A stretch of 53,812 nt of DNA from Promethearchaeota archaeon (lineage in GTDB: Archaea; Asgardarchaeota; Lokiarchaeia; Sigyniarchaeales; SOKP01). The stretch lies in contig JABCSY010000014.1 of the NCBI GenBank assembly GCA_018238625.1, forward strand, positions 1-53,812. The letters run 5' to 3'. The notes under the pieces were generated by a model. The model was given only the letters and a program-made list of their open reading frames with translations, did no database searches and was not told the DNA's origin. This document shows, one piece after another, positions 1 through 53,812 of the stretch (its first letter is position 1; each line of letters begins with the position of its first letter). Both the position numbers and the translations under genes were made by a program.

Positions 1-66
1 CTCACCTACATTCCTAGGATTTTTGAAGTGCTCTAATACTTTGTCTGAATATGTAGTAGATTTCAT
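1..66 (-). CDS. iscU: Fe-S cluster scaffold IscU/NifU, N-terminal part (runs off window edge)
   Basis: Manual translation MKSTTYSDKVLEHFKNPRNVGE matches the IscU N-terminal signature YSxKVxEHFxNPRNVG; lies directly downstream of iscS. Not in the ORF track. Confidence 0.93.
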   Translation of the reverse strand, partial: MKSTTYSDKVLEHFKNPRNVGE

Positions 67-70
67 TTTA

Positions 71-1261
71 TTATTTTACCTCATCATATTTTTTTAATAA
101 TTCTGGAGGCGTTAAAGGAGACAACATTCTCAACCGTTTTACCTCGTTTGGTAAAACTTCTATAAGTTTATCAACATCGGGCTCGCGAGTAGTTCTACCT
201 AAAGAAACCAGTAGACTACCATGTGCTTCTTCGTGCAAAAGACCCATTGCAATTAACGTGTGAGATGCCTCTAAGGTTTTTGAACTACAAGCTGAGCCTG
301 TAGCAGCAGCAATATTGTGTTCTTTTAACGTTAATATTAGCGATTCTCCCTCAATATAGTCAAACCGGAAGTGTGCGTTGTGAGGAAGCCTTTTTTCGGG
401 ATGACCGTTTAAATAGGATTTTGGAATTGTATTTAAAACATTTTTAATAAGCTTATCTCTTAAAATCTTTAATTTTTCTGATTCTTTGGGCATTTCCTCC
501 TTCAAAATCTCTGCGGCTTTAGCAAACCCAACGATGCCGGGTATATTTTCAGAACCCGACCTCATACCTCTTTCTTGACCGCCACCAATTATTATAGGGT
601 TAACTCGTACTCCCTTTTTTAAGTATAACGCACCCACTCCTCTTGGTCCGTAAATATCGTTTGACGATAATGTGATTAAATCTATCGGAACTTTTTGAAC
701 ATCAATTGGAACTACGCTTTCACTAGCAACAGAGTCAGTATGAAATAATATCCCCTTTTCTCTTGCAATCCTACTGATTTCAGCAGTTGGTTGTAAAGAG
801 CCAACTTCGTTACTAGCTGTTGATATCGAGATTAAAATTGTCTCATCTGTTATTAGCTTTTCAAGCTTATCTAATTTAATGATACCAAATCGGTCAACAG
901 AAACTCTGCTTACTCTAAAACCCTGTCTTTCTAAATATTTCCCAAGGTTTAAGATAGATATGTGTTCGATTTCAGAAATAATTATATGGTTCCCTTTTTT
1001 CTTCTGTCTCATAGCAGCTCCTATTAAAGCCAAATTATTTGATTCGGTCGCTCCAGAAGTAAATAGGATGTCAGATGGATTAGGGGCATTCACAAATTCT
1101 GCAATTTTTTCTCGCGATGTCTCTAAAATATCCGTAGCAATATCTCCATCGCAATGAAGAGAAGCCGGATTTGCAAATTTTTCATTAAAGTACAGGAGCA
1201 TTTCAGACACAACTCTTGCGTCCACGGGTCTTGCAGCCTGATTGTCTAGATATACGCTCAT
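71..1261 (-). CDS. iscS: Cysteine desulfurase (IscS/NifS, class I)
   Basis: YLDNQA, FTSGATESNN, EH, GGGQERGMRSGSEN, GSACSS catalytic Cys loop; flanked by iscU and tusA. The PLP-lysine motif reads SSNDIYGPRG rather than SxHKxYGPKG. Confidence 0.92.
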   Translation of the reverse strand: MSVYLDNQAARPVDARVVSEMLLYFNEKFANPASLHCDGDIATDILETSREKIAEFVNAPNPSDILFTSGATESNNLALIGAAMRQKKKGNHIIISEIEHISILNLGKYLERQGFRVSRVSVDRFGIIKLDKLEKLITDETILISISTASNEVGSLQPTAEISRIAREKGILFHTDSVASESVVPIDVQKVPIDLITLSSNDIYGPRGVGALYLKKGVRVNPIIIGGGQERGMRSGSENIPGIVGFAKAAEILKEEMPKESEKLKILRDKLIKNVLNTIPKSYLNGHPEKRLPHNAHFRFDYIEGESLILTLKEHNIAAATGSACSSKTLEASHTLIAMGLLHEEAHGSLLVSLGRTTREPDVDKLIEVLPNEVKRLRMLSPLTPPELLKKYDEVK

Positions 1262-1296
1262 AACTTAATCCCTCCTTGATTTCAAGCTAATTATTA

Positions 1297-1551
1297 TTAT
1301 TCCCTTTTTCTGAAGAAAAATATTAGATCATCTCCATCTTTAAAAAACTCAACCAACTCTGTACCAGTTCTTTTTGCCCACCTTTTCAAATCTTCTTCTG
1401 CTGCCGGATCATCAGCTAAAACTTTAAAACAATGACCATTATCTAAAGATTCTGAAAAAGTTCTTACTTCAAAAATGGGTTCTGGACAAAATAATCCTCT
1501 CGTATCTAATTCTGCATCGTATTCTATTTCCTTGTCCTTTCCACCAGTCAT
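1297..1551 (-). CDS. tusA: TusA/SirA-family sulfur carrier protein
   Basis: LDTRGLFCPEP (CPxP persulfide motif), VLADDPAAEEDL. Confidence 0.9.
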   Translation of the reverse strand: MTGGKDKEIEYDAELDTRGLFCPEPIFEVRTFSESLDNGHCFKVLADDPAAEEDLKRWAKRTGTELVEFFKDGDDLIFFFRKRE

Positions 1552-1800
1552 TAAAAAAGCCTCCTTTTTCCTATAAACATTTTTTAATTGTTTCTGATAT
1601 ATAGAATTATTTTATTTGATTGGTTCTAAGAGATATACTTTCCTTAGTAAAATAAATATTCTCATTATATTTTAATTAAGTTTCTCAGCAATAAAAAGAA
1701 TAAAATAGAACCTCTTTTAAACCGACTTTATAAATTATAAATATCAAAAAATGAATTCTACAAAATTAAAAGTATAAAAATAAAAAATTGAATGAATGTA

Positions 1801-2436
1801 TTATTTTCCTGCTAACTCTTTAATATGTCTGACTCCATCGACAGCGTCATCTGCGAAATCATCTGCGCCCAAACGCTTAGCAAGCTCCATGTTCAAAGGA
1901 GCTCCACCAACGATTAATTTTACACTATCCCTAAGACCCGCTGCGATTAACGCTTCGTGAACGTTTTTAATCTGCTCTACTGTCATTGTTAAGAGCGAGC
2001 TTAAAGCTATAATAGTTGCCCCTGTTTCCTTTACTTTATTAACAATCGTATCTGCATCTACATCCATACCCAAATCATGTAATTCAAAACCGCTGCTTAA
2101 TAACAGAGATCCTAAAATATTTTTACCAATATCATGATTGTCGCCCTTAACCGTTCCAAGTATTATCTTAGTCTTGTCTACTGACTTGTCAGAAGCTGCT
2201 AAAGCAGGTTGGAGCACTTTAAACGCTTCTTTCATGGTTTCCCCCGCTAATACCAGCTCAGTTAAATAATATTCTTTCTCTTCGTATCGCTTTCCTACTT
2301 CGTCCATTCCTTTTGTTAAGGCTCCTAAGACGTCAAACGGGTCCTTTCCATCCTCTTCTAAGGCTTCCTTCACTGCGGCTTCAATATCGTCTACTTCTAG
2401 CTCTATTATCAATTCTGTTAACTTTTCAAATTCCAA
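1801..2436 (-). CDS. Methyltransferase-cognate corrinoid (B12-binding) protein, MtaC/MtbC-like
   Basis: N-terminal cap (GMDEVGKRYE..YYLTELV), DNHDIGKN (DxHxxG), SSLLT, VGGAP. Confidence 0.92.
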   Translation of the reverse strand: MEFEKLTELIIELEVDDIEAAVKEALEEDGKDPFDVLGALTKGMDEVGKRYEEKEYYLTELVLAGETMKEAFKVLQPALAASDKSVDKTKIILGTVKGDNHDIGKNILGSLLLSSGFELHDLGMDVDADTIVNKVKETGATIIALSSLLTMTVEQIKNVHEALIAAGLRDSVKLIVGGAPLNMELAKRLGADDFADDAVDGVRHIKELAGK

Positions 2437-2852
2437 ATTTCTTTCCCCTTTTTTTAAATTCTGAAGAACTAGCTTAAAGTTTAAAACTGCTGTAATTTTA
2501 ATAATGAAATCTCTTAACTCAAATAAATATTTTTAAATTTATAACACAAATCTTAAAATCATTTTCAAAAAAGGAAAAGACGAGAGAAAGCCAGAAATTG
2601 ACCTCAAGATTGAGGTAAGATTTTAGGATAAAATTTAGTTCCGTTATGTTACCATTTTAGGAAATTTAGGGGATAGTTTAATTTGCGACTTCCTCTCTAA
2701 TAAACATTGTAACACAACACTTTATAAACTTTTGTTTGATCGCTTCGACACAATTAAATATTGGTTTGAAATTAAAGTCGAGAGAACAATATTTTAAATA
2801 ATTAAGGATTATAAAAAAGAGAGATACAAAAGAATGTGTTGCTGAAATAAAA

Positions 2853-3599
2853 ATGGAAAAAGATTTTCTCGAAGAGCCTACTGAATTAGAGGATGTCGAT
2901 AGTTTAAACGAAATTAGAGAGGAAAACATTGTAATCTTAATTAAAAATTTATTCAAAAATTATGAAATTGGAGATTTTATTGTAAAAGCTGTATGTAATA
3001 TAAATCTGAAAATAAAAGAGAGAGATTTCATCGTTATTAAAGGTCCATCAGGAGCAGGTAAAACTACTTTACTAAATTTAATTGGAGGGTTAGACTCTCC
3101 TAGCGAAGGCACGATTTTTTCAAATGGAGTCAAAATTACTGATTTGCAAGAAGAATCACTCTCCTTATTTAGATTAATTAACACCGGATTCGTTTTTCAG
3201 AACTATAATCTTATCAGCACTTTAACTGCTGAAGAAAATGTGATGTTTCCAATGAGTTTAGCTGGAATGAGCTTAAAAGAGCAAAGGGAGAGGGCAGTTA
3301 GTCTATTAAAAAAAATAGGGATAGGGGATAGAAGAGAGCACTTGCCATTTCAACTTTCGGCTGGTGAACAACAGAGAGTAGCGATAGCAAGAGCGTTAGC
3401 AAACGATCCCCCCATAATTTTGGCAGATGAGCCTACCGCCAACCTCGATAAAAATACAAGCATGTTTATACGAGATCTCTTTAACGACATGAAAAAGGAT
3501 GGTAAAACTATTATAATAGCCACACACGACGATTTTTTAATAAAACTTGCCAATCGCGTCATAAATTTTGAAGATGGTAAGATAATAAATGAAGAGTAG
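2853..3599 (+). CDS. ABC transporter ATP-binding protein (LolD/MacB-like)
   Basis: Walker A GPSGAGKT, GFVFQNYNL, LSAGEQQRVAIARAL, ADEPTANLD. Confidence 0.93.
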   Translation: MEKDFLEEPTELEDVDSLNEIREENIVILIKNLFKNYEIGDFIVKAVCNINLKIKERDFIVIKGPSGAGKTTLLNLIGGLDSPSEGTIFSNGVKITDLQEESLSLFRLINTGFVFQNYNLISTLTAEENVMFPMSLAGMSLKEQRERAVSLLKKIGIGDRREHLPFQLSAGEQQRVAIARALANDPPIILADEPTANLDKNTSMFIRDLFNDMKKDGKTIIIATHDDFLIKLANRVINFEDGKIINEE

Positions 3600-3654
3600 T
3601 TAGTAGTTAGGATTTAGGATTATCAAATAAATATTATTTAACATTGGTGAGTTA

Positions 3655-5571
3655 ATAATAAGCTTAGATTTTGCTTTAAAAGACTTCTATAGAAAAAGGG
3701 AGGTCACTTTTTCTTACGTAGTAATAATAGCTTTAGTTATTGCGCTCACAATTTTCTTAACGTATTTTATGTCTTCAATGGGACTAAATAGATTTTTTTC
3801 TTATAAGTACGAAAATGAATTTTATTTTTCGGGAGGAATTAGCATAGTCTTTACAGATTTTACTATTTTAATACTGAGCTTAATAGTTATATTGGCTTTT
3901 ACTATAGTTATAATCGTGACAAGCACTCTAATTATTAATAAAAAACGCGATATTGCTATTATGAAAGCCTTGGGAACGCTACCAAGGAGATTATATAGTT
4001 TTTATATCACTGAAGTATATGTAGTGTTTATCGTTGGTTTTTTGATAGGGGTGATAATCGGTTTTGTTTCATACGGTATCTTCGCGTTTATTATGTCGCT
4101 TTTAGGAATTGTAACCGCTTTTCAAATTGATTTAATTTATACTCCAATATTGTTTTTTTCGTGTTTAGGGGGGATTTATTTCGTTCCTGGCGTAATTTTA
4201 AGGAAACTAGGAAATCAAAATACCATAAAATTATTTTCAAAAGATATACCCTATAATTACGACGCTTCAAGAGGATTTACAATAGTTCCAAAATGGTTGT
4301 CATCAATAGGGTTTAACTTCAAAATTTCCGTTATTAACACAATCAGGAGAAAAGGGGAATTTAAGAGGTATTTAATAGTTTTTTCTATAATTTCTTTAGT
4401 AATTTTTACTCTAGGATTAGGGAATATCGTTTTGAGGAATTCCTCTCAAGCTTGGATCCGAAAGTCTCAAGGTGAAGATATAATTGCTATTGGTCATAGA
4501 GACGTTATTCAAAACTATTCTTTGATGTACAGCATGTTTTCTAATCCGGATATTATTATAACTGAGAGCAGTATTGATTTTTTAAATCCAAACTACATGT
4601 TTAACCTTTCTGATATCGAAGAACTAAATAATATTACTGAAGTTGAGAGTATAGATCAGCGTTTGTTAAACTTCTTTAATTTAACTGAATTAGATGGATA
4701 TCATTATCTAGAAGACGGAGGTTATTTAATAGCAGGTCAACAACGGTCTGGAATTTTCCCGATTGTAGGAGTTAATATTAGCGAAATGATACAAGATTTT
4801 GAAATTGAGGGAGAATATTTTGCTCAAGAAGATTCAGTAAACATGATAATTGGAGACGGATTGGGTTATAATTTTTTTGATTATCCATTATCGCAAAGTT
4901 TGAGAGTTGAGGAATTAGGATTAGGGCACATGTTTCACATTTCCGGGGTTGTCTTGGATAGTTTTTATAGCGGTTTTGCCGGATACGTAGATTTAGAGGT
5001 TATGCAAGAAGATTTGAATTTTAGTGAGCAAAATATTAATCTTCTTTTGTTAAAAATGAGACCAGGAGAATATGATAGCGTTATAGACAATATTGAATTA
5101 ATTATTAGTGAAAATCTTGGAGATGATTTCACATATATTTGCCTAAATCAAACTTTCGACGAAAATTTACAATTTTTAAATAATTTAACTCTATATCCTG
5201 CTTTTTTGATTATTGTCATGGCCGTAATTTCGATTCTCTCTTTATATAATTATCAAAAAGGAAGTATCATAGATAAAGCTAAAGACTTTCTGATAATGAA
5301 GGCTGTTGGCTCGAAATATAAAAATATTAAGAAAATCCTTTTCTTGGAAGCCCTCTATGTAATTATACCATCACTATTCTTGAGTTTGGGTATAGGAATG
5401 ATATTAAATTCGCTCGTTTTATTTGGAAGGGTTTCTTTACCCCATATCTCAACGCCTTTCATTATTATTAGCCTACTTTTTGTCGCTTTCCTAATTTTTA
5501 ATTATTTAAGTCTTTTTCCAATATTGCGGAAAATAAAAAAATTTACCATTAAAGACTTCGATATATATTAA
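3655..5571 (+). CDS. MacB/FtsX-like ABC permease
   Basis: Two FtsX-like repeats (KKRDIAIMKALG, KDFLIMKAVG). The frame stays open upstream of the track start (3769) and encodes SLDFALKDFYRK plus the first TM helix. GGTGA SD at 3646-3650 suggests an ATA start at 3655 or 3658. Confidence 0.85.
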   Translation: MISLDFALKDFYRKREVTFSYVVIIALVIALTIFLTYFMSSMGLNRFFSYKYENEFYFSGGISIVFTDFTILILSLIVILAFTIVIIVTSTLIINKKRDIAIMKALGTLPRRLYSFYITEVYVVFIVGFLIGVIIGFVSYGIFAFIMSLLGIVTAFQIDLIYTPILFFSCLGGIYFVPGVILRKLGNQNTIKLFSKDIPYNYDASRGFTIVPKWLSSIGFNFKISVINTIRRKGEFKRYLIVFSIISLVIFTLGLGNIVLRNSSQAWIRKSQGEDIIAIGHRDVIQNYSLMYSMFSNPDIIITESSIDFLNPNYMFNLSDIEELNNITEVESIDQRLLNFFNLTELDGYHYLEDGGYLIAGQQRSGIFPIVGVNISEMIQDFEIEGEYFAQEDSVNMIIGDGLGYNFFDYPLSQSLRVEELGLGHMFHISGVVLDSFYSGFAGYVDLEVMQEDLNFSEQNINLLLLKMRPGEYDSVIDNIELIISENLGDDFTYICLNQTFDENLQFLNNLTLYPAFLIIVMAVISILSLYNYQKGSIIDKAKDFLIMKAVGSKYKNIKKILFLEALYVIIPSLFLSLGIGMILNSLVLFGRVSLPHISTPFIIISLLFVAFLIFNYLSLFPILRKIKKFTIKDFDIY

Positions 5572-5662
5572 TCATTTTTTTGAATGAAAAAGATTAAAAA
5601 AGTGCAATATATAATTTTTTTATATAATATATTATTTTTTAAATAAATAGTAAGGTGCGAAG

Positions 5663-6862
5663 ATGACAGAAGAAGATAACTTGCGCAAGAAGATAAACGA
5701 GTTACAATCAGAATTAAACAAAAAGGATAATGAAATTAATCTTTACTTAGATAAAATTGATGGCTTTGAAGAAGAAGTTATGAGATACGAGGAAATGTTC
5801 GATGAAAATGCTCCGAAAAAAAAGATGAAAAAAGCGAAAGAAGAAAAATTAAATATTGAATTAGATGTTAAGGATCGAGAAATACGAGAGCTGAAAAATC
5901 GAATGGGTTTTCTAAGAAAAGAAAAAGTGCAACTACAAAAAAAATACGATAACTTTGTGAGAACAACTAATACTTCTGTTATTAGCGTAGAAGAACTAAG
6001 AGAAAAGGACAAACTACCACTTAATAATTTGCTCCATGAATTACAAGATAAATTAAATAAGCAAGAATCTTTAATTAGACGGTTGAAGACTAAAGATCTT
6101 GGAAGCGACGAGTATAACAAAAAAATAAAAGAAAAGGACGAAAAAATAGAATTATTAACTGATAAAATTATGGATTTAACTGAAAAAATCGATAATGGCT
6201 CTTCTCAAATAGAAAATAACCAAGTTAGTAAAAATGTTTCGGAAAATCTACTAGAAGACCTGCAAAAAAAACTTAATAAAGCAAAAAGACAAAATGAAGA
6301 ATTAAAAAAGGTTATAACTAAATACGAGAAAAAAGATAAAGGTAAGAAAAGTAAAGTAGAACCAGAACCAATTGCTTTAAAAGAAGTTGTGGAAGAATTA
6401 AAAAGTAAATTAAGTAAAGCAAAAGCACGAATAGCAACTCTTCTAGGGCAAAATCAGGAAGCTCCTCCTGTTAACATCTCTCAAGGAGATATTGAAGGCA
6501 AATTGAAAATCCAAAGAGAAATGGCAAGCTTTTTGCAAAAACAATTAGCTGAATCAAAAAACGCGTTAAAAACGAAAGAGGAAGAAATTACTACGATTAA
6601 GAACGAAGCTATAAGAATAAAACGAAAATACGAAGATTTAGACAATCAACTCAAACGAAAAGATCAAAAATCAAATGAAATTGAAACAGAGTTAGATAGT
6701 TTAAAAATTCAAATTCTATCTCAAACTTCGCCAGATAAAGCACAGACAATAAACCCCGTTAGTAAATTAAGGACTCGAGAACTCGAAAGTTTGGTTGACG
6801 ATTTGAGCAAGCAAAACATTGAACAACGGCTTGAAATCTCGCAGTTAAGAAAAACTAAATAA
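5663..6862 (+). CDS. Long coiled-coil protein, unknown function
   Basis: K/E/L-rich heptads along nearly the whole length; AGGTG SD before the ATG. Confidence 0.8.
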   Translation: MTEEDNLRKKINELQSELNKKDNEINLYLDKIDGFEEEVMRYEEMFDENAPKKKMKKAKEEKLNIELDVKDREIRELKNRMGFLRKEKVQLQKKYDNFVRTTNTSVISVEELREKDKLPLNNLLHELQDKLNKQESLIRRLKTKDLGSDEYNKKIKEKDEKIELLTDKIMDLTEKIDNGSSQIENNQVSKNVSENLLEDLQKKLNKAKRQNEELKKVITKYEKKDKGKKSKVEPEPIALKEVVEELKSKLSKAKARIATLLGQNQEAPPVNISQGDIEGKLKIQREMASFLQKQLAESKNALKTKEEEITTIKNEAIRIKRKYEDLDNQLKRKDQKSNEIETELDSLKIQILSQTSPDKAQTINPVSKLRTRELESLVDDLSKQNIEQRLEISQLRKTK

Positions 6863-6882
6863 TTAATATTAAATGATCTTCG

Positions 6883-7863
6883 ATGGAATTAATAATCCTA
6901 GGTTCTTCCGCGGCGATTCCTGTTCGTGAAAGGAACCTTCCTTCAACAGCTCTTAAATACAAAAACGAACTCCTTCTATTTGATTGTGGAGAAGACCTTC
7001 AGAGAAGGCTAATTGAAGCGGGTTTAAAGTTTAATAAGCCTTTAAAAATATTAATTTCGCATTTTCATGGAGACCATATCATAGGTCTTCCAGGCCTTTT
7101 ATTTAGGTTTGGTTTAATTGAAAGAACGGCTCCTGTTGTTATATTTGGACCTCGGAACCTGTTTCTTTATTTGCTTGTCCATAGAAAAATTCTCGGGCTA
7201 AAAGCTAATTATCCGATTAAAATCGTTGAAATTGATCACGATAACAAAAAACTAATAGAATTCCATGGATTAGAGTCTGAAATCCCAAATAGAGAATTAA
7301 ATTTAGACGAAAATATAATTTTTGATGGTAAGAGATATTCTCTCAAATACGCTTTAGTGGAACATTCTGTTTTAACTTATGCATATTCATTTATAGAAAA
7401 ACCTCGCAATGGAAAATTTAACCCCGATCGAGCAATAGAACTTGGAATTCCTAAAAGTAATCTTTGGAAAACTCTTCAAGAAGGAGAGATTATTGAATAT
7501 GAAGGAAAAACAATTGATCCTTTAAAAGAAGGGATAGTGGGACCAAAGAGACCCGGTAGAAAAGTGACATACTCGGGTGACACAATCCCTTGCGAAAATT
7601 TGATTGAATTAGGAAGGGATTCTGATCTTTTAATTCATGAAGCAACTTTTGCGAAAGAGTTGTCTGATGTCGCGTTTGAAAAGAAACATTCTACTTCTGT
7701 TGACGCAGCTAACGACGCTACAAAAATGAACGCTAAGCAATTAATTTTAACCCATATTTCGTCTAGGTATCAAGAGGACGCTAACCAATTGCTGCAAGAA
7801 GCAAAATTGATATTCCCTAATACCATTTTAGCAAAGGACTTAATGAGAATTTCTTTACAGTAG
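6883..7863 (+). CDS. rnz: Ribonuclease Z (tRNA 3' processing)
   Basis: DCGE, HFHGDH metallo-beta-lactamase motif, GP-containing flexible arm, SGDT, HEAT, THISSRY. Confidence 0.95.
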   Translation: MELIILGSSAAIPVRERNLPSTALKYKNELLLFDCGEDLQRRLIEAGLKFNKPLKILISHFHGDHIIGLPGLLFRFGLIERTAPVVIFGPRNLFLYLLVHRKILGLKANYPIKIVEIDHDNKKLIEFHGLESEIPNRELNLDENIIFDGKRYSLKYALVEHSVLTYAYSFIEKPRNGKFNPDRAIELGIPKSNLWKTLQEGEIIEYEGKTIDPLKEGIVGPKRPGRKVTYSGDTIPCENLIELGRDSDLLIHEATFAKELSDVAFEKKHSTSVDAANDATKMNAKQLILTHISSRYQEDANQLLQEAKLIFPNTILAKDLMRISLQ

Positions 7864-7904
7864 AAATAGATAAATAAAATAAGTGCCAAAAAGAAATTTA
7901 TTTT

Positions 7905-8114
7905 CTAAAACCCTCCCGCTATGTGAGGAAGAATAAGGATGTCTGAATTCTCATCCAAAACCGTATCCTCGCTAGCTTTCTTGCCATCAACGAGGATCCC
8001 AAAGTATTTACCTTCAAGGTTTAATTCTTTAAGGAGGTCTTTAACTAACATCTTCCTCTTCGGAGAATAAGTCTCAATAATGCCTGTTTCTAAAAGATCA
8101 GCAATCTGTTTCAA
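7905..8114 (-). CDS. MoaD/ThiS/SAMP-like ubiquitin-fold protein
   Basis: 69 aa, ILVDG..., C-terminus ILILPHIAGGF; TTG start. Confidence 0.8.
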   Translation of the reverse strand: MKQIADLLETGIIETYSPKRKMLVKDLLKELNLEGKYFGILVDGKKASEDTVLDENSDILILPHIAGGF

Positions 8115-8401
8115 TTTAGAACCACATCTGATTTTAATTTATTGATTTTACTATGATAAATAAAACCTTTCAACTATTTATAATTAATTCAAGAAATCAA
8201 AAAATGTTAAGATTTAATACTATAGGCTTTTAACTTAACGGCTATAACAAAATTCTGCGTTTGTGTCCGATATAATAGATTTTAAAACTATAAAACCAAA
8301 AATTTTTCTATTTTTCATAAAAACCATTATTTTTTATGTGTCAAATAATTTTATTGCATAAATCTAAGTATTATTTATATTATTTATAGAGTTGATTTTA
8401 G

Positions 8402-10054
8402 ATTCTTCAAGAGGATACTTTTAGTGATTACGGCGATTACCTCGAAAAAATAAGAGAGTCGTTAATGGAACTTGGAAATCTTAAGGACGAGAAGAAAAAA
8501 AACCATATAATACAAAATGCAATTGAAGATTCTATTATAATTGCGAAAGAAACCGCTGAATCTGGAGAGTTTTTTGAAGCTGGCGAGCTCCTTTTTTCTG
8601 TAGCGGAATTATTAGAAAGCATAGCTTTTTTTCAATCAACCAAGTTGAATAAATTAATTATTAAATTCTGGGAAAAACAGATAAGTTCATTTAAGCTTCA
8701 AGGAAAATTGCATGAAGTCGCTGAAACTTTCTTAAGAATTGCTGAACTCTACGAAAAACTTAACGATTCTAAATTGTATAAAAAAAATCTCTTAAATAGC
8801 ATCAATTTTTTAAAGCAAGAAAGTAAAATATTAAAGGATTTCGATGATATTAGAAAACTCGCTCAAAATTACGAAAACATCGCTGAATTGTATTTAAAAA
8901 CTCAGGATTTTAAAAATTCAAAAAAATTTTACTTAAATGTAATAAATATTGCAAAAGATTATCAATATTTTGATTTGCTCTCGTATTCTTATAAGCAAGT
9001 TGCTTCCTGTTATCAGGAATTAGACGAGATTAATAAATCAAATGATATAATACACGACGGAATCGAGTTTTTTTCACGTCTTTTTCAGTCTTTTGAAGAA
9101 AAAAATGATAATTTAGCAATTTCTCAAATTTCACAAGTATTAAAATCGCTCTATCAACTCATAAACGAAGAAGAGCAATTCGTTAGTTATTCAAAAAAAG
9201 AAGCTGGAGCTTATATTAATTTAGCAGAAAGATTAGAGAAAAACGAGGGAAATTATCGAAAAATTGCAACGTATTATCGTGGTGCGGCGTTAAGTTATAA
9301 AGAAATCAATAACAATTTAATTGAATCGGCTTCTTGTTTTGTTTTAGCAGGAAACTATTCTGAAAAGGTTAAGGATTATAACGAAGCTGCTACAAATTTC
9401 TTTAATGCTGCGGTGACTTTTAAAGAATTAAACAATTTAGAGATGACTTACAAGCACTATGTAAAAGCAGGAGATAATTACTGGAAAATTGAGAATGTAA
9501 ACGATTCAACGGAGTGTTATTTAAACGCCTATGACATAGCAGTTGAAGGAGACTTAGAATACAATAGGTTTGGTATTTTCAATCAGATTATTAGAGGCTT
9601 AAACATAATAGCTAAAGAGGGATTGAAAAATAAACAATTCTATACTGCAGCTACTCTGATTATGGAAAGCATTAAATTCTATCAACAACTAGATACCGCT
9701 AAAGATTTTCTTCTTAACGAAATGGTCAAAAACGTCTATAGGTACTACTACAGAGCTGCAAATTTAAAAAAAATCGGCCATTCTCACATAGTCCAATCTT
9801 ATGTCTTGGCCGCCATTTCTTCGATTCTTAATGGTAAGACTAACAAAGCGTTAGAGATCATTTCTGAAATCGAATTTGAGGGAAATACGGTAAGTAAATA
9901 CAAAGAATTAGTTAAATTGATTATAGAGTGGGCATCGGAGGGAAAAGAAGTGGAATTAAAAAATTTCCCATACGATTTACAAAGGATCGTGCAAAATTCG
10001 GAGGATATAAAGTACCTTCTGAAATTGTTTAAAGGATACAATTTCCCGTCCTAA
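8402..10054 (+). CDS. Alpha-SNAP/TPR-like helical repeat protein
   Basis: Repeats such as AQNYENIAELY, ASCFVLAGNY, AATNFFNAA, HYVKAGDNY. The track start is 8465 but the frame is open to ATT at 8402. Confidence 0.75.
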   Translation: MLQEDTFSDYGDYLEKIRESLMELGNLKDEKKKNHIIQNAIEDSIIIAKETAESGEFFEAGELLFSVAELLESIAFFQSTKLNKLIIKFWEKQISSFKLQGKLHEVAETFLRIAELYEKLNDSKLYKKNLLNSINFLKQESKILKDFDDIRKLAQNYENIAELYLKTQDFKNSKKFYLNVINIAKDYQYFDLLSYSYKQVASCYQELDEINKSNDIIHDGIEFFSRLFQSFEEKNDNLAISQISQVLKSLYQLINEEEQFVSYSKKEAGAYINLAERLEKNEGNYRKIATYYRGAALSYKEINNNLIESASCFVLAGNYSEKVKDYNEAATNFFNAAVTFKELNNLEMTYKHYVKAGDNYWKIENVNDSTECYLNAYDIAVEGDLEYNRFGIFNQIIRGLNIIAKEGLKNKQFYTAATLIMESIKFYQQLDTAKDFLLNEMVKNVYRYYYRAANLKKIGHSHIVQSYVLAAISSILNGKTNKALEIISEIEFEGNTVSKYKELVKLIIEWASEGKEVELKNFPYDLQRIVQNSEDIKYLLKLFKGYNFPS

Positions 10055-10243
10055 ATTGACGAATTTTTATTCATTTCTATAAAAATAGAAACAATATAAA
10101 TAAATAGGGCATAGTCCATTTTAATTATAAGATCATTTTAACATCATACAATTATTCTAGGTATAAGTTTGATTTTGATTTACAAGGCATTATTCTACGG
10201 AATTTTTTATATTTGCAAACAAAATTTTTGAAAGGTTTAAAAC

Positions 10244-19497: not shown

Positions 19498-20949
19498 ATG
19501 ACACCCGAAGATTTTAACTTTGATAAGTTCGACACCTTGTTTCACCCGCAACACATTGCGTTTGTAGGGGCGAGCGAAAAATCGAGGTTTGGTGCGATGC
19601 TTTACTTACCCGCCTTTAAAGACTCCAAATGGGCCGCTACCTTTTATCCGGTTAATCCAAAGTACGAAAAAGTGCTTGATTGGAAGTGTTATTCTTCAGT
19701 ACTTGATATTCCTTATCCTGTGGATACTGCATATATCTCAGTGAAAACAAAATTTATTCCTGCTGTTCTAAAAGAGTGCGTACAAAAAGGAATCTCTTGG
19801 GTCGTAATATTTGCTTCCGGATTTTCTGAGACGGGAGACTCATCTGGATTAAAATTAGAGCACGAATTAAAACAAATAATTAAAGGTACGGACACAAGAA
19901 TAATAGGTCCAAATTGTTTAGGTCCGTATAACGCTACTGAAGGAATGGCATTTACATTTAGCGCTAAAAATAACACTCCAGGCTCTATTTCGTTCATGTC
20001 TCAATCTGGAGGACACATGAGCCAATTATTAGATGTAGGTTATAAGCGCGATCTCAGGTATAGGTATGGTATCTCGTTTGGAAACCAATTAGATTTGAAT
20101 TGTGTTGATTTTTTGAAACATTTCCGTATAGATTCGACCACCCACGTAATTTCAGCTTATCTAGAATCGTTTGGTTCAGCAACGGGTTACGATTTCTTTT
20201 TAGAGCTCAAAAAAGCAGCAAAAGTTAAACCCGTTATTATCTGGAAGGGTGGTTATACGAACGATGGCTTTCGAGCGGCATTCTCGCACACGGGCGCCAT
20301 AGTAAGCGATTTAAGATTATGGCGGACAATGGCTAAACAAACTGGGGCTATAATCGTTAAAGACAACGAGGAATTTTGGAACGCAATGAAAACTTTCGAA
20401 TTGTTGTTTCCTAGATATATACCCGCTGGAAGAAATGTAGGAATAATAACTCCTGGTGGAGGTTCTAGCGTAAACACGACAGATTTATTTAGTTCCCATA
20501 ATTTAAAAATTCCAGAACTAACCTTGGAATCGCAAAAGAAAATTAGCGAGATATTACCCTACGAAAATGTAAATATTAAGAACCCAATTGATTTAGGGGC
20601 TTCAGGTTTTGTAGTAGATATATTTTCAAAATGTATAGAAATTGTGATTGAAGATACTAACATCGATATTATTGTGATTCCATTATGGCCGCAGTTTATA
20701 TATAAACACGTATTCAAGCGCATGATAGAAATTCAGAAATCTACTTCGAAACCATTTGTTTTTTGTATGCCTAGTATAGCTGACTCGTCAGAACTGGCGT
20801 CAAGATTTTCAACGGTCAAAAAAGTTTTACACAAGGAGAGAGTTTTATATTTTTTCTCGTTAAGAGACGCCGCGAGTAGCATATCGCGATATTGCGAGTA
20901 TATTGAATTTTTAAAATCGCACAACTACGACATTCCAAATGAAAAGTAG
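19498..20949 (+). CDS. acdA: ADP-forming acyl-CoA synthetase alpha subunit (CoA-binding)
   Basis: IAFVGAS, YPVNP, GFSETG, IIGPNCLG, SQSGG, SFGNQLD, SHTGA phospho-His, NPIDL. Confidence 0.9.
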   Translation: MTPEDFNFDKFDTLFHPQHIAFVGASEKSRFGAMLYLPAFKDSKWAATFYPVNPKYEKVLDWKCYSSVLDIPYPVDTAYISVKTKFIPAVLKECVQKGISWVVIFASGFSETGDSSGLKLEHELKQIIKGTDTRIIGPNCLGPYNATEGMAFTFSAKNNTPGSISFMSQSGGHMSQLLDVGYKRDLRYRYGISFGNQLDLNCVDFLKHFRIDSTTHVISAYLESFGSATGYDFFLELKKAAKVKPVIIWKGGYTNDGFRAAFSHTGAIVSDLRLWRTMAKQTGAIIVKDNEEFWNAMKTFELLFPRYIPAGRNVGIITPGGGSSVNTTDLFSSHNLKIPELTLESQKKISEILPYENVNIKNPIDLGASGFVVDIFSKCIEIVIEDTNIDIIVIPLWPQFIYKHVFKRMIEIQKSTSKPFVFCMPSIADSSELASRFSTVKKVLHKERVLYFFSLRDAASSISRYCEYIEFLKSHNYDIPNEK

Positions 20950-20970
20950 GAAAGATGCTAAACTTTTTTT

Positions 20971-21252
20971 TTATAATTTCTTTAGGCATTGTTTCATGTA
21001 TTGTTTCATAAAATGCCTTTCAATGGTACAATAATCTAATTTTTGATTATTCGTTAATTCATTATTGTTTAACAAGAATAAATGGACATCTATGATTTTT
21101 CCGTAAAATTTATTCAATTTACTAACAATTTCTTGTTGTTTAAAGTGAATTAGGTCTTTTTTTTCAAAAACTGGCAGATTAGATAAATAGTTTGGTTTCG
21201 TACTATCAAAAGTTTCCACAGAATAATTGATATTAGCTTTTCCTGAACTCAA
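20971..21252 (-). CDS. Small hypothetical protein
   Basis: 93-aa ORF, TTG start, occupies otherwise empty space; no recognisable motif. Confidence 0.4.
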   Translation of the reverse strand: MSSGKANINYSVETFDSTKPNYLSNLPVFEKKDLIHFKQQEIVSKLNKFYGKIIDVHLFLLNNNELTNNQKLDYCTIERHFMKQYMKQCLKKL

Positions 21253-21541
21253 TTTTTATCACTTAGAATTTTAAATTTACTTAATTAAACCCCATTGTTT
21301 TTGAAACTGTAGTGCTGTTTTTAATTTTGTCGGTAATCTGCAATAATACCTACTAAATTGTCTATTTTTGAGGGTAATCGAGGTTATAATCTCAATTTTG
21401 TATATACTATTGTTTTTCGTATATTAAATTTAGAGCAAATTATGTGTTAAGGGGTTAATAAGTTGATACTGAAACCTAAAATGTTGGTAAAAGCAATATT
21501 TAAAATAAATTAAACAATAAATTATCTAATTATTATCTTAA

Positions 21542-22573
21542 TTGAGGGAAAAAATAATGGGTTTTATTTCTGGGCTGAAAGGAGTGTTTAAAAAACGTCT
21601 TTACATATTTATTATATTCTCCTTTGTTCTTACTTGGGTATTGATATTAGCTAACTCTTACTTGAAAAACGAGTTGCTTAGAACGGTTATAATTGTTTTC
21701 GGGGGAGGTTTTTTATTTTTTAATGTAATTTTATTTTGCGTATCCTTTTTTAAGAAACTTGATGATTTGAACAAATGGTTTTTCATCTTCAGCTTTATAA
21801 TTGCGATAGTTCTAAATGTATTTCTCTCTGATACGATTTTTAACCCGACATCTAATTTTTACTTGCTAATTCTCCTTAATGCAAATCTGTTTTTCACTTC
21901 TTTCTTTGCCTTTAAATTATGTATGGATTCTGCTACTAAAGTCGATGATTATTTGTATCAAAATAAAAAATCTAGAATAATAATTCGGCTTGTAGAATTT
22001 TGCGTTTTTGGTTTTTTAGTTTGGTGGTTTTTTAGAATCACGATAATCTTTTTCAGTCATACTTCATCTGATTTATTCACTTATGTTATCCGAATTTTAC
22101 AAATAATGTTTTGGGTAAACATAGTTTTAATGATAGTTGTTCTATTTCGATTGATTATAACGAAAAAGTTATCGGCGTTCATTGCTTTATTTTTTCTACT
22201 AACTCTCTTCTACACTTTATATATCCTTTTTGATTTATTGTTTGGAATATTTTTTAGTACTGAATCGGGAAACCTAATTTACATTGTTGCATCGTTTATT
22301 ATTGACATATTATTATTCCTATACATCTTAGGGGTCGTTTATGATAGAGTTGATTATATACAAGCTAAATTAAAAATATTTAAAGTCGATACAATTGCTT
22401 TATTTCTGATAATAATGAAAAGCTATGCTCAGGTTTCAAAAGCCTTCGCAATAACCATTAGTTTAGAGGTACAAATCTTCCAAGCAACGTGGTTATTTAT
22501 AATATTTATGTTTTTTAACCTAATATTCGGGATTCACTCAATTTTCGCTCACAAATACGGAAAAGGCAAGTAA
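21542..22573 (+). CDS. Polytopic membrane protein, unknown function
   Basis: About 9-10 hydrophobic segments; start may be the ATG at 21557. Confidence 0.8.
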   Translation: MREKIMGFISGLKGVFKKRLYIFIIFSFVLTWVLILANSYLKNELLRTVIIVFGGGFLFFNVILFCVSFFKKLDDLNKWFFIFSFIIAIVLNVFLSDTIFNPTSNFYLLILLNANLFFTSFFAFKLCMDSATKVDDYLYQNKKSRIIIRLVEFCVFGFLVWWFFRITIIFFSHTSSDLFTYVIRILQIMFWVNIVLMIVVLFRLIITKKLSAFIALFFLLTLFYTLYILFDLLFGIFFSTESGNLIYIVASFIIDILLFLYILGVVYDRVDYIQAKLKIFKVDTIALFLIIMKSYAQVSKAFAITISLEVQIFQATWLFIIFMFFNLIFGIHSIFAHKYGKGK

Positions 22574-22666
22574 AAGAATATATTAATAATTTAACAAATT
22601 TTTTTGTAAAATCTTTAAATAAAAATACGAACTTTAGTTTTTAGTATTTTAAATTAAAAAGAAAAG

Positions 22667-23185
22667 TTAATACATCTCTTCTTTTGTAAATAGCAAACTG
22701 AAGCAACCGTAGAATACGCCGTTTACTGCTCCGCTCATCAAAAAGGAGATTAATACTAAGCTTGGATCAGCTAAAGGGATACTATAATATGATAAGGTTG
22801 CTGGACTTATGAAGGCTAATATTCCCAAAACTGCAGCACTTATCATAGCTACAATCATCCATCCGCCAAAACTACCCCCTTTATTCTCTCCCACTCGTCC
22901 TGCGATTAATGATGCGACAAAGGGAGAAACAATGAATCCAATATATTGAATTAGCATAGAATCAATCATTCCCGAGGAAACTTGAGTAAATATTGAACCA
23001 AAAACCGACCCTGGCATACTAACTAGAGGTCCGAAAAAAATCAGCAATATAATTAATGGATTGTTGCTAATATCGCTAAAAAGAAGGTTTAAATTACCAC
23101 TAATGGTCTCAGCTATTATTACAAACAGAAAATTTAGACCGATTAACGCAAGCAGACTAAAACCTAGAGCTTTTCCCAATCCCAT
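22667..23185 (-). CDS. Small Gly-rich membrane protein
   Basis: 4-5 TM segments, Gly/Ser-rich. Confidence 0.8.
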   Translation of the reverse strand: MGLGKALGFSLLALIGLNFLFVIIAETISGNLNLLFSDISNNPLIILLIFFGPLVSMPGSVFGSIFTQVSSGMIDSMLIQYIGFIVSPFVASLIAGRVGENKGGSFGGWMIVAMISAAVLGILAFISPATLSYYSIPLADPSLVLISFLMSGAVNGVFYGCFSLLFTKEEMY

Positions 23186-23391
23186 ATTTGTCAGACTCTT
23201 ATTTTCAAATTATATATAATTAATTTACTTCTCTTATGTATAATAGCTATTGTAATAGCTATTTAAATTTATTTAACTTAAACCATAAAAGTCATAATAT
23301 AGTAAACATAAAAAATAATCGTGATAAAAGCTTTCAATCATTAAATGTCAATAAATTTCAATATCAAATTAATTCTTATAAAGATAAGGTT

Positions 23392-24438
23392 ATGAGAGAG
23401 AATCAAAATAAATTTCCAATTGGTAAGCTAAAACACAAGTTTCTCTTAAAGATGTTAAAGAATTTTGTTTCTGACACTCATTCAAAAGACGATAGAGTCA
23501 TTATGGGATCTAATATTGGAGAGGATGCTGCTGTTATTGATATGGGCGATAATTACTTAGTTGCAAAGACCGACCCAATTACTTTTGCAACATCGGCTAT
23601 AGGATACTATGCCGTAAATGTCAATGTAAACGATATTGTGTGCACTGGAGCTACTCCTAAGTGGTTTCAATCTACAATTTTACTACCTCAGAAAATTACT
23701 GATGAAGATTTAATTGAAAACATTTTCAAAAACATTCATGATACTTGCAAATCTTTAGGGATATCTGTAATAGGTGGTCATACTGAGATTACTTCAGATC
23801 TTACCAGACCAATTATTGTTGGCTCTCTCCTTGGCGAAGTTGAGAAGGATAAATTGGTTTTGACATCTGGAGCAAAAGCAGGAGACTCAATAATACTAAC
23901 CAAGGGGATTTTTATCGAAGGCACATCTATTATAGCACGAGAAAAAGAGAACATATTAAAGGATAAAGGATACAGCGTCGAATTTATTGAAAAATGTAAA
24001 GATTACTTATATAATCCTGGCATCAGCGTCTTCAAAGAAGCTTTGTTATCTAACGATAATTTTAATATTAATTCTATGCACGACCCTACTGAGGGGGGGT
24101 TATTTTGTGGCATCGCGGAAATGGCAATTGCCTCGAATTTAGGGGTATTGATAGAAAAAACCAAAATAAAAGTTTTACCTGAGCCAACTGAGCTAAGTAA
24201 AGTTTTTAATTTAAATCCATATAGCACGATTTCTTCCGGTTCTCTTTTAATTTCAATTAAAGAAGAATTTACTGTAGATTTAATTGACTTATTGGCGAAA
24301 AATGGCGTCAATTCTGAAGTGATTGGTAATTTCACTTCGGAAAAAGAAAAGTATATTGTAATAGATGATAATAACAAAAAGACGCCAATGTCTTACACAG
24401 AAACAGACGAAATCACAAAATTGTTTAATTTAGATTAA
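23392..24438 (+). CDS. AIR synthase-related (PurM/HypE/ThiL superfamily) protein
   Basis: IGKL, GEDAAVID, DPITFA, NVNDI...GA.P, GGHTE, MHDPTEGG. Start placed at ATG 23392 because the track's N-terminal extension is promoter-like AT-rich sequence. Confidence 0.88.
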   Translation: MRENQNKFPIGKLKHKFLLKMLKNFVSDTHSKDDRVIMGSNIGEDAAVIDMGDNYLVAKTDPITFATSAIGYYAVNVNVNDIVCTGATPKWFQSTILLPQKITDEDLIENIFKNIHDTCKSLGISVIGGHTEITSDLTRPIIVGSLLGEVEKDKLVLTSGAKAGDSIILTKGIFIEGTSIIAREKENILKDKGYSVEFIEKCKDYLYNPGISVFKEALLSNDNFNINSMHDPTEGGLFCGIAEMAIASNLGVLIEKTKIKVLPEPTELSKVFNLNPYSTISSGSLLISIKEEFTVDLIDLLAKNGVNSEVIGNFTSEKEKYIVIDDNNKKTPMSYTETDEITKLFNLD

Positions 24439-24633
24439 AAATTATTTTAATAATAAAGTCGCTATTATTCAATTAGCTAAGATTTTTAACATTGAATTTA
24501 CATTATATTTTTATATTTAAGGGTTGTTAACTAAATACATTCGATTATATTATTAAATTAATATTTGATTTAAAGTGGTTAAAGAATTACGAATAAAGAA
24601 TTAAGCACCATTCTGAAATCCATAGGAGAAAAA

Positions 24634-26508
24634 GTGAAAGGGAAAGAATTAACTATTAAGATGAACTCCCATGTCTTTTTTGATATTTTAAAAAGCAAAG
24701 GAGCTTTATTTAGTGATTTTAAAGAAGGGATTAGGAAAGAATGGGAACAGTTCAAATTAAAAAATCAAAAAAGAATAGTTCAAAAAACTTATAGTGCATT
24801 TTTTTTTCAATATTTTCACAAATACTTAGAATTTTATTTACAAAACTTCTGCGGATTTGACACAAAATCCGGACTAAAATTAATTGCAAAGGAGAAGATT
24901 TCTGACGACCACTTATTTTTAGAGTATTCTTATTACTTATCCCCAGAAGAGATGGATTATTTTAACGAATTTGCTGAATGTTTTAAAGACACTTCAGACG
25001 GGATTACCTCCCCGTTTGGATATTTATATTTAGTGGTCGCAATATTAGGAGTAATACTAAGAAAGCTAACTCAAGAAAAATTTTATATTGTTTTAGACGC
25101 AGCTGTTATAAAAAACGGCGATAATAACAATACTATAAATTTTTTGATTGTAATTAAAAATAGCAAAGATGAACTTTTTAATAATTATTATTCAATGTAT
25201 CTTTACTACTTTCTGAAATACTTTGAAAACGTTCCAGAAGCATATTCAGACAAACTATTAGAAGGTAGGGATCGGGTATATCAAATTGCTTTAGAGGAAT
25301 ACTCTTTTGCTAAAGAGAGGCTCGTTGATTTATTATATTATTTCTATAAGAAGTGTAATTTGCTTCAAAATTTTTCGCCTTTATTGGATTTCCTAAATTT
25401 CGTCAATTCAAGAGTAGAAGACTCAATTTTTCCTAAACTAGATATAATAAAAAAAGAGTTCCTACAGAATTTTGACTACACAAATGAGAAAAAGAACTCT
25501 TTAATTAGGCTTTTCGATTACATAGACAAGAAATCGACGTTATATGCGACATTTCAAGCTAATAATTTACCAACTCAAAAGAGTCAGTTTAATTTATTTC
25601 TATTGTATATGAAATATTACTTTGGAAGTGGATCTTTAGAAGCTTTGGAAGTAAGCGATTTATTATTTTTACCAGGAGAGTTTAGGAACAGATTAAATAA
25701 ACTTAATAAGACATTGGATGACCCAATTAATGCTAAAAATATCAAGGAGATCCAAGATTTCATGGACATTTTTTCAGTATTAACAAATGTAGAACATCCA
25801 AATGTATTTTTTGAAAAAATATTTAATAAAAATATTTCACAGATTAATTACGACTTTTTAAGAACATTTTTGCGCAGCTTGAATATAAGTATTACTCGTT
25901 TAATCGCTCGAGAAAACAAGACTTTATCTGAAGACCCAAATAACGAGCTTTTAAATTTTAAAATAGTTGTTGATCACATATGCCGGATGCTCTATACCCT
26001 CATCGATAAAATTTTTATTAGAAAAATTCCTGGTCAAGCGTCTAAAAATTTTATAGACCCGAGAAGCAGATATGTGGGAAGAAACATTGCTTTGAGAGTA
26101 TTAGAATTATTTATTTTTAGCGATCTGAACGTATCAGATGATGTTTGGCCAGACTACATTATTAGCATGAATAAGGATGCTCTATTAAAGGATTTAGAAG
26201 ATAAAGTAGTCATCCCCAAAAAGTTCTTTTATAAGTATGAAGACATAGTTAGATTTGTTGTCACATATAACTTTCAATCATCAAAGGATCAACTCATTTT
26301 CGAAGAGTGGTTAATCAACGAGATTATTATTCCATTAAACAAATTCATTTTAGCAATTCGTAGTTCAATAAAAGATATTACAAATAAAACTGAGATTTAC
26401 GAAAAACTAAAAGAATTTTTTGTTAAAGGTAAAAAAGACGATGAAATCATTCAAGATATTGAATTTGTGTGCCAGCAACTCGCAATGTTTTGGGAAAAAT
26501 CCAAGTAA
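24634..26508 (+). CDS. Hypothetical soluble protein
   Basis: 624-aa ORF with AGGAG SD before GTG; no recognised motif. Confidence 0.8.
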   Translation: MKGKELTIKMNSHVFFDILKSKGALFSDFKEGIRKEWEQFKLKNQKRIVQKTYSAFFFQYFHKYLEFYLQNFCGFDTKSGLKLIAKEKISDDHLFLEYSYYLSPEEMDYFNEFAECFKDTSDGITSPFGYLYLVVAILGVILRKLTQEKFYIVLDAAVIKNGDNNNTINFLIVIKNSKDELFNNYYSMYLYYFLKYFENVPEAYSDKLLEGRDRVYQIALEEYSFAKERLVDLLYYFYKKCNLLQNFSPLLDFLNFVNSRVEDSIFPKLDIIKKEFLQNFDYTNEKKNSLIRLFDYIDKKSTLYATFQANNLPTQKSQFNLFLLYMKYYFGSGSLEALEVSDLLFLPGEFRNRLNKLNKTLDDPINAKNIKEIQDFMDIFSVLTNVEHPNVFFEKIFNKNISQINYDFLRTFLRSLNISITRLIARENKTLSEDPNNELLNFKIVVDHICRMLYTLIDKIFIRKIPGQASKNFIDPRSRYVGRNIALRVLELFIFSDLNVSDDVWPDYIISMNKDALLKDLEDKVVIPKKFFYKYEDIVRFVVTYNFQSSKDQLIFEEWLINEIIIPLNKFILAIRSSIKDITNKTEIYEKLKEFFVKGKKDDEIIQDIEFVCQQLAMFWEKSK

Positions 26509-26530
26509 AAAGTTATAACCTTAAATTTAA

Positions 26531-27034
26531 CTATTTGATTTCAAAAATTTTTAAAAAGGTTTTGAAGTTTTCTTCTGCGTCAACAATAGGCAACTTAATT
26601 TCACTTTTTTGATTAAGCTTACTTGTTGCAATTAGACCAGAGATTGCTTTAACATTTTCGTTTAACTGGGGCTTTACATCGCTTAATTCTTTTACGCATA
26701 AAATCGTAGGAAAAGACAGATCTCTGAATCCTTCTGTAAATAATATGTCTACTTTAAATGGACCTTTTATAACCCATCTTATTAGCTCTTCAATATTGAT
26801 TTTCTTTTTAAAAAATATCGCGTTTTCGTTAAGTTTGTTTTTTATTATAGATAATATCGCTCCAGCTTCAGTAAATATATACGAATCTTTTCCTTCTTCG
26901 TCGATTTGATGCTGATGAATATTTTTTATTACCACAACTTCAAAATTTAACTCGGTCTTTAATTTCCTTATCGCCTTTTGTATGAAATACGTTTTTCCAC
27001 TTCCAGAATACCCAATAACGCTAATAATTATCAT
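26531..27034 (-). CDS. mobB: Molybdopterin-guanine dinucleotide biosynthesis protein B
   Basis: GYSGSGKT P-loop, DEEGKDS...AGA, LFTEGF. Confidence 0.9.
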   Translation of the reverse strand: MIIISVIGYSGSGKTYFIQKAIRKLKTELNFEVVVIKNIHQHQIDEEGKDSYIFTEAGAILSIIKNKLNENAIFFKKKINIEELIRWVIKGPFKVDILFTEGFRDLSFPTILCVKELSDVKPQLNENVKAISGLIATSKLNQKSEIKLPIVDAEENFKTFLKIFEIK

Positions 27035-27126
27035 TTGGAATCACAGATTCTTAAATATATAAAAATGCTCAAGATTTAATATAATTAAATTATGATAATG
27101 TTAAAAGAATTAAGTTTTATGCAATT

Positions 27127-29136
27127 ATGACTAAGAAAAACGAAATAATAGTGTTCGATGCTAATTTCTTTATCTGCATGAATTCTATCAGAGCTAAAAA
27201 TATTCTTGAAAATTTAAGGCGAGTGGGCTCAGATTTGGGCTTTGATTATTACATTAGCTTAATTGTTTTTAACGAAATTAAATCATCTCACACTTTCAAA
27301 GAAAAATTTCGAGAATTCATAAATATAGAAGAAATTGAGAATTTGGAAATTGAAAATATAAAAAACGACTTAAGCAAACAAGGGATCCGTTTCCCTGCTC
27401 AAGACCCAGACTTGTCTTTGTTGTCCTTGTCGCAGAAATTATTAGATAGTAACGGTGAGATTTCTATTAGCTTAGTTTCTGATGACTTTAAACTCGTAAA
27501 AAACGCAAACTTATTTTTTCGCGGCAAGATCAATATTTTATCTCTTTCAAGCTTTTTGCTAAAAATACACAGAACAATCTCCAATAGGCCGTTGCGGTAT
27601 TATTTCAAAAATATTTGGAAAAAATCATTGAATTATACTCTTTCGTACATGATTGAGCGCTCTAAAATTTATCCTGCCGAAGAAAAAATAACATGGTTAA
27701 TTGAAAAGGCGATCAGCGTAACACAAGACTCTATAGTTAGCCAAGACGCGCAGTATGTTGATAGTCAAAAGGGTCCTGTTAAATTTGAGATAGGGGCGAA
27801 TAAATACGAAAAAGAAATCACCATCTGCGAAAAATATATTGAAAACCAGAAACTAGCTAGTAGCGAAGAAAAACTTGTATCTGGAATAGTAAATTTCCTT
27901 GAAAATTTAAAAATATCTCGCGAATACGTTAAGCAAGCAAGAAAAGCCATTGTGAAGCACGATTCGAAAGACGCTGTAAAATTTTTAAAGAAAGGGAACG
28001 GTTTTCTAATTTCTTTATTACAAATTGCTTCCGGCCAATTGAAAACTAATTTAAAGGATTACGAAATTGTTGAAAAGTTAATCTGTAGTGAAATTTCAAA
28101 GATGGAATTTCTAAGAGCATTTCTTCTAGTTTCTTTGGGAAGAGTAAATGCGGCTATTGATTCCTTAGAAAGAGCAGCATTATTTGCCACGATAATCCAT
28201 AATCATCAAACTTGCTTAACCTTAAATTATGTAAAAGCACTAATTCTTTTGTTTCATGGTCTCTATAAAAACGCTATAATGGCTTATAACTTTACCGAGG
28301 AGCTCGCAGAAATTTATAACGACGAAAAACTTAAATTAAAATGTGCGATTGGGAAATCTATAGCGCTTTACATTCAAGGTGAAGACGTTGCAACAGCAAT
28401 GGCTATTATGGAAGAAATTTCTGGTATAAACATGGAAGAAAACTTTTTAGATGCAATTATTGTTTTTAGCGAGCTTGGAGATTACTTTTTAGCTTTAGGA
28501 CATTCTCAACTGGCAGCAAATCTTTACAACGAGGCATTGGAGGTTAGTATTGATTACAAACTAAAAATTAGAAGCGATATACTAATAGAAAAATTAAAAC
28601 GAGCGTATATCGCCACTGTTCTTAATGGGTATTCCACCGAAGACATTATGATAGATCGATTAGATGTATTACTTGATAAAGCGTATTCAGTTAAAGACGT
28701 AGAGAAATATAATGAGCAAATCAAAAAAATTGCTAGTTTTAATATATTGTTATATACACCATTCCCTTATATCTTCGGAAAAAAGAGGATCGTACCTTAC
28801 ATTAAACTTCCTAAAGAACTGCAAGAAGATTATTTAGAAGTCGTACATTTTGAAAAATTGGTAACTAAGAAAGGAGCAGTAGACAGATATCTTTTCATTG
28901 TATCCCATTACGAACTAGGATTATTAGGTGTCATCGTAAAAACCGATGATAATGTGATTGGCATAGCTGAAAATTACACGTTAAAACTTAAACCAACGTC
29001 TAAAGTGAAAATTTATAAACCTACCGCAGAATTGAGGGACACTTATTTAATCCGGGCTATTATTGAAGTTGTATCCAAAAATGAGTGTGAAATAATCTAT
29101 TCTTTGCCCTCTTTCTTTAAAACGTTAAATTTGTGA
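27127..29136 (+). CDS. PIN-domain / TPR-repeat fusion protein
   Basis: VFDANFF, VFNEI, DPDLSLL, VSDDFKL (PIN acidic residues), then TPR-like repeats and a beta-rich C-terminal domain. Confidence 0.75.
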   Translation: MTKKNEIIVFDANFFICMNSIRAKNILENLRRVGSDLGFDYYISLIVFNEIKSSHTFKEKFREFINIEEIENLEIENIKNDLSKQGIRFPAQDPDLSLLSLSQKLLDSNGEISISLVSDDFKLVKNANLFFRGKINILSLSSFLLKIHRTISNRPLRYYFKNIWKKSLNYTLSYMIERSKIYPAEEKITWLIEKAISVTQDSIVSQDAQYVDSQKGPVKFEIGANKYEKEITICEKYIENQKLASSEEKLVSGIVNFLENLKISREYVKQARKAIVKHDSKDAVKFLKKGNGFLISLLQIASGQLKTNLKDYEIVEKLICSEISKMEFLRAFLLVSLGRVNAAIDSLERAALFATIIHNHQTCLTLNYVKALILLFHGLYKNAIMAYNFTEELAEIYNDEKLKLKCAIGKSIALYIQGEDVATAMAIMEEISGINMEENFLDAIIVFSELGDYFLALGHSQLAANLYNEALEVSIDYKLKIRSDILIEKLKRAYIATVLNGYSTEDIMIDRLDVLLDKAYSVKDVEKYNEQIKKIASFNILLYTPFPYIFGKKRIVPYIKLPKELQEDYLEVVHFEKLVTKKGAVDRYLFIVSHYELGLLGVIVKTDDNVIGIAENYTLKLKPTSKVKIYKPTAELRDTYLIRAIIEVVSKNECEIIYSLPSFFKTLNL

Positions 29137-29137
29137 A

Positions 29138-29410
29138 TTATCCTTTCCTTAAATTTTTATTTCTTTGGCTAATCTGATGGCTGTGGACCGCACAGGATAT
29201 GCAATAATACTTTTTTTTGCTAGGAGTTTGAATAATCGTTCCTGTTTTTTTTAGTTCAGCGTACATTCTTCCATCAACTAAAGAGACTCTTTGAGTCACA
29301 GCTTTGGCTTTACTTCTCGGTACCATTCTCCCGCACTTGGTGCACTGGACTTGACTGTAGTGTCCTTTTCTTGATCCCGTTTTGCCACCGCTCTTTCTTT
29401 TTTTTGGCAT
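29138..29410 (-). CDS. rps26e: 30S ribosomal protein eS26 (S26e)
   Basis: MPKKRKSGG, CTKCGRMVPRSKA, YCISCAVH. Confidence 0.95.
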   Translation of the reverse strand: MPKKRKSGGKTGSRKGHYSQVQCTKCGRMVPRSKAKAVTQRVSLVDGRMYAELKKTGTIIQTPSKKKYYCISCAVHSHQISQRNKNLRKG

Positions 29411-29554
29411 TTTTTTTTCAGCTTTTTTTTCTATTTCGAAATTAAACTCTTATTCCTTTGTATTTGAATAGGGCAAACCTTAAAAATTTTATTTTTTCCC
29501 TTAGAAAGAAGTTAAACTTACGCTCTGTTAAGATTTCCTTCTAAAAAGATATCT

Positions 29555-30253
29555 TTAATTCTTATTTTGTGCGTCTAACTTATTTAGAGCTTTAAAAGAA
29601 AAAATTAATCTTTGGATGATGGTTAAAATTAGTAGTCCTGTAAAAAATAGCATAAATAATGGAAAAAACCAAGTGAAAGGGGTTCCAAGTATTAGTTTTG
29701 ATATTGTATAAATCCACCATTCAACCATAAAAGCAAGCCATAAAATAACTAATCGCTCAGCTCTTTCCATAAATCCTACTCCTCTCATGTCAATACCTTC
29801 GTTCTCCGCTCTGGCGCGAATGTAGGAAATCATAATTACAAAAAATAAAATGATATACCCTAAAATGTAATGCAGGAAGTTTCCCAAAATCAGCCCTATT
29901 ATTAACACTGAATCTGATAGTCGATCTAAATTAGAATCTAAAAAAGCTCCAGCTTTAGAATTAGAATTAGTTCTTCTAGCTACTTCTCCATCGAATATAT
30001 CAAATGCCCCTGCCCAAAACAATATAAAAGGTACCATCCAAGCAGTATAAAATGGAAAGCGTAACCCCCCAATTGAAAGTAAAAAAGCAACACTCACTGA
30101 ACATAAAAACCCAATATAGGATAATATTGTTGGCGAGAACTTATGTTTGATTAAAAAATTAACGGGAAGATCAATAGCTTTGCCTATAATTCTTCTTTGG
30201 TTACTTCTTTTATCATTACCTTTATTACTATTTGTATGTTCTGTTTCGCTCAA
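29555..30253 (-). CDS. CDP-alcohol phosphatidyltransferase (archaetidylinositol-phosphate synthase-like)
   Basis: DIFDGEVAR...GAFLDSNLDRLSD, SYIRARAE, GFMERAER. Confidence 0.92.
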   Translation of the reverse strand: MSETEHTNSNKGNDKRSNQRRIIGKAIDLPVNFLIKHKFSPTILSYIGFLCSVSVAFLLSIGGLRFPFYTAWMVPFILFWAGAFDIFDGEVARRTNSNSKAGAFLDSNLDRLSDSVLIIGLILGNFLHYILGYIILFFVIMISYIRARAENEGIDMRGVGFMERAERLVILWLAFMVEWWIYTISKLILGTPFTWFFPLFMLFFTGLLILTIIQRLIFSFKALNKLDAQNKN

Positions 30254-30322
30254 TTTTTTTGCTTTTTGTAAATGAGTATTTGAGATATTTTGTTTTAAAT
30301 GTATTTAGTTTTAAAAAAGTTT

Positions 30323-30916
30323 TCATATTAATAAGCTCAAGTTCAATTTGATTAATCGAATCGTGCTACTTGCTAAGTAAGATCGATTTCCAAGGCTCAA
30401 ATTTGTAAGATTTAACTCCTTTAATTCTTTTGAGTTTATTAATTCACCGCTTTGGTCTCCAACTATAAATAACAAATTCTTTTTCGGACTCATGTCCATA
30501 AATATTCTGCTAAAAACTATTCCACTCTCATTTAACACAAATATTTGAAATTTTTTCTTAACAAAATTTTTAATTACTTCAAAAATATCTAAATTTGAAC
30601 TCTTTATTGAATCTAATGGATTTACGGTATATTTCTTATTTCCTTTCTTAATGAAATCTACAAAATAATCAGTCAACAGTATTTCGTTTTTAGGGAAAGT
30701 ATCGTTATTAAACCTATTGGAATCAAAAACAAACGTTCCGTAGTTATCTAGAAAAGCCCAAATTTGAATGTTTTTTTCGAGTTTATTATCGTTAATAAGT
30801 GCTGATAAAACACACCGCGAAATTACATCTAATCTTCCAGAAGTACCTTGAATATCTTTTATATTATAATTTTCAAGATTTACAGTACTGGATTTTATAC
30901 AAAATATTGTTTTCAT
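30323..30916 (-). CDS. trmY: tRNA (pseudouridine-54-N1)-methyltransferase TrmY-like SPOUT
   Basis: GTSGRLDVISRC, FIVGDQSG, LSLG..SYLAS. Confidence 0.8.
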   Translation of the reverse strand: MKTIFCIKSSTVNLENYNIKDIQGTSGRLDVISRCVLSALINDNKLEKNIQIWAFLDNYGTFVFDSNRFNNDTFPKNEILLTDYFVDFIKKGNKKYTVNPLDSIKSSNLDIFEVIKNFVKKKFQIFVLNESGIVFSRIFMDMSPKKNLLFIVGDQSGELINSKELKELNLTNLSLGNRSYLASSTIRLIKLNLSLLI

Positions 30917-31011
30917 AGGGTTTTCGAGAGAGATTATAATTGATCAGTTATAGTATATATTGTATAGTATAATAATAAAATAGATATTCTACATTATAGA
31001 GATTTTCGGTT

Positions 31012-31944
31012 ATGGATGAAATTGATTTTACAATTTGTAAACTATTAGTGGCCAATTCAAGGACGCCTTACAAAGAGTTCGCTGAATTATTCCATATAAG
31101 TGTCAATTCCATTCATAAGAGAATAAGATCATTAGTTGATAACAAAATAATTCAAAGTTTTAACGCTCGACTTGGCTTCGCGAATTTTCCTAATGTTTCA
31201 AATATTATTATGTTTGGAATACCGAATGTGAAGGATAGAAAAGATTTAATGGATAATTTAGGTCGTAATGAGAATATTTACAATGTAAAGAGGGCAAGTG
31301 GCAATTTATTCTATATTTATGCATATATACGGAACACAAGTGAGCTGGATTATTTAATTTCATTTATTCGCAAAGCAGGAGATGTTAGAGAATTAACTGT
31401 AGGTATTGATAGGAATATGCCATTTTTTTCTTTAGGAGAAAAGAAAAAGCTTTCAGATATGGATTACCTAATTATAGATTCTCTGAAAGATAATTCAAGA
31501 AAAAAAAGATCAGACATCTCTAATGAACTTAATATATCAACTAAAACTGTAAGTAGGCGGTTAGATAATCTAATCAATAATTTTTCAGTCCAATTTCAAA
31601 TTGATTGGTATCCTGATAATTCTGGTCAAGTTACTTCAATTATTATCTTAAAATTAAAGTCTGATTTGATTGTGGATGATAATGAATTTATCAAGGATCT
31701 TAGGAACCAATATGGTTCAAAAATCCTATTTACATGGTCTTTCAGTAATCTACCTAATATTAAACTTGTTAGCGTTTGGACAAAAACGATGAAAGAATTA
31801 CAAAACATTGAAACTTCATTTTTATCCGAAATAAGATACGAATCGGTAGAAGTTACTGTACTTATAGAAGGGAAAGTGTACCCTACATGGATTGACAAAC
31901 AATTAGAAGATAAAATTGGTAATATTAAACAAAATTTAAGATGA
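31012..31944 (+). CDS. Tandem-duplicated Lrp/AsnC-family transcription regulator
   Basis: Two HTH units: DEIDFTICKLLVANSR and SDMDYLIIDSLKDNSR. Confidence 0.88.
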   Translation: MDEIDFTICKLLVANSRTPYKEFAELFHISVNSIHKRIRSLVDNKIIQSFNARLGFANFPNVSNIIMFGIPNVKDRKDLMDNLGRNENIYNVKRASGNLFYIYAYIRNTSELDYLISFIRKAGDVRELTVGIDRNMPFFSLGEKKKLSDMDYLIIDSLKDNSRKKRSDISNELNISTKTVSRRLDNLINNFSVQFQIDWYPDNSGQVTSIIILKLKSDLIVDDNEFIKDLRNQYGSKILFTWSFSNLPNIKLVSVWTKTMKELQNIETSFLSEIRYESVEVTVLIEGKVYPTWIDKQLEDKIGNIKQNLR

Positions 31945-32084
31945 AACCTTTTTGATCCAAATTTCACTGTTTTCTAACCCGATTAAGTCATAGGTAGGAA
32001 TTAATATTTTTCAACTTAATTTTCCTTAAGAATTGAAGGATGGGAGGGCTATAATAAATACTAACTCTAGTGATGTTATCATTC

Positions 32085-32102
32085 TTAACCCAATTGGGTT
32101 AA
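32085..32102. promoter_or_regulatory. Perfect 18-bp palindrome, candidate operator
   Basis: TTAACCCAATTGGGTTAA between the regulator and the ABC exporter genes. Confidence 0.45.
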
Positions 32103-32252
32103 AAAACTCCCATTTTTCCATTACTTTTTACCTGTTTATTATGTAATAGGTTACCATCGAATTTAAAAGCGAGTTTTAATATTTCAATATCAAATAATGG
32201 ACTAAAAATGTTTTATATTGATTTAGTTGTATTATTAAGTAAAACAATATAA

Positions 32253-33080
32253 GTGAATAAAATGTCAGAATCTAAAACGAAAGAATATGAAAAACCTGAG
32301 AATATTATAAATCCTAATGGTAAATTCTCTATTGAGGTAAATAACCTTAGAAAGGTTTTTAGAGCTAAAAAAGGGTTTGACGATGTAGTCGCTGTTGATG
32401 ATATTTCCTTTAAAGTAAAATCTGGAGAATTATTTGGATTTTTAGGTCCAAATGGAGCAGGAAAAACAACCACAATAAACATTCTGATTGGTTTATTAAA
32501 ATCAACAAGTGGTACTGCAATTATTAATGGTTACGATGTAAAAGATGGGCTCTATCATATTAAACAATTGATTGGAGTCTGTCCGCAAGAACCTTCGATT
32601 TTTAAACTTCTAACAGGGAAAGAAAACATCAAACTTTTTGGTGCACTTCACTCCATGAAAAAAGTTGAAATAGAGGAGAATGCGGATAAACTTTTGAAAA
32701 TTCTAAATTTATCCAATGCGATTAAACGAAAAACCAAAGGATATAGTGGTGGAATGTTAAGGCAGTTAAATATGATAATTTCTTTAATACATGACCCCAA
32801 AATAGCATTTTTAGATGAACCCACTGTAGGCATGGATCCTAGAATACGTAGAGCAACTTGGGAATTCATACGCTCACTTAAAAAAAAAAATAAAACGATA
32901 TTCTTAACTACGCATTACATTGAAGAAGCTGAAAAACTTTGCGACAGAGTAGCTATTATAGATTATGGAAGAATTATCGAAATTGGAAACCCGAATGAAT
33001 TGATCCAAAAATATATGGTTAATAACTTAGAGGATGTTTTTATGAAAATTACAGGAAGAAGAATAATGGAGGGAATGTAA
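32253..33080 (+). CDS. ABC-2 exporter ATP-binding protein (DrrA-like)
   Basis: GPNGAGKTT, YSGGM, FLDEPTVGMD, TTHYIEEAE. Confidence 0.93.
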   Translation: MNKMSESKTKEYEKPENIINPNGKFSIEVNNLRKVFRAKKGFDDVVAVDDISFKVKSGELFGFLGPNGAGKTTTINILIGLLKSTSGTAIINGYDVKDGLYHIKQLIGVCPQEPSIFKLLTGKENIKLFGALHSMKKVEIEENADKLLKILNLSNAIKRKTKGYSGGMLRQLNMIISLIHDPKIAFLDEPTVGMDPRIRRATWEFIRSLKKKNKTIFLTTHYIEEAEKLCDRVAIIDYGRIIEIGNPNELIQKYMVNNLEDVFMKITGRRIMEGM

Positions 33081-33818
33081 ATGAAATTTAAAAGAATTTT
33101 AGCCTTGTTAAAGATGGAACTGCTAAAGGCAATTCGAGAACCAGCTTTCTTTTTCTTGATGCTATTATTTCCCGCACTTCTTACAATAATGTTTGGATTA
33201 GTTTTTGGAGATCCTGAATTTGGAATGACGATGAACACAACAGCTCCAGGATTATTTGCGTATGCCTGTATATTCATAATAATGACAGTAGCTCAATCCT
33301 TTAGTGAAATGCGTGATCAAGGGCTTCTTAGAAGATTAAACACAACTCCAATGACATCAGCAGATTTTATTGCCAGCGAAATATTATCAAATATGATTAT
33401 TGTTGTTCTGCAAGTAATAATCATATATATTTTGGCTATTCCATTTGGGTTTACTCCAAATACTAACGCTATTGGAATGGTTTTAGCTTTCCTTTTAATG
33501 ATAGTATTTTCGCTAAGTTCAGTTGGGTTAGGACTTATAACAGCTACGATATCTAAATCTTCTGGAACCGCCACGGGACTTTCATTTATCTTTATATTAC
33601 CCCAAATGTTTCTAGGAACTTTTATACCGGTCACCGCAACAACTAAACCTATAGCAATGTTCCTGCCAAGTTATCATGCAACCCAGGCTATATCTGCGAT
33701 TTTCAGTGGAGATTTAACTAATCCTTTGGTACTGACTGGTTTTACCTTTATCTCAATAGTAAGCATAGCAATTATAATTATTGGCATTCTGCTATTTAAG
33801 AAATCAGGGAATAAATAA
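33081..33818 (+). CDS. ABC-2 exporter permease
   Basis: Six TM helices, RDQGLLRRLNTTP, abuts the ATPase gene. Confidence 0.9.
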   Translation: MKFKRILALLKMELLKAIREPAFFFLMLLFPALLTIMFGLVFGDPEFGMTMNTTAPGLFAYACIFIIMTVAQSFSEMRDQGLLRRLNTTPMTSADFIASEILSNMIIVVLQVIIIYILAIPFGFTPNTNAIGMVLAFLLMIVFSLSSVGLGLITATISKSSGTATGLSFIFILPQMFLGTFIPVTATTKPIAMFLPSYHATQAISAIFSGDLTNPLVLTGFTFISIVSIAIIIIGILLFKKSGNK

Positions 33819-33953
33819 TCTAGAAATAATTAAACCATTTTTTTTTAATTTTCCTTTCTTAAGAAAATCTCAACAAGGAGCTATTACTACTGTTTGGAAG
33901 TGGAAAAAAAGAATTAAATAAAAGTTAAAAGAAAAAAAAATTTACATCAAATC

Positions 33954-33990
33954 AAAAAGGAAGGGAAAATGTTTTCCTTTCCTCTTTTTT
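33954..33990. terminator. Hairpin between convergent genes, likely bidirectional terminator
   Basis: AAAAAGGAAGGGAAAA-TG-TTTTCCTTTCCTCTTTTTT with A and T tails. Confidence 0.55.
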
Positions 33991-34007
33991 ATTATTAGAA
34001 ATTTCTA

Positions 34008-34316
34008 TTATTTCGTGTCTCTTTTCTTCAAATATGTTATCAAGTAAAAAACACCAGTCATGATAGCTATAGAAAGAACGATACCGATAATCCCTGCAAC
34101 ATAATCGTTAGTAACCCAACTTAGGATAGGGGTCCAAGGAGAAAACAAATTTTCGAGCCACTCTTCGCCATTAATATCGATTAAAACCCTTTCTAAACCA
34201 TCTGGGTTTTCTGAGAGAAATCCAAGTGTAAAACCTACTGCTATCACAAACATTAGTGCCGCAACTATGACTACTACCGTGATTAAAGGCCATTTATATC
34301 TACTAAATCCAACCAT
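34008..34316 (-). CDS. PDGLE-domain ECF accessory protein (NikN/CbiN-like)
   Basis: SENPDGLERV between two TM helices; directly downstream of cbiM. Confidence 0.88.
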   Translation of the reverse strand: MVGFSRYKWPLITVVVIVAALMFVIAVGFTLGFLSENPDGLERVLIDINGEEWLENLFSPWTPILSWVTNDYVAGIIGIVLSIAIMTGVFYLITYLKKRDTK

Positions 34317-34319
34317 CCT

Positions 34320-34991
34320 TTATTCTACCCCCAAAATTGATTCAGTTAAAATAAAATCTGGTTTTGTTTTATAGATATAAAAAACAATTAAAGCAGAAAT
34401 TATTGCTTCGCCAATACCTATTATAAGATGCCAGAAAACCATAGCGGGAATGGCAATTTCAATTGGAATCGCGCCACCAATACCAATCTCGATGCCACAA
34501 ATGAAAGAGGCCAAGACAATTGCGATGTAAGACCCAATAGCAGTTGCGATTGTTACTTTTAATTCTTTTTTTAGCGACGTTTTATTAAAAAGCCCTACAA
34601 GCAACACCACTATATAAAATCCTACAATACCACCAATTATCCCCATATTAAAGGCATTAGGTCCTAACGCGGTAATCCCCCCATCCCCAAAAAGGCTTTG
34701 AATAACTAAAATTAAAAATAATACTATAACGGACGCCCAAGGACCAAGTATAATAGCTACTAAAGTTCCTCCAACCAAATGACCGGAAGTTCCTCCTGGA
34801 ACTGGATAGTTAACGAATTGAAACGCAAAAATAACTGCTGCTAAAACTCCAATGTAGGGGATCATCTTTTCAGAATCTTCTTTTTCAAACATTTTGCCCA
34901 TTCTAAAATATCCTAGAATCATAATAGCAATTGTAACAATCCAGAGCACTATAGTTGTGATTGGATCTAATAATCCATCTGGTATATGCAT
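34320..34991 (-). CDS. cbiM: Co/Ni ECF transporter substrate component CbiM/NikM
   Basis: MHIPDG metal-binding N-terminus, GTSGHLVG, GDGGITALG.N. Confidence 0.95.
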   Translation of the reverse strand: MHIPDGLLDPITTIVLWIVTIAIMILGYFRMGKMFEKEDSEKMIPYIGVLAAVIFAFQFVNYPVPGGTSGHLVGGTLVAIILGPWASVIVLFLILVIQSLFGDGGITALGPNAFNMGIIGGIVGFYIVVLLVGLFNKTSLKKELKVTIATAIGSYIAIVLASFICGIEIGIGGAIPIEIAIPAMVFWHLIIGIGEAIISALIVFYIYKTKPDFILTESILGVE

Positions 34992-35051
34992 TTTTTATTT
35001 ACCTATATTTTATTATCGATTAATTTTTTTGTTATGGAATAATATTTTATC

Positions 35052-35170
35052 ATAATTTAGTATTATTTATAAACGGTATGATTAATTTATAAAATAATAT
35101 GAAGTCGCAAAATATAGCTTTCAGCGATTTATATATAACGAATAATGCTACAAATTGCGCTAAATAGTAG
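35052..35170. repeat. Copy 1 of a ~120-bp direct repeat (divergent cbiM/cbiQ promoter)
   Basis: 35052-35106 matches 36891-36945 at 50/55 positions; weaker similarity continues to the TAGTAG at 35170. Confidence 0.85.
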
Positions 35171-35192
35171 GGATTAAGGGAGACTAAAAAAA

Positions 35193-35999
35193 TTGGATGT
35201 AGAATTGCCTTTTAAACACGAAGATGAGAAAAACTTTTTGAATAAGATTCATCCCCTAGTTCGTTTTATCCTCCCGTTCATTTTTGTCCTCCCATTCCTA
35301 ATTATAAACGATGTTTACTTAGTCGTAACAATAATATTGGTCGTTTTAATTTTTAATTTAGTGTTTCGCTTACATCTTACAAAAACTCTTTCAAAACTTA
35401 AAGCGTTACTTCCTTTTATCCTACTTATTACGATTTTTGTACCTTTATACGTTGGAAACACCGTAATTTATCAATTAAATATTGGAATTTCGCTTAATAT
35501 TTATAAAGAAGGTTTAATTTTTGCTACAACTTTATTTTTTCGAATTATTGGGGCTATGTTTGTATTTCTAACGTTCTTCATGTCTTTAACCTATTCAGAA
35601 TTTATTGAAGCTTTAACTAAACTCAGAGCAATTCCCTCATTTTTCATTGGAAGCATTGTTATTATGCTTCATTACATACCAATTCTCGCAAAATCTAATA
35701 GAAAGGTATTGGACGCACAAGATTTAAGGGGAAAAAACGTCACATCGTATTGGCGAAGGCTTAAAACTCATGGATTTATAATGGGAAAGAATGTAGTAAA
35801 CAACATGGAGAGAAGCGAAAAATTGTACGAGAGTTTAAAAATGAGGGGTTTTTCTGGTAAAATCACTTTTGCTTCAAGAAAAATAAAGTTTGTAGATGTA
35901 TCAATCGTGGTTATATTTTTAAGCATCGTAATTTATGTCATCTATTTTATTAATTTAGAACAAATATATATGGAGGTTTTCAAATTATTCCTCTCGTAG
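35193..35999 (+). CDS. cbiQ: ECF transmembrane T component CbiQ/NikQ
   Basis: LNKIHP, AQDLRG and SLKMRGF coupling motifs. Confidence 0.9.
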   Translation: MDVELPFKHEDEKNFLNKIHPLVRFILPFIFVLPFLIINDVYLVVTIILVVLIFNLVFRLHLTKTLSKLKALLPFILLITIFVPLYVGNTVIYQLNIGISLNIYKEGLIFATTLFFRIIGAMFVFLTFFMSLTYSEFIEALTKLRAIPSFFIGSIVIMLHYIPILAKSNRKVLDAQDLRGKNVTSYWRRLKTHGFIMGKNVVNNMERSEKLYESLKMRGFSGKITFASRKIKFVDVSIVVIFLSIVIYVIYFINLEQIYMEVFKLFLS

Positions 36000-36736
36000 A
36001 AGTTAAAAATGTGAGCTTTGAGTATAATTCAAATTTTTCCATGAACGATTTATCCTTAAACATAGAAGAAAACTCAATCTATGCTTTAACAGGGAACAAT
36101 GGGTCTGGTAAAACTACGTTACTAAGATTAATGGTTGGTTTACTGAAACCTAAATCTGGAACCATTAAAATATTTAACGAAATTTTAACCAGAGATAAAA
36201 ATCAATTGTGGAAGCTTAGACAAAGAATTGGTTTTTTATTTCAGAACCCTGACGACCAATTATTTGCGCCAACAATTGAAGAAGATGTAGGTTTTGGAGC
36301 GAGAAATCTTGGTCTTGAAGAAGAAGAAGTGAAAGAGAGAGTTAAATGGGCGCTCGAAGCAGTTAACTTAACAGAATATAGAAAATTTTCTCCGTATGAT
36401 TTATCTTGGGGTCAAAAAAAACGAGCTGCTTTGGCCGGATTGCTAGTTATGAAGCCTAAATTGTTAATTTTAGATGAGCCATTCGCAAATCTCGATTTTA
36501 GATCGATTTATAACCATTTAAAAATATTAGAAACCCTTAGGAAAGAAGAAAAGATGACTATTTTGTTCACTACTCATAATCTTTTTTTTATAGAACATTG
36601 GGCGGATAAAGTGCTTGTTTTAAACGATGGAAAGGCTGTATTCGAAGGAAACATAGAAGAAGGATTAAACAGCCCCAAAATTAAAAAGCTCTTAGGATCT
36701 TACGAAGATATTTTAAAACTTCTTAGCCAAAAATAA
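35984..36736 (+). CDS. cbiO: ECF ATPase CbiO/NikO
   Basis: GNNGSGKTT, FQNPDDQLFAPT, LSWGQKKR, LDEP. Start moved from 36011 to ATT 35984 (IIPLVEVKNVSFEY) behind GGAGG at 35972-35976. Confidence 0.92.
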   Translation: MIPLVEVKNVSFEYNSNFSMNDLSLNIEENSIYALTGNNGSGKTTLLRLMVGLLKPKSGTIKIFNEILTRDKNQLWKLRQRIGFLFQNPDDQLFAPTIEEDVGFGARNLGLEEEEVKERVKWALEAVNLTEYRKFSPYDLSWGQKKRAALAGLLVMKPKLLILDEPFANLDFRSIYNHLKILETLRKEEKMTILFTTHNLFFIEHWADKVLVLNDGKAVFEGNIEEGLNSPKIKKLLGSYEDILKLLSQK

Positions 36737-36767
36737 AGTAAATAGAGTATTATTTGTGTTAATTTGG

Positions 36768-36880
36768 AAAAAAAGAAAAAGTGAGAGGAGTAAAAAAGAG
36801 TAAAAATAATGTGAAATGGCAGTTTTTTAAGTAATTATTTTATTTTTTTACTTTTTTTTGACTCCTCGTTTATATGAGTA
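36768..36880 (-). ncRNA. Candidate hairpin sRNA transcribed from the duplicated promoter
   Basis: Imperfect inverted repeat GAGGAGTAAAAAAGAGTAAAAA (from 36785) / TTTTTACTTTTTTTTGACTCCTC (to 36867); U-tract after it on the minus strand; TTTATAAA at 36905-36912 upstream. Confidence 0.35.
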
Positions 36881-36890
36881 GTATTTTTTT

Positions 36891-37007
36891 ATAATTTAGT
36901 ATTATTTATAAATAATATGAAAAATTTATAAAATAATATGAAGTCAGAAAATAAACCCTCCAAAATTTATATGGTGAAAAAGAACTACGAATAGCGTTAT
37001 TTAGTAG
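36891..37007. repeat. Copy 2 of the cbiM/cbiQ promoter repeat
   Basis: ATAATTTAGTATTATTTATAAA...TTTATAAAATAATATGAAGTC, 50/55 identical to copy 1 core. Confidence 0.85.
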
Positions 37008-37144
37008 AAAATATCAGATTGTATAAAGAAATCTTAATCATATTTAAAACAATTTGAATTATTTCCCTTCTTTATTCATATAAAAATTTGCGTTTTAATT
37101 AAATAAATAAATTTTTTAGCTCGGCTTTTATATTATTACATGGG

Positions 37145-37450
37145 AAAATGATGATGGAACATTGGCATATTCGAGGACACGTATGATAACCCGTGATTAC
37201 GTGTGCAAACTTATGCGTACATCCTGAGTTTATTAATCAACAATTTACTGCATCAAAAATGGGCTCTTAATCAAGCTAAGGTAATGTCCGTGCGATGAGA
37301 TTCGAGTCAGCACCCAGCGTGCAGATATGATTATGCCCCAAAAAGGCATAGAAATTAACGCCTAGCACGAGAGAACTTATTTGATTTTATGGGATAACCA
37401 TTAGATGATAAATTTGTGTTAGTGTCTTAGGCTACAATATATGCTGATTT
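37145..37450 (+). ncRNA. Candidate long structured ncRNA or box C/D sRNA cluster
   Basis: Hand-counted GC 116/300 versus 21/120 in the upstream flank; no long ORF; box C ATGATGA 37148-37154, CTGA at 37224 and 37444; several nested helices. Confidence 0.6.
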
Positions 37451-37484
37451 TATAACAACATAATTTTTTTTTAAGTGATAAGAA

Positions 37485-37976
37485 ATGGTTAATTTAAATA
37501 AATTTTGGATTTTAATATCAATTGGAACCTTAATCATAATGATTTCTTTGGTCTTTTTACCCATTATGGTACCTAAAAACCCAGATTTTCCCACAGGGAT
37601 TAATGGTTATATTTGGATGTGGGGATTTTGGATAGATGTAAGAGGAGAATACATGGGTATGCTATTAAATGTCTCGATATATGGGATAATATTTTCCATT
37701 ATAATTATTGTATTCGCAGTTAAAAATGCAAAATTATTATTGGAATTTAGAAAAACCCAAAATTTCACAAAGAAGATGAATAAAAACTTTTTATTATTAG
37801 CAATTTTAACTCTTGTTTTAACAGTTCTATGGTTGATATTTTTTATGATCATCCCGCTTGGTAGTACCTCTCTTTATGATTATCATGTTATTGGGTATGG
37901 ATTTGTTATTAATCTTATCGGAGGGGGATTAGTTCTTATAAACGCTATTATGATGAACAAGATAGTGAGAGAGTAA
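37485..37976 (+). CDS. 4-TM membrane protein, unknown function
   Basis: 163 aa with four hydrophobic helices, YIWMWG loop. Confidence 0.8.
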   Translation: MVNLNKFWILISIGTLIIMISLVFLPIMVPKNPDFPTGINGYIWMWGFWIDVRGEYMGMLLNVSIYGIIFSIIIIVFAVKNAKLLLEFRKTQNFTKKMNKNFLLLAILTLVLTVLWLIFFMIIPLGSTSLYDYHVIGYGFVINLIGGGLVLINAIMMNKIVRE

Positions 37977-38102
37977 GTCATGAATGATCTGATAATGGAA
38001 GGAATCTTTTCTAAAATTTGTGGAATTAGAGGCGGATTATGATGAACCACGCTGATTTTAAAAACAGTATATTCTTACTTCAAAAAGAGAAAAGAATATT
38101 CA

Positions 38103-38576
38103 TCATAAAAGGCTAATCGTGTCTGAATTAAAGAGTTCCTTCAACTCTTTATTTATTTCTCCTTCTTCTGCTTGAATGTATTGGTTTAAAATCACCGCAA
38201 TCTTTGGCGAGTACTTGTTCATTATCGCTCTTACAAGCCCTATTTGAATATTTTTATCTGAAGCAATGCATAACACTCCTTTACCTGCTTTTATAGAAAA
38301 AATCATCCCTTTAAAATATTCAGTGATTTGTAGGTGAATGTTTCCATAACCGAGGATGTATCCTTGTTCTTCGCCAGCGGTGAACACAGCACCTCCAATT
38401 GCTCCAATCTTTTCAACGGAGATGTCGTCTTTGGAAGACTTTAAAATGAATTTAGACTCGCTCACAATAGTTATTCCAGTATCGTCAATAATTATAGCGT
38501 ATTTTAACCCTGGCGTACTATTAATAATTTCGTTTAATATTTTTTTTAAAGTATGTTCGTCCTGAGAATAACTCAA
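38103..38576 (-). CDS. Roadblock/LC7 (MglB-like) domain protein
   Basis: PGLKYAIIIDDTGITI, IGAIGGAVF, EYFKG...KAGKGVL, NIQIGLV. Confidence 0.85.
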   Translation of the reverse strand: MSYSQDEHTLKKILNEIINSTPGLKYAIIIDDTGITIVSESKFILKSSKDDISVEKIGAIGGAVFTAGEEQGYILGYGNIHLQITEYFKGMIFSIKAGKGVLCIASDKNIQIGLVRAIMNKYSPKIAVILNQYIQAEEGEINKELKELFNSDTISLL

Positions 38577-38753
38577 TTGGACCTACCATTTATTTTTTTA
38601 AGCGATTTAGATATTATCCAATGTGCTTTTTTATTAAAAAGAATTTATTTAAAGTAAACTCTAATTATCCTTTTTAAGTATATATAGTATAAAAATAAAA
38701 TTCTATCTATAAAAATTTAATTCACTCTAAATAGTTTTATGTTGCGCAACGGA

Positions 38754-39110
38754 TTAAAATAACTCTTGGGATCTAATCATAGTTTTTAAGGGTTTTACTC
38801 TGTTTTTATTATTTTTCGATTTTTCTAACAAAATAAATAGTTTAAACTGCTTCCCTTTATCAATATCAAACTTGAGTTGAACTAAATTAGGATCGTTTAA
38901 GATATCTTTATTCTCCTTATTTTTGGAAATTGCCCATAAAGCTAGTTTATTCTCGTGAATCCAAAGTCTTTTTGAGATATCCGAGCCTATTGCAAATCCG
39001 TTTTTATCGGTTATTACGCCTGCTACAAAATTAGGGAAATTTTTCTTAATTCTGTGTAAGAAATAATTTACCTCAACTTGATTTATTAATCTATTATTCA
39101 CCTGTTTCAT
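38754..39110 (-). CDS. Divergent roadblock/profilin-like small protein
   Basis: PNFVAGVITDKNGFAIGS resembles the roadblock beta1-beta2 hairpin; the remainder is divergent. Confidence 0.55.
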   Translation of the reverse strand: MKQVNNRLINQVEVNYFLHRIKKNFPNFVAGVITDKNGFAIGSDISKRLWIHENKLALWAISKNKENKDILNDPNLVQLKFDIDKGKQFKLFILLEKSKNNKNRVKPLKTMIRSQELF

Positions 39111-39225
39111 TTATACCTGACCTATCAATATCAAATAATCGATAGAATAAAATTAGAAAAAAAAAGTCTTAAATCAGTATATTATGAAGGTATTACAAAA
39201 AAGAGAGTTTGTACAAAATGATTTT

Positions 39226-40176
39226 TTATTTTTTCTTTAAATTAATTCCAAGATCTAAATTTTCTATAAGTTCGGAGAAGCGATTTCGAACGGTCACCTC
39301 TGTGACTTGACTGACTTTGGCTATTTTTCTTTGAGTTCTCCGTTCTTTAGTGAGAATTGATGCTGTATAAATTGCTGCGGCGCATAGTCCCGTTGGTCCG
39401 CGACCTGAGGTTAGCCCCCTTAATTCAGCCATTTTAATAATTTTTTTTGCTGTATTTTGGCAATCAGTAGATAATTCTAATTCAGATATAAATCGAGTAA
39501 GAAAATCTAACGCTTTAGTTGGGTTTAAATTTAGTTCTAATTCTCTTGAGATAAATCTAAAGGAACGTCCTATTTCTTTTTTATCAACACGAGCAACTTC
39601 TGCTATCTCGTTTAATGTACGCGGTACTTTAAACCTTCTACAAGCGGCATATAGACTAGCGGCTGCTACGCCTTCAATGCTTCTCCCTCGAATAAGATGA
39701 GCTCCAACAGCGTCTCTATAGATTTTTGCAGAACTTTCTCGCAGATTTTTCTGAAGATCAAGATTTGAAGCCATGCGATCTAATTCACTTAAAGCAAAAG
39801 TCAAGTTTCTTTCAGTAGCATCTGATACTCTAATCCTACTTTGCCATTTTCTCAAGCGATATATTTGACCTCTAATCTTAGCAGAGATTTCCTTCCCAAA
39901 GATGTCCTTATTCTTCCAGTCTATCATGGTGCTTAAGCCCTTGTCGTGGATCATATAAGTCATTGGAGCTCCTGTCCTAGTTCTTTTCTTTTTTTGATCT
40001 GCATCAAAAGCACGCCATTCTGGGCCCTGATCTATGTGTTTTTCTGAGTGCACTAAACCACATTCTTGACAAACTAATGAGCCTCTATTTTCGTCAAATA
40101 GAATATTTTTACCGCATTCGCTACAATTAATTTCCAAATTATTTTCTTCTGGGCTGCTTTGGTTCCAACTTGAAAT
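39226..40176 (-). CDS. tfb: Transcription initiation factor IIB (TFB)
   Basis: CSEC...CQECG Zn ribbon, [16 protein letters not shown], two cyclin repeats, VTEVTVRNR. The track start is 40137; probable ATT start at 40176 behind AGGTG. Confidence 0.96.
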
Positions 40177-40225
40177 AATTTACACCTTTTTAGATACTTC
40201 TTTTATTAAAAACTGATATAAAGCA

Positions 40226-40474
40226 TTAGTGTAATTTAGCGTAGATAGTATCATTTGGATTAAATTCTTTGTTGGGTAATATATTTATAGAAATAAATGG
40301 CAAATTTGTAGGGCCAAAAATTTCTTTAATATAGCCTATTTCTTCATATTTTTCCGTATAAACAGGTTTATGAAAAATTGCTTCGAGGTTTTTATCCCAC
40401 CTTTTAGCCCTAAAAATGTGATGTTTCTTAGAATTCCCGAGATAGGATAGATTTAGTTTAATGTATTTTTGCAA
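40226..40474 (-). CDS. gar1: Gar1/Naf1-like H/ACA RNP protein
   Basis: IGYIKEIFGPTNLPFISI matches the Gar1 IG.V.DIFGP...PY motif; gar1-tfb adjacency is common in archaea. Confidence 0.8.
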   Translation of the reverse strand: MQKYIKLNLSYLGNSKKHHIFRAKRWDKNLEAIFHKPVYTEKYEEIGYIKEIFGPTNLPFISINILPNKEFNPNDTIYAKLH

Positions 40475-40739
40475 ACGACGACCCTAACTATTGTTTAAAA
40501 TATAGAATAGAAAATTGATAAGTAATATTTAAATGTACCCTTTATTTAAAAAGGGCTTACAAAAATGATTAATTTATTCCAAATGTACGTTATTTTAAAA
40601 ATCCTAATAAGCGGGAAATGGGTGGGATAGATAAATAAATTATTAAATTTTGACAAAAATACAAACATTCTACTAGTTTTTGATTTCTTTCAAAAATGAG
40701 TTGAGGAATTTCTTTTAAATGCCATCTTAATTGTATTTA

Positions 40740-41849
40740 TTAAATGAAATTTTTCTGCAACTGATATTTTATCAAACAACCACACGAGTAGCTATCGTCT
40801 TTTTTTATTAAACAATTAATATTCTGAGAAATTACAAATTCTTTGAGAGAGTTTATCATAAATTCGTTGCACTCTCTTTTTAAACAATTATGGATACCTC
40901 TTTTCGAGCCAGCTCCAGAGGGGGAAGATATAATTCTAACTGAATCCAAGATAGTATTGTCTTTACAAGCTTTAATTATGCATTTAAATAAAGAATAAAA
41001 CCAAGGTGTCCGATATCTGTTCTGATACCATAAATATTCCACTAGTGAATTTTTTTGAATGTTGAGAGGGTTGATTGAAATAGTATTGACCTTTAATTCA
41101 GCTAATTTTTGAATGGAACTAACACAATCATCTATTGCTGTTTGTTCGTTTAGGAAGGGTGGTTTAAACAATAAATATGCTCTCACACCTACATTATTTT
41201 TCTTACAAATTTGGACTGCTTTTAAAAAATCTTCGAATTTCAGACCTTTATTTATGTATATATTTCTAATGTAGTCATTTACTGTTTCCAAACCTATAGC
41301 TACTTCGATGTACTTATTTTCTAAAATGTTTTTCATTTTTTTAAGCTTCTCACGAGTTATATAATCAACTCGAGATTCTACAACGATTTCTTTTATTTTA
41401 GGGACTTCAGCGATTTTATTATATATATGTTCACGAACATCTGCAGAAATTTCATCGTCATCGAAAAAACTTCCAGAATTAAAAATCTTGAGGACAAAAT
41501 CATCTTTATCGGCAGAAATTTCCTTGATTTTTTTTTCTAAGGCATAATCAAATTGATTGATAATGTGAATATGATCAATTTCTTCAATGGTGGAATCTTG
41601 AATATATCCACACATGGAACACCCTCCAGTTTCGCCTAATGCCCAACTACATCCCTTTGTTCTTAATATAACCGTGAATTCCTTTCCTTTTTCTTTGAGC
41701 AAACGATCTTCTTTTATCCAAAAACTTACTGGTTTATCTAATCGTTCGTCTTCAAATTGTGGCTTTTTTCTAATGGCTTTAGATCTAAGAGCTTTGATTT
41801 TTTCAACGAGGGAATTATTATCATTTAATTTTTTCGTAGACATTGGCAA
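40740..41849 (-). CDS. raSEA: Archaeosine biosynthesis radical SAM protein RaSEA (TIGR01210-like)
   Basis: LRTKGCSW...GGCSMCGY, IFNSGSFFD, ESR, IGLET, KPPFL, GAGSKRGIHNC; adjacent to arcS. Confidence 0.9.
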   Translation of the reverse strand: MPMSTKKLNDNNSLVEKIKALRSKAIRKKPQFEDERLDKPVSFWIKEDRLLKEKGKEFTVILRTKGCSWALGETGGCSMCGYIQDSTIEEIDHIHIINQFDYALEKKIKEISADKDDFVLKIFNSGSFFDDDEISADVREHIYNKIAEVPKIKEIVVESRVDYITREKLKKMKNILENKYIEVAIGLETVNDYIRNIYINKGLKFEDFLKAVQICKKNNVGVRAYLLFKPPFLNEQTAIDDCVSSIQKLAELKVNTISINPLNIQKNSLVEYLWYQNRYRTPWFYSLFKCIIKACKDNTILDSVRIISSPSGAGSKRGIHNCLKRECNEFMINSLKEFVISQNINCLIKKDDSYSCGCLIKYQLQKNFI

Positions 41850-43911
41850 TTTTACCTGTTTTTGAATTTTTTATATAATTTGAACCAACTTCTAGGTTCC
41901 CTAATCCAATTAAATTCTTTTTTTCTTTATCGAAAATAAGCGTAAAATCTTTTGGAACGAGATTTGGACTATAATTTATTATCCCAGGACGAAATAAGGT
42001 GTTTCCCTTAATTAATTGTCCGTCAAAAACCATATAATTCGTATTTTCATTTAAAGGTAATAGTCTATTCGCTCCTGAAAGATTCAATTCAATTTGTCCC
42101 GTACTAAAATTGAATTTTCCAAGATACTGTTTATTTATCAAGTCAAATATTTCTATTTGGTGCTTTCTTTCATTTTTTCTGGTCCTAATTCCATTAGAAC
42201 ATATTTTTTCTCCAGCTCCCGTTCCAAATTGATAATCCAATATTTTAATAAATTTACGAGTCCAACTCTTTGAGAAATTTTTATTTTTTGGAATAGGCTT
42301 TAGTGGTTTAAACGAATCTTTTAGGTCCCTAATACTATTCTCTAAAGAATTTAAGGATTCAATGGTAGTAAGATTGATTTTAACTCCCGTGAAGTAAAAT
42401 TTATTCTTTAGTTTTAATCGAGCGTTATCTATAATTTTTAAGTATCCCGGTTCTTTTAAATAACATATAATAGGTATATCCTTATCATATTTCTCCACTA
42501 ACTCAATTAGCATATTTGAAGCAATTGTTATTTCTTCATTATCCCAATCCCCCGTTACAGAAATATCATATGAATTTACGGGGTATATATTTTCAAGTTG
42601 TCTAGGAATGGCTCCTAGGGGAGATGTTAAAATTATTTCTTGAAAATCCGGAAAATCGCGAAATTTACGAATAATGCTATGAAATTTCTTGTGAGATTTC
42701 GACTCGGAGTACGGCTTCTTTGCCGAGCAAGGAAGTATAATAATCAGTTTTGTCCATGATTCAGGCGTAAAACTTTTTAACAATCTCTCCCGAAATTCTT
42801 GGAAATCTGGTCTATAATACGAAGATGGCCCAAAACATTTAATGATTTTATTCGCTTGAGTTATCGGAGTTTCAAGTTTTATCTCGTTAAAGTACTGTTT
42901 ATCTAAGACTTTTAACATAGAAATTATGTTCATGTCGTCAAACGAGGATTTTTCGACAAAACCTCGATAATCCTCCATTCGCAAATACAACTTTATTTTA
43001 TTCATGTAGGTGTATGCAGATATAATATTATGAAGAGTTAATTGTTCTATTTTTTCGGAAGAATATTTGTTTTCGCGGATATATTTTAATTTCCTTTTGC
43101 AAATAGAACACGGACAGGGTAAATATTTTAATTTATAAATGGGAAGTAAATGTTCTATAGTATCGTAGAAATTTTCAGAAGATAAATATAATAGATAGGA
43201 ACAATCAATTAAATCTACCCCTAAATAGACTAAAATTGGATAAAATTTCGGAATAATTCTCCCAGAAGCCATTATGACTAAATTATTGTCGAGTTCCCGC
43301 TTAATTTGAAAAATAACATTCAAAATATTTCTATATTTACTAAATACATCAAACAAATCGACTAAATTTAATATTCTTACGTTATTATTGTTCTTAATTA
43401 AAGGAAGATACAGATCAAATAATTCGGGATACTCAAAAATCTTAATAGATAAACCAAAATCTAAATTACGATATTGGTTTAAGATTTGGTTAGCATCAGT
43501 AATAAAATTGATAATTTCGTTTTTAGCGAATTCCCTATTTATGGTAGTAGTAGGAATATTAAACGGAATTAGGGGTATAATGTTATCTTCTGAAAATATA
43601 TCAATATTATTAGCTAAAATTTCTTTAAATTTTTCCATTGAACCATTGTGCTTATAGATAAAGCCAGTATGTTTAAATTTTTCTCGTAAAAACCCAATTT
43701 TCAAATAAAATTCTTTTAAGATCAAAAATACCTCGTGGTCTTCAAATTCCTCAAGAAAACTTATATGGTTTATTAAACTTTTCTTCATCGGAACGAGGAT
43801 ATTAGGTGTCGATATAAACCTTTTAGATTCCTTTGAACAAATAATTCTTCCTACTCTAGAAAATCCTATTCCTTTAGTTATTAATTCAAAAAAATAATTC
43901 ATGTTTTTCAA
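41821..43911 (-). CDS. arcS: Archaeosine synthase alpha subunit ArcS (TGT-like + DUF5591 + PUA)
   Basis: LVYLGVDLID, LPCSAKKPYSESKSH, TSPLGAIPRQLE..YP...YDI.VTGDW, C-terminal PUA-like region. Confidence 0.9.
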   Translation of the reverse strand: MKNMNYFFELITKGIGFSRVGRIICSKESKRFISTPNILVPMKKSLINHISFLEEFEDHEVFLILKEFYLKIGFLREKFKHTGFIYKHNGSMEKFKEILANNIDIFSEDNIIPLIPFNIPTTTINREFAKNEIINFITDANQILNQYRNLDFGLSIKIFEYPELFDLYLPLIKNNNNVRILNLVDLFDVFSKYRNILNVIFQIKRELDNNLVIMASGRIIPKFYPILVYLGVDLIDCSYLLYLSSENFYDTIEHLLPIYKLKYLPCPCSICKRKLKYIRENKYSSEKIEQLTLHNIISAYTYMNKIKLYLRMEDYRGFVEKSSFDDMNIISMLKVLDKQYFNEIKLETPITQANKIIKCFGPSSYYRPDFQEFRERLLKSFTPESWTKLIIILPCSAKKPYSESKSHKKFHSIIRKFRDFPDFQEIILTSPLGAIPRQLENIYPVNSYDISVTGDWDNEEITIASNMLIELVEKYDKDIPIICYLKEPGYLKIIDNARLKLKNKFYFTGVKINLTTIESLNSLENSIRDLKDSFKPLKPIPKNKNFSKSWTRKFIKILDYQFGTGAGEKICSNGIRTRKNERKHQIEIFDLINKQYLGKFNFSTGQIELNLSGANRLLPLNENTNYMVFDGQLIKGNTLFRPGIINYSPNLVPKDFTLIFDKEKKNLIGLGNLEVGSNYIKNSKTGKIANVYEKIK

Positions 43912-43979
43912 TTAAAGATATCATTCAAAGGTATTTAAATTAATTTTTTTCTATTTTTTTAAAATGTATCAAATTAAAA

Positions 43980-44939
43980 TCAAAACATTTTAAAGTTTGT
44001 GTACGGTTTCAACTCATCAAGCACAAAATTAGTATAAGTATCCTCCATATCTTCTGATTCGTAGAGATTTTTGATAAAATCACCGAAATCTTCGATTCTT
44101 TTTACCCGGACGATTGCAAACAATCCATATTGCTCGCCCATCCTAAATAGATACACAATTTCATCTCTTTTTACTAAACTTAATGCCAATTCACTGTATT
44201 TCGAAGAATCTTTAGGCTTAATTCTTACTATAAATTTCCCTTTAAATCCAACCTTTTTTGGCTTAAAATTTATGGAATAATTAAGTATAACGCTTGATTC
44301 TTCAAGTTTTTTTATTCTATTGTAAATAGTAGATTGTGACAGCTCTACATTATATCTTTTCTTGAAAATTTTGGAAATTTCGTAAGTAGAAATCAATTTT
44401 AAATTTTGTTCGTTCTCCATTATTTTCAGAACATTATAATCAGTTTGGTCAAGGTTTAAGTCAATTTCCAGCTCCGTTGCCGTTACATCTATTCCGTTAG
44501 TTTTAAAAACTTTTATCGCTTCAATTATCTGATATTTCTTAAAAAAAGATGTTCCCATTATTTCATCTACTTTTAGGAGAACTTTATTAAACTCATCAGA
44601 ATCGTTAAACACAAATAGAGCGATGAGTGAATACTCTCCAAATATACCATCTAGCATTTTCATTTGAGGAATTTTTAACAAATCTTCGACGATGTGTGGC
44701 TCTTTAGGGTTTGTTTTTATTTCCAAAATCACGTATTTTAAATTGGGTCGAATATTAGGGTTGATGTTAATAGTGAAATTTTTAATTATTCCTTTATCCT
44801 TTAACATTTCAAATTTGTTTTGAAAAGTTTGTCTAGTAATCCCTAATTCTTTTGAAATTTTTGAGATATTAGGTTTTGATTTTGTATTGACTTTTTTCAA
44901 TATCTCAAACGATTTAATATGATTTTTGCTACTCACCAT
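43980..44939 (-). CDS. Tandem Lrp/AsnC-family regulator
   Basis: Two HTH-RAM units (ISKELGITRQTFQN, SQSTIYNRIKKLE); start placed at ATG 44939; divergent from ahcY. Confidence 0.87.
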   Translation of the reverse strand: MVSSKNHIKSFEILKKVNTKSKPNISKISKELGITRQTFQNKFEMLKDKGIIKNFTININPNIRPNLKYVILEIKTNPKEPHIVEDLLKIPQMKMLDGIFGEYSLIALFVFNDSDEFNKVLLKVDEIMGTSFFKKYQIIEAIKVFKTNGIDVTATELEIDLNLDQTDYNVLKIMENEQNLKLISTYEISKIFKKRYNVELSQSTIYNRIKKLEESSVILNYSINFKPKKVGFKGKFIVRIKPKDSSKYSELALSLVKRDEIVYLFRMGEQYGLFAIVRVKRIEDFGDFIKNLYESEDMEDTYTNFVLDELKPYTNFKMF

Positions 44940-45087
44940 AATAATTTTTAAGTAATTGATATTTAAAAATATAATTGTTTGTATAAAAATTGCAGACTTT
45001 GTTTTACACATTTTGATAAACATATTTAAATAATATCATAAAATTATTAGAATAACATATTGTTAAAATTTATCATTTTTGTGAATA

Positions 45088-46368
45088 GTGAAATTGAATA
45101 TGGTTAATTATAAAGTAGCTGATGAAAACCTTGCTGAAAAAGGCAAAGAAGCTCTGTATGTAGCTGAATCTAAAATGCCAGTTACAGCCGAAATTATTCG
45201 TGGGAGGTTTTCCAAAGAGAAGCCCTTGAAAGGCATAACAATTGCAGGATGTTTACATATTACTAAAGAAACCGGAAATCTCGCCCGTACTTTGAAAGCA
45301 GGGGGTGCTGAAGTCTATTTATGTGGGAGTAATCCGTTATCTACTCAAGATGATGTTGCTGCAGCCTTAGTTCAAGAAGGAATAAATGTTTTTGCGTGGC
45401 ATGGCAACACAGACGAAGAATTTTATTGGTGTATTAGAGAGTGTCTCAAGGCAAAACCGAATATTTTAATTGATGATGGTGCGGATATGATTGTTACTGC
45501 TCATAAGGAGTTTCCAGAGTTGATTGAAAATGGCACGATAATCGCATGTCAAGAAGAAACTACAACGGGGGTTAAAAGATTTAAAGCGATGGATAAACAA
45601 GGAATACTAAAAGTCCCACTCTTCCCTGTAAATGATGCGCGATGTAAAAATCAGTTTGATAATGAATTAGGGACAGGACAAGGAATTGTAGCTGCTATCT
45701 ATGGCATGCATGTTCTCTTCGCAGGAAAAAATGTTGTGATTGCAGGGTTCGGGCATTGCAGCTCAGGAATGGCATTAAGAGCTAGAGGATTAGGGGCTAA
45801 TGTAATTGTTACTGAAGTTGATGCAATAAAAGCTTTGCAAGCCAAATTCGCGGGATATAATGTTATGCCCATTGAAAAAACTCTTCCCATTGCCGATATA
45901 ATTCTTACAGCAACGGGTTGTAAGCACGTAATTCCACCATCAAAAGAAATATTCAAAAAATTAAAGGATGGTGTTATTCTCGGTAATTTAGGCCATTTTG
46001 ACATTGAGGTCCCAACCAAGGAACTTTACGAATATGCCAAGGAAATCAAACCACTAAGGCAAAATGTAGAAGAATTAATATTTCCTGATGGCAAAAGGAT
46101 ATATCTACTTGCTAAAGGAAGATTAGCCAATTTGGTGCTTTCTGAAGGACATCCTGCGGAAGTAATGGATATGTCCTTTGGTCTACAATCGCTCATGTCT
46201 GAATACATCGTCAAAAATAAAGAATCACTAAAACCAGGAATGATTAATGTTCCAGTGGATATTGACGATAGAGTGGGCTTCCTAAAACTTCAAGCAATGG
46301 GCGTTGAGATCGACTCATTAACCGAGGAACAATACAATTACATACACGGCTACGAAGAAGGAACCTAA
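45088..46368 (+). CDS. ahcY: Adenosylhomocysteinase
   Basis: CLHITKET, SNPLSTQD, IDDGAD, EETTTG, GHFDIE, GRLANL, GHPAEVMDMSF. Confidence 0.95.
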   Translation: MKLNMVNYKVADENLAEKGKEALYVAESKMPVTAEIIRGRFSKEKPLKGITIAGCLHITKETGNLARTLKAGGAEVYLCGSNPLSTQDDVAAALVQEGINVFAWHGNTDEEFYWCIRECLKAKPNILIDDGADMIVTAHKEFPELIENGTIIACQEETTTGVKRFKAMDKQGILKVPLFPVNDARCKNQFDNELGTGQGIVAAIYGMHVLFAGKNVVIAGFGHCSSGMALRARGLGANVIVTEVDAIKALQAKFAGYNVMPIEKTLPIADIILTATGCKHVIPPSKEIFKKLKDGVILGNLGHFDIEVPTKELYEYAKEIKPLRQNVEELIFPDGKRIYLLAKGRLANLVLSEGHPAEVMDMSFGLQSLMSEYIVKNKESLKPGMINVPVDIDDRVGFLKLQAMGVEIDSLTEEQYNYIHGYEEGT

Positions 46369-46398
46369 ATTTCTAATCTTTTTTTTTACTTTTTTATT

Positions 46399-47424
46399 TT
46401 ATCTTTTAGGGTTTAAGATTTCATCAGCAGTAATATCTCCATAGATTTCATTCGCCAGTTTTCTGAGACCATCTACTCCAAGTGGTTCTTCAAGGAGCTT
46501 ATCTGACTCCCAAATCTTTAAATTTTTAAATTCTTTTTTAATTTCCCCAGAAAATTTTAATTGTATTTGACGCATTTTTTTACAGAAATTACAGTGTTTA
46601 GGGTCAGGAGTCAACATATTAATGTGAACCGCATCAAGGTTAATGTATTTTTTCGTTAAATCTCTTGCGCGTTTAACTTCTTCAAAGCTAGGTTTTTCAG
46701 CTATTGAGACTAACCTTAAGGACCCTACGTTATGGATTAGTTCAGAAATTCTCTCACCACGCTTTTCAAGATCGACCATCATATTAAATATTTCTTTTCC
46801 TAATTCCTTCCTCTTTTCCTGATCGTCAAATGGTTTAAGAATTTGATGAAACATTTTAGAAAAATTCTTAATTGTTCCTTTTATTGAATTATAAAAATTT
46901 AAAGAATACTTTAAGACGACTTTTACTTGGTCTTCTGGAATTTCAAAGAGAGTAATCATGTTAGCGGTGGGTGGAAAATCAGCTATGATGATATCAAATT
47001 GAATATCTTGAGAAGTTTTATCCTCAGCATCTAAGATTTTTTGAAAAAACATGGCGTTTTTTAAAGCCAACGGAATTGAATTGGATGTGAAGGTTGTATC
47101 AAAAAACTCTTCAATTTTGGGGATCATTCCCACTAAAGGCATCTGTTTCATGAGAGCTTTCATCTTACTAACTAAATCTTTAGTATATTTTTCAGCATAG
47201 ATATTTGGATCGGGCTCAATTGCCCATAGATTACTTATTATTGGCGTAATCTTGTTTCCAATTTCTTGAGATAGGAGGTCTGATAAATTATGGGCCATAT
47301 CAAAGGAAATGAGAAGTATCTTCTTATTAGGAAGAAGTTTTGACAAAAGCACAGCGGTAGCTGCACTTATAGAGCTTTTCCCTACTCCTCCTTTCCCTCC
47401 TAACACTACTATTCTTTCAATCAT
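46399..47424 (-). CDS. ArsA/Get3 (TRC40)-family ATPase, single domain
   Basis: GGKGGVGKS, SFDMAHNLSD, DFPPTAN, C-terminal CNFC, EPLG. Confidence 0.88.
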   Translation of the reverse strand: MIERIVVLGGKGGVGKSSISAATAVLLSKLLPNKKILLISFDMAHNLSDLLSQEIGNKITPIISNLWAIEPDPNIYAEKYTKDLVSKMKALMKQMPLVGMIPKIEEFFDTTFTSNSIPLALKNAMFFQKILDAEDKTSQDIQFDIIIADFPPTANMITLFEIPEDQVKVVLKYSLNFYNSIKGTIKNFSKMFHQILKPFDDQEKRKELGKEIFNMMVDLEKRGERISELIHNVGSLRLVSIAEKPSFEEVKRARDLTKKYINLDAVHINMLTPDPKHCNFCKKMRQIQLKFSGEIKKEFKNLKIWESDKLLEEPLGVDGLRKLANEIYGDITADEILNPKR

Positions 47425-47517
47425 GTCAAACGCTTAGATGCTTTAAAATGAGATATTAAAAAATATCAAATAACGATATAATATATAAAATAATTCAAGA
47501 ATTTTAATAATTCTACA

Positions 47518-47700
47518 TTAATTAATAATCTTTTTAGGAAAAAAGACTAACTTCCCGGAAAGAGTTGGAAACTCACAATCCTTGTTTCTTTCGATATAGA
47601 AATAAAATCTGCCGATATCCGTATTAAGTTTGTACTTTACCTTTCTTTTGGTATTATCTGACATTTTTTTTAATAATTTATTATTCCAATAAATGCTCAT
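47518..47700 (-). CDS. Possible small hypothetical protein
   Basis: 60-aa ORF (or 48 aa from the second Met) upstream of the Get3-like gene; no motif. Confidence 0.3.
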   Translation of the reverse strand: MSIYWNNKLLKKMSDNTKRKVKYKLNTDIGRFYFYIERNKDCEFPTLSGKLVFFPKKIIN

Positions 47701-47907
47701 ATTAAAAAAAAATATTAATTATATTAAAAAATAGCATTTTATGGGGATAATATAACGAAAAGGGCGGAGCTTTAATTGAACCTTTAAATTAACAAAAGAT
47801 AAATTAAAAGAATTCTTTTAGTAAAATAATAATCAATAAAATGTTGATTATTTACGGAGTTTCTAATCAAATTTACCATTCATATTAAAACAGTAAAATT
47901 ATCAAAA

Positions 47908-47951
47908 AAATCATTAATAAATCATTAATAAATCATCAATAAATCATCAAT
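47908..47951. repeat. Tandem repeat 4 x AAATCATYAAT (11 bp)
   Basis: AAATCATTAAT x2 then AAATCATCAAT x2, read directly. Confidence 0.9.
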
Positions 47952-48222
47952 TAAATGAAATAGTAAAGTAAATCAATCAAAGTATTAAATTAAAATTATT
48001 ATCCAAACTTATAACATCATATAGGAAGTAGATTCATAATTCAAGCTTACTAAAGATAAATAAAAAGATCTCAAAAGATAAAGTATTCAAGATCTTAGAT
48101 AGAAATAATCAATTTAGCATTAGTTCGTATCCATTAGTTAGATTTTACTTCTTTTAATAAGTTTATAATTAATTTGCTTTATTGATAAAATTAAATAAGA
48201 AAATGTTAAATTAAAAACGGAA

Positions 48223-49404
48223 GTGATTAAAATTACAAATAACAATGTAGATTTTACTACAAAGTATACCATCGAAGCGAGGTTTAAGATTAAAGGCGTT
48301 GTTGAGAAATCAGACATCGTTGGAGCAATCTTTGGCCAAACTGAAGGACTTCTTTTGGATCTCGATTTGCGAGATCTTCAAAAGTCAGGACGTATAGGAC
48401 GAATTGAGGTTGAAAATAAATCAAAGGAAGGAATTTCCGAAGGAATCATTAAAATCCCTTCTAGCCTTACTCGTAAAGAAACTGCTCTACTGGCGGCAAC
48501 TATAGAAACTGTTTCGCGTGTAGGGCCTTGTGAAGCGGAGATTCAATTAATAGAAATAAGAGATGTGAGAGAAGCGAAACGTAAACAAATAATTGAGCGG
48601 GCGGCTGAACTATTAAAAGAATGGGATGAAAAATCTTTAGAACCAAGCGAAATAGAAGAACAAATCGATACAGATATAAAACTAGGAGCAATTATCTCTT
48701 GGGGTCCGGAAAGTTTACCCGCTGGTCCTAACATTGACTCTAGTTCAGAAATAATACTCGTTGAAGGTCGAGCGGATGTTTTAAACCTATTGAGGATAGG
48801 AGTTAAAAATACAGTTGCTGTGCAAGGTACACAAGTCCCTAAGTCAGTAATTAGTTTAACTAAGAAAAAAGATAGCGTCATAGCTTTCTTGGATGGGGAT
48901 CGTGGAGGGACTATTATCTTAAATGAACTTTTACAAGTTGCAAAGCTTGATTACGTGGCGCGAGCACCAGAAGGTTACGAAGTAGAAGAACTTACTCGTA
49001 AACAAATGATAAAATCTCTCCAAAATAAAAAACCCGCAAAGGGTACACATGAAACGAAGGTTGTCGGGAGAAAAGAACATTCGGGAAAGGAATCGCGTTT
49101 GCAAAAATTATTGAAGAAGTTAAAAGTCAAACATTTTGAAATAATAGAAGAAAGCTTCAAGAAAATAAAGCCAGGTCACAGCATAGGGTTCAATAAAAGC
49201 TTAGAGAAACTATTTGAAATCCCAGTTGGAGAAATCTTTGAAAAAATTAAAGATTTCAAAGGCACGCAATTTCTAATCATCGATGGCATCCTAACGAAAC
49301 GCTTGCTTTCACTTTTATTAAAATTGAAAATTAAATTTATTGCTTGTAAAAACAAGGAAGAAGACTTAAGAATACCGGAACAAATAATTGTTTTCTTCTT
49401 TTAA
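48223..49404 (+). CDS. dnaG: Archaeal DnaG (TOPRIM; exosome-associated primase-like protein)
   Basis: GVVEKSDIVGAIFGQTEGLL, LQKSGRIGRI, VEGRADV, FLDGDRGG. Confidence 0.95.
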   Translation: MIKITNNNVDFTTKYTIEARFKIKGVVEKSDIVGAIFGQTEGLLLDLDLRDLQKSGRIGRIEVENKSKEGISEGIIKIPSSLTRKETALLAATIETVSRVGPCEAEIQLIEIRDVREAKRKQIIERAAELLKEWDEKSLEPSEIEEQIDTDIKLGAIISWGPESLPAGPNIDSSSEIILVEGRADVLNLLRIGVKNTVAVQGTQVPKSVISLTKKKDSVIAFLDGDRGGTIILNELLQVAKLDYVARAPEGYEVEELTRKQMIKSLQNKKPAKGTHETKVVGRKEHSGKESRLQKLLKKLKVKHFEIIEESFKKIKPGHSIGFNKSLEKLFEIPVGEIFEKIKDFKGTQFLIIDGILTKRLLSLLLKLKIKFIACKNKEEDLRIPEQIIVFFF

Positions 49405-49446
49405 AATCTCTTTTTTTATTTACACAGTGAATTTTTGAGATTATTT

Positions 49447-53812: not shown

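Follow-up and report, generated by a model that had tools for sequence, protein, structure and literature searches.

To our knowledge, only a few cultured Euryarchaeota and Crenarchaeota have had their H/ACA guide RNAs catalogued, and the literature we searched contained no description of such guides in Asgard/Lokiarchaeota lineages. In the catalogued archaea, the published rules place the ANA box 14-15 nt from the target and give helix H2 a length of 5-6 bp (PMC2377435), and a second account describes one to three hairpins per RNA, a spacing of 14-16 nt and a K-turn in the upper stem (PMC11077068). Among these RNAs, the three-motif sRNA Pab40 of Pyrococcus abyssi guides through its motif 1 a verified target, Psi2588, and Pab21 is an archaeal H/ACA sRNA also bearing a C/D box motif (PMC2377435). 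In yeast, Psi2865 is guided by snR46 and is conserved in human (PMC8307265).

Here, we describe an RNA gene found on the forward strand of a Promethearchaeota contig (JABCSY010000014.1, assembly GCA_018238625.1), of which the whole stretch of 53,812 nucleotides analysed is referred to as the window. We favor, with a probability of about 0.7, the reading of this locus as a stand-alone RNA gene of ~310 nt composed of three H/ACA-type modules that would guide the formation of pseudouridine in rRNA. The transcript ends, the protein binding, the targets and the catalysis that this reading comprises are those we infer from conservation, structure, motif geometry and genome context.

A conserved structured RNA gene with its own promoter-like element

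The GC content calculated in 100-nt windows reached 0.38-0.46 across 37150-37399 against 0.16-0.23 across 36750-37149, which bears out the GC-rich island beside AT-rich upstream DNA reported in a preliminary description of this DNA. No ORF of at least 40 aa was detected over the RNA gene, which is present as a single copy in its own genome. Homologues were retrieved by blastn in 29 out of 36 same-genus genomes, at 70-96% identity, and a covariance model detected the RNA in 126 of the 151 genomes of the order as well as in 13 of 123 sampled genomes from other orders of the phylum, the latter with a model trained on one genus. Beyond its own locus, the RNA was found in differing gene contexts across the phylum. 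In an alignment of 33 sequences from 20 genera, the nested structural model was 87.9% paired, with double changes in 50 out of 67 pairs, totaling 222 cells, a level equalled by none of 500 shuffles, and controls in which the model was slid along the alignment were merely 35-44% paired. Both homologues and strong covariation, which the preliminary description proposed to look for, were thus found.

The Rfam search, also proposed there, yielded no match at gathering score in the whole window, and at E<=10 the only match in the whole window was sR46 (12.2 bits, E 5.1), which we took as chance. No tRNA was found and none of the riboswitch families in the Rfam search matched, and the RNase P RNA (115 bits) and SRP RNA (54 bits) of this genome are located on other contigs, in agreement with the earlier statement that the signatures of RNase P RNA, SRP RNA, tRNA and cobalamin riboswitches are absent. 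The claim of an unrecognised structured RNA of ~300 nt is thus upheld by conservation and covariation together with the lack of an Rfam match. The energy of the single-sequence fold was no better than that of shuffles (z -0.25 on the plus strand and 0.08 on the minus strand); hence, the structure relies on genome comparison and not on thermodynamics. On these comparative grounds, the locus is a real, conserved structured RNA gene.

The onset of conservation coincides with GGG 37142-44, located 23-25 nt 3' of a conserved TATA-like element and 4 nt before the K-turn stem. The A/T block of this promoter-like element (table) is kept at a fixed distance in the same-genus homologues and across genera of the order. 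The TATA-like TTTTATAT at 37126-33, pointed out in the preliminary description, is indeed present but less conserved than the element upstream of it, and taking it as the TATA box would place the start within the conserved K-turn. As judged from its sequence surroundings, the RNA is one with its own promoter, and the U-run UUUU at 37448-51 is probably its terminator. A scan for bacterial-type promoters and terminators was set aside as not applicable to archaea. Four runs of RNA-labelled libraries gave short contigs (198-317 nt) that overlap the element at 85-99% likeness; since the libraries possibly contain DNA, the contigs reveal neither strand nor ends and the flanks of relatives were unmatched at such likeness, they were not taken as evidence of transcription.

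Table. Positions in the window of the RNA gene, its structural parts and the neighboring features
Feature	Positions	Strand	Description
Archaeal promoter-like element	37105..37119	+	A-rich BRE-like stretch and T-rich TATA-like box, 23-37 nt 5' of GGG 37142
Whole RNA gene	37142..37451	+	~310 nt, from GGG to the U-run past the 3' tail; bounds from conservation, ends inferred
P0, 5' strand	37141..37144	+	UGGG, pairs with CCCA 37337-40; 89.6% of cells paired
Base K-turn, bulged strand	37146..37158	+	C-stem AAAU, bulge GAU, G37153 A37154, U37155, NC stem GGA
Module 1	37165..37221	+	Lower stem GCAUA/UAUGC, upper stem CACGUA/UACGUG, K-loop 37184-97, spacer GU, ACA 37219-21
Module 1 pocket strands	37170-77, 37204-11	+	UUCGAGGA and UGCAAACU, respectively
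Base K-turn, other strand	37222..37231	+	UCC, U, G37226 A37227, GUUU; internal D-like CUGA 37224-27
P-link, 5' strand	37234..37239	+	UAAUCA, pairs with UGAUUA 37328-33 and encloses module 2
Module 2	37248..37327	+	Lower stem CUGCAU/GUGCAG, upper stem GGCUC/GAGUC, NC stem AUC/GAU
Module 2 motifs	37292-98, 37312-15, 37325-27	+	K-turn GC-GAU-GA; ACCC in the 3' pocket strand; ANA box AUA
Central junction	37328..37350	+	P-link 3' strand 37328-33, CCCA 37337-40, P3 5' strand GCAUA 37346-50
Module 3	37360..37436	+	Lower stem GCCUA/UAGGC and GCAC/GUGU; upper stem 37376-82/37410-16; ACA 37434-36
Module 3 pocket and GA motifs	37369-75, 37417-21; 37383-84, 37407-08	+	GAGAGAA and UGUUA (pocket); GA motifs
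3' tail	37440..37451	+	UAUGC (P3 3' strand), non-conserved CUGA 37444-47, UUUU 37448-51
RNA-library contig overlaps	37151-37349, 37160-37359, 37106-37266, 37219-37452		Neither strand nor ends revealed by the contigs
gar1 (H/ACA RNP subunit)	40238..40375	-	85-aa frame beside the TFB gene; Pfam Gar1 28.8 bits, cut-off 29.3

Three H/ACA-type modules and their clamping helices

The arms of the RNA repeat the same order three times, comprising an outer helix, an internal loop with an invariant ANA box, a lower stem, a pocket, an upper stem and a K-turn or K-loop. Within each arm, the H/ACA hairpin plan (lower stem, two-stranded pocket and upper stem) was recovered with covariation support, and this three-arm layout is, as read from the comparative fold, the plan of archaeal H/ACA pseudouridylation guides. 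Of 33 sequences, 30-33 retain both A positions of the ANA boxes, next to variable spacers, and 23-27 have C as the middle base. Module 1 was 98.6% paired with 59 double-change cells and contains CGAGG, invariant in 33/33 sequences; its GCA lies 14-15 nt from A[CU]A in 37 of 43 cases. In module 2, ACCC precedes the ANA box by 13 nt (14 counting the preceding base) in 34/43. Module 3 was recognized by the covariance model R1 at 96.8 bits and includes a pair that passed from C-G to U-A via U.G (CG 26, UG 4, UA 3), its GUUA being 16 nt from ACA in 30/43, a value reduced to 14 only by leaving a 2-nt bulge uncounted. These distances are constant phylum-wide, and the corresponding patterns from pocket motif to ANA box occurred in 14, 51 and 64 of 860 shuffles for modules 1, 2 and 3, respectively, and the 14-16 nt pocket-to-ANA rule holds across the modules. 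The lower stems measure 5-6 bp, whereas the Pyrococcus descriptor demands at least 7. The helix separating the pocket from the K-turn has 6 bp in module 1, 6-7 bp with U.U mismatches in module 3 and ~11-12 bp with an internal loop in module 2. A further pairing, GGG 37261-63 with CCC 37313-15, was found at 87.6% in the order and was left out of the model because it is lost, by eye, in two families in which ACCC is replaced.

The G and A of the K-turn or K-loop are conserved on both strands in all three modules (27-33 of 33 sequences), for which a sheared geometry is predicted, and the G.A dinucleotides of all four such motifs in the RNA are retained to the same degree. The elements that define a K-turn, namely a C stem, a 3-nt bulge, tandem G.A/A.G pairs and an NC stem, were identified with covarying stems in the base K-turn (AAAU/GUUU, bulge GAU, GA/GA, GGA/UCC) and in module 2 (GC/GC, bulge GAU, GA/AA, GAU/AUC); an extra U makes module 3 and the central hairpin K-turn-like only. 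In the base K-turn, G and A are each found in 32/33 sequences on the bulged strand, and in 31/33 and 29/33, respectively, on the other strand; a pair of its C-stem covaries (CG 11, UA 11, UG 7) and its NC stem shows GC, GU and AU. Given these motifs, the RNA very likely binds L7Ae, so that of the L7Ae-bound C/D-class RNA envisaged in the preliminary description the binding probably stands and the class does not.

The modules are held by additional helices. P0 appears, by eye, in extended and compensated forms in other genera (UAGGGA/UCCCUA, GGGAAAA/UUUUCCC, AGGGA/UCCCU, CGGGA/UCCCG and AUGGGG/CCCCAU). The P-link was 91.9% paired with double changes in 4/6 pairs, and takes the forms GUAUUUUCU/AGAAAAUAC and UUGCAA/UUGCAA in other families, also by eye. 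P3 was 81.2% paired with double changes in 5/5 pairs; among 30 distant homologues, 16 have a duplex flanking module 3 that outscores 195 or more of 200 shuffles. The 3' half of the central junction is deleted along with the 3' tail in four same-genus genomes and in one genome of another genus. Helices placed right after the ANA box were not found described in the accessible parts of the H/ACA literature (PMC2377435, PMC11077068), and outer helices directly 3' of this box might clash with the binding of Cbf5.

Several helices had previously been drawn by hand from the single sequence, and comparison sorts them. CACGTA/TACGTG and CTGCAT/GTGCAG show double changes in 4/6 and 5/6 pairs, respectively, and GGCTC..AATC/GATT.GAGTC is likewise supported by covariation. 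TATGCC/GGCATA, which was 71.7% paired, lies in the central junction, where this hairpin may be an alternative fold. The remaining helices gave way to others: the AATCA strand of AATCAA/TTGATT pairs instead with UGAUUA 37328-33, AGGACAC/GTGTCTT and GTGTGCA/TGCGTAC conflict with covarying helices, and the supposed closing helix 37162-70/37439-47 was merely 55.7% paired among the 33 sequences, the 3' tail pairing instead with GGCAUA 37345-50.

Partner genes, candidate targets and rival readings

Genes encoding Cbf5 (DKCLD domain, 74.5 bits), Nop10 (52.8) and L7Ae (83.6) are present, and gar1 is encoded 2.8 kb from the RNA. The RNA and gar1 are at most 10 kb apart in 108 of the 123 genomes of the order in which both were hit. 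Out of five genomes searched beyond the order, four had a Gar1 hit and none of these conserved the linkage, with gar1 31-33 kb away in two and on other contigs in two; the fifth had no Gar1 hit. The linkage inside the order may represent inherited gene order. In the mechanism we propose, L7Ae would bind the K-turn of each module and Cbf5-Nop10-Gar1 the lower stem and ANA box, and the pocket strands would pair with rRNA on either side of a uridine that Cbf5 would convert to pseudouridine. In this order, an extra C/D-like K-turn, probably a fourth L7Ae site, is part of the outer helix of module 1, and P0 links the 5' end to the center of the molecule.

In the 23S rRNA from a genome of the same genus, UUGC-UU-CCUCGA is complementary to the invariant CGAGG and the GCA(A) of module 1. 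The pairing has a score of 10 (4+6 bp), which is within the range of shuffles, the best scores of 200 shuffled rRNAs having their 95th percentile at 10.5. This site would be E. coli position 2496, adjoining the peptidyl-transferase center, and the UUU following the conserved GGGU, a candidate for module 2, would correspond to E. coli 2584-2586. The module 1 uridine is predicted, by numbering, to be equivalent to yeast Psi2865 and P. abyssi Psi2588. The ACCC(AG) of module 2 complements 23S CUGGGU, and the GUUA of module 3 complements UAAC, the helix-69 loop and 23S position 1008 being the candidate targets of module 3; these two competing sites each include mismatches or a UNN gap. For module 2, no bipartite target was found, given that its 5' pocket strand fits nothing and its 7-mer matches are expected by chance. 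Strict bipartite scans of modules 2 and 3 against the 16S of this genome and the same-genus 23S returned nothing beyond the range of shuffles. Two candidates were rejected: the 7-mer complements of module 2 at 23S 2806 and 2827, with the wrong order for an H/ACA pocket and a chance-expected length, and 16S site 565 (GGGUAGCU), located in a variable helix and a misfit in relatives. No tRNA target was found among the 12 tRNAs returned by aragorn.

Two other readings retain much of this anatomy. With the H/ACA fold and the same proteins, the RNA could serve as a folding or processing chaperone of 23S segments and not as a modification guide, a role for which eukaryotic snR30/U17 provides an 18S analogue. 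This would fit pockets that are invariant across the order, yet give a clean bipartite match only in module 1, as well as the layout clamped by P0, P-link and P3, which suggests one rigid particle, and the departure of module 2 from the K-turn spacing rule. We regard it as unlikely, considering that the distance between the 3' pocket motif and the ANA box stays at values that catalytic guides usually show and that the module 1 site is a pseudouridine site in yeast and P. abyssi (PMC8307265, PMC2377435). The RNA might alternatively scaffold L7Ae in an RNP of other function, unrelated to Cbf5, in which ANA boxes and pockets would be used by other proteins or for tertiary contacts. The repetition of one module three times in H/ACA geometry, the complementarity of pocket 1 to a known H/ACA target and the proximity of gar1 make this quite unlikely, even with four K-turn motifs, no matching Rfam family and ANA boxes situated within internal loops and not in free tails. 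The guidance of rRNA pseudouridylation is thus, as far as sequence comparison can tell, the most likely role of this RNA.

The readings put forward or considered in the preliminary description fare worse. It is very improbable that terminal boxes enclose one long RNA of the C/D class, whether U3-like or a guide of methylation. The box C ATGATGA at 37148-54 is real and the 5' end does contain a K-turn of the C/D type, but the partner of this box is the internal CUGA 37224-27, making it a K-turn clamp under hairpin 1. The box D CTGA at 37444-47 also exists, but it is not conserved, being absent in 4/29 and altered in about eight same-genus homologues (~12/29 overall), and the terminal helix is the poorly paired one mentioned above. 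Upstream of the internal D-like box, we found a stem strand, a variable dinucleotide and ACA without a conserved guide, and the RNA has neither C'/D' boxes in C/D spacing nor the 5' extension or 5' domain of U3, its anatomy being that of three H/ACA-type modules. From the window, in which the RNA sits between an ABC ATPase gene and the 4-TM ORF, a regulatory role in cis was conceivable, as leader or riboswitch of the 4-TM gene or of the ECF-type Co/Ni transporter. This reading has next to no chance of being correct: among 29 relatives, none has the 4-TM ORF downstream, 25 have a convergent roadblock/LC7 gene abutting the RNA and only 19 have the ABC ATPase gene upstream, and the RNA has its own conserved promoter-like element and U-run and resides in other contexts across the phylum. 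Equally hard to credit is an origin as a decayed protein gene, as the remnant of a mobile element or as an accident of composition, with which the shuffle-like fold energy would agree, in view of the compensatory changes, the single copy, the synteny and the lack of an ORF described above.

Significance and comparison with known systems

The family can be modelled and found phylum-wide, which gives annotators a missing housekeeping RNA and an entry to propose to Rfam. It also predicts specific 23S pseudouridines, one of them common to yeast, human and Pyrococcus, and this shared prediction makes an ancestral rRNA modification testable in the closest archaeal relatives of eukaryotes. The helices right after the ANA boxes and the C/D clamp raise the question of how Cbf5 would read an ACA lying outside any free tail, and the outer helices and clamp may hint at the origin of multi-hairpin and composite snoRNPs. 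Should the assigned proteins and targets prove wrong, an RNA of no known function that bears four K-turns and occurs throughout the order would be even more interesting. As a tentative and rather doubtful extension, the RNA could form across Promethearchaeota (Asgard) the core of a rigid multi-enzyme particle, in which three Cbf5 modules, locked by the outer helices, P0 and an L7Ae-bound C/D-type clamp, would engage the helices of the peptidyl-transferase center and helix 69 of nascent 23S rRNA at once as both assembly chaperone and modifier; its closed hairpin-ANA-helix units and its C/D-H/ACA combination would then be archaeal forerunners of composite scaRNAs and of eukaryotic H/ACA snoRNPs with a hairpin-hinge-hairpin layout.

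Eukaryotic composite C/D-H/ACA scaRNAs such as U85 carry both motif types on one RNA, with C/D elements bracketing the H/ACA structure. Compared with U85, the C/D-like element observed here has no visible methylation guide and is probably only an L7Ae site. A second case of both motif types is Pab21/Pf1, in which an H/ACA hairpin and a C/D-type K-turn motif share one transcript; Pab21 is a single hairpin occurring in forms with and without the C/D motif, whereas here the C/D-like K-turn clamps module 1 order-wide (PMC2377435). The uridine predicted here, beside the peptidyl-transferase center, is the target of yeast snR46 (PMC8307265), a likeness by target only. Yeast snR46 is a eukaryotic two-hairpin H/ACA snoRNA without K-turns. 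The atypical H/ACA RNAs of Sulfolobus and Pyrobaculum indicate that functional guides may depart from the classic plan and operate through bulged guide-target duplexes of 8-11 bp; they do without lower stem and ACA, both of which are kept in the present RNA, with helices added (PMC11077068).

The closest likeness is to Pab40/Pf7/Pho40/Afu4 of Pyrococcus and Archaeoglobus, in which one RNA combines three H/ACA motifs, all of them having an ANA box and either a K-turn or a K-loop (PMC2377435). The comparison with Pab40, Pf7 and Afu4 was drawn by target positions and not by sequence. By numbering, the target of Pab40 motif 1 (P. abyssi 23S 2588) coincides with the position predicted for module 1; the UUU adjoining the CUGGGU complementary to the module 2 motif holds the site proposed for motif 2 of Pf7/Afu4 (2678 as numbered in P. 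abyssi); and the motif 3 target of Pab40 is in the helix-69 loop, which contains the UAAC and to which pocket 3 is partly complementary, so that the candidate targets follow the same order along both RNAs (PMC2377435). As opposed to Pab40, the RNA reported here has ~310 nt, closes each module by an outer helix right after the ANA box, adds a C/D-like K-turn under module 1 and an extra P0, and places the K-turn of module 2 far from its pocket. By its predicted structure, it is hence distinct from the described archaeal H/ACA sRNAs in the outer helix following each ANA box, the C/D-like K-turn and P0.

Fold and covariation of the RNA

The GC-rich island gene (approximately 37142-37451, forward strand) most probably encodes, at an estimated probability of about 0.7, a pseudouridylation guide of H/ACA type, made of three modules and supplemented by clamping helices. 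The structured RNA noticed in the preliminary description is real, and comparative evidence shows that it is functional. The island was confirmed by composition (GC of 0.38-0.46 over 37150-37399 vs 0.16-0.23 over 36750-37149, in 100-nt windows), and no ORF of at least 40 aa was detected on either strand over 37140-37426. The single sequence by itself gives no proof of structure, and its minimum free energy was no better than that of dinucleotide shuffles on either strand (z of -0.25 and 0.08). Covariation, which the preliminary description had named as a check, was observed in alignments of 29 same-genus sequences and of 33 sequences spanning 20 genera and 4 families, with both-side changes in 50 of 67 pairs (222 cells). 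The fitting model comprises 16 helices with 87.9% of 2130 cells paired; none of 500 shuffles matched it in any of five measures, and a control in which partners were slid by 1-3 columns left 35-44% paired. Within the same-genus set, pairing by domain reached 98.6%, 96.6%, and 92.5%.

The fold consists of three similar arms, each bearing a large internal loop (the pocket) and an ACA-type (ANA) box, and a further helix (P0) ties the 5' end of the RNA to its centre.

Features of the RNA and its surroundings (positions on the contig; empty cells where no value is given)
Feature	Position	Strand	Sequence or remark
Promoter-like A/T-rich block	37105-19	+	fixed distance, 23-37 nt ahead of GGG 37142-44
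P0 helix	37141-44 / 37337-40	+	UGGG / CCCA
Arm 1 base K-turn, C-stem	37146-49 / 37228-31	+	AAAU / GUUU; bulge GAU
Arm 1 base K-turn, G.A pairs	G37153.A37227, A37154.G37226	+	then U.U
Arm 1 base K-turn, NC stem	37156-58 / 37222-24	+	GGA / UCC
Arm 1 lower stem			GCAUA / UAUGC
Arm 1 pocket			UUCGAGGA / UGCAAACU
Arm 1 upper stem			CACGUA / UACGUG; K-loop UGAU...UGAU
Arm 1 ACA box	37219-21	+	3' strand of internal loop
Arm 2 outer helix	37234-39 / 37328-33	+	UAAUCA / UGAUUA
Arm 2 lower stem			CUGCAU / GUGCAG, then pocket
Arm 2 upper stem			GGCUC / GAGUC, then AUC / GAU
Arm 2 K-turn, standard			GC, bulge GAU, GA
Arm 2 ANA box	37325-27	+	AUA; ACA in most relatives
Arm 3 outer helix	37346-50 / 37440-44	+	GCAUA / UAUGC
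Arm 3 lower stem			GCCUA / UAGGC; extension GCAC / GUGU
Arm 3 pocket			GAGAGAA / UGUUA
Arm 3 upper stem			then K-turn-like GA motifs
Arm 3 ACA box	37434-36	+	in loop
TFB	39226-40137	-	adjoins gar1
gar1	40238-40375	-	2.8 kb from RNA; 85-aa frame; Pfam Gar1 28.8 bits, cut-off 29.3

The outer helices are wholly replaced in sequence between families while complementarity is kept, as in the arm 3 variants GCAUAGGGUU/AACCCUAUGC, GCAUGGGA/UCCCAUGC, and CCGGUUGAUAC/GUAUCAACCGG. Among 30 distant homologues, 16 have a duplex flanking arm 3 that no more than 5 of 200 shuffles could equal. Four genomes of the genus, and one from a different genus, have lost both strands of the arm 3 outer helix together. 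All K-turn motifs retain their G and A in 27-33 of the 33 sequences, and all ANA boxes their two A positions in 30-33. Two loci from other families of the phylum extend this picture: L089 (genome G252) has the K-turn clamp, modules 1 and 3, and a 17-bp outer helix and lacks module 2, so the number of modules varies within the RNA family; in L093 (genome G208), a module-3-like hairpin is enclosed by a 10-bp outer helix, GCCCAGCCGG/CCGGCUGGGC. UACA follows this outer helix, which may there serve a larger H/ACA unit as its lower stem.

Among the helices proposed previously, CACGTA/TACGTG, CTGCAT/GTGCAG, and GGCTC..AATC/GATT.GAGTC were recovered in this model. The proposed closing helix (37162-70/37439-47) was 55.7% paired and is displaced by two covarying helices on the same strands; AATCAA/TTGATT, AGGACAC/GTGTCTT, and GTGTGCA/TGCGTAC also conflict with covarying helices. 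TATGCC/GGCATA (71.7% paired) may form in place of P0 and the outer helix of arm 3. The proposed box C (ATGATGA, 37148-54) and box D (CTGA, 37444-47) both occur at the reported sites and had suggested a long C/D-class RNA reminiscent of U3. The box C takes part in a C/D-type K-turn, where it pairs with an internal CUGA (37224-27) and not with the terminal CUGA, which 4 of the 29 same-genus homologues lack and about 8 carry in altered form. The pair beside the bulge of this K-turn is CG in 11 sequences, UA in 11, and UG in 7. Because no conserved guide lies upstream of the D-like box, this element is a predicted L7Ae site rather than a methylation guide. Neither a C/D nor a U3 assignment is supported.

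Transcription unit and distribution

The RNA was also proposed as a cis-regulatory leader of the downstream 4-TM ORF (37485-37976, 163 aa), located beside a Co/Ni transporter. An ECF/Cbi-type ABC ATPase gene does precede the RNA at 19 of 29 same-genus loci; the 4-TM ORF follows it at none of the 29 and lies within a lineage-specific insertion of ~620 bp (~37455-38075), and therefore the RNA is not its leader. At the same-genus loci, the sequence after the RNA corresponds to position 38078 onward, and in 25 of 29 a convergent roadblock/LC7 gene ends within a few tens of nucleotides 3' of the RNA. Conservation begins at the GGG at 37142-44. The TTTTATAT at 37126-33, present as reported and proposed as TATA-like, is less conserved than the A/T-rich block of the table, and a start directed from it would fall inside the conserved structure. 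U-runs follow the 3' tail. We read the RNA as an independent transcription unit of ~310 nt with inferred ends at 37142 and 37451. Coded metatranscriptome runs contain 16-29% of sampled words, and in four runs contigs of 198-317 nt, from libraries that may contain DNA and themselves without ends or strand, overlap the RNA at 85-99% likeness. A very AT-rich stretch (~36740-37095, GC 0.16-0.23, ~360 bp) separates the ATPase stop codon from the promoter and is shared with one relative only (locus L006); the distance from the end of the ATPase gene to the promoter block is ~20-40 nt in most relatives.

No Rfam family matched the window at gathering score, the outcome of another check named previously, and at E<=10 only sR46 appeared (12 bits, taken as chance). 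ARAGORN detected no tRNA. RNase P and SRP RNA, whose signatures the preliminary description found lacking here, are encoded on other contigs of the genome (115 bits, and 54 bits, under the Rfam cut-off, respectively). The latter (G000:C176:962-1274, reverse strand) is divergent, since it scores 54 bits against an Archaea_SRP gathering score of 96.5.

The RNA is single-copy in its own genome, and blastn recovered it in 29 of 36 other same-genus genomes (70-96% identity over 300-350 nt), the remaining seven being 71-92% complete; no convincing blastn match was found in 24 genomes of other genera. R1, a covariance model built on the 3' third of the RNA, found a single copy in 126 of the order's 151 genomes (families f1 118/131, f2 5/14, f3 1/1, f4 1/4). 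Under strict filters and with training on one genus, it was positive in 13 of the 123 genomes sampled from the rest of the phylum. Sequence upstream of the distant matches showed that conservation extends beyond the 3' third to the entire RNA. One same-genus genome carries a second, partial 3'-module copy (G029:C17:42378-42459, 67 bits with R1) ~500 nt from the full copy at 42969-43052.

H/ACA geometry, partner genes, and predicted targets

Archaeal H/ACA guides have one to three hairpins (PMC11077068, excerpt), with 14-15 nt (or 14-16) between ANA and target and 5-6 bp from pocket to K-turn (PMC2377435, excerpt). Across 43 sequences of the phylum, each arm keeps a constant spacing between ANA and a conserved motif atop its 3' pocket strand: GCA at 14-15 nt in arm 1 (37/43 sequences; 14/860 shuffles), ACCC at 13 nt in arm 2 (34/43; 51/860), and GUUA at 16 nt in arm 3 (30/43; 64/860). 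Arm 1 agrees with both published rules and arm 3 roughly so (16 nt, or 14 discounting a 2-nt lower-stem bulge), while arm 2 agrees in distance and has its K-turn ~11-12 bp above the pocket.

Genes for Cbf5, Nop10, L7Ae, and Gar1 are all present in the genome. Where both RNA and gar1 were matched within the order (123 genomes), they share a contig in 109, at <10 kb in 108 and <5 kb in 100 (median 2.5 kb), these related genomes not being independent; outside the order, gar1 lay within 10 kb in none of four genomes with a Gar1 match (five searched). This linkage lends modest support to the H/ACA reading. Downstream of the RNA, two roadblock/LC7 genes, TFB, and gar1 form a conserved cluster, and the closest relatives of the TFB gene are from Promethearchaeota or Promethearchaeia MAGs, consistent with the Asgard setting of the preliminary description.

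The assembly holds a 16S gene and no 23S gene, and targets were searched in the 23S rRNA of a same-genus genome (G016, L034). In this rRNA, 119 nt separate two conserved peptidyl-transferase-region landmarks at 2714 and 2833, against 88 nt in E. coli, which suggests that domain V is expanded there by ~31 nt. The arm 1 pocket blocks CGAGG and GCA(A), invariant in 33/33 sequences, pair with UUGC-UU-CCUCGA at 2710-2721 (4+6 bp around an unpaired UU); the score of 10 is not significant alone, since the top scores of 200 shuffled rRNAs have a 95th percentile of 10.5. The location itself is telling: the predicted target U lies five nt 5' of the C preceding a conserved GAUG. We take this C to be yeast m5C2870, with the position of GAUG in E. 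coli numbering presumed. The target U would thus be yeast Psi2865, guided by snR46 and conserved in human (PMC8307265, excerpt), and, with yeast numbering being that of E. coli plus 369 (PMC11077068, excerpt), E. coli 2496. Three Pab35 sites of P. abyssi are said to match those of RluE, RluC, and RluB (PMC2377435, excerpt). With these E. coli sites placed at 2457 (confirmed in PMC11077068), 2580, and 2605, P. abyssi numbering is offset by 92, by which the target becomes P. abyssi 2588, the experimentally verified target of Pab40 motif 1, described in PMC2377435 as conserved in eukaryotes. This arm 1 target is probable.

The arm 2 and arm 3 targets are candidates. The conserved ACCC(AG) of arm 2 complements CUGGGU at 2828-33, and the adjacent UUU includes the equivalent of P. 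abyssi 2678, proposed for motif 2 of Pf7 and Afu4 (PMC2377435, excerpt); the 5' pocket strand showed no fit at this site, and a 7-mer match by itself is expected by chance. GUUA and GAGAG of arm 3 complement UAAC and CUCUC in the helix-69 loop and stem (2138-2151), leaving a 3x3 mismatch, and the target of Pab40 motif 3 is also in helix 69 (PMC2377435, excerpt). A rival arm 3 site, UAGC-UG-GUUCUC at 1004-1015, offers 4+6 bp and fails, by eye, in two families whose pockets differ in sequence.

Comparison with known guide RNAs

Our literature search on Asgard and Lokiarchaeota lineages found no study of H/ACA RNAs, snoRNAs, or L7Ae, and the portions of the H/ACA literature surveyed describe no module-closing helix that starts immediately 3' of the ANA box and no K-turn clamp beneath a module. 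Pab21 is already on record as an H/ACA sRNA to which a C/D box motif is attached (PMC2377435, excerpt). Compared by target positions only, the published three-motif sRNAs Pab40, Pf7, and Afu4 have their targets arranged along the RNA in the order predicted here, which suggests orthology.
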